Shown here piece by piece: positions 1-32,000 of a stretch of 32,000 nt of DNA (the stretch's first letter is position 1; every line of letters begins with the position of its first letter). The stretch comes from Candidatus Nitrospira inopinata (GTDB taxonomy: Bacteria > Nitrospirota > Nitrospiria > Nitrospirales > Nitrospiraceae). The stretch covers positions 1,410,001 through 1,442,000 of the forward strand of contig NZ_LN885086.1 in assembly GCF_001458695.1 (NCBI RefSeq). Reading direction: 5' to 3'. The translations under genes were made by a program, and so were the position numbers. A model generated the notes under the pieces. The model did no database searches and was not told the origin of the DNA. It saw nothing but the letters and a program-made list of their open reading frames with translations.

Positions 1-2
1 AC

Positions 3-470
3 GTGACGTCGTATCTCTCGAACATGCTGGTCGACTTCACCCATACCGATCGGCTGTATAAAATTCGGAACCGACACGATCAACCCGTCGATACGGTCGT
101 TGAGATGTTGTTTGAGTCCGAAGTGTTGTTGGAGGCGCAGTCGTTGGATCGCGAGCGGGACGTGCATCGCCATATCGGCGATTTCACCCTCTTCATGGCC
201 GGGCTGTTTCCGGAATACCTTCGCCGCCTCAAATCCGCCGGATTGATTTATCACAAGGATTTCCTGGTGGATTACGTGAAAACCGGAAAACGATCCTACG
301 GCATTGTGGCCCGGATCGGGCTCTCCACCGCCGAGGGCGATCCCCCGTTGTTCCAAAAACTGTCGGAAAACTTCGAACTCTGCGTCACCGGCCTGGGGTT
401 TGTTCGGTCGGATCTTGATCGGATGCAGAATCCCGTCTATCAAAAAACCCGCGACTTGCTTCTGAATTGA
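3..470 (+). CDS. conserved hypothetical protein; may be 5'-truncated by the window edge
   Basis: Open frame from the window edge (GTG at 3) to TGA 468-470. Composition is balanced, not R/P-rich. The stop overlaps the TTG start of the next gene (TTGA). No family recognised. Confidence 0.5.
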   Translation: MTSYLSNMLVDFTHTDRLYKIRNRHDQPVDTVVEMLFESEVLLEAQSLDRERDVHRHIGDFTLFMAGLFPEYLRRLKSAGLIYHKDFLVDYVKTGKRSYGIVARIGLSTAEGDPPLFQKLSENFELCVTGLGFVRSDLDRMQNPVYQKTRDLLLN

Positions 471-1348
471 AATCCGCAACTCATTTGATCCTGGCCCACG
501 GCGGCGCCGGCCGCCGATCGATGAGCGGCGCGCAAAGGGAGAACCTGCGGGCCGCTCTGGAAGTCGGCTACCATCTCTTGGAGCGTGGCGCGCCGGCGGC
601 CGCCGCCGTGGAACAGGCTATTCGCGTACTTGAGCGAAGCGGTCTTTTTAACGCGGGCTTGGGCGCCCGTCTTCAACTCGACGGCGCGCGCCGGATGGAT
701 GCGTCGATTATGGAGGGACGGGGGTTGCGAGCCGGCGCCGTCGCCTCGATGGAAGGCGTCGTGCATCCGATCACCGCCGCCCGCCTGGTCATGGAAGAAA
801 CGGATCACGTGTTGCTTGTGGGACCGATGGCGACGAGGTTTGCGAAACATTTCAAGCTGGAGCGTCGGCGGAGTCCCGCGCCGAAGCAGGTGCCATACGA
901 CAGGATGCTCAGGCGGGCGCGGCTTGCGCGCCAGCGCCACGGCACCGTCGGCGCCGTGGCGCTGGACCGTTGTGGGACAGTAGCGGCCGGCGCTTCCACC
1001 GGAGGGATCGCCCGTATGTTGCCGGGGCGGGTGGGCGATACGCCGTTGATCGGTTGCGGAGTCTATGCCGACAACCATGCCGGAGCCGTGTCGATGACGG
1101 GTATCGGGGAAGGGATCATCCGGCTGGTCGCGGCCAAAACGATCTGCGACCGATTGGAAAAGGGAGAAACACCGGCTTCAGCGGCGCGGCATGTACTCAA
1201 GATGTTGGTGGCAAGAATTCAGGGCTCGGCCGGGACGTTGGTGTTGGCGCCTGACGGCCGGTTCACGATCACGCACGTGACGCCTCACATGGCGGCCGGG
1301 TGGTGGAATGGAAAAGGGAAACCGATCGTTGGAGACTGTTTTCGGTAG
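467..1348 (+). CDS. iaaA: isoaspartyl peptidase / L-asparaginase (Ntn-hydrolase, asparaginase-2 family)
   Basis: N-terminal LILAHGGAG and the autoprocessing/nucleophile block HGTVGAVALD...AAGASTGG are typical of plant-type asparaginase / isoaspartyl aminopeptidase. The start codon is TTG, so the start is uncertain. Confidence 0.85.
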   Translation: MKSATHLILAHGGAGRRSMSGAQRENLRAALEVGYHLLERGAPAAAAVEQAIRVLERSGLFNAGLGARLQLDGARRMDASIMEGRGLRAGAVASMEGVVHPITAARLVMEETDHVLLVGPMATRFAKHFKLERRRSPAPKQVPYDRMLRRARLARQRHGTVGAVALDRCGTVAAGASTGGIARMLPGRVGDTPLIGCGVYADNHAGAVSMTGIGEGIIRLVAAKTICDRLEKGETPASAARHVLKMLVARIQGSAGTLVLAPDGRFTITHVTPHMAAGWWNGKGKPIVGDCFR

Positions 1349-1416
1349 GCGGCCGGCTTGTGTTGCGTGCAGGAAAATCCCGCGCATGGTGCGGAGCCAT
1401 CGAGCGCGGGAGCTGT

Positions 1417-2169
1417 TCACGGCCGATCCAGCTTTCCGCGAGGCGGAGGAGGCACGGATACGTGCCGGATGTCTCTGAGAATGCGCTGTTGCCGTTGCGT
1501 CAGGGCGGCGGTCTTTCTGAGGGGATCGTACCGTCGAGGGGAGGGGAGCATTGCCGCCAGCCAGGCCGCCTCGTCCTCGGTGAGCTCGGCGGCGGATTTA
1601 CCGAAATGATGGCGGGCCGCCGCTTCCGCTCCATAGACGCCTCGTCCCCATTCGGCCACGTTCAAGTAGATCTCCAGGATTCGTCTCTTGGTCAAGCGCC
1701 GTTCGAGCAGGCGCGTGATCAAGGCTTCCCGCATCTTTCGCAACAGAGACCGCTCGGACGAGAGGTACAGGTTTTTGGCGAGTTGTTGGGTGATGGTGCT
1801 CCCGCCTCGTTTCATTTCCCCGGCTTCGATATTATGAAGCGCGGCGTCTCGAATGCCTTCCCAATCGAATCCTTCGTGCGCAAAGAACGACGCGTCCTCG
1901 GCGGCGATCACCGCGCGTTGAAGGTGCGGGGAGATGCGCTCAAGAGGAACCCAAACCCATTGTCTCGAAAGCGGACGTTTTTGTGGGGGGAGCTCCGCCA
2001 GGCGCCGTTCCATCAGCGCGGTCGATGACGGATTGGCGCGGGCCAGTTCGGACACGTCCGGCAACGTGATCAACCAAATAAGCGCCAGGCATCCGCTGGG
2101 AACGCCGACGATCAGCAGGCTCCAAGCGAGAAGGCGGGCGACAAACCGGCGGCGAGTTGACTTAGGCAT
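1417..2169 (-). CDS. mtgA: monofunctional biosynthetic peptidoglycan transglycosylase (GT51)
   Basis: N-terminal TM helix, then GT51 motifs AVIAAEDASFFAHEGFDWEGI, GGSTITQQLAKNLYL and RILEIYLNVAEWG. Length of 250 aa fits MtgA. Confidence 0.9.
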   Translation of the reverse strand: MPKSTRRRFVARLLAWSLLIVGVPSGCLALIWLITLPDVSELARANPSSTALMERRLAELPPQKRPLSRQWVWVPLERISPHLQRAVIAAEDASFFAHEGFDWEGIRDAALHNIEAGEMKRGGSTITQQLAKNLYLSSERSLLRKMREALITRLLERRLTKRRILEIYLNVAEWGRGVYGAEAAARHHFGKSAAELTEDEAAWLAAMLPSPRRYDPLRKTAALTQRQQRILRDIRHVSVPPPPRGKLDRP

Positions 2170-2252
2170 GAGGGGCTGCGTATGTGTAACTGGCGACGGC
2201 TGGAAAAACGGCGGGCGCTCCGCCTCGACTCCGCTCGGTGCTCCGGTAACGC

Positions 2253-2855
2253 ATGAAAATTCTCGCGGCTGAGTTTATCAAAAGTTGCGTCGATCCCGAA
2301 CAGTTTCCGGCCGAGGATCATCCCGAGATCGCCTTTGTGGGGCGATCGAACGTGGGCAAGTCTTCCTTGATCAATTCGCTGCTGAATCGCCGGGAGCTGG
2401 CGAAGGTGAGCCGCACTCCCGGCAAAACGCGAGCGGTGAATGTGTTTGGGGTCTCGACGTCCGATCCCGATCTCGCGCGGTTTTATCTGGTGGATCTGCC
2501 GGGATATGGATTCGCCAAGGTCTCACGGTCGGTTCGGGTCCAGTGGGGGCCGTTGATCGAAACCTATCTGACTAAGCGGGCTTCACTGAGAGGCGTCGTC
2601 TTGCTGGTGGAAAGCCGCGTCGTCACCGATCAGGATCGCCAGACCCTTCTTTGGCTCCGTTCGATCGGGCGACCCCCGCTCGTCGTGGCGACCAAGGCCG
2701 ATAAACTCAAGCCGGCCGAGCGGGTGCGCGCGCTTCGCGAAATTCAGATGGAGTTGGGATTGATCGACGGAGAGGCGGTCATCCCCTACTCGTCGATGAC
2801 GGGGGACGGGAGAAATCGGGTATGGGGAAAGCTGCGCGACATGGTCAGAATTTGA
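2253..2855 (+). CDS. engB: ribosome-biogenesis GTPase EngB/YsxC/YihA
   Basis: P-loop GRSNVGKSSLINSLL, G3 LVDLPGYG, G4 ATKADK. 200 aa. ATG at 2253. Confidence 0.9.
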   Translation: MKILAAEFIKSCVDPEQFPAEDHPEIAFVGRSNVGKSSLINSLLNRRELAKVSRTPGKTRAVNVFGVSTSDPDLARFYLVDLPGYGFAKVSRSVRVQWGPLIETYLTKRASLRGVVLLVESRVVTDQDRQTLLWLRSIGRPPLVVATKADKLKPAERVRALREIQMELGLIDGEAVIPYSSMTGDGRNRVWGKLRDMVRI

Positions 2856-3801
2856 TTTCGATATAGGCCTTGTTTTTCAAGCCCGCGAGCCACGATTGGA
2901 ATCTCTCTTCGGCCTTCTGCTCGAAGATCAATCCTTGAATTTCCCGCTTGACCTCCTCAAAGGGGCGATACTGCCGCGGCTTTTTCTCGTCGACGCGCAA
3001 AATGTGAAACCCCTGAACGGTCTCGATGATATCCGTGACGGCTCCCGGCACAAGCGGCGCGATCGCCTGATCGATGGCCGGCAAGAGCTCGCCCTGCCGT
3101 ACGAGCCCCAGTTTTCCTCCCTCCAAGGCGTTGGGCCCCTCCGAATAGCGTAACGCCACGTCCTCGAACCGCTCGCCGCGCTTCAATTCATCCATGGCCT
3201 TGCGGATTTTCGCCAAGGCGTCGGGGACATCATCGGCCGAACGGGACCGGACAAGGATCTGACTCAGCAGGTACTCCTCGGGAACGGCGAAGCGATCCCG
3301 GTGTTCCTGATAGTATCGCTTCATTTCCGACTCGCCGACCATGACGGCGCCCCGGACTTCACGGTCCACCACTCGCATCAGCAGCATTTGTTCGCGGAGA
3401 GAACGCCGCTGTCGGGGATCGGCAAGGTCCACCGTCGAACCCTGGAGCTTGAGCTGCTCGGCGGCCTGCGCAAGTTCCATATCCGATACGTCGATGCCCT
3501 TGGCCTTGGCTTCCTGCAATTGCAACCTTTGCTCGATCAGCTTCGTGAGCGCCATGGATTCCGCCGTCTTGACCCGTTGCGCGAGATCTTCTCCTCGGTG
3601 CTGTCGCTTGATCTGTTGCAGTTGCGGTTCACATTCGCGCTTCACGTCGGACAACATGATCAGATCGGAATTCACGACCGCGACGATGCGGTCCTCAAGA
3701 TACGCCGAGGCGAAGGTCGGGGCGAGCCAGGAGAGGCCGAACGCCAACCAGGTCATCGCGGCAAAGACCGTTCCGTCTTGTTTCTTGCAAATGGCCGGCA
3801 T
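2845..3801 (-). CDS. SurA-like periplasmic chaperone / parvulin-type peptidyl-prolyl isomerase
   Basis: Signal-like N-terminus (MTWLAFGLSWLAPTFASA), SurA-N-like helical region and a C-terminal parvulin block GGKLGLVRQGELLPAIDQA...VQGFHILRV. The ORF is open up to 3942. I prefer ATG 3801 (AGAGGA 8 nt upstream, start of the signal peptide). Confidence 0.75.
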   Translation of the reverse strand: MPAICKKQDGTVFAAMTWLAFGLSWLAPTFASAYLEDRIVAVVNSDLIMLSDVKRECEPQLQQIKRQHRGEDLAQRVKTAESMALTKLIEQRLQLQEAKAKGIDVSDMELAQAAEQLKLQGSTVDLADPRQRRSLREQMLLMRVVDREVRGAVMVGESEMKRYYQEHRDRFAVPEEYLLSQILVRSRSADDVPDALAKIRKAMDELKRGERFEDVALRYSEGPNALEGGKLGLVRQGELLPAIDQAIAPLVPGAVTDIIETVQGFHILRVDEKKPRQYRPFEEVKREIQGLIFEQKAEERFQSWLAGLKNKAYIEIKF

Positions 3802-3892
3802 GATTTCAATCCTCTGTGCGACGGGGAGCAAGAACAGCCCGTTTTTCATTGTACACGAAGCGAGCCGCTTGGCGGAAAGCCGGAAAGGAAAT

Positions 3893-4828
3893 TTACGGTA
3901 TCGGGGCCGTTTCTTCAGAAACGGGACGAGCGACGTCCCCAAGACGAACGGTCGCCTTGGCCCGAATGTCGGCGATCACTTCCTCAAACCGCTTGCGGCG
4001 CTTGTCGGCCAGCAGCTCCTGGCGGAGCCGTTCTTGAATGGCCAGGTCGGCCTCGATCACTTCCCGTTCAAGCGGCGTGGTCATGACCAAGTAGTAGCCC
4101 TCCTCCGTCTTGATCGGCGCGCTGATCAATCCCGGTTTGAGGGCGTGAATGACGGCGTCGACTTCGGGAGGGACCAGGCCCTTTCGATAGGGGCCGAGGT
4201 CGCCGCCCTTGGCTTTCGTTTTTTCATCGATGGAGTACCGTTGGGCGAACTTCGCAAAACTGCCTCCGCGGTTGATCTGGCTCTCAAGATCTTTGGCGGC
4301 GTACACGTTCGGCAGAAGCATCACCGACACTTGGACTTTCAAGGGGTCGAGCAACTCGTGCGCGTGCTGTTGATAATAGGCGTCCAGCTCGGCTTTCGAG
4401 AGTTCGACGTCCGACAAGAGTCGGTCCTTCAACAGTTCGTCGATGAGCAGTTGTTCCTTGTACCGCTGAACCTTATCCCGAACGGCGTCGGTTTGGTCGA
4501 GGCCCCGCTGTCGCGCCTCCTGCAGGAGCAGTTCCCTTGTGACGAGATCGTCCAGAAACCGCCGCATGCCGCCCTCTTTCTGGTATCGGGCGCGGGTCGC
4601 GTCCGAGAGCTCCTTCCACCGGCGTTCAAATTCTCTTTGGGTGATGGGGCGCCCGTTCACCAGCGCCACGACCGGTTCTTCCTCCTGCGGCTGGACGGCG
4701 CATCCGTGAACGAACGGATCCACGGCCATGAGAAGGGCGACGAGGAGCGGGGCGACGGGGACGCGGAAGCGATGGTCGAGATAGAGGCGGCTTGGCATCG
4801 TCGGCGACTGCGGATGAATTCGATTCAT
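3893..4828 (-). CDS. PpiC/PrsA-type peptidyl-prolyl cis-trans isomerase, probable lipoprotein
   Basis: N-terminal hydrophobic stretch ending FVHGC (lipobox-like). Parvulin block GGDLGPYRKGLVPPEVDAVIHALKPGLISAPIKTEEGYYLV. The start overlaps the mfd stop by 4 nt. Confidence 0.75.
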   Translation of the reverse strand: MNRIHPQSPTMPSRLYLDHRFRVPVAPLLVALLMAVDPFVHGCAVQPQEEEPVVALVNGRPITQREFERRWKELSDATRARYQKEGGMRRFLDDLVTRELLLQEARQRGLDQTDAVRDKVQRYKEQLLIDELLKDRLLSDVELSKAELDAYYQQHAHELLDPLKVQVSVMLLPNVYAAKDLESQINRGGSFAKFAQRYSIDEKTKAKGGDLGPYRKGLVPPEVDAVIHALKPGLISAPIKTEEGYYLVMTTPLEREVIEADLAIQERLRQELLADKRRKRFEEVIADIRAKATVRLGDVARPVSEETAPIP

Positions 4829-7800
4829 GGACCGGGCGCGGCCTGTTCCCCGCTGTTGGTATCACAGAGGCTGAGGCTTTGCAAGGCTGCGTTCAGTTCC
4901 ACGTAGACGGAGGGCCAGTCCTCCCGCGGCATCCGGATCTCGAACGACCGCGGGCTCACGAACCGCAGCCGCTTCTGGAACCGCTTCATCAGGCGATGAA
5001 TCGCGCTCTCGGGGGCGGGAGCGGTCGGCCCGAACGTCAGAACGGCCGACGCGCCGTGCACGTCGATCGAGGTCAGTCGGAGACGTTTGGCGTGGATGCG
5101 GAGCTGCATGACTTCCAGCAGCCGTTCGACCGGCTCCGGCGGATGGCCGTAGCGGTCTTGGATTTCCCCGTGGAGCAACGCCAGCTCGCCGATCTGGTTG
5201 CAGGCGCTCAGGCGCTTGTAAAGCGACAACCGCTGATGCGGGTCGGTCACGAAATCCTCGGGAATAAAAGCCGACACGGGCAACTGGAGCGTCGAGTCCG
5301 GTTCCTCTTCGACGACGCGGCCTTTGAGCCGCTGCACCGCCTGTTCGACCATTTGCATGTAGAGGTCCAGGCCGACCGCCGCGATGTGGCCGGATTGTTG
5401 TTTGCCCAGCAGGTTGCCGGCTCCGCGGATTTCGAGATCGGCGGCGGCGATGCGGAATCCCGAGCCCAGTTCGGTGAATTGTTGAATGGCGATCAGCCGT
5501 TTTTGCGCGTCGCCGGTGAGAGTTCCTTCATCGGGGATCAGAAAGTAGGCGAACGCTTGTTCTCCGCCTCTGCCCACTCGCCCGCGCAGTTGGTACAACT
5601 GCGCGAGACCGAACGTGTCGGCCCGGTTGACGATGATCGTGTTGGCGTTGGGGACGTCGAGACCCGATTGGATGATGGCCGAGGCGATCAGGACGTCCGC
5701 GTCACGCTTGACGAACTTGAGCATGACCGCTTCCAGCGGCTTGGCGTTCATTTGACCGTGCGCCATGACCATGCGGGCTTCCGGTACCAGTCGACGCAGC
5801 CAGGCCCCGGTTTGTTCCATGGTCTCGACTCGGTTGTGGACGAAGTACACCTGCCCGCCTCGCCCCAGCTCGCGCAGAATCGCGTCCCGCACGATTTTGT
5901 CGCTTGCGCGGACGACTTCCGTCTTGATCGCCAGCCGGCCGGCCGGCGGCGTTTCGATGACGGACAGGTCTCGGACGCCCGACATGGCCATTTGCAGCGT
6001 GCGGGGAATGGGCGTGGCGGTGAGCGTCAACACGTCCACCTGCGTGCGGAGTTGTTTCAATCGCTCCTTGTGTTTCACGCCGAACCATTGCTCTTCGTCG
6101 ATGATGACGAGACCGAGATTGCGGAACGTCACGTGTTTCTGAAGCAGGCGATGGGTGCCGATGACGACGTCGACGGCGCCGGACGCGACGTCCGCGACGA
6201 CGGTCTTGCTCTCCTGGGGCGATTGAAACCGGGAGAGCAGGGCGACGCGAACGGGAAACGGGGCGAATCGCTCCGCGAAGGTTTCGTAATGTTGATGGGC
6301 GAGCAGCGTGGTCGGCACCAACACCGCCACTTGACGACCGTGTTCCACGGCCTTGAAGGCGGCGCGCATGGCCACCTCCGTTTTGCCGTACCCGACGTCG
6401 CCGCAGACGAGTCGGTCCATCGGCTTCGTCGATTCCATGTCGCGGAAGATGTCTTCGACGACTTTCCGTTGATCCGGCGTCTCTTCATACTCGAACGCGG
6501 CCTCGAATTCATGATAGAGCATGCCTCCCGTTTCGTACGAGGGGCGCTTCACCAATTCCCGGCTGGCGTACAGCTCCACCAGTTCGTGGGCCATTTCCTC
6601 GATGTCTTTTTTGACCCGCGCCGTCGTCTTCGCCCACGTGGTTCCGCCGAGGCGGTTGAGACGGGGAACGTGGCTCTCGGCTCCGCTGTACCGTTGGACT
6701 TGGTTGAGTCGGTCGAGCGGAACGTACAGGGTGTCGCCTCCGGCGAACTCCAGCGTCAGATAGTCGCTTTCGAAGTCTTGGACGGCGAGGCGCTTGAGCC
6801 CCCGGTACTTGGCGATCCCGTGTTGGACATGCACCACGTAATCGCCGACGTTCAGATCGTCCAACGACGACAGAAAGGTGGCCGTTTTGCTTTTCGGCTG
6901 AGGCTTGTGACGGGCGCCTTTCGCGAACAGCTCCTCTTCCGTCAAAACGGCCAGGCGCAGATCGCCGGAGAGAAAGCCGGACGACAACTCGCCGTGCATG
7001 ACCTGAAACGGAAGCTTCTCCTCGCTCCGGCGGGACCAGATCTCCGGCCGCCATTCGTCCGCCGGCAAGTCGTGCTCTCGGAAGAGCGCCAGCAGCCGAT
7101 CCACTTGCCCCCGGCTTCTGGCCACCAAAATGACCCGATGGTCCGCGCGGAGACGATCCAAGAGGGTGAGGGTCTGACTGAAAGGGGTGCCTCTGATGCC
7201 CAATCCGGCGGCGGCCGGCGTCTGTCCGGCGAAGGAACAGGTGAAATCCCATGTTCCGTCCGGAGTCGCCAGCGGCTCGATCGCCAGGGTCGGCCACGTT
7301 GCCGTGGCGCGCTGGATCTCGTCCCACGTCAAGAAGAGCGTCTCCGGCGAGGGGTAGGGACGCGAGGCGTCGCGATCCGCGTGCCGGAGATAGCCGTCCT
7401 CGATCTTCTCCCAGGCCGCCCGGCAAGCCCGCCGTAACGATTCCGGTTGATCGAGAACCAAGCAGGGAGCTCCCGCCAGGTATTGGAACAAGGAATCCAT
7501 CCGGCCGTAGATCTCCGGGCTGCGCCACTCCGCGTCCGGTGGGATGGAAGACAAGGCCTCCGGGTCATCGACGGCGCGGAGGAACTCCCGAGCCGGCAAC
7601 ACCAGTCCCTCTCCGATCGTTTTGATCGAGGTCTGTGTCGAGGCGTCGAACAGGCGGATCGATTCGACTTGATCGCCGAGCAATTCGATCCGGATCGGAT
7701 CGGCGTGGGCGGTCGAAAAAATATCGATGATGCCGCCGCGAACGCTGAACTCGCCCGGAATGTCCACGACCGACACGCGCCGGTACCCCAGACGCAGGAG

Positions 7801-8313
7801 GGCGGCCAGCATCGGCTCTCGCTCATACGTCTCTCCTGACTTGACGCGAATGACGGCCGGCTCGAACGTGGCGCGAGGCACCAGGCGGTGCATGGCGGCG
7901 GTCACGGAGGCGACCAACACGGCGGGGCCGCCGGCGCACAGTTTGTGGAGCGTCGTCATGCGGCGGGCGATCAGTCCGACGTGGGGCGCCGTACCCTCGT
8001 ACGGCAAGGTTTCCCACTCGGGGAACCAGGCCAGGCTATCCGACGGCAGACCCAGAAGAGCGTGGGAAAACGAGAGGTCGTTGAACAGCCGTTCCGCCGA
8101 TCCCTCATCGGCGGTCAAGATCACCAATGGGCGAGGCCAATCGGGGGGGCTGGCCTGGGCCTGAATCAACAGGCTGAGGGCGAAGGCCGGCGTGGATCCA
8201 TGCAGGCCGGTCATGCAGACACGGGCCCGGTCTTGGTGCAAGGCCGAACGGAGGGGGACCAGCCATGGCGGAGGGGGCTGCATCGGTGAAGAGTGAGCGC
8301 CGGTGTCGGACAC
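4825..8313 (-). CDS. mfd: transcription-repair coupling factor Mfd
   Basis: 1162 aa. UvrB-homology N-terminus, CarD-like block VGDYVVHVQHGIAKYRG, superfamily-2 helicase motifs (GDVGYGKTEVAMRA, DEEQWFG, TATPIPRTL) and a TRG/TRCF C-terminus. GTG at 8313; alternative ATG at 8283. Confidence 0.95.
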   Translation of the reverse strand: MSDTGAHSSPMQPPPPWLVPLRSALHQDRARVCMTGLHGSTPAFALSLLIQAQASPPDWPRPLVILTADEGSAERLFNDLSFSHALLGLPSDSLAWFPEWETLPYEGTAPHVGLIARRMTTLHKLCAGGPAVLVASVTAAMHRLVPRATFEPAVIRVKSGETYEREPMLAALLRLGYRRVSVVDIPGEFSVRGGIIDIFSTAHADPIRIELLGDQVESIRLFDASTQTSIKTIGEGLVLPAREFLRAVDDPEALSSIPPDAEWRSPEIYGRMDSLFQYLAGAPCLVLDQPESLRRACRAAWEKIEDGYLRHADRDASRPYPSPETLFLTWDEIQRATATWPTLAIEPLATPDGTWDFTCSFAGQTPAAAGLGIRGTPFSQTLTLLDRLRADHRVILVARSRGQVDRLLALFREHDLPADEWRPEIWSRRSEEKLPFQVMHGELSSGFLSGDLRLAVLTEEELFAKGARHKPQPKSKTATFLSSLDDLNVGDYVVHVQHGIAKYRGLKRLAVQDFESDYLTLEFAGGDTLYVPLDRLNQVQRYSGAESHVPRLNRLGGTTWAKTTARVKKDIEEMAHELVELYASRELVKRPSYETGGMLYHEFEAAFEYEETPDQRKVVEDIFRDMESTKPMDRLVCGDVGYGKTEVAMRAAFKAVEHGRQVAVLVPTTLLAHQHYETFAERFAPFPVRVALLSRFQSPQESKTVVADVASGAVDVVIGTHRLLQKHVTFRNLGLVIIDEEQWFGVKHKERLKQLRTQVDVLTLTATPIPRTLQMAMSGVRDLSVIETPPAGRLAIKTEVVRASDKIVRDAILRELGRGGQVYFVHNRVETMEQTGAWLRRLVPEARMVMAHGQMNAKPLEAVMLKFVKRDADVLIASAIIQSGLDVPNANTIIVNRADTFGLAQLYQLRGRVGRGGEQAFAYFLIPDEGTLTGDAQKRLIAIQQFTELGSGFRIAAADLEIRGAGNLLGKQQSGHIAAVGLDLYMQMVEQAVQRLKGRVVEEEPDSTLQLPVSAFIPEDFVTDPHQRLSLYKRLSACNQIGELALLHGEIQDRYGHPPEPVERLLEVMQLRIHAKRLRLTSIDVHGASAVLTFGPTAPAPESAIHRLMKRFQKRLRFVSPRSFEIRMPREDWPSVYVELNAALQSLSLCDTNSGEQAAPGP

Positions 8314-8316
8314 GGC

Positions 8317-8799
8317 TCACGCGGCGGTTGACCGGATGCGACGGAGCAGCGCGGTCGTGGACACGTCGGGAACCAGGGGAATGGTCTTCACGATCCCTCC
8401 TCCGGCCTCGACGATCTCGCGGCCGACGATCCTGTCGATCGACCAGTCGCCCCCCTTCACGAGCACGTCCGGCTGGACGTCGGCGATCACCCGTCGAGGG
8501 TCGGGCTCGGAGAAGATCACGACGTAATCCACGCATTCCAGGGCCGCCAGAACCTCAGCCCGTTGAACGTCGGGGACGACGGGACGATCCGGTCCCTTGT
8601 TCAGGCTCCGCACCGAGTCGTCGCTGTTGACGCCCACCACCAGGAGGTCGCCGAGCGTTTTGGCCTGTTGAAGATATCTGACGTGGCCGACGTGCATGAG
8701 ATCGAAACAGCCGTTGGTGAAGACGATCCGTTTCCGGTCGGCGCGCGCCCGCTCAAGGATCGGGGTCAATTGCGCGACGGTCAGGACTTTCTCTCGCAT
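8317..8799 (-). CDS. rfaE2: D-glycero-beta-D-manno-heptose-1-phosphate adenylyltransferase (RfaE/HldE domain II, cytidylyltransferase fold)
   Basis: FTNGCFDLMHVGHVRYL (HxGH nucleotidyltransferase motif). 160 aa, the typical stand-alone domain II size. Confidence 0.85.
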   Translation of the reverse strand: MREKVLTVAQLTPILERARADRKRIVFTNGCFDLMHVGHVRYLQQAKTLGDLLVVGVNSDDSVRSLNKGPDRPVVPDVQRAEVLAALECVDYVVIFSEPDPRRVIADVQPDVLVKGGDWSIDRIVGREIVEAGGGIVKTIPLVPDVSTTALLRRIRSTAA

Positions 8800-8946
8800 G
8801 CCGCATCATACCCATTCGAATGCCGAGATGAAAAGGGAGAAGACGACGGGGGCGCCGGACACCGTTTCCTGTGAGGCGTCACGAACCGCTCCGATGAAAG
8901 GCGAAGGCCGACGCTTGACCCGAACCACACCGGTGAAGGTGCCAAA

Positions 8947-10113
8947 TCATTCTTTTGGGGACACGCCTCCCAGGCCGATCACGGAGGAGCCGTAGCGGGC
9001 GATGAGCGAGTCCATGGCTTGGATGGCTCTGGCTCTTCGTTCATCGAACAGCCCCGGCGCGGCGGGGGCGAGGTCCGTGAGTGCGAGGCCGGCCAGGCGA
9101 TAGGCCGTGCCGGGCTTGATGAGATCGTGGAAGACTTGCCGCACCGTCGGCCACATGTCCGGCTCATAATTGAGCGGGCGGGAAAACCGTCGCCGTTTGG
9201 TGGTGACGGTAAACCGCGAGTCCTTGAGTTTCACGGCGCAAGCGGCGGCGGCCGCTCCGTCTTGCCGAAGGTCGTGGGCCAGCACGCTCAGGAATCCGCG
9301 CAGCGTCCGTTCGAGCAATGAACGATCGCGCGTATCCCGATCAAACGTCGTTTCACGGCTGATGCTTTTTGATTCCCGATCGGAGACGACCGGTTCTTGA
9401 TCGATTCCTCGCGCCAGGTCTCTGACGGCGGTCAGACCGTCGCCGAGCAGATGCCGGAGCGGACCGTCCCAACGGGCGTCCAGGAGGTCGCCGATGGTTG
9501 TGAGCCCGAGCCTCGTCATTTTTGATTCCGTCTTGGGGCCGACGCCGGGCAAGGCCCGCAGAGGACAGGGAGCAAGAAAAGACGGTTTGGCCCCCGGTTC
9601 GACCACGATAAGTCCGTCCGGTTTATGGCGGTCGGCGGCGATTTTGGCGACGGTCTTGCCGGAGGCGATCGCGATGGTGCAACGAAGGCCGGTTGCGGCA
9701 AAGAGTTCGTCTTTCACGAGCCGCCCCAATGTCACGGGATCGGGATGCAGCGATTGCAGCTCCGTGGTCTCGGCATAGAATTCGTCGATGCTGCTCCATT
9801 CGGTCAAGGGGAACAGCCGATCGGTCACAGCCCGCATGGTCTCATGCAATCGTCGATACAACGGCCGATCCGGCGGGAGGAGGATGAGGTCCGGACACAA
9901 TTGAAGGGCTTTGGCCGTGGGCATGGCGGAGCGTACGCCGAAGGCCCTCACGGCGTAGCTCGCCGCCGCAATGATTCCCCGCGGCGGCGGTCCTCCGACC
10001 GCGATCGGTTTGCCGGCAAGAGAAGGGTCCTTGATTACGGCGGCGGACGCAAACATGGCGTCCACGTCGGCGAACAAGACTTGGCGCGGCCAGCGCGAGG
10101 GAGGCATCGTCAT
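8947..10113 (-). CDS. dinB: DNA polymerase IV (Y-family translesion polymerase)
   Basis: FADVDAMFASAAV (catalytic Asp block), SIDEFY, CTIAIASGKTVAKIAADRHKPDG and LPGVGPKTESKM (HhH). 388 aa. Confidence 0.9.
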   Translation of the reverse strand: MTMPPSRWPRQVLFADVDAMFASAAVIKDPSLAGKPIAVGGPPPRGIIAAASYAVRAFGVRSAMPTAKALQLCPDLILLPPDRPLYRRLHETMRAVTDRLFPLTEWSSIDEFYAETTELQSLHPDPVTLGRLVKDELFAATGLRCTIAIASGKTVAKIAADRHKPDGLIVVEPGAKPSFLAPCPLRALPGVGPKTESKMTRLGLTTIGDLLDARWDGPLRHLLGDGLTAVRDLARGIDQEPVVSDRESKSISRETTFDRDTRDRSLLERTLRGFLSVLAHDLRQDGAAAAACAVKLKDSRFTVTTKRRRFSRPLNYEPDMWPTVRQVFHDLIKPGTAYRLAGLALTDLAPAAPGLFDERRARAIQAMDSLIARYGSSVIGLGGVSPKE

Positions 10114-10161
10114 CGGTCATTCCCGGGATGAAAGAAAGATCGAAGTCGGAACGGGAAAATT

Positions 10162-10845
10162 TTATGGACCGAAGGAGGGAAATTCCAGCGTCAATTGTCC
10201 GGCCGGTTTATCGAAGAGGCCGGATGTCGGCTTCCTATTCGATCCGATGGACGAAGGGCGCGCGACGTCTTCGGTGCGCAATTCCTCGAGCGCGCCGCGG
10301 CACAGGCCGCAGTGATGGCGGCGCGGGTTGATGGTGTTCCGCTGTCGATGGTAGATCTGGCCGCACGTTCGGCAGCGCCACGTGAATCGAGCCAAGGACA
10401 GCACTTCGGGTTGAAGGGAATGATAGGTGGTGACGGCCACCTCGCCCGAGCGGTTCATCTCGGTCATTTTTCGCAAAAAATCCAACCCGTGATTCGGTCG
10501 TCGTTTCAGCACGTCGAATTGCCATTGGTGGATCATTTCGTGGGCGAGGGTGTTGAGCAGTTCCTGTTCCATATATCGCGTGCGGGCCGCCAGCCGTTCA
10601 AACAGGGGGAGGGACAGACGGATTTCCCGACGGCTGGAAGCAGGTCCCGGAAGCCGTGTTCGCGGGCCGCCGCGGCCGGCGAACAGGCCGACCGAGGACG
10701 TGAGGCGTCGGCTCCAGACGATGGAGATCGGCGGCAACAGGCCTGCGAAGTAACGCTGATTCAGACGAGTCCACTCCCGTTGCAGCGCGTCCTGAGAGAA
10801 TGAATCAGATGGGGAAGGCGGCCGAACGTCCATGGGCGCTGGCAA
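10162..10845 (-). CDS. SprT-like zinc metalloprotease with C-terminal zinc ribbon
   Basis: HEMIHQW (HExxH), and C-terminal WRCRTCG...HHCGLCRG (CxxC...CxxC), the typical SprT family architecture. Confidence 0.75.
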   Translation of the reverse strand: MPAPMDVRPPSPSDSFSQDALQREWTRLNQRYFAGLLPPISIVWSRRLTSSVGLFAGRGGPRTRLPGPASSRREIRLSLPLFERLAARTRYMEQELLNTLAHEMIHQWQFDVLKRRPNHGLDFLRKMTEMNRSGEVAVTTYHSLQPEVLSLARFTWRCRTCGQIYHRQRNTINPRRHHCGLCRGALEELRTEDVARPSSIGSNRKPTSGLFDKPAGQLTLEFPSFGP

Positions 10846-10852
10846 CGGCGCG

Positions 10853-11440
10853 CTAGGATGCGCCGAGCAGTTGTTCCTCGACCAGTTCGCAGAGGACGTG
10901 GCCGAGCGTGATGTGGCTTTCTTGAATGCGGGACGTGACCGTGGAGGGAACGATGAAGGGATAATCCACCATGCCGGCCAGCTTGCTGCCCTTTGCGCCG
11001 GTCCAGGCCACCGTGGTCAATCCGCACTCGCGGGCCGCTTCGACGCCTTTCAACACGTTGGGCGAGTTGCCGCTGGTGCTGATCGCGATCGCGACGTCGC
11101 CTTTTCGTCCGTGCGCCCGCACTTGTCTGGCAAAGAGTTCTTCGTAGCCGAAGTCATTGGCGATGCAGGTGATCGCGGCGATGTCGGTCGCCAGGGCAAT
11201 GGCGGGCAACGGCTGGCGGTTCCGCATGTAGCGTCCGACGAATTCGGCCGCGATGTGAGCCGCGTCGGTGGCGCTCCCGCCGTTGCCGAACAGCAGCACC
11301 TTGTTGCCCTGGCGGAAGGCGTCGGCCATCAGGCGGGCGACTTGCGCGATGCGGTCGGCATGGTCGCGGGCGAACTGCTCCTTCACGCGCGCGCTGTCGC
11401 TGAATGCGTTGAGGGCCGAGTCTTTCAACGGGGCGTTCAT
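10853..11440 (-). CDS. gmhA: phosphoheptose isomerase (D-sedoheptulose-7-phosphate isomerase, SIS domain)
   Basis: LLFGNGGSATDAAHIAAEF and AISTSGNSPNV SIS motifs. Starting at ATG 11440 gives 195 aa, the normal GmhA size. The ORF-track TTG start at 11476 lies inside the -35 hexamer of the predicted promoter. Confidence 0.9.
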   Translation of the reverse strand: MNAPLKDSALNAFSDSARVKEQFARDHADRIAQVARLMADAFRQGNKVLLFGNGGSATDAAHIAAEFVGRYMRNRQPLPAIALATDIAAITCIANDFGYEELFARQVRAHGRKGDVAIAISTSGNSPNVLKGVEAARECGLTTVAWTGAKGSKLAGMVDYPFIVPSTVTSRIQESHITLGHVLCELVEEQLLGAS

Positions 11441-11447
11441 GGGCGCG

Positions 11448-11476
11448 ATTCTAGGGGAGGCGGTCCGACGTGTCAA
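11448..11476 (-). promoter_or_regulatory. sigma-70-type promoter TTGACA-N17-TAGAAT for gmhA (leaderless arrangement)
   Basis: Minus strand: TTGACA (11476-11471), exactly 17 nt of spacer, TAGAAT (11453-11448). The gmhA ATG (11440) begins 7 nt after the -10 hexamer, with no SD in between. Confidence 0.5.
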
Positions 11477-11511
11477 ACGTGAAGCCGCAAGACGTGTCCG
11501 TTACGGTCGAA

Positions 11512-11540
11512 TTGAACGGGCGTGGAACCGATGGTATAGT
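11512..11540 (+). promoter_or_regulatory. sigma-70-type promoter TTGAAC-N17-TATAGT for the CARF-family gene (leaderless or near-leaderless)
   Basis: TTGAAC (11512-11517), 17 nt spacer, TATAGT (11535-11540). ATG at 11550, 9 nt after the -10 hexamer. The intervening ccgggcgcc has no SD. Confidence 0.5.
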
Positions 11541-11549
11541 CCGGGCGCC

Positions 11550-12806
11550 ATGGCGCAGGATCAACCGGTCAAAGCTCTTGTGATCGCGCTGGTGAATGAT
11601 CCGGCGGCGGCGGTCTATTCGATCAATCGACTGAAGCCCGACAAGTTGTGTTTTGTCCTGCCGGAAAGCGGAAAGGGCGTGGTGGAGTCGGCGGTGCAGC
11701 CCAAGATCGAGCGGATGCCGCAGCGGTGGGACTGGATCATTCTCGCCGATACGGAGGAGTTTGCCGGTTGCCACCGGACGCTCGCCGCGTCCTTGCCCGA
11801 CCTCTTGCGGACGTGGGAAGTGCAGCCGGGCGAACTGGTCGTCGAGCTCACTGGCGCGACTCCGGCCATGGCCGGGGCCCTGTCGGTCGCCACGCTGCCC
11901 TGGAGCTCCCGGATCGTCTGGCTCGTTCCGGCTCGCGGGGAAGGGGATGATGACGTCATCGATTTGGAAGGACGCCGATGGGCGTGGACGCAAACGAACC
12001 CGTGGGATGAAGCGGCGGCGGTCTCCCGACGGGAAGGGTGTGAGTTGTTTAACAAGGGCGACTTTTCCGCCGCCGCGAAGCTGTTTCATGAGGTGGAGCT
12101 GCGGGTCAGCGGCGGCGGGAAGCCGTTGTATCGCGCCTTGGCCGACGTGGCTGAAGGATACGAGCGGTGGGAACGGTTTCACTACCGACAGGCATGGGAC
12201 AAGCTCAAGGGGGCGCTCAAGGCGTTGGAGATGGCGTCGCTCTGGGGAGGGCCGCCGGGGGTGAAAACGACGGTGTCCGGCATCAAAGCCAACGTGGGTT
12301 TTCTGGAGCGGCTGGTGCTGGACCCGGCGGAGGTCAAGGAGCTGCTGGTGGCCGATTTGTTGGCCCATGCAACCCGACGCCTTCAGGTTTCGCGAGATCC
12401 TGAAGGAGCGATGGTCGCGCTCCTCCGCGCCCTCGAAGCTTCTGCGCAGAGTCGGCTTTTCAAGCAATATCAGATCAAAAGTTGGGACGTGCGGCCGGAA
12501 TCCCTTCCGCCCGCCCTCCAGGAAACCTGTCGAACCTGCTATCTGGACGACATCGACGGCAAATACAAGTTGCCTCTGCCGGCGCAGTTTCGCGCGTTGG
12601 CCGGGTTGGGCGATCAATTGGGCCAATCGTTTCTTCGCGAATGGCCGGCCATGAAGCCGCTGCTCGATGCGGCGTCCCATGCCGTGCTCGGTCACGGTTT
12701 CGAGCCGATCAGAGGCGAGCGCGTCCAACAACTGTACGAAGTGGTCGTCAAGCTAACGGGTGTCACGGAGTCGGCGTTGCCGAAATTTCCGGCCCTGGCC
12801 CTTTAG
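11550..12806 (+). CDS. TIGR02710-like (Cas_Cas02710) CARF-domain protein with a HEPN-like C-terminus; orphan, with no cas genes nearby
   Basis: N-terminal Rossmann-like CARF signature: KALVIALVNDP...KLCFVLPES...VVELTGATPAMAGAL (compare the TGGTK.M loop). Mid/C-terminal blocks match my recollection of the TIGR02710 family: ATRRLQVSRDPEGAMVALLRALEASAQSRL and SHAVLGHGFEPI. The ORF-track 5' extension to 11268 overlaps gmhA and is rejected. Confidence 0.65.
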   Translation: MAQDQPVKALVIALVNDPAAAVYSINRLKPDKLCFVLPESGKGVVESAVQPKIERMPQRWDWIILADTEEFAGCHRTLAASLPDLLRTWEVQPGELVVELTGATPAMAGALSVATLPWSSRIVWLVPARGEGDDDVIDLEGRRWAWTQTNPWDEAAAVSRREGCELFNKGDFSAAAKLFHEVELRVSGGGKPLYRALADVAEGYERWERFHYRQAWDKLKGALKALEMASLWGGPPGVKTTVSGIKANVGFLERLVLDPAEVKELLVADLLAHATRRLQVSRDPEGAMVALLRALEASAQSRLFKQYQIKSWDVRPESLPPALQETCRTCYLDDIDGKYKLPLPAQFRALAGLGDQLGQSFLREWPAMKPLLDAASHAVLGHGFEPIRGERVQQLYEVVVKLTGVTESALPKFPALAL

Positions 12807-12809
12807 GGC

Positions 12810-13196
12810 ATGATGGAGATCCGCGTCTATTACGAAGACACCGATTGCGGCGGAGTCGTCTATTACGCCAATTACCTCAAGTACTTCGAGCGGGCCAGGA
12901 CCGAGTATCTTGAGTCGCGCGGCCGATCGGTGGCCCTGTTGATGGAACAGGGGACGGTTTTCGTCGTCGTGCACGCCGAAGTCCGGTACCATTCGCCCGC
13001 GCGGTACGGTGATCTCTTGGTCGTCGAGACGGAGGTGGCCGAGTCGGGTGCCGCTTCTTTTACGTTCCGGCACGTCGTCAAAGAAAAACTCGGCGGGCGA
13101 CTGATCGTCACGGGATCGACCAGGCTGGCCGCGACGGACAGCGCCGGGAGAGTCAAGCGTCTGGACAAGGACACCGTCGCTGCACTACAGTCCTGA
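12810..13196 (+). CDS. ybgC: YbgC/4-hydroxybenzoyl-CoA thioesterase family acyl-CoA thioesterase (hotdog fold)
   Basis: VYYEDTDCGGVVYYANYLKYFERARTEYL is the canonical 4HBT/YbgC N-terminal catalytic block. 128 aa. ATG lies 3 nt after the CARF gene stop. Confidence 0.85.
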   Translation: MMEIRVYYEDTDCGGVVYYANYLKYFERARTEYLESRGRSVALLMEQGTVFVVVHAEVRYHSPARYGDLLVVETEVAESGAASFTFRHVVKEKLGGRLIVTGSTRLAATDSAGRVKRLDKDTVAALQS

Positions 13197-13450
13197 TACG
13201 TTCTGCTTGCAGGCGGTACTCGTGGAGGGCGAAGACTCCGAGCCGGTCCATGGCTTCTTCCGGCTCTCTCACCAGGAAACGACGCCGCCTGCCGGCGGCG
13301 ACACACCGTTCGAGAGTCGAACCACGACCAGCCAGGTGCCGCGGGCTTCGGCTGCCCTCAGCCTCGGCTCCATTACTGTGTTGCGTGTGAGGTCCATGAA
13401 GAGAAGAGAGGGCGGCGAGAGGATCACCATCAAAAGAAAGGAGTGAAGGT

Positions 13451-14044
13451 ATGAGTCAGCAGATTCCTGGATATACCTATGGCACGGCGGCGGTCGCGAA
13501 GTCGCCCGTGTCACCGGAGGACTTCGAGCTCATGAAGAAGAGCGCGTTGTTCGGAGAAGAGGACGTGAAGTATCTGAAGATGTCCTATGACGTGGTGAAA
13601 GACCAGGTCGAGGCCATTCTGGACGTGTGGTACGGATTCGTCGGCTCCCAGCCTCACCTGCTCAAGGCGTTTCTCGGCAAGAGCGACGGTCAGCCGCTCG
13701 GTGATTACTTGGGCGGCGTCCGCAAGCGGTTCGGTCAGTGGATTCTCGATACCGCGCGCGCCGAGTATGATCAGAGGTGGCTGGATTACCAGCATGAAAT
13801 CGGGCTTCGGCATCATCGGACCAAGAAAAATAAGACCGACAATGCCCCTGCCTCGGCCGATATCGTGCCGTTCCGTGATTTGTTTGCGCTGGTTTTCCCG
13901 GTGACGTTTACGTTGAAACCGTTTCTCGCCAAGAAGGGCCATTCGGCCGAGGATGTGGACAAGATGTACAATGCCTGGCTGAAGTCCTGCCTTCTGCAAG
14001 TGACGCTTTGGAGCTACCCCTACGTCAAGAGCGGAGATTTTTAA
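13451..14044 (+). CDS. protoglobin (single-domain haem globin of the globin-coupled-sensor lineage)
   Basis: Near end-to-end resemblance to my recollection of Methanosarcina acetivorans protoglobin: IPGYTYG, ILD.WYGFVGS.PHLL, VRKRF..WILDT, WLDYQ.EIGLRHHRTKKN.TDN, KPFLA.KGH, LQV.LWSYPYVK.GDF. SD AAAGGAG lies upstream. Confidence 0.9.
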   Translation: MSQQIPGYTYGTAAVAKSPVSPEDFELMKKSALFGEEDVKYLKMSYDVVKDQVEAILDVWYGFVGSQPHLLKAFLGKSDGQPLGDYLGGVRKRFGQWILDTARAEYDQRWLDYQHEIGLRHHRTKKNKTDNAPASADIVPFRDLFALVFPVTFTLKPFLAKKGHSAEDVDKMYNAWLKSCLLQVTLWSYPYVKSGDF

Positions 14045-14053
14045 CCGCTCGCG

Positions 14054-14090
14054 GGCGGCGCGATGGAACCCATGGTCCCATCGCGCCGCC
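14054..14090. terminator. GC-rich 13-bp perfect inverted repeat between convergent genes (bidirectional terminator-like hairpin)
   Basis: GGCGGCGCGATGG (14054-14066), 11-nt loop, CCATCGCGCCGCC (14078-14090). It sits between the protoglobin stop and the stop of the 117-aa gene. No clear U-tract on either side. Confidence 0.5.
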
Positions 14091-14103
14091 GCACGTCAGT
14101 GCA

Positions 14104-14457
14104 TTAGTACGCCTTGCTGTAGCCGGCTTCGCCGTCGTAGTTCCACAGTTTTTGCGCCGCGGACCATTCCCACTTCTTGCCGAGCTGCACCAGAAAATCG
14201 GCTACCTCATGGTCTTTGATGGGTTTGGTGGCCATAAAGCGGCAGCGGTACCAGTTGACCATCAGGAGGTCTGGGCTCACGAAGCCGGGCCAGACCTTGG
14301 TGCCGCGGTTGGAGATGAACTCGCACTTGAAGGGGCCGAATTCGCCGTCGGTGAATTGCGGCACGCCCTTGTCCGTGATGATGTAGAGATCGACCCCCAC
14401 CAGCTCGATTTTTTTCTTCTTCTTCGTCGCGATCGCTTCTTGTGTAAATGTCGGCAT
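14104..14457 (-). CDS. conserved hypothetical 117-aa protein, translationally coupled to isocitrate dehydrogenase
   Basis: ATG 14457 is preceded by AAGGAGG (rc of 14463-14469), which overlaps the icd TAA stop (14468-14470). Globular-looking composition (W/F/Y-rich, CEFISNRGTKVWPGF). N-terminal K5 run. No family recognised. Confidence 0.6.
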   Translation of the reverse strand: MPTFTQEAIATKKKKKIELVGVDLYIITDKGVPQFTDGEFGPFKCEFISNRGTKVWPGFVSPDLLMVNWYRCRFMATKPIKDHEVADFLVQLGKKWEWSAAQKLWNYDGEAGYSKAY

Positions 14458-14467
14458 CGGTTCCTCC

Positions 14468-15484
14468 TTACTTCGTTCCGGCGCGCATCTTGTCGATGAT
14501 CGCCTGCGCATATTCATCGGTCTTCGCGGTGCCCCCCACGTCGTAGGTGACCCGCTTGCCTTCGTCCAACACCTGGTACATGGCCTTCTCGATGCGGTCC
14601 GCCGCCTCCTTCTCGCCGAGCCAGCGGAGCATCATCACGCCGGAGATCAGCACGGCGGACGGGTTCACCTTTTTCATGCCGGCGTACTTCGGCGCCGAGC
14701 CATGGACGGCTTCGAAGATGGCGCAATTGTCGCCGACGTTGGCGCCCGGCGCGAAGCCAAGGCCGCCCATCAGGCCCGCGCAGAGGTCCGTCAAAATGTC
14801 CCCGTAGAGATTCGGCAGCACCAGGCAGTCGAACTGGCCGGGGTTGCGCACCAACTGCATGGAGCAGTTGTCCACGATGATGTCGCCCGTCTCGATATCG
14901 GGATATTTCTTGGCGGCTTCCCGGAAGGCTTCGAGGAACAGTCCGTCCGTCATCTTCATGATGTTGGCCTTGTGGACGCAGTAGACTTTTTTGCGCCCGT
15001 TGTCCCGCGCCCACTTCAACGCGAAGTCCGCGATGCGATAGGACCCCGGCCAGGTGATGACCTTGAGACACTGCGCCACTTCGTCGGAGACCATGTGCTC
15101 GATGGCCGCGTAGGAGTCCTCGGTGTTCTCGCGGAAATTGATGATGTCCAATTTGTCCCACGGCCGTTTCAGCGCGGGGATAAGCCGCACGGGCCGCACG
15201 TTGGCGTACAGATCGAACACCTTCCGCAGCGTGACGTTGGCGCTCTTGTGCCCGGTTCCGATGGGCGTCGTCGTCGGGCCCTTCAGCGCCACTTTGTTTT
15301 TGGCGATGCTCTGAATCGTTTTCTCCGGCAAGAGCGTCCCGTATTTTTCGAGACAATCGAGACCGATGTCTTCATATTCCCACTTGATGTCGACGCCGCT
15401 TGCGTCGATCACCATGCGCACGGCCTCGCAAATCTCCGGTCCCGTGCCCTCTCCCGGAATCATCGTCACTACGTGCTTTGCCAT
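14468..15484 (-). CDS. icd: isocitrate dehydrogenase, NAD-type (IDH3-like member of the isocitrate/isopropylmalate dehydrogenase family)
   Basis: MIPGEGTGPEI, NKVALKGPTTTPIGTGHKSANVTLRKVFDLYANVRP, FRENTEDSYAAIEH, HKANIMKMTDGLFL and LPNLYGDILTDLCAGLMGGLG closely follow the IDH3/NAD-IDH pattern. SD AAGGGAGG lies upstream. Confidence 0.85.
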   Translation of the reverse strand: MAKHVVTMIPGEGTGPEICEAVRMVIDASGVDIKWEYEDIGLDCLEKYGTLLPEKTIQSIAKNKVALKGPTTTPIGTGHKSANVTLRKVFDLYANVRPVRLIPALKRPWDKLDIINFRENTEDSYAAIEHMVSDEVAQCLKVITWPGSYRIADFALKWARDNGRKKVYCVHKANIMKMTDGLFLEAFREAAKKYPDIETGDIIVDNCSMQLVRNPGQFDCLVLPNLYGDILTDLCAGLMGGLGFAPGANVGDNCAIFEAVHGSAPKYAGMKKVNPSAVLISGVMMLRWLGEKEAADRIEKAMYQVLDEGKRVTYDVGGTAKTDEYAQAIIDKMRAGTK

Positions 15485-15777
15485 TCCAAACCTCCCTTAA
15501 GCAGCAAGGGTGATCGGACCATCCGTCCCCTGTTCTAAGCAGGTGAATTCTGCAAGACGGATTCCGAAACCTTGGCTATCGATAGCGTGTGGAGACTGAT
15601 CTAGAAATGCCAGGAATTTCAAAGAAGAGCTAACACGGAAGCTGGTGGCAAGCCATCTCTGTGACGTTCCTCCGTGCGGTCGCGCACATTCCGCACGTGA
15701 GCACGGTGCGTTACCGCACTGTCCTGGCTCGAACGAGACAATTTTTCTCGGGCGTGAACCCTCCGAGGCAGCGGAGG

Positions 15778-17193
15778 CTATTCCGTGAGGGGATGCGACT
15801 TTCTGCGTCGGTTTAAAGTCCAGCGTGTAATGCCTAGATATTTTGCTGCAAGTGTTTTGTTGCCCCCGGCGCGTTGAATCGCTTCCCAGATGATTCGATT
15901 TTCGAGATCGGCCAGTGATTGTTCGCCGAGCCGGAACGCAAGATGAATCTGCATGGGGTCGGAGGGCTGGGGGGAGGCAACCGGTAGGGGAGAACGTTGC
16001 ACGGTCGTCGGTCTCGAACCGACGTGGATATCCGACGGGAAATGCGCGGCGTCGAGCGTGTCTTTGGAACAGAACAAGACCGCTCGTTCGATCAGGTTTC
16101 TCAACTCCCGAATGTTCCCCGGAAAATCGTATTGCGCCAACATCGCCTTGACGGTGTCCGCCAACCGGCGGGCCGGTTGCTTCAAGGCCACGGCGAATTG
16201 TTCCATAAACCGTTCAGCGAGCGGAACGATGTCTTCTCGCCGTTCTCGGAGAGGTGGGACTGTCAAGGTCACGACATTCAAGCGAAAATAGAGATCTTCA
16301 CGGAACTCCCCGCGCGCAACGGCGTCTTTCAGATTGTGGTTGGTGGCCGCCATGAATCGCACGTCCACGGGGATGGTGGTCGAGCCCCCCACTCGCCGCA
16401 GGGTACGCTCTTCGAGCACGCGCAGCAGTTTGGCCTGAAGCGGCAGGGGAAGATCGGCGACTTCGTCGAACAAGACGGTGCCGCCCTCCGCCATTTCGAT
16501 CAGACCGGTCTTGCGGGTGGCCGCCCCCGTGAACGATCCCTTTTCATGACCGAACAATTCGCTCTCAAAGAGCTCGCGCGGGATCGAGGGACAATCAACC
16601 TCGATGCAGGGTTTATGGGCTCGGCCCCCGTTGTAATGGATGACCCGCGCCATGTACTGCTTGCCCGTGCCCGTCTCGCCTTGCAGCAGCACGGTCACGC
16701 GGTCGTTCTTCACCAGTTCGCGGACTTGGCCGAGAAAGGCTCGGGTGACGGGGCTCTCGGCGATGACCCGGTCGAGCGCGTAGCGCTCCGTGTCCTGCCC
16801 GCTGTGCAAATGGACCTGGCGTTGGAGCGCGAGCAACTCCGTGGCTCGATGGAGCGCGTGCAACAGGTCCTCCATGTCGATGGACTTGGCGACGAAGTCG
16901 AACGCTCCGAGTTTGGTCGCTTCCACCGCGTCTTTCACCGTGCCTCTCGCCGTCAGGAGAATGACCAAGAGGTGAGGAAACTGCCGTTTGACCCGCGCCA
17001 ACACGTCGAGCCCGGATAGATTGGGCATGACCAGGTCGAGCACGAGAATGTCGGGCTCGAACGTCCGGAGCAGCGACAGAGCCTCTTCTCCGGAATCGGC
17101 GGTCTGCACCATATAGCCGTGATCGCTGAGGCGAAGGGCGAAGGCTTCGCGAACCGAGGCTTCATCTTCGACGAGGAGAATCTGCCAAGCCAT
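15778..17193 (-). CDS. sigma-54-dependent response regulator (NtrC family: REC + AAA+ + Fis-type HTH)
   Basis: REC domain (ILLVEDE...DLVMP), Walker [12 protein letters not shown], sigma-54 contact loop [15 protein letters not shown] (GAFTGA variant), C-terminal [20 protein letters not shown]. Confidence 0.9.
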
Positions 17194-19185
17194 TTAGTCC
17201 TCGCTCTTGAGCGGCAGCCACACCTCGACCGTGACGCCGAGGCCGGGCGGACTGGCGATGGTCATCTGGCCGCGATGCCGTTCGATAATGTCATGGGTGA
17301 TGGTCAAGCCCAGCCCCACTCCCTTGGCCTTGCCGCTGGTGAAGAACGGCTCGAAGATCCGCTGGAGATCTTCCGGCGGGATGCCTTTTCCCGTATCGGT
17401 GAAGGTGAGGAGCACGCCGGAGTTGCGCCGGGCTTCGTCGGGTCTGATCGTAATGGTCAGGGTTCCGCCGCCGGGCATGGCGTCGAGCGCATTCATCATA
17501 ACGTTGAGACACACCTGTTGCAAATGCGGCCGCGACGCCGTGACGTGCGGGACGTCGGGTGCAATGAGCGTTCTGACGGCGATTCGTTGCTTGAGCATAT
17601 TGGGGCGGAGCAGCGCGAGCGTCTCATCGATCAACGACGGCAGATGACAAGGTTGGAGATCGAACGGGCGGGGGCGCAACTGACTCAAGTGCGACTCCAG
17701 CAGCCCGTCGATGCGCGCCGCTTCCCGGGCGATCAACCGACAACGGTCGCGGGCCGCTTGCGGCAGCGAATCCTGCTCGGCCAGGTGCGTGGCCAGGCTT
17801 CCCAGGCCGATCAGCGGATTGCGGATCTCATGCAGCAGTCCTCCGGCCAACTGGCCGACCAACTTGACCTGCTCGGTGTGCCGCAGGGCTTCGAGCATCT
17901 GTTCGCGTTCGCTCAAATCGGTCAAGATGGCCATGTAATACTGCGTGGTTCCGTCGCGATCCTTGACGGGACTTACGCTTTCCCATACGAGAAACTCCGA
18001 TCCATCCTTTCGGCGATTGACGAAACGGTCGGCGAACGGATGGCCGGCGCGGATCGTCTGCCAAAGACGCTCGTAGAATTCGGGCGAGTGCTTGCCCGAG
18101 TTTAAAATCGACGGCCGCCGCCCCAACGCCTCCTCTCGGGACCAGCCCGTCATTCGCTCCAACGCGGGATTCCATTCCAAGATGTGGCCGTTGGTGTCGG
18201 TCAGCATGATCCCGTCCCGCGCCGCCATGAATAGACGGTGATAGAAATCCCTCTGGGTGTCGGCTCGCCGGCGCCGCTCCAGGACGGTCGCCACCGTGTT
18301 GGCCACCGTACAGAGGAATTCAAGCTCCTTGTCGTTGAAGTCCCGTACGCGCACGGTGTGGGCCGCCATGACGCCGTACACCAGGTCTTCCACCAACATC
18401 GGCACACACACGCCGGCGACGTATCCGTGGTCGGTCAAGAACCGCGAGGGGGAAAAGCGGGTCTCCCGGCGCAAGTCGCGGACGACGACGGGGAGCCGTT
18501 CCCGAATGGCAAAACCGGCCTGCGAGTGGGTTCCGCCCTCGATGGTCAGCGTTCCGATGAGTTTCTCGTCGAGGCCGACGCCGGCCACCACGGTCAGATC
18601 ATCGTCCGATTCGCGGGCGATGAGAATTTTGCAAATTTCGACGTCGAGCGCGTCGGCGGTGTGCCTCACCGCTTCGTCCATGAGCGTCTGGGCCGAGGCG
18701 TCACTGACGGCGAGGGTGCCGATGCGGGCGAGCACCGATTGAAAGCGGGCCGCCTGCGAGACTTCCTGGGCAAGCAGGGTGCGTTCGGTCACGTCTTGCA
18801 GGATCAGCAGCACGCCGGTGTCGCCATGGAACGGCACGGCATTGAACCGGCATTCATAAACGAGCGGATGGCCGGCTCGGTCGGCGAGCCGATACGTTTT
18901 GGCGCCGCGCGCTCCGACCGCCTTGCGCGCCCACGTCGCCGCGTCGTCCAGCAGGCGGGCGCGAAGGGGGGCGAATGCGCCTCCGCCGCCGGGGGAGCCC
19001 ACGAGCGGCTCGCCGACCGCCTCGACCAACTCGCCGAACTGGGCGTTTTCGAAAATCAACGCCCCGTGACACAGAAAGCAAAGACCGCCTTCAATGCAAT
19101 CGCTGACCCAGGCGAGCACCTCGGCCGCGGAAAATTCCGACCGTGCGGGAACGGACGACTTGCCGGGATGGGGCGAAGGGGGCAT
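17194..19185 (-). CDS. cytoplasmic sensor histidine kinase (PAS-GAF-PAS-HisKA-HATPase)
   Basis: H-box LHEIRNPL. N/G boxes NVMMNALDAM, DTGKGIP, GLGLTI. GAF-like and PAS (DGIMLTDTNGHILEWNPALERMTGW) regions. No TM helix seen. The stop abuts the regulator's ATG. The ORF is open up to GTG 19290, but that extension is R/P-rich, so I prefer ATG 19185. Confidence 0.85.
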   Translation of the reverse strand: MPPSPHPGKSSVPARSEFSAAEVLAWVSDCIEGGLCFLCHGALIFENAQFGELVEAVGEPLVGSPGGGGAFAPLRARLLDDAATWARKAVGARGAKTYRLADRAGHPLVYECRFNAVPFHGDTGVLLILQDVTERTLLAQEVSQAARFQSVLARIGTLAVSDASAQTLMDEAVRHTADALDVEICKILIARESDDDLTVVAGVGLDEKLIGTLTIEGGTHSQAGFAIRERLPVVVRDLRRETRFSPSRFLTDHGYVAGVCVPMLVEDLVYGVMAAHTVRVRDFNDKELEFLCTVANTVATVLERRRRADTQRDFYHRLFMAARDGIMLTDTNGHILEWNPALERMTGWSREEALGRRPSILNSGKHSPEFYERLWQTIRAGHPFADRFVNRRKDGSEFLVWESVSPVKDRDGTTQYYMAILTDLSEREQMLEALRHTEQVKLVGQLAGGLLHEIRNPLIGLGSLATHLAEQDSLPQAARDRCRLIAREAARIDGLLESHLSQLRPRPFDLQPCHLPSLIDETLALLRPNMLKQRIAVRTLIAPDVPHVTASRPHLQQVCLNVMMNALDAMPGGGTLTITIRPDEARRNSGVLLTFTDTGKGIPPEDLQRIFEPFFTSGKAKGVGLGLTITHDIIERHRGQMTIASPPGLGVTVEVWLPLKSED

Positions 19186-19286
19186 GATGATAATCGGGGC
19201 CACGCGCGGCGTCTGGATCGGTCTCAGTATACCCGTCGGGGCGTGGAGGCGTCGAGGCCCAGGCCGCCGGAGAACCGCACGAGATG

Positions 19287-20006
19287 TCACGCCGCAGACG
19301 AGAGGCGGCCGGGAAATCGCACTCGTACCGCCGCAGTTCGTCTGTCGGTGCCGGCAAGGCCCAGATGTGCATGACAGGCCGATTCTACCAGCTCTCGCTC
19401 ATAGAAAAGCCGAATCGCGAGGTACTCTACCAGATCGATCGAATAGGCTTCCTGCCGGGGATGGCCCTTTTGATGGGAGCGCCGTTTGAGGTAGCCGACC
19501 CAGCTCAGCAGGGCGGCCTGATGTTGAGAAAAATACGGTTCCCGTGCGGCGCGCGGAATCCGCATGTCATGCACAAGATCCAACAGGGCATCTTCGGAGC
19601 GCTCGGGGAGGCCTCGGAGCGTGTCCGCCGCGTTTCGGATTCCAAGGAGCCGCAGGGTCAGGTCATTCTGTGCGAGGGCGCGCCAGGCCCGGTAAAATGT
19701 CTGCTCCCGCTGCGGCATGGCTCAGCGGGCTTCCCCCTCGTCGAGAAAGGCCCCGCACCACTTGACCAACTCGCGGTCACAAGCGGCGCATCAACGAGGA
19801 CGGATCGAACCGGACGGTTTCATTTCGAAGCGAGGCGCGAACGTTCGTTTCAGATTCTGCCGTCGCAGGGGTCTTTTTACAGATTTCAGATCTGCATTGC
19901 CGATGAGACTCGTCGCTATCAGGGTTGGTATGAGCGGACGGTCGGGAGCACGGGTGAAAAGGTCGTGCTCGACTGCAACGTGCGGAGGCCGCTGCCGGCC
20001 TATCAC
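19287..20006 (-). pseudogene. dabA: remnant of a DabA/MpsB-family (DUF2309) inorganic-carbon transporter subunit gene; N-terminal part only, with in-frame stops
   Basis: One reading frame gives ...CDRELVKWCGAFLDEGEAR*AMPQREQTFYRAWRALAQND...LVEYLAIRLFYERELV. This matches my recollection of S. aureus MpsB blocks (..MIKW..[27 protein letters not shown].. and ..LTDYLAIRLVVEQLL..). In-frame TGA at 19722-19724 sits where the family has Trp; a second TGA is at 19791-19793. The frame ends after about 143 further codons, although full-length proteins are about 800-1000 aa. Confidence 0.55.
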
Positions 20007-20171
20007 GAGACGTCGAGCGGGAAGGTGATGGGAATCTGTCGAGCCGATTCACGCCGGGAGTGAAGGGCTCTGCGCCGGCCCCCGCTCCTCGCGCCCGTCG
20101 CCGGCTCCGATGGAGGCCAGATGTGGAACGGTGCGAGTGGCGGGATATGAAAGGCGCGAGGCGATCGCGTG

Positions 20172-20486
20172 TCAGCCGATCTTTTCCGCCAATGACTCGA
20201 GCTTGTCGAGCGCGGCCGCAAATTTCTTGATGGACGACGCCACCTTGTCGAGCTTTTTCTTGGCGGCGTCCGCCTCCGCGTTGGCCGCATGGAGGGCCTC
20301 GGTCGCCTCTGCATATTCGGGCAAAGTCTCATCGACGACCCCGTCCACAAACACCTGAAGTTGTCCAGCGATTTTGGCCTGTTGACGGGTCAACTGCGTC
20401 CGCTCGGCCTTGCTCTCCGTTTTGATGATCAACGCCGTGATGTTCGACAGCGCCGCGCTGAGTTCCTCACCGAGGCTGTTGGCCAT
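20172..20486 (-). CDS. hypothetical 104-aa all-helical / coiled-coil protein
   Basis: ATG 20486 with AAAGGA upstream, 14 nt after the lipoprotein gene stop. A/E/K/L-rich heptad-like sequence. No family recognised. Confidence 0.55.
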   Translation of the reverse strand: MANSLGEELSAALSNITALIIKTESKAERTQLTRQQAKIAGQLQVFVDGVVDETLPEYAEATEALHAANAEADAAKKKLDKVASSIKKFAAALDKLESLAEKIG

Positions 20487-20499
20487 GGTCCACGTCCTT

Positions 20500-21414
20500 T
20501 CAGTGTGTAGGGATGATGGTCGCTAAGTGCTTGAGGGATCGCGCCCGTTCGGCGAACGATCGGATGTCCTCGACCGACCACTCGAAGTGATCGACGGCGC
20601 GGACTACCGCGGTATTGGCCTGTTTCATGGCTTGAGCCGCCTCGACGACGCGGGAGAGGATTTCGGTCCGCCGCATTCTGTTTTCATAAGCCAGCCGGAA
20701 GGCCCGGAGGGCGATTTTTCGGTCGTGGTACGTCTCGCCGTCGTATAAGGCGTTCGTCGCCTCGGCCATCAGCGGATCCTCGATGACTTGGAGTTGGAGC
20801 GCCACCCAGCCCCGTTTGGGGTCGAAGTCGCGGATGAGCAGATCGCAAAGACGATCGACCGCCTGTTGTGACGCTTTGACGATGGTGATCACCGCTTCCT
20901 TGCGTTTCCACTCGACCCAAAACCGGCCGACTCCTTGAACGGCCGTCGCGATGGCTTCGAGCTGGTCGTCTGACAGTTGCTGCCTGGCTTCCGGAATACG
21001 ACTAAGGCTGGCCGTAAATTCGTGACTGGCGGCGCTCAGGTCGGCCGATTGCGAATCGGCGACCAGGGCCGCGAGGGTTTTCCCATACCCTGCCAAGGCA
21101 TGGGTCGCTCCTGTGATGGTCTCGACGCGATTGAGCTCGAAGCCTCGATCGAGCGAGGTTTGATCTCCCAGATTGGGATCTTTGCTCTTTCCGCCGAGCA
21201 GGAGCCGCTCGATCGTCATGTTGATGGTGCCGTCGCGCATGGCCTGTAATTCGGAGGACGTGACGTCGCCGAGCGTGGCGGCGGAGTCGCTGAATTGGCT
21301 GACGGCCGCCTTTTGCTTGGCCGTGAGGGCGCAGCCGCTTGCGAAGCACAGCAGCAGGACAAGGGCGAGCGGGACGCCCCGCCTGGAATGAATTGTTGAG
21401 GTGAATGAGACCAT
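20500..21414 (-). CDS. hypothetical lipoprotein (304 aa, largely helical)
   Basis: ATG 21414 is preceded by AAAGGAG (5-nt spacer). Signal plus lipobox: RRGVPLALVLLLCFASGC. The ORF-track 5' extension to 21504 has no SD. Confidence 0.6.
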   Translation of the reverse strand: MVSFTSTIHSRRGVPLALVLLLCFASGCALTAKQKAAVSQFSDSAATLGDVTSSELQAMRDGTINMTIERLLLGGKSKDPNLGDQTSLDRGFELNRVETITGATHALAGYGKTLAALVADSQSADLSAASHEFTASLSRIPEARQQLSDDQLEAIATAVQGVGRFWVEWKRKEAVITIVKASQQAVDRLCDLLIRDFDPKRGWVALQLQVIEDPLMAEATNALYDGETYHDRKIALRAFRLAYENRMRRTEILSRVVEAAQAMKQANTAVVRAVDHFEWSVEDIRSFAERARSLKHLATIIPTH

Positions 21415-21869
21415 CGCGGCTCCTTTCTCAATGAGGCGAATCGGCGTTTGCTCCTCGATGATTCTGCACGGGCGCGCAACCGACGGTCGCGTCGTTCGCT
21501 TCATCCGCGTTGCCTTCCGTTCAGACCCGAAAGCGCTATGCTAAAATCCGGGGCGAAGTCTGTCAGGATTGAAACCAAAGCGCAAGACGTCAATCGTAAA
21601 AAGGAAGACGGACGAAAAGCCGACGGCGGGAGTCGAAGCGTCGTAAATCGCACATCCTCTCGGGCAACGGTAGATGCACCGTTTCGCCGACAACAGAAAC
21701 AAGCGGACTCTCTCCGAACATCCATCAAAGGAAACTCACCAGGAACACACCGTTTTTATTTCACCGGCGGTGTCAAAGGTGGAAAAGCAAACCGATGGTC
21801 TTGCGGCAAGGAGCGTGTTTCTATCCCCCGCGCCCCCGCAGGCCCCACGCGTTCTTTACGAGCAAGACA

Positions 21870-21903
21870 CCCGCCTGCCCAGCTAGTGCTCACGGCGGGC
21901 GGG
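21870..21903 (-). terminator. hairpin downstream of the S8 operon (terminator-like)
   Basis: CCCGCCTGCC (21870-21879) and GGCGGGCGGG (21894-21903) form a 10-bp stem with one G-U pair and a 14-nt loop. It lies about 45 nt downstream of the 91-aa gene stop. The U-tract is poor. Confidence 0.4.
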
Positions 21904-21947
21904 CGTCTCTTTGTCATGAAGAAAGCAATCGCCACCTGATTGGATTC

Positions 21948-22223
21948 TCACTCGCTGCTCGGCGCACCGCCGGCATCGGTGTCAGAAGATGACCCCGAAG
22001 GAGAGGTGGCTGCGCCCTCGATCGCTTCAACCAACCAGGATTGGGGTGAACCACCGTCCATTCCCTCTCGTGCCGTTGATGCCGGAAGTGTCTCGGCAAC
22101 CGCTTGAAGGAGCGTCTCGGATGGCCCTCCTCCATCCATTGTCGCTACGGGCGTGGGTAGCGATTGGTTGGCGATGGGGGAGGTGATCCCCGTTTGTTCG
22201 GCTGATTCAATGATGATTCGCAT
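21948..22223 (-). CDS. hypothetical acidic, low-complexity 91-aa protein with an internal repeat (last gene of the S8 operon)
   Basis: ATG 22223 is preceded by AAGGAGG (5-nt spacer), 14 nt after the upstream stop. S/T/P/G/E/D-rich. Repeat MDGGGPSETLLQAVAE / MDGGSPQSWLVEAIEG. Confidence 0.45.
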   Translation of the reverse strand: MRIIIESAEQTGITSPIANQSLPTPVATMDGGGPSETLLQAVAETLPASTAREGMDGGSPQSWLVEAIEGAATSPSGSSSDTDAGGAPSSE

Positions 22224-22236
22224 TCTTGCCTCCTTG

Positions 22237-22494
22237 CTAGTTTAAGACGGCATACCGTGCCTCGATGTTCACCGGATTGGGCGTAAGATTTTTGATCGTA
22301 ATCCAATACGTGATGTGGGTGCTCGATGCCCGCTCGACCGCCACGCTCCACTCGATCTGAGGACCCCCCGTTACTATCGGCGAAGTGGATACGACATACC
22401 ACACGACGTGCCATGCTTGCGGCCAACTGTGAGTGAACCAACGACGGGTGGCGCCGCCCGGAACAGTTCCCGTAAATTGCACTCCAACTCTCAT
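22237..22494 (-). CDS. free-standing 85-aa paralogue of the S8 protease C-terminal domain
   Basis: ATG 22494 is preceded by AAAGGAG. MRVGVQFTGTVPGGATRRWFTHSWPQAWHVVWYVVSTSP..GGPQIEWSVAVERASSTHITYWITIKNLTPNPVNIEARYAVLN aligns colinearly (roughly two thirds identical by eye) with residues about 531-616 of the adjacent S8 protein. Confidence 0.7.
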   Translation of the reverse strand: MRVGVQFTGTVPGGATRRWFTHSWPQAWHVVWYVVSTSPIVTGGPQIEWSVAVERASSTHITYWITIKNLTPNPVNIEARYAVLN

Positions 22495-22793
22495 GATGAT
22501 TCTCCTTTCAGTTTGACGTTCTGTGTCCTGAGTTACCAGCCAAGCACGGCGTACCGTGCCTCAATGCTCACGGGAACCGGTGTCAGATTTGTAATGCAGA
22601 TCCAGTAGGTGATGTGTCGGTCGGAAGCGCGCTCCACTTTCACCTTCCACTCGATCTGTGGTCCGCCGGGTCGAGGACTGGTCGGCACAACGGTCCAGAC
22701 GACGTGCCAATGCGCAGGCCAGCTATGAGTGAACCAACATTGGGTGCCATTTGCCGGGATGGTCCCGGTAAATTGAACGCCGACCCACGTTCT
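22237..22793 (-). repeat. tandem duplicated coding module of about 255 bp (stand-alone gene plus the 3' end of the S8 gene)
   Basis: DNA-level similarity is visible between 22237-22494 and 22536-22793. Shared blocks: taccgtgcctc, ccactcgatctg, gacgtgcca, tgagtgaaccaac and cc(c/g)gtaaattg, in the same order and spacing. Confidence 0.7.
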
Positions 22794-24383
22794 CGTCTCC
22801 AACGCACGGGCGATGAGTTGCCTCAAGTTAGGGCGGTTGCCGATACGCTGGGTGCGTGGACGGGCTGGATGGTTCTGAGGGTATCCCGTGCCGGTCATGT
22901 TGGGAATAAACGTAAATGCCGGTCCGTCCTCCTGTGGAGAACCGGTGGCTCGTAACAACTCGATGGCGCGGGCGGGGCTGAGGGGGATCCGTCCATGGGC
23001 TCGGAGCACTCCCTGCACGCAGGCCAACGCACCGACCACGATGGGAGAAGCGCTTGAAGTGCCGCTGAATTGATCCGTGTACCATTGGTTGCGGTCGGTT
23101 CCTCCCTGGAGGTCTCCGTACCCGGTCGAGGTCACTTCCCATCCCCATCCTTGCGCATCGACTCTGGCGCCGTAGTTTGAAAAAAAGCACCGTCCTCGAT
23201 CAGCGTACACGTCGCCCCAGTCTGGGTGGCGATTTCTGCCATGCGTCCCTGTTGGAGGCAAGCCTGCCCCAACGACCACTGCGCCGGAAGTGGGGTTGGC
23301 GGGGTTGAAGGGGTTTCTCCAACTTGTCGGAAACGTCCCTAGTTCTGGATGCCCAACAGGTCTTGTGTTGTAGATGGCGTCGTCCAGATTTTGCCCTCCA
23401 TTGCCAGCCGCTTCGACAACGATGATACCTTTGCTGACGGCGTAGCGAATGGCATCGAAGTCATCCGGCCACCATTCGATGGCAATGAAGCCGAATTGAC
23501 CGCTCCCGGCGGAACCGCGAGGGCCTGGCCGATGGACTTCAAGAAGGATAATGTCGCCCGGTCGCAGTCGATCGGCGGCAATACGGATAGCCTGGGCCGT
23601 ACCGTGGGTGACCAGAGAGACAGCGCTCACATGGGCGTCGGAGCTGATTCCCGTGATGCCGAATGTATTACGGTCTCCGCTGAATTCGCCAATGACCGCC
23701 GTGCCGTGATTCTCCGAGCGAAGCACGGAGGAGTTCGTTCCTGAAACCACGCCTCCTTGGTTTTGGGTTAAGTCTTCATGGGTGAAGCGCCAGCCCCACT
23801 CAATATCGATGATATTCACCCCGGCACCTCTCCCTCCCGGCAGAGTCCAGGCATGGCGCGCGTCGATGCCGACCGGAGCCGCGTTGAGATATTCCTGGCG
23901 GGCCGTAAAATCAGGCGTGTGGTGGGGAGGCTCATCGAGTTGTGGAGCCATATTGTTCAATCGGAACTCCGCCGGTTCCGCAGGGGGCTTTACGTATGCG
24001 GCGTCGACCTCCGGCATTTGCCGAAGCCTGTTCGCCAGTTCATCGAGTCGCTCATCGGGAGCCTCGACATGATAATAGACGGACAGATCCGGCACCTCCG
24101 AACCGGTCTCTCTGGCCAGGGAAGCGACCGTTTCTTGAAGCCGCTCCTCGCGCATGCCGAACAGCGGCTCAATCGAGACGTTTTCAGAAGCGAAAAAATT
24201 GGCCAAGGCGCTGACATCGGCTCCGATTGCAGAAGCCACGCCTTCTTTTGTTGCGCGTAGCCCGACCTCACGTTTTGCCACGACGATTAATTCTCGTTTT
24301 AACGCTGTGCCTTCATCAGCCTGTGAATTTCCAGGCGACGGAGGTCCTGTTTTTGACGGTTTTGCCATGGAAATGGCCTCCAT
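22533..24383 (-). CDS. S8 family (subtilisin-like) serine peptidase with an N-terminal I9-like prodomain and an unclassified C-terminal domain; no signal peptide seen
   Basis: Catalytic blocks: GAGVNIIDIEWG (Asp193, codon 23805-23807), ENHGTAVIGEF (His226), VEAAGNGG (oxyanion Asn328), SGTSSASPIVVGA (Ser443, codon 23055-23057). The N-terminus MEAISMAKPSKTGPPSPGNSQADEG has no hydrophobic stretch. Alternative ATG at 24368 with GGAGG upstream. Confidence 0.9.
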   Translation of the reverse strand: MEAISMAKPSKTGPPSPGNSQADEGTALKRELIVVAKREVGLRATKEGVASAIGADVSALANFFASENVSIEPLFGMREERLQETVASLARETGSEVPDLSVYYHVEAPDERLDELANRLRQMPEVDAAYVKPPAEPAEFRLNNMAPQLDEPPHHTPDFTARQEYLNAAPVGIDARHAWTLPGGRGAGVNIIDIEWGWRFTHEDLTQNQGGVVSGTNSSVLRSENHGTAVIGEFSGDRNTFGITGISSDAHVSAVSLVTHGTAQAIRIAADRLRPGDIILLEVHRPGPRGSAGSGQFGFIAIEWWPDDFDAIRYAVSKGIIVVEAAGNGGQNLDDAIYNTRPVGHPELGTFPTSWRNPFNPANPTSGAVVVGAGLPPTGTHGRNRHPDWGDVYADRGRCFFSNYGARVDAQGWGWEVTSTGYGDLQGGTDRNQWYTDQFSGTSSASPIVVGALACVQGVLRAHGRIPLSPARAIELLRATGSPQEDGPAFTFIPNMTGTGYPQNHPARPRTQRIGNRPNLRQLIARALETRTWVGVQFTGTIPANGTQCWFTHSWPAHWHVVWTVVPTSPRPGGPQIEWKVKVERASDRHITYWICITNLTPVPVSIEARYAVLGW

Positions 24384-24396
24384 AAGAAATTAGACG

Positions 24397-24669
24397 TTAA
24401 GGTAACTCATCCGGCGGCTTCACATAGACTCCCTCTACTCCTCTCGAGTGCTGGAGACGGCTCATCACACGCTGGGCCGTCGCATAGTCCGCAACCTCCA
24501 CGAGAAAATACCGCCGGAGGAGGGGATCGTCCGTACGAGAATGCATCGGCTTCAACACGAGTCCGAATGTTTCCACGATCTTCAACAATTCCTCTGATTC
24601 TGCACCGGGAGGCCCGTGTCGATGAAGCGCCTCGGCCGCCTCCGACGACACGTGAACGATCACCTGCAT
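24397..24669 (-). CDS. free-standing 90-aa I9-like (subtilase prodomain-like) protein, first gene of the S8 operon
   Basis: ATG 24669 is preceded by AAAGGAGGTG (6-nt spacer). ...YFLVEVADYATAQRVMSRLQHSRGVEGVYVKPPDELP parallels the S8 N-terminal region ...VYYHVEAPDERLDELANRLRQMPEVDAAYVKPPAEP. Confidence 0.65.
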   Translation of the reverse strand: MQVIVHVSSEAAEALHRHGPPGAESEELLKIVETFGLVLKPMHSRTDDPLLRRYFLVEVADYATAQRVMSRLQHSRGVEGVYVKPPDELP

Positions 24670-24827
24670 TAGTTGCACCTCCTTTCATAGGCCGACTTTG
24701 CCGGCGATTTGCGATGGTCGCTGTGCTTAAGTGCCTCCGCCACCTGCTGGGGCGTCTCAGGTCGCCATGACCGTTCTGCCAGTGGGCGTGGCGGCCAAGA
24801 GGTGGTTACGATGTACTACGTATATCA

Positions 24828-24847
24828 AGCACGCACGATTCGTGCCA
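24828..24847 (-). promoter_or_regulatory. sigma-54 (-24/-12) type promoter upstream of the S8 operon
   Basis: Minus strand reads CTGGCAC-GAATC-GTGC-GTGCT, that is TGGCAC-N5-(G)TGC. The GG and GC have canonical spacing, about 165 nt upstream of ATG 24669. A near-identical extended element lies at 25582-25601. Confidence 0.5.
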
Positions 24848-24973
24848 GTGATGGGTTGTGATGGTTTCCGCTGATCGTGTGTGTTTCTCCGAAACGTTGC
24901 TTCTTGGGGCGGTCGGTCAGCGTGTCCTCTCATCGCCCATTTGGTGTCAAAATGGGTGGACAGACTTTGTGAC

Positions 24974-25570
24974 TTATCTCGATTTCGCCAATCCCTCGTG
25001 CTTGAGCAATTCAGCCACGTTCTGCCCATTGACGAAGACATCGGCGACCACGCGATCGTACACGTCTCGGCCGCGCGGGATAAGCTGAATCGATCCAGCG
25101 CCCAGCAGATCCCTCAGCCGCTGTGTCGCCGCCCATCCATTCGGCTCGCTCAGTTCCGGTGCATCGATGCCGCGAAGCCTGATCCGTTCCGCTCCGATCC
25201 GGATCGTGTCGCCGTCGATGACGGTGATCTGGTGCGCGCTGATGAGTCCTGAATTGTGTCGGCGTTGAGAGTGGGGCAAGAACAGCGATGACGAGGGTTT
25301 CTTGTCGGGAGCAAGATGGTAGCCTTCCTTGGGAATGCGGCGTGGTCGGCTGTCCGGGGGGCGCCGAGGGCGACGAGGCTTGACGGTCGGCAGCCGGTTC
25401 GGATCTGTTTCCTTGAGGGAAGGAGTCCAACAGAGATCGCAGTTCATCGGAAGGTTGGAACCGAGGTCGGACTCTGGAAGGCGCTCGGCGTTTGCGCCTG
25501 TTCCCGAGGGAGCTGCTTCCAAGAGAGAAAGAACAAGAACCAGACAGGTGATCGTGCGGCGCGACGTCAT
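24974..25570 (-). CDS. secreted staphylococcal-nuclease-like (SNase/thermonuclease family) nuclease
   Basis: Signal peptide MTSRRTITCLVLVLSLLEAAPSGTGANA, a basic P/R-rich linker, then the SNase core VIDGDTIRIG..RIRLRGIDAPE...DRYGR-like DVYDRVVADVFVNGQNV. The ORF is open up to 25648, but the signal peptide begins at ATG 25570. Confidence 0.8.
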   Translation of the reverse strand: MTSRRTITCLVLVLSLLEAAPSGTGANAERLPESDLGSNLPMNCDLCWTPSLKETDPNRLPTVKPRRPRRPPDSRPRRIPKEGYHLAPDKKPSSSLFLPHSQRRHNSGLISAHQITVIDGDTIRIGAERIRLRGIDAPELSEPNGWAATQRLRDLLGAGSIQLIPRGRDVYDRVVADVFVNGQNVAELLKHEGLAKSR

Positions 25571-25581
25571 GACGCTGGAAG

Positions 25582-25601
25582 AGCACGCAGAGGATGTGCC
25601 A
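25582..25601 (-). promoter_or_regulatory. second sigma-54-type element, immediately upstream of the SNase gene
   Basis: Minus strand reads TGGCAC-ATCCT-CTGC-GTGCT. It shares TGGCAC-N6-TGCGTGCT with the element at 24828-24847. The -12 C lies 17 nt before ATG 25570, so the leader would be very short. Confidence 0.35.
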
Positions 25602-25612
25602 CGGCTCTTCGG

Positions 25613-25642
25613 TTGACAACGGTCAAAATCGCATGCTGCAAT
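25613..25642 (+). promoter_or_regulatory. candidate sigma-70 promoter for the 76-aa gene
   Basis: TTGACA (25613-25618), 18-nt spacer, TGCAAT (25637-25642), about 70 nt upstream of ATG 25713. Confidence 0.35.
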
Positions 25643-25712
25643 ATCCACGTTCGCGCAGGGCTTGCCGCGCGCCGGCTGATGCGCATGATGAGGATGAACG
25701 GAGGTTCAAGTC

Positions 25713-25943
25713 ATGGACATGATGGGACGAGTGGGATTGGTGGAGATTCCGGTTTTGATTGCTCCTGATCAGAAAGCCTGGATGGATCGTATGATTAAAG
25801 AAGGGAAGATCGCTATTCCCCCGGGCGGCACGTTGGAAAAGGGGTCGCTCTATTCAATGTTCATCCGCATGTTGCTCCACAATGCGATGGAAGAACAGAG
25901 GCGACAAGAGGCGTTGGAGCAAGCGGATGAGGATGAGGAGTAG
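25713..25943 (+). CDS. hypothetical 76-aa protein with an acidic C-terminal tail
   Basis: ATG 25713 is preceded by GGAGG (8-nt spacer). Divergent from the SNase gene. Ends ...EALEQADEDEE. No family recognised. Confidence 0.5.
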   Translation: MDMMGRVGLVEIPVLIAPDQKAWMDRMIKEGKIAIPPGGTLEKGSLYSMFIRMLLHNAMEEQRRQEALEQADEDEE

Positions 25944-26012
25944 ATGCGGAGGAAAAGCATGGGCCTGATATTCAACCGCTGACGGTCGTGAAGGTCTGTC
26001 GGCTGTATCCTC

Positions 26013-26033
26013 GAACCGTATCAGAACCGTATC
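26013..26033. repeat. tandem direct repeat GAACCGTATC x2 (11-bp period) within a GTATC-rich, AT-richer intergenic region
   Basis: GAACCGTATC at 26013-26022 and 26024-26033. Further GTATC at 26005-26009 and inverted GATAC at 26060-26064. Small palindromes TATCC-GATA-GGATA (26030-26043) and TATCT-CGAA-AGATA (26050-26063). Confidence 0.45.
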
Positions 26034-26086
26034 CGATAGGATATTTTGTTATCTCGAAAGATACAGAGAGAGGACAGAGAGAAGGG

Positions 26087-27373
26087 TTAGAGTTTCTTAA
26101 ACGCGGCGTGAGAGGCTTTGATCGTCTTTTCAATGTCCTGCCTGCTGTGTGCCGTGGAGAGGAAGGCGGCTTCGAACTGAGAGGGGGCGAGATAGATGCC
26201 CTGCTCCAGCATCGCATGAAAGAACCGTCCATACTGTTGAGTGTTTGATTGTTTTGCCGTATTCCAATCGACCACTGGTCCCGGCGTAAAGAACGTCGTG
26301 AGCATTGATCCAACCCGCGTTTGGGTCACGGCAATGCCCGCCTTTCGAGCCGCCTCGCCAATGCCCTTGGCCAGGGCCGCAGAATAGGCTTCCAACTGCT
26401 TGTAGACTCCGCGCGCTTTGAGCAATTTCAGTGTCGCCAAGCCGGCCGCCACTGCGAGGGGATTTCCGGAAAGAGTTCCTGCTTGGTACACCGGCCCTGA
26501 GGGTGCGATCAGATCCATAATCTCTTTCCGGCCCCCATAGGCCCCGACGGGCAAGCCGCCGCCGATGATTTTCCCCAGCACCGTCAGGTCGGGCTTGATC
26601 CCGTACAACGTTTGAGCCCCGCCATAGCACACGCGAAATCCGGAAATGACCTCGTCGAAGATGAGCAGGATGTCGTGGTCGAGCGTCAGTTGTCGCAATG
26701 CTTGCAAGAAGTCCGGAGCCGGCGGAACCACGCCCATGTTGCCGGCGATCGGTTCCAGAATGACGCAAGCCAGTTTGCTCCCATGGTCCTTGATGAGCCG
26801 TTGCACCGTGCGAAGATCGTTGTAGGGAGCCGTCAACGTGTGTTTGGTGAAATCTTCGGGGACACCGGGCGAGTCGGGGATACCCAAGGTCGCCAAACCG
26901 GAGCCGGCTTTCGCCAGCAGGTAATCACTGTGGCCGTGGTAGCAGCCTTCGAACTTCAGGATGCCGTCGCGTTTCGTGAAACCTCGGGCGGCGCGAATGG
27001 CGCTCATCACGGCTTCCGTTCCGGAACTGACGAGGCGGACCTTTTCCATGGAGGGAAACGCGGCGCGGATTTCTTTGGCCAGCTTGACCTCCCATTCCGT
27101 CGGCGCGCCGTAACTGGTTCCCAATTCCGCCGCTTTTTTGATTGCTTGCACCACCGCCTGGTGTGCATGGCCTACGATCATCGGTCCCCAGGAGAGGACG
27201 TAGTCGATGTAAACATTGCCATCGACGTCGTAGAGCTTCGACCCCTTTGCCCGCCTGATAAAGCGTGGCTGTCCTCCCACCGATCGAAAGGCCCTGACCG
27301 GGCTGTTCACTCCGCCGGGGATCAATTGCTGGGCTTCCGCAAACAGCCGGGATGATTTTGCGGTTCTCATCAT
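26087..27373 (-). CDS. hemL: glutamate-1-semialdehyde 2,1-aminomutase
   Basis: [58 protein letters not shown]. Starting at ATG 27373 gives 428 aa, the normal HemL size. The ORF-track extension to 27484 is unlikely. Confidence 0.92.
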
Positions 27374-27496
27374 GGGAGCGGACCCTACCACGCTGGCCGA
27401 GAGCCGGTCAAGAAAGACGGCAGACGCCCTCTCCTCGCCTGCCGTTTTCACGGGCTTAATTCTTGCTGTGTCTTTTCTCTGCAAGGAGATTCAGAC

Positions 27497-27703
27497 ATGC
27501 GAATCATCTGCGCCTGGTGTCTTCAAGAAGGAAAGATTGCGATGCTCGGCGAAAAGGTGCCGCTCGATGATCCGCGTGAAACCCATGGCATCTGCAAGGC
27601 CCATCGGCTTGCCGTGCAGGCCGAATGGAGAAAAAGCCTGCTTGTCCTAACCGACGGGAAGCGCAATCTGGCTCACCAGGCCTCTTCCCGAGGAGCATCG
27701 TAA
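27497..27703 (+). CDS. small hypothetical protein with a CxxC...HGICxxH motif (putative zinc ribbon)
   Basis: ATG 27497 is preceded by AAGGAG (8-nt spacer). MRIICAWCLQEGK...DPRETHGICKAH has four potential metal ligands. Confidence 0.55.
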   Translation: MRIICAWCLQEGKIAMLGEKVPLDDPRETHGICKAHRLAVQAEWRKSLLVLTDGKRNLAHQASSRGAS

Positions 27704-27876
27704 AGAGTTCCCCATCAAGAGTTCCGCACTCCTACCGCATCGGCTCTTTCCGTGGTTCAGCCTCTTCCTGGATGTCTTCGCGGCTGTTTGTTAGAATGGC
27801 AGGGCCTTGAATCATTTCGGTACGACAAGGGCGAGAAATACATGAGCGCAAGTTGTGTGCCGTCCGGTGAAGAGCA

Positions 27877-28467
27877 ATGATACCGCGCGAGAGGTCTGTC
27901 TCGAATAGACTCGGTACGCTTTTCATGCTGGCGGCTCTGTTCGGTCCATTCTTGCTCATGGACCAGGTCCAGGCTCAGATCGGTTTAGGCCAGGTCGGTT
28001 CTCTCAAACGCTCCCCCGCCGACATCGTCAAACGGTACGTGCGATTGGATCAGAAGGGCGCCCGTTTGGACGTCATGGGATTCGATGTCGTCTCTTCTTA
28101 TGTGAATTGGAAAGAAGAGCCGGCCTGGGATCGTGTGGTCCTGGTCCACGCGGTCGATGTGCCGGAGGACCATCGGAAGTGGGAGATTCTCGACAATCTG
28201 GACGTCATTATTCCGGTTACCTTTCGCGTGCGGGGAGAGGTCGATCTTCAGACGGCCACGTTCACTCCCGATAACCGGACAGAGGAGGTTCGTTTTCGCG
28301 TGAAGGCCGTGGGCAACAGTTGGCGCATTGTCGAGCCGAAGATGCCTCCCCACGTCGGGTTGACGAGAATGCTGAATTTTGTCCGGCAGGCCGGGTTCGA
28401 AACAACGGACGACGCCCAACGCCGCCTGCTGGCATCGCTCGAAAGCTCGTTGCGAGAGGGCCGGTAA
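27877..28467 (+). CDS. hypothetical secreted protein (196 aa)
   Basis: Signal-like N-terminus LGTLFMLAALFGPFLLMDQVQAQ. Balanced composition. The stop overlaps the gph start (TAATG). No family recognised. Confidence 0.6.
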   Translation: MIPRERSVSNRLGTLFMLAALFGPFLLMDQVQAQIGLGQVGSLKRSPADIVKRYVRLDQKGARLDVMGFDVVSSYVNWKEEPAWDRVVLVHAVDVPEDHRKWEILDNLDVIIPVTFRVRGEVDLQTATFTPDNRTEEVRFRVKAVGNSWRIVEPKMPPHVGLTRMLNFVRQAGFETTDDAQRRLLASLESSLREGR

Positions 28468-29114
28468 TGGGACGGGTCCCGGTGGATCTGCTGATTTTCG
28501 ATCTCGACGGCACGCTCATCGAATCCAAATGGGACATCGCCGAGTCCGTGAACTTTACCTTGGCTCAATTGGGCTTGCCGCAACGTCCGTTGGAAGAGAT
28601 TTTTGGGTACGTCGGCGACGGCGTGAAGAAGCTGCTTCGGTCGGCGGTGGGAGAGGGAAACCAGGGCCGGTTCGAGGAGGCGCTGCGGATCTTTCGCGGA
28701 TATTACCTGGAGCACTGTCTCGATCGGACGACCTTCTATCCGGGGATCGAGCCGATGCTGCGACACTTTGCGCACAAGCGGAAGGCGGTCGCCACCAACA
28801 AATCGATCGAATACACCAGGGTGATTATGAACGGTTTGGGGCCGGGGCATTTCACGTACATGGTCGGCGGAGACGATGGATTCGGACTGAAACCGGAGCC
28901 CGGCATGCTGTTGCACATCATGGAGAAACTGAGCGTCTCAAAAGACCGGACGGTGCTGGTGGGAGACAGCACCAACGACATCAACGGCGGGCACAACGCC
29001 GGCATCCGCGTCTGCGCCGTCGGGTATGGCATGGGCAACCGAGAAAAAATGGCGGCCTGCCAACCGGATTGGTTCGTCGAGCGGCCTGAAGAACTGATGG
29101 AGATTTTCGAATGA
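28467..29114 (+). CDS. gph: HAD-superfamily hydrolase, phosphoglycolate phosphatase-like
   Basis: Motif I LLIFDLDGTLIES, motif II ATNK and motif III VGDSTNDINGGHNAG. ATG 28467 overlaps the upstream stop. The ORF-track extension to 28320 is rejected. Confidence 0.8.
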   Translation: MGRVPVDLLIFDLDGTLIESKWDIAESVNFTLAQLGLPQRPLEEIFGYVGDGVKKLLRSAVGEGNQGRFEEALRIFRGYYLEHCLDRTTFYPGIEPMLRHFAHKRKAVATNKSIEYTRVIMNGLGPGHFTYMVGGDDGFGLKPEPGMLLHIMEKLSVSKDRTVLVGDSTNDINGGHNAGIRVCAVGYGMGNREKMAACQPDWFVERPEELMEIFE

Positions 29115-30712
29115 ATGCCACATTGAACCTGAGATCGATCAAGCGTCATGTCCACGGTCGAGCCGCCGCCTTGGCGATCGGCGTGGGACTGCTCTTGAGC
29201 CTGAATCAGACCATCGCGTTCGCGACGTCGCCGAATCTGGCCGAGCGCGTGATCGAACATCGGTTGGCCAACGGATTGACGGTGCTCATGGTCGAGCGCC
29301 ACCAGACGCCGATCGTGTCGATCAACATCACCTTCGCCGTCGGCGGCATTCACGAACAAGTCGGCCAGACGGGGATCGCCCATTTTTATGAGCACATGGC
29401 GTTCAAGGGGACGCGCACGATCGGGACGAAGGACTACGCCAAGGAGAAGCCGATTCTCGACGAGATCGCCCGCGTCGGCACCGAGCTGGAGCAACGCCAA
29501 CGCGACGCGGCGAGGCAAGTCGGCGGCGGGACGGCGGAAGAAGCGGCGGCCATCGAGTCGCTCAAAAAACGGTTCGATGAGCTGCAGGCGCAGGCCGCGC
29601 AATACGTGGTGGGCAATGAGCTGGCCTTGCTCTATCAGCGGCACGGAGGCGTGGGATTTAATGCGTCCACCGGAAAAGACCTCACCCGCTACACGATCAG
29701 CCTCCCGTCCAATCGTCTGCCGCTCTGGGCAGCCATCGAGTCCGATCGCATGGCCAATCCCGTTTTCCGCGAGTTTTATAAAGAGCGGGGCGTCGTGATG
29801 GAAGAGCGGCGGCTGCGGAACGAAGACAGTCCGACGGGCCTGCTGTTCGAAACGTTCACCTCGGCCGCCTTTCGAGCCCATGGGTACGGCGTACCGACCA
29901 TCGGCTGGGGATCGGACATTCTGTCGCTGACGCCGGCCGAGACGGAAGCCTTCTTCAAAACCCATTACGGTCCGAATCGGGCGACCATCGCGTTGGTGGG
30001 GGACATCAATCCGAAAGAAGTGATCGATCTGATCGAGAAAACTTTCGGGAAAATCCCCGCCGCTCCCCCGCTGACGCTCAAGATGCCGGTGGAGCCCGAG
30101 CAACGGGGAGAGCGGCGAGTGGAAGTGGAGTTTGACGCGGAACCGTCGATCGTCATCGGGTTTCACAAGCCCGGTTTGGGCCATCCCGATGAGCCGGTGT
30201 TCGACGTCATCGATGCCGTTCTCTCGGATGGGTTGACGTCCCGCCTGCACCGAAAACTGGTTCAGGAACGCCGACTGGCTGCGTCCGTCCATACGGACGC
30301 AAGCCATCCCGGCGTGCGCGATCCCAATCTCTTCATTGTCACGGCGACACCGCTGGCGCCTCGCACGACGGCGGAAGTGGAGGCCGCGATTTATGAAGAA
30401 TTGGATCGGTTGAAGCGCGAACCGGTCTCGTCCAAGGAGCTTGAGCGGGTGATCAATAATTTGGACGCCGACATGGTGCGCGCGCTCAGGTCCAACAGCG
30501 GGCTGGCATCCCAACTGGCGATGTATCAGGCGGTGGCCGGCGACTGGCGCTATATTCTCACGTCGCGCGACCGCGTGGCCGCGGTGACCGCCGCCGACAT
30601 CCAGCGGGTGGCGACCCAGTATTTCACCAAGTCGAACCGGACGGTGGGGGTGCTGGTCAAGAAAAACGGCGCGAAAATCGCGGCTGCTCAGGACGGGGAG
30701 GCGGCGCCATGA
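29111..30712 (+). CDS. M16 family zinc metallopeptidase (insulinase/pitrilysin-like), catalytic subunit, secreted
   Basis: Signal-like N-terminus. Inverted zinc motif HFYEHMAFKGT (HxxEH). M16 C-terminal domain. 533 aa. Confidence 0.85.
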   Translation: MNATLNLRSIKRHVHGRAAALAIGVGLLLSLNQTIAFATSPNLAERVIEHRLANGLTVLMVERHQTPIVSINITFAVGGIHEQVGQTGIAHFYEHMAFKGTRTIGTKDYAKEKPILDEIARVGTELEQRQRDAARQVGGGTAEEAAAIESLKKRFDELQAQAAQYVVGNELALLYQRHGGVGFNASTGKDLTRYTISLPSNRLPLWAAIESDRMANPVFREFYKERGVVMEERRLRNEDSPTGLLFETFTSAAFRAHGYGVPTIGWGSDILSLTPAETEAFFKTHYGPNRATIALVGDINPKEVIDLIEKTFGKIPAAPPLTLKMPVEPEQRGERRVEVEFDAEPSIVIGFHKPGLGHPDEPVFDVIDAVLSDGLTSRLHRKLVQERRLAASVHTDASHPGVRDPNLFIVTATPLAPRTTAEVEAAIYEELDRLKREPVSSKELERVINNLDADMVRALRSNSGLASQLAMYQAVAGDWRYILTSRDRVAAVTAADIQRVATQYFTKSNRTVGVLVKKNGAKIAAAQDGEAAP

Positions 30713-32000
30713 CGAGGACAATGAAGAAGAGGAAAATCGCGATGGAGCTTCGTTCTGCGTCCTTGCTGGCGGCGGTCGTGGCGTCGATCGCGACCATGAC
30801 CGGTTGCGCGGGCCTGGGGGAGCTGACCGACGCGCGGACCGCTGATCCGCGGACCATGAGATTTGCGCCCGTCGAGTTTTCTCCTCCGGAACCGGAACGG
30901 CTCGTGTTGGACAACGGCATGGTGGTTTATCTGCTGGAGGATCATGAACTGCCCTTGATCACGGTGACGGCGACCATGCGAACAGGCGGTTGGCTCGACC
31001 AAGAAGACAAAATCGGTCTCGCCGCGTTGACCGGCACGGTGATGCGGACCGGCGGCGGAGGGAGGTTCTCCGCGGAGGAAGTCGACGAAGAGTTGGAGCA
31101 GCTCGCGGCCAACATCGGCATCGGCATCGGCCGGGAATCCGGGTCCGCCTCTCTCGACGTGTTGAGCAAGGATTTCAAACGGGGGTTGGAGATCTTCGCC
31201 GCTCTCCTTCGGGAGCCGGCGTTCGATCCGGCTCGTGTCGAGCTGGCCAAACTACAGGCCATCGAGGGAATTCGACGTCGGCAGGACCAGCCCGGCTCCA
31301 TCGTCGGTCGAGAGTTCCTCAAATCGCTGTACGGCGCCGGACATCCAAGCGCCCGCGAGAGCACGGTCGAATCGATTCGCCGCATCGGCAGAGACGACCT
31401 GGTCTCGTTCCACCGGGAGACCGTCCATCCGAACGGCATGATTCTCGGCGTCACGGGCGACTTCAAGAGAGAAGAAATGTTGGAAGCGTTGCGGGCAACC
31501 TTCGGAGATTGGCGGCCGGGAACGGTGCCGGAACTGAAGATTCCCGAGGTGGCCGAACAGGAAGCGGTCAAACCCGCGGTGCTGTTCATCGACAAGGAGA
31601 CGACGCAGACCCATCTCCGGGTGGGGCATTTGTCGATCAAAGAATACGATTCCGATTACGCCGCCTTGGCGATCGCCAACGACATTCTGGGAGGCAGCTC
31701 GTTCCGCAGCCGCCTGTTCAACGACGTGCGGACCAAACGGGGCTTGGCCTATTCCGTCGGCAGCCGTTTGATGGCCGGCTCGCACGATCAGGGCGTCTGG
31801 CTGATGAGGGCCGAGACCAAGTCCGAGTCCACGCAGGAAGTCGTCAAGCGGTTCGTGGCCAATGTCGAGCGTATCCGCTCCGAGTTCGTGAGCGACGAAG
31901 AGTTGGCCGAAGCGAAAGACGCCTACGTCAATTCGTTTGTGTTTTCGTTTTCCAGCCCATCGGCCATCGTGAGCCGACTGATCGAGCTGGAGTATGACGG
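30709..32000 (+). CDS. M16 family peptidase-like protein, non-catalytic partner (no HxxEH), probable lipoprotein; 3'-truncated by the window end
   Basis: This gene is not in the supplied ORF track. My own translation from ATG 30709 (ATGA overlap with the upstream stop) is open to the window end: MTRTMKKRKIAMELRSASLLAAVVASIATMTGCAG...GLAALTGTVMRTGG (in place of HxxEH)...FRSRLFNDVRTKRGLAYSVGS. Confidence 0.8.
   Translation, partial: MTRTMKKRKIAMELRSASLLAAVVASIATMTGCAGLGELTDARTADPRTMRFAPVEFSPPEPERLVLDNGMVVYLLEDHELPLITVTATMRTGGWLDQEDKIGLAALTGTVMRTGGGGRFSAEEVDEELEQLAANIGIGIGRESGSASLDVLSKDFKRGLEIFAALLREPAFDPARVELAKLQAIEGIRRRQDQPGSIVGREFLKSLYGAGHPSARESTVESIRRIGRDDLVSFHRETVHPNGMILGVTGDFKREEMLEALRATFGDWRPGTVPELKIPEVAEQEAVKPAVLFIDKETTQTHLRVGHLSIKEYDSDYAALAIANDILGGSSFRSRLFNDVRTKRGLAYSVGSRLMAGSHDQGVWLMRAETKSESTQEVVKRFVANVERIRSEFVSDEELAEAKDAYVNSFVFSFSSPSAIVSRLIELEYD

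Follow-up and report, generated by a model that had tools for sequence, protein, structure and literature searches.

The closest characterised relative of the protein described here is Csm6 of Thermus thermophilus (TtCsm6; TTHB152; PDB 5FSH, 8JH1, 8JBB and 8JBC), a Csm6 of the TIGR02710 / PF09670 plus PF22205 type in which CARF, 6H and HEPN domains follow one another. In its CARF domain, the double substitution T59A/S60A abolishes both cleavage of the cyclic oligoadenylate (cOA) cA4 and activation of the RNase, and K137A completely eliminates cA4 binding (PMC10897365); in its HEPN domain, any one of R415A, N416A and H422A is enough to eliminate RNase activity (PMC10897365, PMC4748810). The CARF domain of TtCsm6 is said to resemble Crn1 most closely (PMC10897365), and a survey of HEPN domains lists the motif of the Csm6 (Cas_Cas02710) family as conserved, with a 'Yes' in its table (PMC3710099). 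The same survey describes inactivated HEPNs, among them the Swt1 HEPN and the HEPNs fused to MNT nucleotidyltransferases, that act as binding or regulatory modules (PMC3710099). The nearest canonical relatives of the Nitrospira protein are TIGR02710 Csm6 proteins of uncultured bacteria (P0137, P0140 and P0135 among them), which are 29-32% identical to it, have the same length and domain order and, unlike the Nitrospira clade, keep the GGS/T, TGGTK and RNxSxLAHG motifs. These motif-intact proteins belong to type III-A cassettes comprising Cas10, Csm2, RAMPs, Cas6, Cas1 and Cas2, with P0137 and P0140 in loci that carry Cas10, Csm2, RAMPs, Cas6 and Cas1, and P0135 adjoining a RAMP gene. No account of the Nitrospira clade was found in the literature on Nitrospira CARF/Csm6, TIGR02710 and inactivated HEPN proteins.

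The gene under study comes from Candidatus Nitrospira inopinata, where it lies at 11550..12806 on the forward strand (418 aa plus stop; TAG at 12804-12806) of a 32 kb stretch of DNA, hereafter the window, that holds housekeeping genes only. A sequence-only reading had assigned the product to TIGR02710, and profile searches bear this out: the protein matches TIGR02710 with 110.9 bits (E 6.3e-32; curated cut-off 83.9), its residues 21-403 aligning with positions 3-381 of the 384-position model, and PF09670 Cas_Cas02710 with 66.2 bits (cut-off 27) over aa 265-403. Pfam at present describes PF09670 as 'Csm6 HEPN domain'. A further match to PF22205 Csm6_6H (48.4 bits, cut-off 27.6) covers aa 159-221, and PADLOC Csx1/CARF_HEPN profiles match over the full length with up to 824 bits. 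The AlphaFold2 model (pLDDT 94.5, pTM 0.89) has the CARF-6H-HEPN order of the TtCsm6 fold; in a Foldseek search its best PDB match, over a full-length alignment, is TtCsm6 chain 8jh1_A (E 7e-13, TMq 0.63), and the top eight matches are all TtCsm6 chains (E 7e-13 to 2e-11). TtCsm6 is likewise the only PDB relative by sequence (E about 1e-3), with about 21% identity and shared D99, G102, T104, N150, W152, R276, E296, H382 and G383. The protein is thus a genuine homologue, in sequence and in fold, of Csm6, the ancillary RNase of type III-A CRISPR systems. The earlier description of it as a CARF sensor was right in that a CARF domain is present but too narrow, since PF22205, PF09670 and the TtCsm6 fold identify a full Csm6-type CARF-6H-HEPN protein, a family that joins a sensor to an RNase and is more than a bare CARF sensor.

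Likeness of family and architecture does not extend to the residues that sense cOA. The CARF (Rossmann-like) domain spans aa 1-148 (11550..11993, forward strand), shows the expected alternation of strands and helices in the AlphaFold2 model and is matched by CARF-only structures (Cam1, Can2, Cad1 and ring nucleases), but its ligand-site signature is lost. Motif I (11586..11615, forward strand) reads ALVNDPAAAV against the canonical S-[VL]-G-G-[ST]-P-x-P; the G-[ST]-[ST] that comprises G58, T59 and S60 in TtCsm6 is replaced within the segment LVNDPAAA, which varies among orthologues. When motif counts were taken over 186 orthologues of the Nitrospira clade and 100 canonical representatives of the family, the canonical Gly at position 16 was present in 88 of the representatives versus 15 of the clade sequences. 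Motif II (11844..11873, forward strand) reads ELTGATPAMA against the canonical D-[YF]-T-G-G-T-K-x-M-S, with TGATP in place of T-x-G-x-K: Ala103 stands for Gly (G135 in TtCsm6) and Pro105 for the cOA-binding Lys, the HMMER alignment placing TtCsm6 K137 opposite P105. This Lys occurs in 99/100 canonical representatives vs 0/186 clade sequences, which have Pro (146), Ala (21) or Ser (17). The cOA-pocket residues replaced therefore comprise the GGS/T of motif I, the Gly and Lys of motif II and the R/G/V/E positions of the lid, and the canonical-conserved positions replaced in the clade include G15, G16, P20, S38, G103, K105, G124, G125, R128, G132, G134, V138 and E143. Positions D99, T101, G102 and T104 of motif II are kept, and because of this the protein may still bind some small ligand. 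Crn1-type CARF ring nucleases (Sso2081, Sis0455) are weak structural matches to the domain; their motifs I and II are both degenerate or missing in the Nitrospira protein, which carries 6H and HEPN domains in addition.

These replacements bear directly on the proposal of the sequence-only reading that the CARF protein may respond to a different nucleotide. In the model built on it, an orphan CARF sensor would bind a nucleotide messenger and pass the signal on to its HEPN domain or to the neighbouring thioesterase; the messenger might be cOA made elsewhere by a type III or CBASS system, or some other nucleotide, for instance a metabolite that contains adenine. The CARF fold is intact in the model and in the structural matches, motif II is partly kept and the domain is under purifying selection (dN/dS 0.14); moreover P0126, a member of the same clade that keeps both Lys and the HEPN Arg outside any CRISPR locus, implies that signalling apart from CRISPR existed in the lineage. 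Against this, the Lys whose loss abolishes cA4 binding by TtCsm6 (PMC10897365) is missing from 186/186 orthologues, and the ligand-contacting motif I and lid are the least conserved segments within the clade (0.75 and 0.63 vs 0.84 overall), where a retuned pocket should give the reverse pattern. A CARF domain tuned to some other nucleotide signal is consequently not favoured. Neither cas10 nor a cyclase was found in the window, and no type III-A protein in it or in related loci, as described below; CRISPR-Cas content is patchy among Nitrospira (PMC5767232, PMC12542776) whereas the gene is widespread in the group. The orphan-sensor model is accordingly judged improbable.

Searches for CRISPR-Cas upheld the earlier statement that no cas gene, repeat array or cyclase lies within the 32 kb. 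Pfam assigned the selected candidate ORFs across the window to housekeeping families or to none, with no cas gene, cas10 or cyclase among them; PADLOC, run on ten ORFs, matched only the Csm6-like protein apart from one weak SNase match (E 0.0029); and neither Tandem Repeats Finder nor a crude k-mer scan for spaced repeats found a CRISPR array in the window. Six type III-A proteins from one locus gave no tblastn match at E <= 0.01 in the window and none in 93 related loci (80 orthologous Nitrospiraceae loci, 1.06 Mb total), so that no association with cas10 and RAMP genes was seen in the window or in the related loci; at the 80 orthologous loci, every neighbour that tblastn recognised is a housekeeping gene.

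The effector half of the protein is degenerate too, because the catalytic Arg of the HEPN domain is Ala in 183/186 orthologues and Arg in none (99/100 among canonical representatives). The HEPN domain occupies aa 263-418 (12336..12803, forward strand), the PF09670 match falling at aa 265-403, and its active-site loop (12666..12701, forward strand) reads DAASHAVLGHGF against the canonical x-x-R-N-x-S-[IL]-L-A-H-G-x. In place of the R-X4-6-H arrangement represented by R415, N416 and H422 in TtCsm6, the loop has A375 at the Arg position and A378 at the Ser position; N416 corresponds to S376 here and to Asn in most orthologues. H382 is retained (99/100 canonical vs 185/186 clade sequences), and H377 is conserved in the clade. 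The residues of the site that survive are thus His382, Glu296 and, in most orthologues, Asn376, and the list of replaced canonical positions continues with N273, D286, R290, Y292, R375 and S378. The block 'SHAVLGHGFEPI' quoted in the sequence-only reading is this HEPN motif without its arginine, a feature that went unremarked there. In having lost R-X4-6-H and kept the fold, the domain resembles the inactivated HEPNs, which have passed from conflict systems to cellular functions (PMC3710099); those examples belong to other HEPN families, however, and the Nitrospira HEPN is still joined to a degenerate CARF domain.

The remodelled loop is among the most conserved segments within the clade (0.96), a level equally compatible with a functional site and with a dimer interface, and it raises the question of whether the protein is still a nuclease. 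One possibility is a non-canonical HEPN site within the composite dimer cleft, in which His377 and His382, together with Asn376 and Glu296, take the place of Arg and His. The protein would then be a housekeeping RNA-processing enzyme that cuts RNA either constitutively or in response to some regulator that is not cOA. Such a site would account for the near invariance of the loop, DAA[NS]HAVLGHGFEP, across the 186 orthologues, with His382 kept in 185 and His377 nearly invariant; three relatives (P0123, P0128 and P0132) have Arg at position 377, which in P0123 gives a formal R-x4-H and hence a potentially shifted active site, and there are HEPN families that lack the Arg and have the His or that use alternative catalytic residues (PMC3710099). 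Yet the equivalent substitution, R415A, kills TtCsm6 (PMC10897365, PMC4748810), S378, R290, Y292, D286 and N273 of the canonical HEPN domain are lost as well, and the His itself is dispensable in the wider clade, being Gly in P0121 and Tyr in P0128 and P0132. In TtCsm6, moreover, the HEPN domains dimerise through this loop (PMC4748810), and that role might by itself be the reason for its conservation. Retained nuclease activity of this kind, including a part in housekeeping RNA processing, therefore seems rather unlikely.

Alongside these losses, the clade shows conserved features of its own that TtCsm6 lacks. The helical 6H domain (aa 149-262; 11994..12335, forward strand), which carries the PF22205 match, contains two invariant clade-specific loops, RVSGGxKPLYRA at 12102-12137 and KALEMASLWGGPPG at 12219-12260 (both forward strand), whose conservation is 0.97 and 0.94 in the clade vs 0.29 and 0.24 in canonical members. 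The HEPN domain has a clade-specific CxxC, C327-R-T-C330 (12528..12539, forward strand), both Cys being at least 98% conserved across the 186 clade sequences; canonical members have Tyr or Arg there at low frequency. Among the intermediates the CxxC is found in P0121 and missing from P0123.

A relative is encoded in 387 GTDB species genomes. Among the best 80 of these, all are Nitrospira/Nitrospiraceae except for three unplaced contigs, one labelled Chloracidobacterium and two 'uncultured bacterium'. The orthologues fall into more than 120 protein clusters, 72-92% identical and mostly 417-419 aa long, and the median dN/dS is 0.10 overall (1237 pairs), with 0.14 for CARF, 0.08 for 6H and 0.09 for HEPN. 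Eighty-four positions are invariant in the clade yet different from, or unconserved in, canonical members. That both functional motifs are degenerate and no cas genes lie nearby is what would be expected of a decaying pseudogene or neutral passenger left over from a type III system that has since been lost. Such decay is ruled out, its probability being close to nil, by the low dN/dS in every domain, the intact frame and near-constant length across so many species genomes, the clade-invariant positions and a promoter that is conserved across loci. Because length is constant, dN/dS is low in all three domains, the promoter is fixed and synteny is stable, the Csm6-like gene has the appearance of a core Nitrospira gene passed on by vertical descent.

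Phylogenetic analysis placed the Nitrospira clade and six intermediates together as a monophyletic group in 50/50 neighbour-joining bootstraps against 60 canonical representatives. The nearest motif-intact relatives are the CRISPR-linked type III-A proteins. None of the five intermediates whose neighbours could be seen on their contigs (P0121, P0123, P0124, P0126 and P0128) has cas genes beside it; the contigs of the sixth, P0132, are too short to show neighbours. The Csm6-like gene thus belongs to a single derived clade that no longer lies beside cas genes. Simple relocation of the Nitrospira gene from a type III locus, which the sequence-only reading had named as the finding that would undo its interpretation, does not fit the data: the housekeeping synteny recurs in the best 80 of the 387 genomes and is common to the Nitrospira loci and the 50%-identical relatives.

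The recurrent order is mfd, a CTP-transferase-like gene, dinB, sprT, gmhA and, in many loci, an NfeD-stomatin pair, followed in divergent orientation by the genes for the Csm6-like protein and the thioesterase. In the window gmhA (sedoheptulose-7-phosphate isomerase; 10853..11440, reverse strand; SIS_2, 106 bits) is the divergent upstream neighbour, and it scores 199.9 bits against TIGR00441, just below the cut-off of 209. It is directly adjacent in 18/64 loci, the NfeD-stomatin pair intervening in 44/64. On the other side, as the earlier reading had correctly described, a YbgC/FadM-type acyl-CoA thioesterase of the hotdog fold (12810..13196, forward strand) begins with an ATG at 12810, 3 nt after the stop of the Csm6-like gene. 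It matches PF03061 (66.2 bits), PF13279 (59.2 bits) and TIGR00051 YbgC/FadM (98 bits, cut-off 68.7), which places it in that subfamily, and it is identical in sequence to WP_197549234.1 of Ca. N. inopinata. A tol-pal-associated YbgC was considered and rejected, the TIGR02799 equivalog score of 117.9 bits falling under the cut-off of 141.35 and the next genes encoding protoglobin and isocitrate dehydrogenase, not tolQRA. The pairing itself held up in part. The thioesterase lies downstream on the same strand in 64/66 loci, and also 3' of P0121 and P0123, relatives that are 50% identical and otherwise have different surroundings; the tight spacing, however, is exceptional, the gap being <=30 nt in only 5/64 loci and the spacer ranging in a lineage-specific manner from 3 nt to 5 kb, with an inserted gene in some loci. 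Obligate translational coupling can therefore be set aside. Unlike TtCsm6, then, the Nitrospira protein is encoded outside a type III-A locus by a core, syntenic gene with a thioesterase on its 3' side.

Because the residues for sensing and cutting are lost yet the gene is strongly conserved beside the thioesterase, the data suggest that an immune protein has been reused for another cellular job. The protein is probably a Csm6 pseudoenzyme that has been domesticated for a role outside defence and is no longer a cOA-activated RNase or a CRISPR accessory. From the motif losses it is predicted neither to bind cA4 or cA6 nor to cleave ssRNA upon cOA stimulation. In such a pseudoenzyme the Csm6 dimer scaffold would be kept and new conserved surfaces, namely the two 6H loops RVSGGxKP and WGGPPG, the HEPN loop in its remodelled, invariant form and the CxxC, would take over the work, probably by binding a partner, RNA or a small ligand without canonical cleavage. 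Its role would most plausibly be a housekeeping one, tied to the thioesterase and to the cell-envelope or lipid neighbourhood. A further and more doubtful proposal is that a complete Csm6 underwent a single domestication, in an ancestor shared by Nitrospira and its near relatives, and became an important cellular protein that acts with the adjacent thioesterase. On this proposal cOA sensing and canonical RNase chemistry would have been lost and sites gained in the Gly-rich RVSGGxKP loop, the WGGPPG loop, the CxxC and the double-histidine HEPN loop; the product might, for example, regulate, chaperone or sense a metabolite of the CoA or adenine-nucleotide type, and so take part in keeping the membrane lipids or the envelope of these slow-growing nitrifiers in balance.

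The database name 'TIGR02710 family CRISPR-associated CARF protein' is carried by this protein in hundreds of Nitrospira genomes and is liable to suggest, wrongly, that these key nitrifiers, comammox organisms included, have CRISPR or type III systems. The relatives also form a natural series, from motif-intact Csm6 in type III-A loci through the detached P0126 with both motifs, and then proteins with one or both motifs lost, to the Nitrospira core gene, a series that reads as the stepwise disarming of an abortive-infection-type RNase followed by its retention for something else. If its function is found, the protein would provide a concrete case for the idea that CRISPR-Cas components are exapted outside defence, and a conserved gene would gain a role in organisms in which genetic work is difficult. 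Should the single-domestication proposal prove true, it would mean that a CRISPR ancillary protein had been exapted from defence to housekeeping and had become fixed throughout an entire group of bacteria.

Finally, the gene model itself differs from the existing annotation. The ATG at 11550 is taken as the true start because 79/79 orthologues with upstream sequence begin with ATG at the equivalent position, the N-terminus being MAQDQPVKAL or a near variant. A longer frame from GTG 11268 overlaps gmhA on the opposite strand, and the 455-aa database annotation, whose extension runs into gmhA, is contradicted by the orthologue starts and by the position of the promoter just upstream of the ATG. 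Searches returned no terminator-like site within 11300-14200 and, with Rfam at the gathering threshold and ARAGORN, no RNA elements in the 32 kb window. A consensus scan did identify a promoter-like site at 11512..11540 (forward strand), composed of a -35 TTGAAC, a 17-nt spacer and an extended -10 TGgTATAGT. The TATAGT and its upstream TG are found exactly 9 nt from the ATG in 70/78 orthologous loci, and the predicted position is the same whether gmhA or NfeD is the upstream neighbour. As the site ends 9 nt before the ATG, the mRNA of the Csm6-like gene is predicted to be leaderless or nearly so.

The gene at 11550-12806 (+), which encodes 418 aa and ends at a TAG stop (12804-12806), is a doubly disarmed Csm6 homologue that has been fixed as a core Nitrospira gene. 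In a sequence-only reading it had been taken for an orphan CARF sensor of the TIGR02710 family. The family assignment is upheld by a TIGR02710 match of 110.9 bits against a curated cut-off of 83.9 (E 6e-32), and a CARF domain is indeed present; however, the protein is not a bare sensor, since Pfam also detects the Csm6 6H domain (PF22205, aa 159-221) and PF09670, now named 'Csm6 HEPN domain' (aa 265-403), defining a Csm6-type CARF-6H-HEPN protein. With 115 family sequences as input, AlphaFold2 gave a confident model (pLDDT 94.5, pTM 0.89) that has as its eight top PDB matches only chains of TtCsm6, the cA4-activated RNase of Thermus thermophilus, over the full length (E 7e-13, TMq 0.63), and TtCsm6 was the sole match in a sequence search for solved relatives. 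The PADLOC profile 'CARF1--CARF_HEPN' aligns end to end at 824 bits, which suggests that such sequences are already part of a CARF protein census. As for the reading frame, an ATG stands at the position equivalent to 11550 in 79 of 79 orthologues having upstream sequence, with the N-terminus MAQDQPVKAL or a near variant. The window protein falls in the cluster holding CUQ66449.1 and WP_158023268.1 of Candidatus Nitrospira inopinata, a database protein of 455 aa that starts 37 codons upstream (11439-11549, +). This extension overlaps the start of the neighboring gmhA gene as well as both promoters, and judging by the conserved start, which gives 418 aa, the entry is probably over-extended N-terminally. 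A still longer frame from GTG 11268 was rejected, as it crosses the gmhA start on the opposite strand.

The residues that define Csm6 activity have been lost from both halves of the protein, as revealed by an alignment of 186 distinct Nitrospira-clade orthologues with six intermediate relatives (33-51% identity) and 100 distant, canonical representatives (22-32%). CARF motif I, S-[VL]-G-G-[ST]-P-x-P in canonical members (Gly16 in 88 of 100), reads ALVNDPAAAV in the window protein and differs among its orthologues (Gly16 in 15 of 186). In motif II, canonical D-[YF]-T-G-G-T-K-x-M-S (Lys in 99) corresponds to [DE]-x-T-G-A-T-P-A-M-A in the Nitrospira clade, where Lys is found in no sequence and Pro (146), Ala (21) or Ser (17) in most. 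A 2013 survey of HEPN domains entered the Cas_Cas02710 Csm6 family with its catalytic motif conserved (PMC3710099), whereas the Arg of this motif, present in 99 of the canonical sequences (R-N-x-S-[IL]-L-A-H-G), occurs in 0 of 186 Nitrospira sequences (D-A-A-[NS]-H-A-V-L-G-H-G-F; Ala in 183); the HEPN His is found in 99/100 and 185/186, respectively. Of the further positions that canonical members conserve to 85% or more, S38, G124, G125, R128, G132, G134, V138 and E143 of the CARF domain and lid and N273, D286, R290, Y292 and S378 of the HEPN domain are also replaced.

A HMMER alignment pairs K137, G135, R415, N416 and H422 of TtCsm6 with P105, A103, A375, S376 and H382 of the Csm6-like protein. 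In TtCsm6, cA4 binding and RNase activation are lost with K137A, cA4 cleavage and RNA degradation with T59A/S60A, and any one of R415A, N416A and H422A is enough to abolish RNase activity (PMC10897365, PMC4748810). Each half of the Nitrospira protein thus bears a natural substitution equivalent to a laboratory knock-out mutation, and on these residues the protein would no longer be an RNase activated by cyclic oligoadenylate. The strongest competing explanation is a non-canonical nuclease using His377 and His382, with which the near-invariant HEPN loop and the Arg that some relatives have at position 377 are consistent; yet several further conserved HEPN residues were lost together with the Arg, the His is not constant in the wider clade, and in TtCsm6 the same loop also serves as the interface of the HEPN dimer (PMC4748810). 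The favored reading is a dimer with a binding or regulatory function, not catalytic or at least not in the canonical way, that would serve a housekeeping role.

In a neighbor-joining tree set against 60 canonical representatives, the Nitrospira sequences and the six intermediates form one clade (50/50 bootstraps), within which Nitrospira groups with the intermediates P0121 and P0123 (50/50). Closest among the relatives with intact motifs are genuine type III-A Csm6 genes: P0137, with cas10 upstream, is flanked by csm genes and cas6-cas1, P0140 belongs to a csm2-RAMP-cas6-cas1-cas2 cassette, and P0135 has a RAMP gene beside it, together with a CRISPR-like repeat. By comparison, no cas genes stand beside the five intermediates whose contigs show neighbors; the contigs of P0132 hold the gene alone. 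Within this derived clade motif decay is stepwise. P0126 keeps the CARF Lys and the HEPN Arg and His; P0124 has Pro for Lys and Gln for Arg and keeps His; P0123 has Ala for both Lys and Arg, with an Arg two residues later (formally R-x4-H), and keeps His; and all three residues are replaced in P0121 (Ala, Ala, Gly), P0128 (Gln, Cys, Tyr) and P0132 (Gly, Trp, Tyr). Together with the absent cas neighbors, this series makes it seem that detachment from CRISPR preceded motif loss. The association with a thioesterase gene arises at the node joining Nitrospira with P0121 and P0123. Other non-CRISPR members have different partner genes: P0126 (L009 6906-9224), with Lys and Arg kept, sits after a HATPase_c_2 + DUF4325 gene, and P0128 (L011 7330-10286) overlaps a PF04199 'cyclase' (formamidase-like) gene that is followed by a zinc alcohol dehydrogenase gene.

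Despite these losses the gene is widespread and under purifying selection. Homologues fall into more than 120 clusters (defined at 90% identity) at 72-92% identity, mostly of 417-419 aa and from Nitrospira wherever named, and a relative is encoded in 387 genomes when GTDB is scanned at one genome per species. The best 80 of these (70-93% identity) belong to Nitrospira, Nitrospiraceae or Nitrospirota with three exceptions: a short contig binned as Chloracidobacterium and two that carry only the label 'uncultured bacterium'. The median dN/dS is 0.10 (Nei-Gojobori, 1237 orthologue pairs with unsaturated dS), with domain medians of 0.14 (CARF), 0.08 (6H) and 0.09 (HEPN), and the identity to orthologues (~72%) lies in the same range as that of the housekeeping neighbors gmhA (~80%), thioesterase (~70%), dinB (~72%) and mfd (~65-75%). 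A decaying remnant is excluded by this dN/dS, the nearly constant length and the strong conservation.

What is conserved has shifted. At least 98% conserved in the Nitrospira clade yet different or unconserved in canonical members are 84 positions, including W60-D61-W62, a remodelled HEPN loop and three clade-invariant elements that canonical Csm6 lacks: a Gly-rich loop, RVSGGxKPLYRA (aa 185-196, 12102-12137), the WGGPPG-containing KALEMASLWGGPPG (aa 224-237, 12219-12260) and a CxxC (CRTC; C327 and C330, aa 327-330, 12528-12539). A metal, redox or phosphate-binding role is possible for these elements; the CxxC is found in P0121 and not in P0123. The least conserved parts within the clade are the former ligand-facing segments (motif I 0.75, lid 0.63; whole protein 0.84). 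This pattern points to a retained fold whose old sites were abandoned and which acquired new constrained surfaces. The earlier suggestion of a sensor retuned to another nucleotide signal is disfavored, since nowhere in the protein is constraint lower than in the pocket elements. The feature was real and correctly spotted, and its greater interest lies elsewhere than proposed. CRISPR-Cas content varies among Nitrospira genomes, N. japonica NJ1 being reported without CRISPR-Cas genes and others with one or several systems (PMC5767232, PMC12542776); unlike these patchy systems, the Csm6-like gene occurs across the group in the scan. No published description of this clade was found in the literature searched. 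The case is not categorically new, as both non-CRISPR CARF proteins and HEPN proteins that have lost their activity form known classes; it is an unusually clean example, open to testing, in which a defence protein has been put to another use, and corrects a misleading annotation widespread in the genomes of environmentally important nitrifiers.

The gene neighborhood is also conserved. As first observed, the 32-kb window holds no cas gene, cyclase-like gene or repeat array, and cas genes are absent also from the orthologous loci examined; the coordinates likewise agree that the gene lies between gmhA (10853-11440, -) and a YbgC/FadM thioesterase gene (12810-13196, +; product identical to WP_197549234.1 of Candidatus Nitrospira inopinata) that starts 3 nt after its stop. 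Downstream sequence of at least 1.5 kb is available for 66 of the 80 orthologous loci, and in 64 of these the thioesterase gene follows on the same strand, at a gap of ≤30 nt (5 loci), 31-200 nt (26), 201-700 nt (18) or >700 nt (15); tight translational coupling is limited to the N. inopinata-like group. A small PF05635 '23S rRNA intervening sequence protein' gene separates the two in some genomes, as in L019 (9305-9664), and occurs somewhere in 26/80 loci by tblastn. Several spacers (L044, L083, L087 and others) bear inverted repeats, e.g. cgttcgtgaagcgtatctcg ... gagatacgcttcacgaacg, that look as if left over from a small mobile insertion. Upstream, on the opposite strand, NfeD-stomatin and then gmhA are found in 44 of 64 loci and gmhA directly, the N. 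inopinata arrangement, in 18. The NfeD-stomatin (Band_7) pair separates gmhA from the Csm6-like gene at, for example, L048 6460-7859 (-) and L007 6339-7772 (-), and the N. inopinata group is without it at this position. Gene order is conserved even at ~50% identity. In P0121 (metagenome contig of 300 kb) and P0123 (assembly contig of 3.2 Mb), whose wider contexts otherwise differ, a gene for a 4HBT thioesterase directly follows the Csm6-like gene and gmhA is close by. Gene order hints, if weakly, that the housekeeping role could possibly be linked to the thioesterase and to the envelope/lipid-related genes around (gmhA, cytidylyltransferase-like, mtgA and SurA, and elsewhere NfeD-stomatin).

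Upstream signals are conserved as well. Within the 110 nt that precede the orthologous start (L015-L094), 70 of 78 Nitrospira loci carry TGnTATAGT, an extended -10 element, at a distance of exactly 9 nt from the ATG, whichever gene is upstream. The 9-nt spacer is 81% GC, and an evident Shine-Dalgarno sequence is lacking. Many lineages have TTGAAC or TTGATC as the -35 element; in others another conserved block (gccggaaggctttt) is found. This placement, whatever the upstream gene, predicts that the Csm6-like gene has its own promoter (window 11512-11549) and a leaderless or nearly leaderless mRNA. A near-consensus promoter-like site for gmhA at 11448-11476 (-; TTGACA, 17 nt, TAGAAT; 11/12 matches) ends 8 nt before the likely gmhA ATG at 11440, and so the divergent gene may also be leaderless; the mechanical gmhA ORF start, TTG 11476, overlaps this site.

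The window further carries genes for an asparaginase, MtgA, an EngB-like GTPase, two SurA-like PPIases, Mfd, a small cytidylyltransferase-like protein, DinB, a SprT-like protein, an NtrC-type response regulator, a PAS/GAF histidine kinase, an S8 peptidase, a SNase-domain protein, an aminotransferase, a HAD hydrolase and two M16 peptidases, along with hypothetical genes. Two long frames without family matches were set aside as high G+C artefacts: 3341-4906 (+, 521 aa), antisense to the two SurA-like PPIase genes, and 28736-30721 (-, 661 aa), antisense to the HAD hydrolase gene and an M16 peptidase gene. After the thioesterase comes a single-domain protoglobin gene (13451-14044, +; PF11563, 95 bits), found downstream by tblastn in only a minority of Nitrospira loci. 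Finally, after the isocitrate dehydrogenase gene (14468-15484, -; Iso_dh, 338 aa), a small ORF of its own carries the bacterial IDH C-terminal domain (14104-14517, -; PF18324), a two-gene arrangement that is also called in another Nitrospira genome (L001).

Follow-up and report, generated by a model that had tools for sequence, protein, structure and literature searches.

We found that a four-gene cassette on the minus strand of Candidatus Nitrospira inopinata, contained in a 32,000-nt window (the whole stretch of DNA that was analysed, to which all positions refer), is ancient and widespread. The cassette encodes, in order, a small protein (g1), an S8 subtilase (S8), a second small protein (g3) and an acidic protein (g4) (Table 1). 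The protease is an enzyme with a pro-region, a catalytic domain and a beta-sandwich domain and without an export signal. Sequence comparisons indicate that g1 is a true paralogue of its N-terminal pro-region, and that g3 is an ancient paralogue of its C-terminal domain (C-domain), an old lineage separate from the fused copy. The initial annotation did not recognise the architecture as a described system, and no description of the cassette was found as a curated family in Pfam or NCBIfam, in the PADLOC defence catalogue or in the literature.

Table 1. Positions of the cassette genes and associated features in the window.
Feature	Position	Strand	Description
g1	24397-24669	-	90-aa ORF counted from ATG 24669; WP_062484483.1, hypothetical protein
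S8 subtilase gene	22533-24383	-	616 aa from ATG 24383; 22533-24368 is 611 aa from ATG 24368
S8 pro-region	23970-24293	-	aa 26-133; beta/alpha domain (AF2 secondary structure and pLDDT, g1 homology)
S8 C-domain	22536-22790	-	aa 527-611; small all-beta sandwich (WFTHSWPAHWHVVW...) (AF2 strands)
g3	22237-22494	-	85-aa ORF; free-standing paralogue of the S8 C-domain, judged by sequence
g4	21948-22223	-	91-aa ORF; acidic, mostly disordered protein
g1 Shine-Dalgarno AAAGGAGGTG	24676-24685	-	sequence reading; 7 nt upstream of ATG 24669
GC-rich hairpin	21864-21909	-	~40 nt past the g4 stop codon (RNA folding)

At least 583 relatives of S8 are present among GTDB species genomes. The best 80 of these loci were surveyed and span more than ten bacterial phyla, including Nitrospirota, Proteobacteria, Actinomycetota, Chloroflexota, Cyanobacteriota, Bacteroidota, Acidobacteriota and Planctomycetota, together with Haloferax and Methanotrichaceae. 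The same gene order was found in dozens of unrelated genomes, so the arrangement is not due to chance, and independent gene calls gave the order 89 aa, S8, 84 aa and 104-110 aa. The initial description of four tightly spaced co-linear genes was borne out in its ORFs and spacing (gaps of 13 or 28 nt between g1 and the two possible S8 starts, 38 nt between S8 and g3, and 13 nt between g3 and g4), with the order kept across phyla. Identity between phyla is 55-85% and the distribution is patchy yet covers both prokaryotic domains, which together imply horizontal transfer; megaplasmids of Haloferax, Nostoc and Bacillus carry copies. Across the surveyed loci, we found no recurring gene family in the flanks beyond the four genes and no linked secretion genes. 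The adjacent nuclease and two downstream ORFs were found in 0/80 related loci, a lack of conservation that refutes the suggestion that the protease is co-regulated with this nuclease.

The intact Asp/His/Asn/Ser set first read from the S8 protein holds. The protein scores 46.9 bits against PF00082 (Peptidase_S8; cut-off 21.8) over residues 213-459, and D193/H226/N328/S443 (616-aa numbering) are invariant across 20 diverse homologues, as are the same residues (D188/H221/N323/S438 in 611-aa numbering) across 61 homologues. The AF2 model (pLDDT 80.9, pTM 0.87) has a subtilisin alpha/beta fold, with many subtilases retrieved by Foldseek at probability 1.0. The pro-region ends in AAYVKPPAEPA, in which Y-V-K-P is nearly invariant in the family alignment, and is followed by a low-confidence linker at aa 134-143; beta-strands of the C-domain occupy residues 528-610, directly after the catalytic domain. 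The C-domain is present in 61 of 81 related S8 genes, while the remaining ones have DUF5648, DUF346, BTRD1 or CarboxypepD_reg in its place.

The protease had also been described as lacking an N-terminal hydrophobic signal. Using the highest 12-aa hydropathy within the first 60 residues as a proxy for a signal peptide, we observed maxima below 2.0 in 120/120 S8, 120/120 g3 and 19/19 g4 homologues, compared with 2.68 for the adjacent nuclease and 2.89 for an adjacent lipoprotein-like ORF by the same measure. No signal-peptide-like N-terminus was found by hydropathy in any of the four cassette protein families, consistent with the earlier description of S8 and extending it to its partners.

The resemblance of g1 to the S8 prodomain, noted previously, is weak in a pairwise comparison (38% over 40 aa, E 2e-4) but strong when g1 is aligned to the S8 family (hhalign 98.1%, E 6.5e-14; g1 residues 23-90 on S8 residues 50-135). 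The g1 family comprises 575 representative homologues, mostly of ~90 aa, and the match extends to the C-terminus, which in g1 reads ...YVKPPDELP-COOH. Y-x-K-P is the best-conserved segment of both g1 and the S8 pro-region, and g1 members stop 4-5 residues past it, always shortly after the common Y-x-K-P-P; in at least 90% of them the last residue is Pro. The expectation that these domains are of the I9 type was not upheld by sequence: neither g1 nor any of 73 g1 homologues nor the S8 protein, pro-region included, matched Inhibitor_I9 (PF05922) at E <= 1. A sequence search of solved structures with the g1 profile found no prodomain, and g1 members gave weak matches only to the ferredoxin-like beta-alpha-beta-beta-alpha-beta families ACT, GYD and HMA. 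A beta/alpha domain occupies the prodomain position in the S8 N-region, and the propeptide-bearing Tk-SP can be aligned to the full model.

For g3, the initial annotation had reported about two thirds identity to the S8 C-terminus; the homology stands, though the figure was too low, since we measured 74% identity over 82 aa to S8 residues 534-614 (E 8e-38). The AF2 model of g3 has six strands (pLDDT 94). Of the 450 homologues, the top 120 range in length from 83 to 85 aa and carry no Pfam domain. Free g3 and the fused C-domain fall into two separate, old classes, with the nearest neighbour belonging to the same class in 41/43 and 61/62 cases. Searched against the PDB, the g3 model returned nothing at E <= 0.001 and thus no significant structural neighbour; the best match was YPM (1pm4, E 0.11, TMq 0.64), and the weak neighbours included receptor-binding knobs and PPC domains (5sv5, E 1.6). 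The PPC domain PF04151, like every other Pfam family, was without a match in g3, 56 g3 homologues and the S8 C-terminus. Because the g3 fold lacks a significant structural neighbour, describing the C-domain or g3 as a peptide-binding exosite is only an analogy.

The small genes recur with S8 in the neighbourhood survey, although not universally. We observed g1 directly upstream of 48/83 surveyed S8 genes; it is absent from ~40% of loci, including 3/3 surveyed haloarchaeal loci, and thus is not obligatory. The g3 gene neighbours only C-domain-bearing S8 genes (42/61 with the C-domain versus 0/20 without) and is missing from ~30% of C-domain loci.

As first described, g4 is acidic (12 D+E versus 2 K+R), looks disordered and has an internal repeat; the repeat unit is D-G-G-x-P plus a short helix. 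MRIIIE forms an N-terminal strand, D-G-G-x-P-x-x-(L/W)L occurs as two helix motifs, and D-A-G-G-A-P lies at the C-terminus; neither Pfam nor NCBIfam gave a match. The protein has two to four conserved motifs, with low-complexity Ser/Thr/Ala/Gly/Pro/Glu linkers of variable length between them, and carries two or three short motifs of the D-[AG]-G-x-[PA]-P type. The g4 gene comes after g3 or S8 in ~57/62 C-domain loci and in none without the C-domain. The correlation between g3 and the g4 terminal motif derives from 57 loci and a crude NJ tree. This motif, D-[AG]-G-x-[AP]-P, is present at 32/40 loci with g3 versus 2/17 without (Fisher p = 2e-6), g3 presence switched ~10 times on the S8 tree, and the terminal motif is absent in 6 of ~8 g3-less lineages. 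Gains and losses of the terminal motif go with those of g3, and the C-domain, g3 and g4 come and go as a set. The roles that the initial annotation had proposed for the partners (inhibitor, decoy or adaptor, possible substrate) stay hypothetical, and decoy is only one reading of g3; a pairing of g3 with the C-terminal motif of g4 is what the comparative data more specifically suggest.

Among known systems, the closest solved structure to the full S8 model in Foldseek is Tk-SP of Thermococcus kodakarensis (3afg; also 9ues), followed by furin/kexin with a P-domain, at 13-16% identity. These enzymes share with S8 the succession of propeptide, subtilisin domain and C-terminal beta-jelly-roll or P-type beta-sandwich, and the Tk-SP C-domain is among the nearest neighbours of g3 at a non-significant level (9ues_B, E 0.83, TMq 0.63). 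Unlike the cassette, Tk-SP and kexin/furin are secreted and have neither free copies of accessory domains nor a g4-like partner. In both sequence and fold, the Bacillus ISPs (PDB 2x8j, 2wv7, 2xrm) rank among the nearest matches to the S8 catalytic domain; they are cytoplasmic subtilases without a leader, and an N-terminal extension keeps them latent. ISPs differ from S8 in having just a short N-terminal peptide and lacking both an I9-like pro-domain and a C-terminal beta-sandwich, and we know of no operon partners of the g1, g3 or g4 kind for them.

Free propeptide-like subtilase inhibitors of family I9 include yeast PBI2 and Pleurotus POIA1. A Plasmodium subtilisin propeptide-like protein is reported to be a potent SUB1 inhibitor, a precedent for a propeptide in trans (PMC6993865). 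All of these are small stand-alone relatives of a pro-region that act in trans; g1 is likewise a pro-region paralogue and ends near the expected prodomain C-terminus. However, PBI2, POIA1 and the Plasmodium protein are eukaryotic and not in an operon with their target, whereas g1 is a putative inhibitor without a PF05922 match. Clostridial CspB/CspA/CspC are non-secreted subtilases in which the prodomain stays bound and paralogous partners are encoded adjacently (PMC3567191). Each Csp paralogue is a complete copy of a protease or pseudoprotease, and the Csp proteins are confined to spore-formers and have no known g3 or g4 equivalents, while the cassette paralogues are isolated accessory domains.

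Taking these observations together, the explanation that we favour, at somewhat less than an even chance, is a cytoplasmic subtilase cassette that is self-contained, has spread horizontally and would control its own activity by means of paralogues of the protease's domains. In such a scheme, the cis pro-region would fold the enzyme and then be removed by cleavage at the flexible linker. The g1 protein would bind the mature enzyme like a cleaved prodomain, placing its Pro-rich C-terminal tail inside the substrate cleft or close to it, and so may keep the enzyme latent or assist folding. The C-domain would serve as an exosite for the internal g4 motifs and free g3 would bind the C-terminal g4 motif, making g4 a multivalent partner, either a dedicated substrate or a tether or regulator, which g3 might cap or compete for. 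The protease would be switched on by g1 release or g4 processing; candidate outputs are regulated proteolysis inside the cell, a role in conflict or cell death, and the release of peptides. A bolder version, which we regard as improbable, is a hitherto unrecognised pan-prokaryotic latent-protease switch in which a cytoplasmic subtilase held off by a free prodomain is wired via a free exosite domain to a motif-bearing disordered protein, and triggered proteolysis decides cell fate (abortive infection, programmed death or differentiation). If true, this switch would be a new class of regulated protease system common to bacteria and archaea.

In a protease-based conflict system of the abortive-infection or toxin-antitoxin type, S8 might instead be a latent toxin held in check by g1 as a labile antitoxin-like trans prodomain, with g3 and g4 as sensor or effector by analogy with protease-effector defence modules. 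The patchy, probably horizontal spread over both prokaryotic domains, the megaplasmid copies and the self-contained, leaderless organisation with an inhibitor-like partner gene all fit such a conflict system. Linked protease and small-protein modules also are a recognised defence logic, seen in the Pepco/Trypco, EACC1 and MBL modules and bacterial gasdermin-protease pairs, where a protease lies beside a small protein whose disordered tail is charged and Pro-rich, and cutting this partner at a specific site is the switch (PMC12642450). We nevertheless consider this explanation unlikely. Unlike those modules, g3 and g4 are without a Pfam or credible PADLOC match, and the cassette has no sensor domain (STAND, CARF etc.) fused or adjacent, is not in defence islands and is not known to be toxic. 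PADLOC-DB 2.0 held no credible match for g1, S8, g3 or g4 (the sole entry was g3 at E 0.041), just 2/88 nearest flanking genes matched any PADLOC model (E <= 1e-5), the others being diverse metabolic or housekeeping genes, and no relatives were found in 2.9 million viral contigs. The absence of g1 from ~40% of loci also counts against a conflict system.

PatA and PatG are S8 proteases that act on repeat-bearing cyanobactin precursors, and by analogy g4 could be a precursor whose motifs are recognition or cleavage sites, with S8 binding through its C-domain and excising peptides. While the conserved motifs between variable linkers and the strict tie of g4 to the C-domain agree with this proposal, the surveyed flanks contain no conserved modification enzyme, transporter, immunity gene or recognisable precursor family by Pfam/NCBIfam, unlike RiPP/cyanobactin clusters. 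The g4 linkers are not peptide-like, no component has an export signal, and both g3 and the conserved MRIIIE strand of g4 would be left unexplained, making peptide maturation quite unlikely. We hold similarly low expectations for the competing reading of the initial annotation, taken without the nuclease: a common degradative protease would leave the cell via a non-classical route or lysis, with g1 as a folding chaperone and the C-terminal modules binding substrate or matrix. Leaderless S8 homologues carry lectin-like or extracellular-type modules in place of the C-domain, which hints at a function outside the cell and speaks against an exclusively intracellular one. In insect-associated bacteria, distant S8 homologues are fused to parts annotated as GlcNAc- or mucin-binding, and the fold similarity to secreted Tk-SP and furin-type enzymes, along with the knobs and PPC domains near g3, points the same way. 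However, the lack of a signal-peptide-like N-terminus in all 120 homologues, bacterial and archaeal alike, of linked secretion genes and of a conserved nuclease counts against a degradative role, and a scavenging enzyme needs neither a free binding-domain copy nor a co-evolving acidic motif protein.

The translation signals of the four genes were found as first described, with AAAGGAG ahead of g3, AAGGAGG ahead of g4 and GGAGG 8 nt before the S8 ATG 24368. An alternative GTG for g1 at 24678 falls within the g1 Shine-Dalgarno sequence. For S8, the 616-aa ORF given in the initial annotation is present, but the NCBI start is the second ATG; the 611-aa form agrees with this annotation and matches the 'Serine protease' of Ca. 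N. inopinata at 100% identity, while g1, g3 and g4 all carry the label "hypothetical protein" in this genome. The hairpin 3´ of g4 is likely the operon terminator, a tentative assignment since it is without a clean T-run; it folds at -42 kcal/mol (z = -3.65), a stability equalled in 0/200 shuffles.

Few proteases have been studied as thoroughly as the subtilases, and their control by prodomains is textbook knowledge. The four co-directional ORFs found on the minus strand of this region of Candidatus Nitrospira inopinata combine a subtilase, probably under prodomain control, with a set of accessory genes that had not been described before and is conserved in both prokaryotic domains. They encode g1, a free paralogue of the protease pro-region (its N-terminal beta/alpha domain), the S8 protease itself, g3, a free paralogue of the protease C-domain (its small C-terminal beta-sandwich), and g4, an acidic repeat protein. 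The protease is 100% identical to a 'Serine protease' of Candidatus Nitrospira inopinata; g1, g3 and g4 are present in public collections, where they are called 'hypothetical protein' if named. Searches of Pfam 2025, NCBIfam 2026 and PADLOC 2023 gave no curated family covering g1, g3 or g4, and full-text searches of limited coverage gave no description of the cassette.

Features of the cassette, its flanks and other genes in the window, with the domains of the S8 protease
Feature	Position	Strand	Remarks
g1	24397-24669	-	90 aa
S8 protease	22533-24368	-	611 aa; 616 aa if started at upstream ATG 24383
S8 residues 1-25	24294-24368		basic, low-complexity N-terminal tail (MAKPSKTG...)
g3	22237-22494	-	85 aa
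g4	21948-22223	-	91 aa
GC-rich hairpin	21864-21909		3' of g4; -42 kcal/mol, z = -3.65
SNase homologue	24974-25648	-	staphylococcal nuclease, hydrophobic N-terminus; flanks cassette
Lipoprotein-like ORF	20500-21504	-	334 aa; downstream of cassette
Coiled-coil ORF	20172-20486	-	104 aa; downstream of cassette
CARF-HEPN gene	11268-12806	+	stand-alone, Csx1/Csm6-type
Protoglobin-family gene	13451-14044	+	Pfam E 4e-27; adjoins isocitrate dehydrogenase
Disordered basic tail	S8 residues 1-22		AlphaFold2 model
Beta/alpha N-domain	S8 residues 26-127		AlphaFold2 model; ends AAYVKPPAEPA
Low-confidence linker	S8 residues 134-143		AlphaFold2 model
Catalytic domain	between linker and C-domain of S8		AlphaFold2 model
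All-beta C-domain	S8 residues 528-610		AlphaFold2 model

The tight spacing (gaps of 13-38 nt) and the Shine-Dalgarno sequences reported in the initial annotation match the sequence. An alternative GTG start for g1 in the ORF listing falls within the ribosome-binding site AAAGGAGGTG, and NCBI annotates the 90-aa form with the ATG start. The GC-rich hairpin probably marks the end of the operon. No sigma-70 promoter was detected upstream of g1 by consensus scan, and no structured RNA in the region matched Rfam. The stretch made up of the cassette and the SNase, 334-aa and 104-aa ORFs has hemL on one side and a PAS/GAF histidine kinase-NtrC pair on the other.

The protease is a member of a divergent S8 clade. 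The match to Pfam Peptidase_S8 is above threshold yet weak (46.9 bits), and NCBIfam returned sub-threshold matches only; the Asp/His/Asn/Ser set described earlier as intact proved invariant across diverse homologues. The AlphaFold2 model (pLDDT 80.9, pTM 0.87) has among its best matches to solved structures the propeptide-bearing, beta-jelly-roll Tk-SP, furin/kexin with their P-domain, and Bacillus intracellular subtilisins. The enzyme is of family S8, and its layout in three parts is Tk-SP/kexin-like. Anabaena PrcA (Alr1381), a Ca-dependent intracellular subtilase, is a possible relative. The protease has no signal peptide, and the homologues are alike in this: the most hydrophobic 12-residue window within residues 1-60 scored below 2.0 in 120/120 homologues, compared with 2.68 for the neighboring nuclease and 2.89 for the lipoprotein-like ORF. 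The N-terminal tail is also basic and of low complexity in the homologues, and an acidic (D/E)(E/D)(G)(I/F)P motif, different from the g4 motif, recurs at its end just before the first beta-strand. Enrichment of the g4-type motif in this tail would have suggested binding in cis by the C-domain; this was rejected, as the motif was present in 2-4 of 101 tails, with 1.1-1.3 expected from shuffles.

The resemblance of g1 to the prodomain is weak in pairwise comparison with the S8 N-region and clear in profile-profile comparison (98.1%, E 6.5e-14), where g1 residues 23-90 align with S8 residues 50-135 around a 17-residue insertion in the protease. Clustered at 50% identity, the g1 family comprises 575 representatives, mostly of ~90 aa, and the match across the family reaches the C-terminus (...Y-x-K-P-P-D-E-x-P). 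By Pfam model, the proposed Peptidase_S8 assignment held and the Inhibitor_I9 assignment did not: Pfam Inhibitor_I9 matched neither g1 nor the pro-region, and membership of g1 was rejected at the sequence level, with not even a sub-threshold match among 73 g1 homologues. The only Pfam matches of g1 members were to ferredoxin-like families, all weak, and the g1 profile matched only designed proteins among PDB sequences.

The likeness of g3 to the protease C-terminus was likewise borne out, with 74% identity to S8 residues 534-614 (E 8e-38). The best 120 homologues of g3 are all 83-85 aa, and the g3 model is a six-strand sandwich (pLDDT 94). Pfam has no match for g3, and a Foldseek search against PDB and viral models gave nothing at E <= 0.001; the weak structural neighbors are YPM, the Tk-SP C-domain, PPC domains and phage fibre knobs. 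The predicted fold is a generic small jelly-roll or knob-like sandwich. The nearest neighbor of g3 is another g3 in 41/43 sequences, that of a fused C-domain is another fused C-domain in 61/62, and consistent substitutions are particular to each class. Two such separate classes imply a duplication older than the spread of the cassette, with both copies retained; g3 is an old copy, not a local duplicate.

When GTDB was scanned with a single genome for each species, at least 583 S8-gene relatives emerged, and the loci of the best 80 (48-84% identity), surveyed here, come from many bacterial phyla, Haloferax and Methanotrichaceae. Components were counted with HMMs refined by iteration over the ORFs at these loci. 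The small flanking genes, whose co-occurrence the initial annotation proposed to survey, accompany S8 homologues in many genomes: g1 lies immediately upstream of the S8 gene in 48/83 cases, and the C-domain is fused to S8 in 61/81. Free g3 is immediately downstream of 42/61 S8 genes with a C-domain versus 0/20 without, and a g4 homologue follows S8/g3 at ~57 of 62 loci with a C-domain and at none without, where DUF5648, DUF346, BTRD1 or CarboxypepD_reg modules substitute for the C-domain. The same order (89 aa / S8 / 84 aa / 104-110 aa) appears in genes called independently for a cyanobacterial genome and for metagenomes. All-against-all clustering of 4144 flank ORFs recovered only the module and its alternative reading frames, with diverse nearest flanking genes, and counterparts of the SNase, 334-aa and 104-aa ORFs were found at 0/80 related loci. 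Since the nuclease gene is missing from every one, we rejected co-regulation of the cassette with the adjacent nuclease, a part of the mundane reading offered earlier.

Copies of the cassette are both chromosomal and megaplasmid-borne. A phage or viral origin was rejected, as viral contigs in IMG/VR held no relatives and the phage database only distant homologues (29-31% identity). Insect-associated bacteria and their elements, including Bacillus cereus/thuringiensis/mycoides megaplasmids, Paenibacillus phage phiERICV and Sodalis phage phiSG1, carry more distant leaderless homologues (H4-H25 and H26, 29-49% identity), some of them annotated as fused to parts that bind mucin or GlcNAc. In B. 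thuringiensis (L082), the copy begins right at the first pro-region strand, and the 77-aa ORF upstream is unlike g1 by eye. One Chloroflexia MAG locus (L070, 3287-11018) carries two complete tandem S8 paralogues of the clade without the C-domain, and a third match to the catalytic domain, split into two pieces (9247-10282); the g1-like ORF comes after these, downstream and not upstream.

The internal repeat ascribed to g4 recurs in the family alignment as D-[AG]-G-x-[PA]-P-x-x-(L/W)-L motifs, each leading into a few helical residues and separated by variable, low-complexity, acidic linkers, after a conserved N-terminal M-R-I-x-I-E strand. An extra terminal D-[AG]-G-x-[AP]-P is present on g4 at 32/40 loci with g3 versus 2/17 without (Fisher p = 2e-6, a test in which correction for phylogeny is incomplete). 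Mapped onto an NJ protease tree, g3 switches between present and absent ~10 times, and 6 of ~8 separate lineages without g3 also lack the terminal motif. This co-variation is the most specific functional clue and suggests that g3 pairs with the C-terminal motif of g4 and that the fused C-domain, because it is homologous to g3, pairs with the internal motifs. The possibility that g4 is a degenerate prodomain fragment was rejected (hhalign 1% versus g1, 0.1% versus the S8 family). Haloarchaeal g4 homologues (L017 8063-8680, L018 8023-8652, L021 8014-8613) are ~200 aa, with an additional conserved C-terminal domain of ~50 aa (MDYEAIVSGTVEEVK.RV..G.LD...L.EAE..G..R.TLI.WLE), at loci without g1.

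Taking the observed domain anatomy, paralogy, missing export signals and patterns of co-inheritance together, we tentatively favor, at somewhat less than an even chance, a regulated latent cytoplasmic protease under the control of its domain paralogues. The pro-region would fold the enzyme in cis and then be released at the flexible linker. g1, which ends in Pro a few residues beyond the strand it has in common with the pro-region, would mimic the released prodomain, keeping the mature enzyme latent or aiding folding. The C-domain would serve as the exosite to which the g4 motifs bind, g3 would bind the terminal motif and so modulate the complex, and g4 may be a dedicated substrate or tether. 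Free propeptide-like inhibitors have eukaryotic precedents (PMC6993865), and pairs of a protease and a small protein that acts as a switch are known from prokaryotic defence (PMC12642450). A role of the cassette in a conflict system is unlikely; neither PADLOC nor the flanking genes support defence-system membership or a defence-island context.

Against the latent-protease reading, g1 and g3 are optional at many loci. Lectin-like modules that replace the C-domain, though these proteins are leaderless, suggest an extracellular target; that the protease is a degradative enzyme released non-classically strikes us as quite improbable. We give about as little credence to peptide maturation, for which no linked enzymes or exporters were found near the cassette.

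Across both prokaryotic domains, the cassette is currently annotated merely as 'S8 peptidase plus hypothetical proteins', to which three unannotated protein families can be added: g1, the paralogue of the prodomain in trans; g3, the free-standing paralogue of the putative exosite domain; and g4, the disordered partner with short motifs. Should the proposed wiring be right, the cassette would be a compact, genetically tractable case of a dangerous cytoplasmic protease kept latent and then targeted, with a new peptide-motif/beta-sandwich recognition pair, in carriers that include the tractable Haloferax mediterranei and Streptomyces. In Haloferax mediterranei the genes are HFX_RS17165/17160 on pHM500, with no g1; Leptothermofonsia is another native host. 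With identities of 55-85%, the cassette's exchange among archaea and a dozen phyla of bacteria raises the question of what benefit a leaderless subtilase brings.

Elsewhere in the window, the CARF-HEPN gene (PADLOC CARF1--CARF_HEPN, E 8e-249; Pfam Csm6 HEPN and 6H domains) has no CRISPR array or cas gene within the 32 kb and lies between SprT-like/DinB genes on one side and the protoglobin gene, which has no relation to the cassette, on the other.
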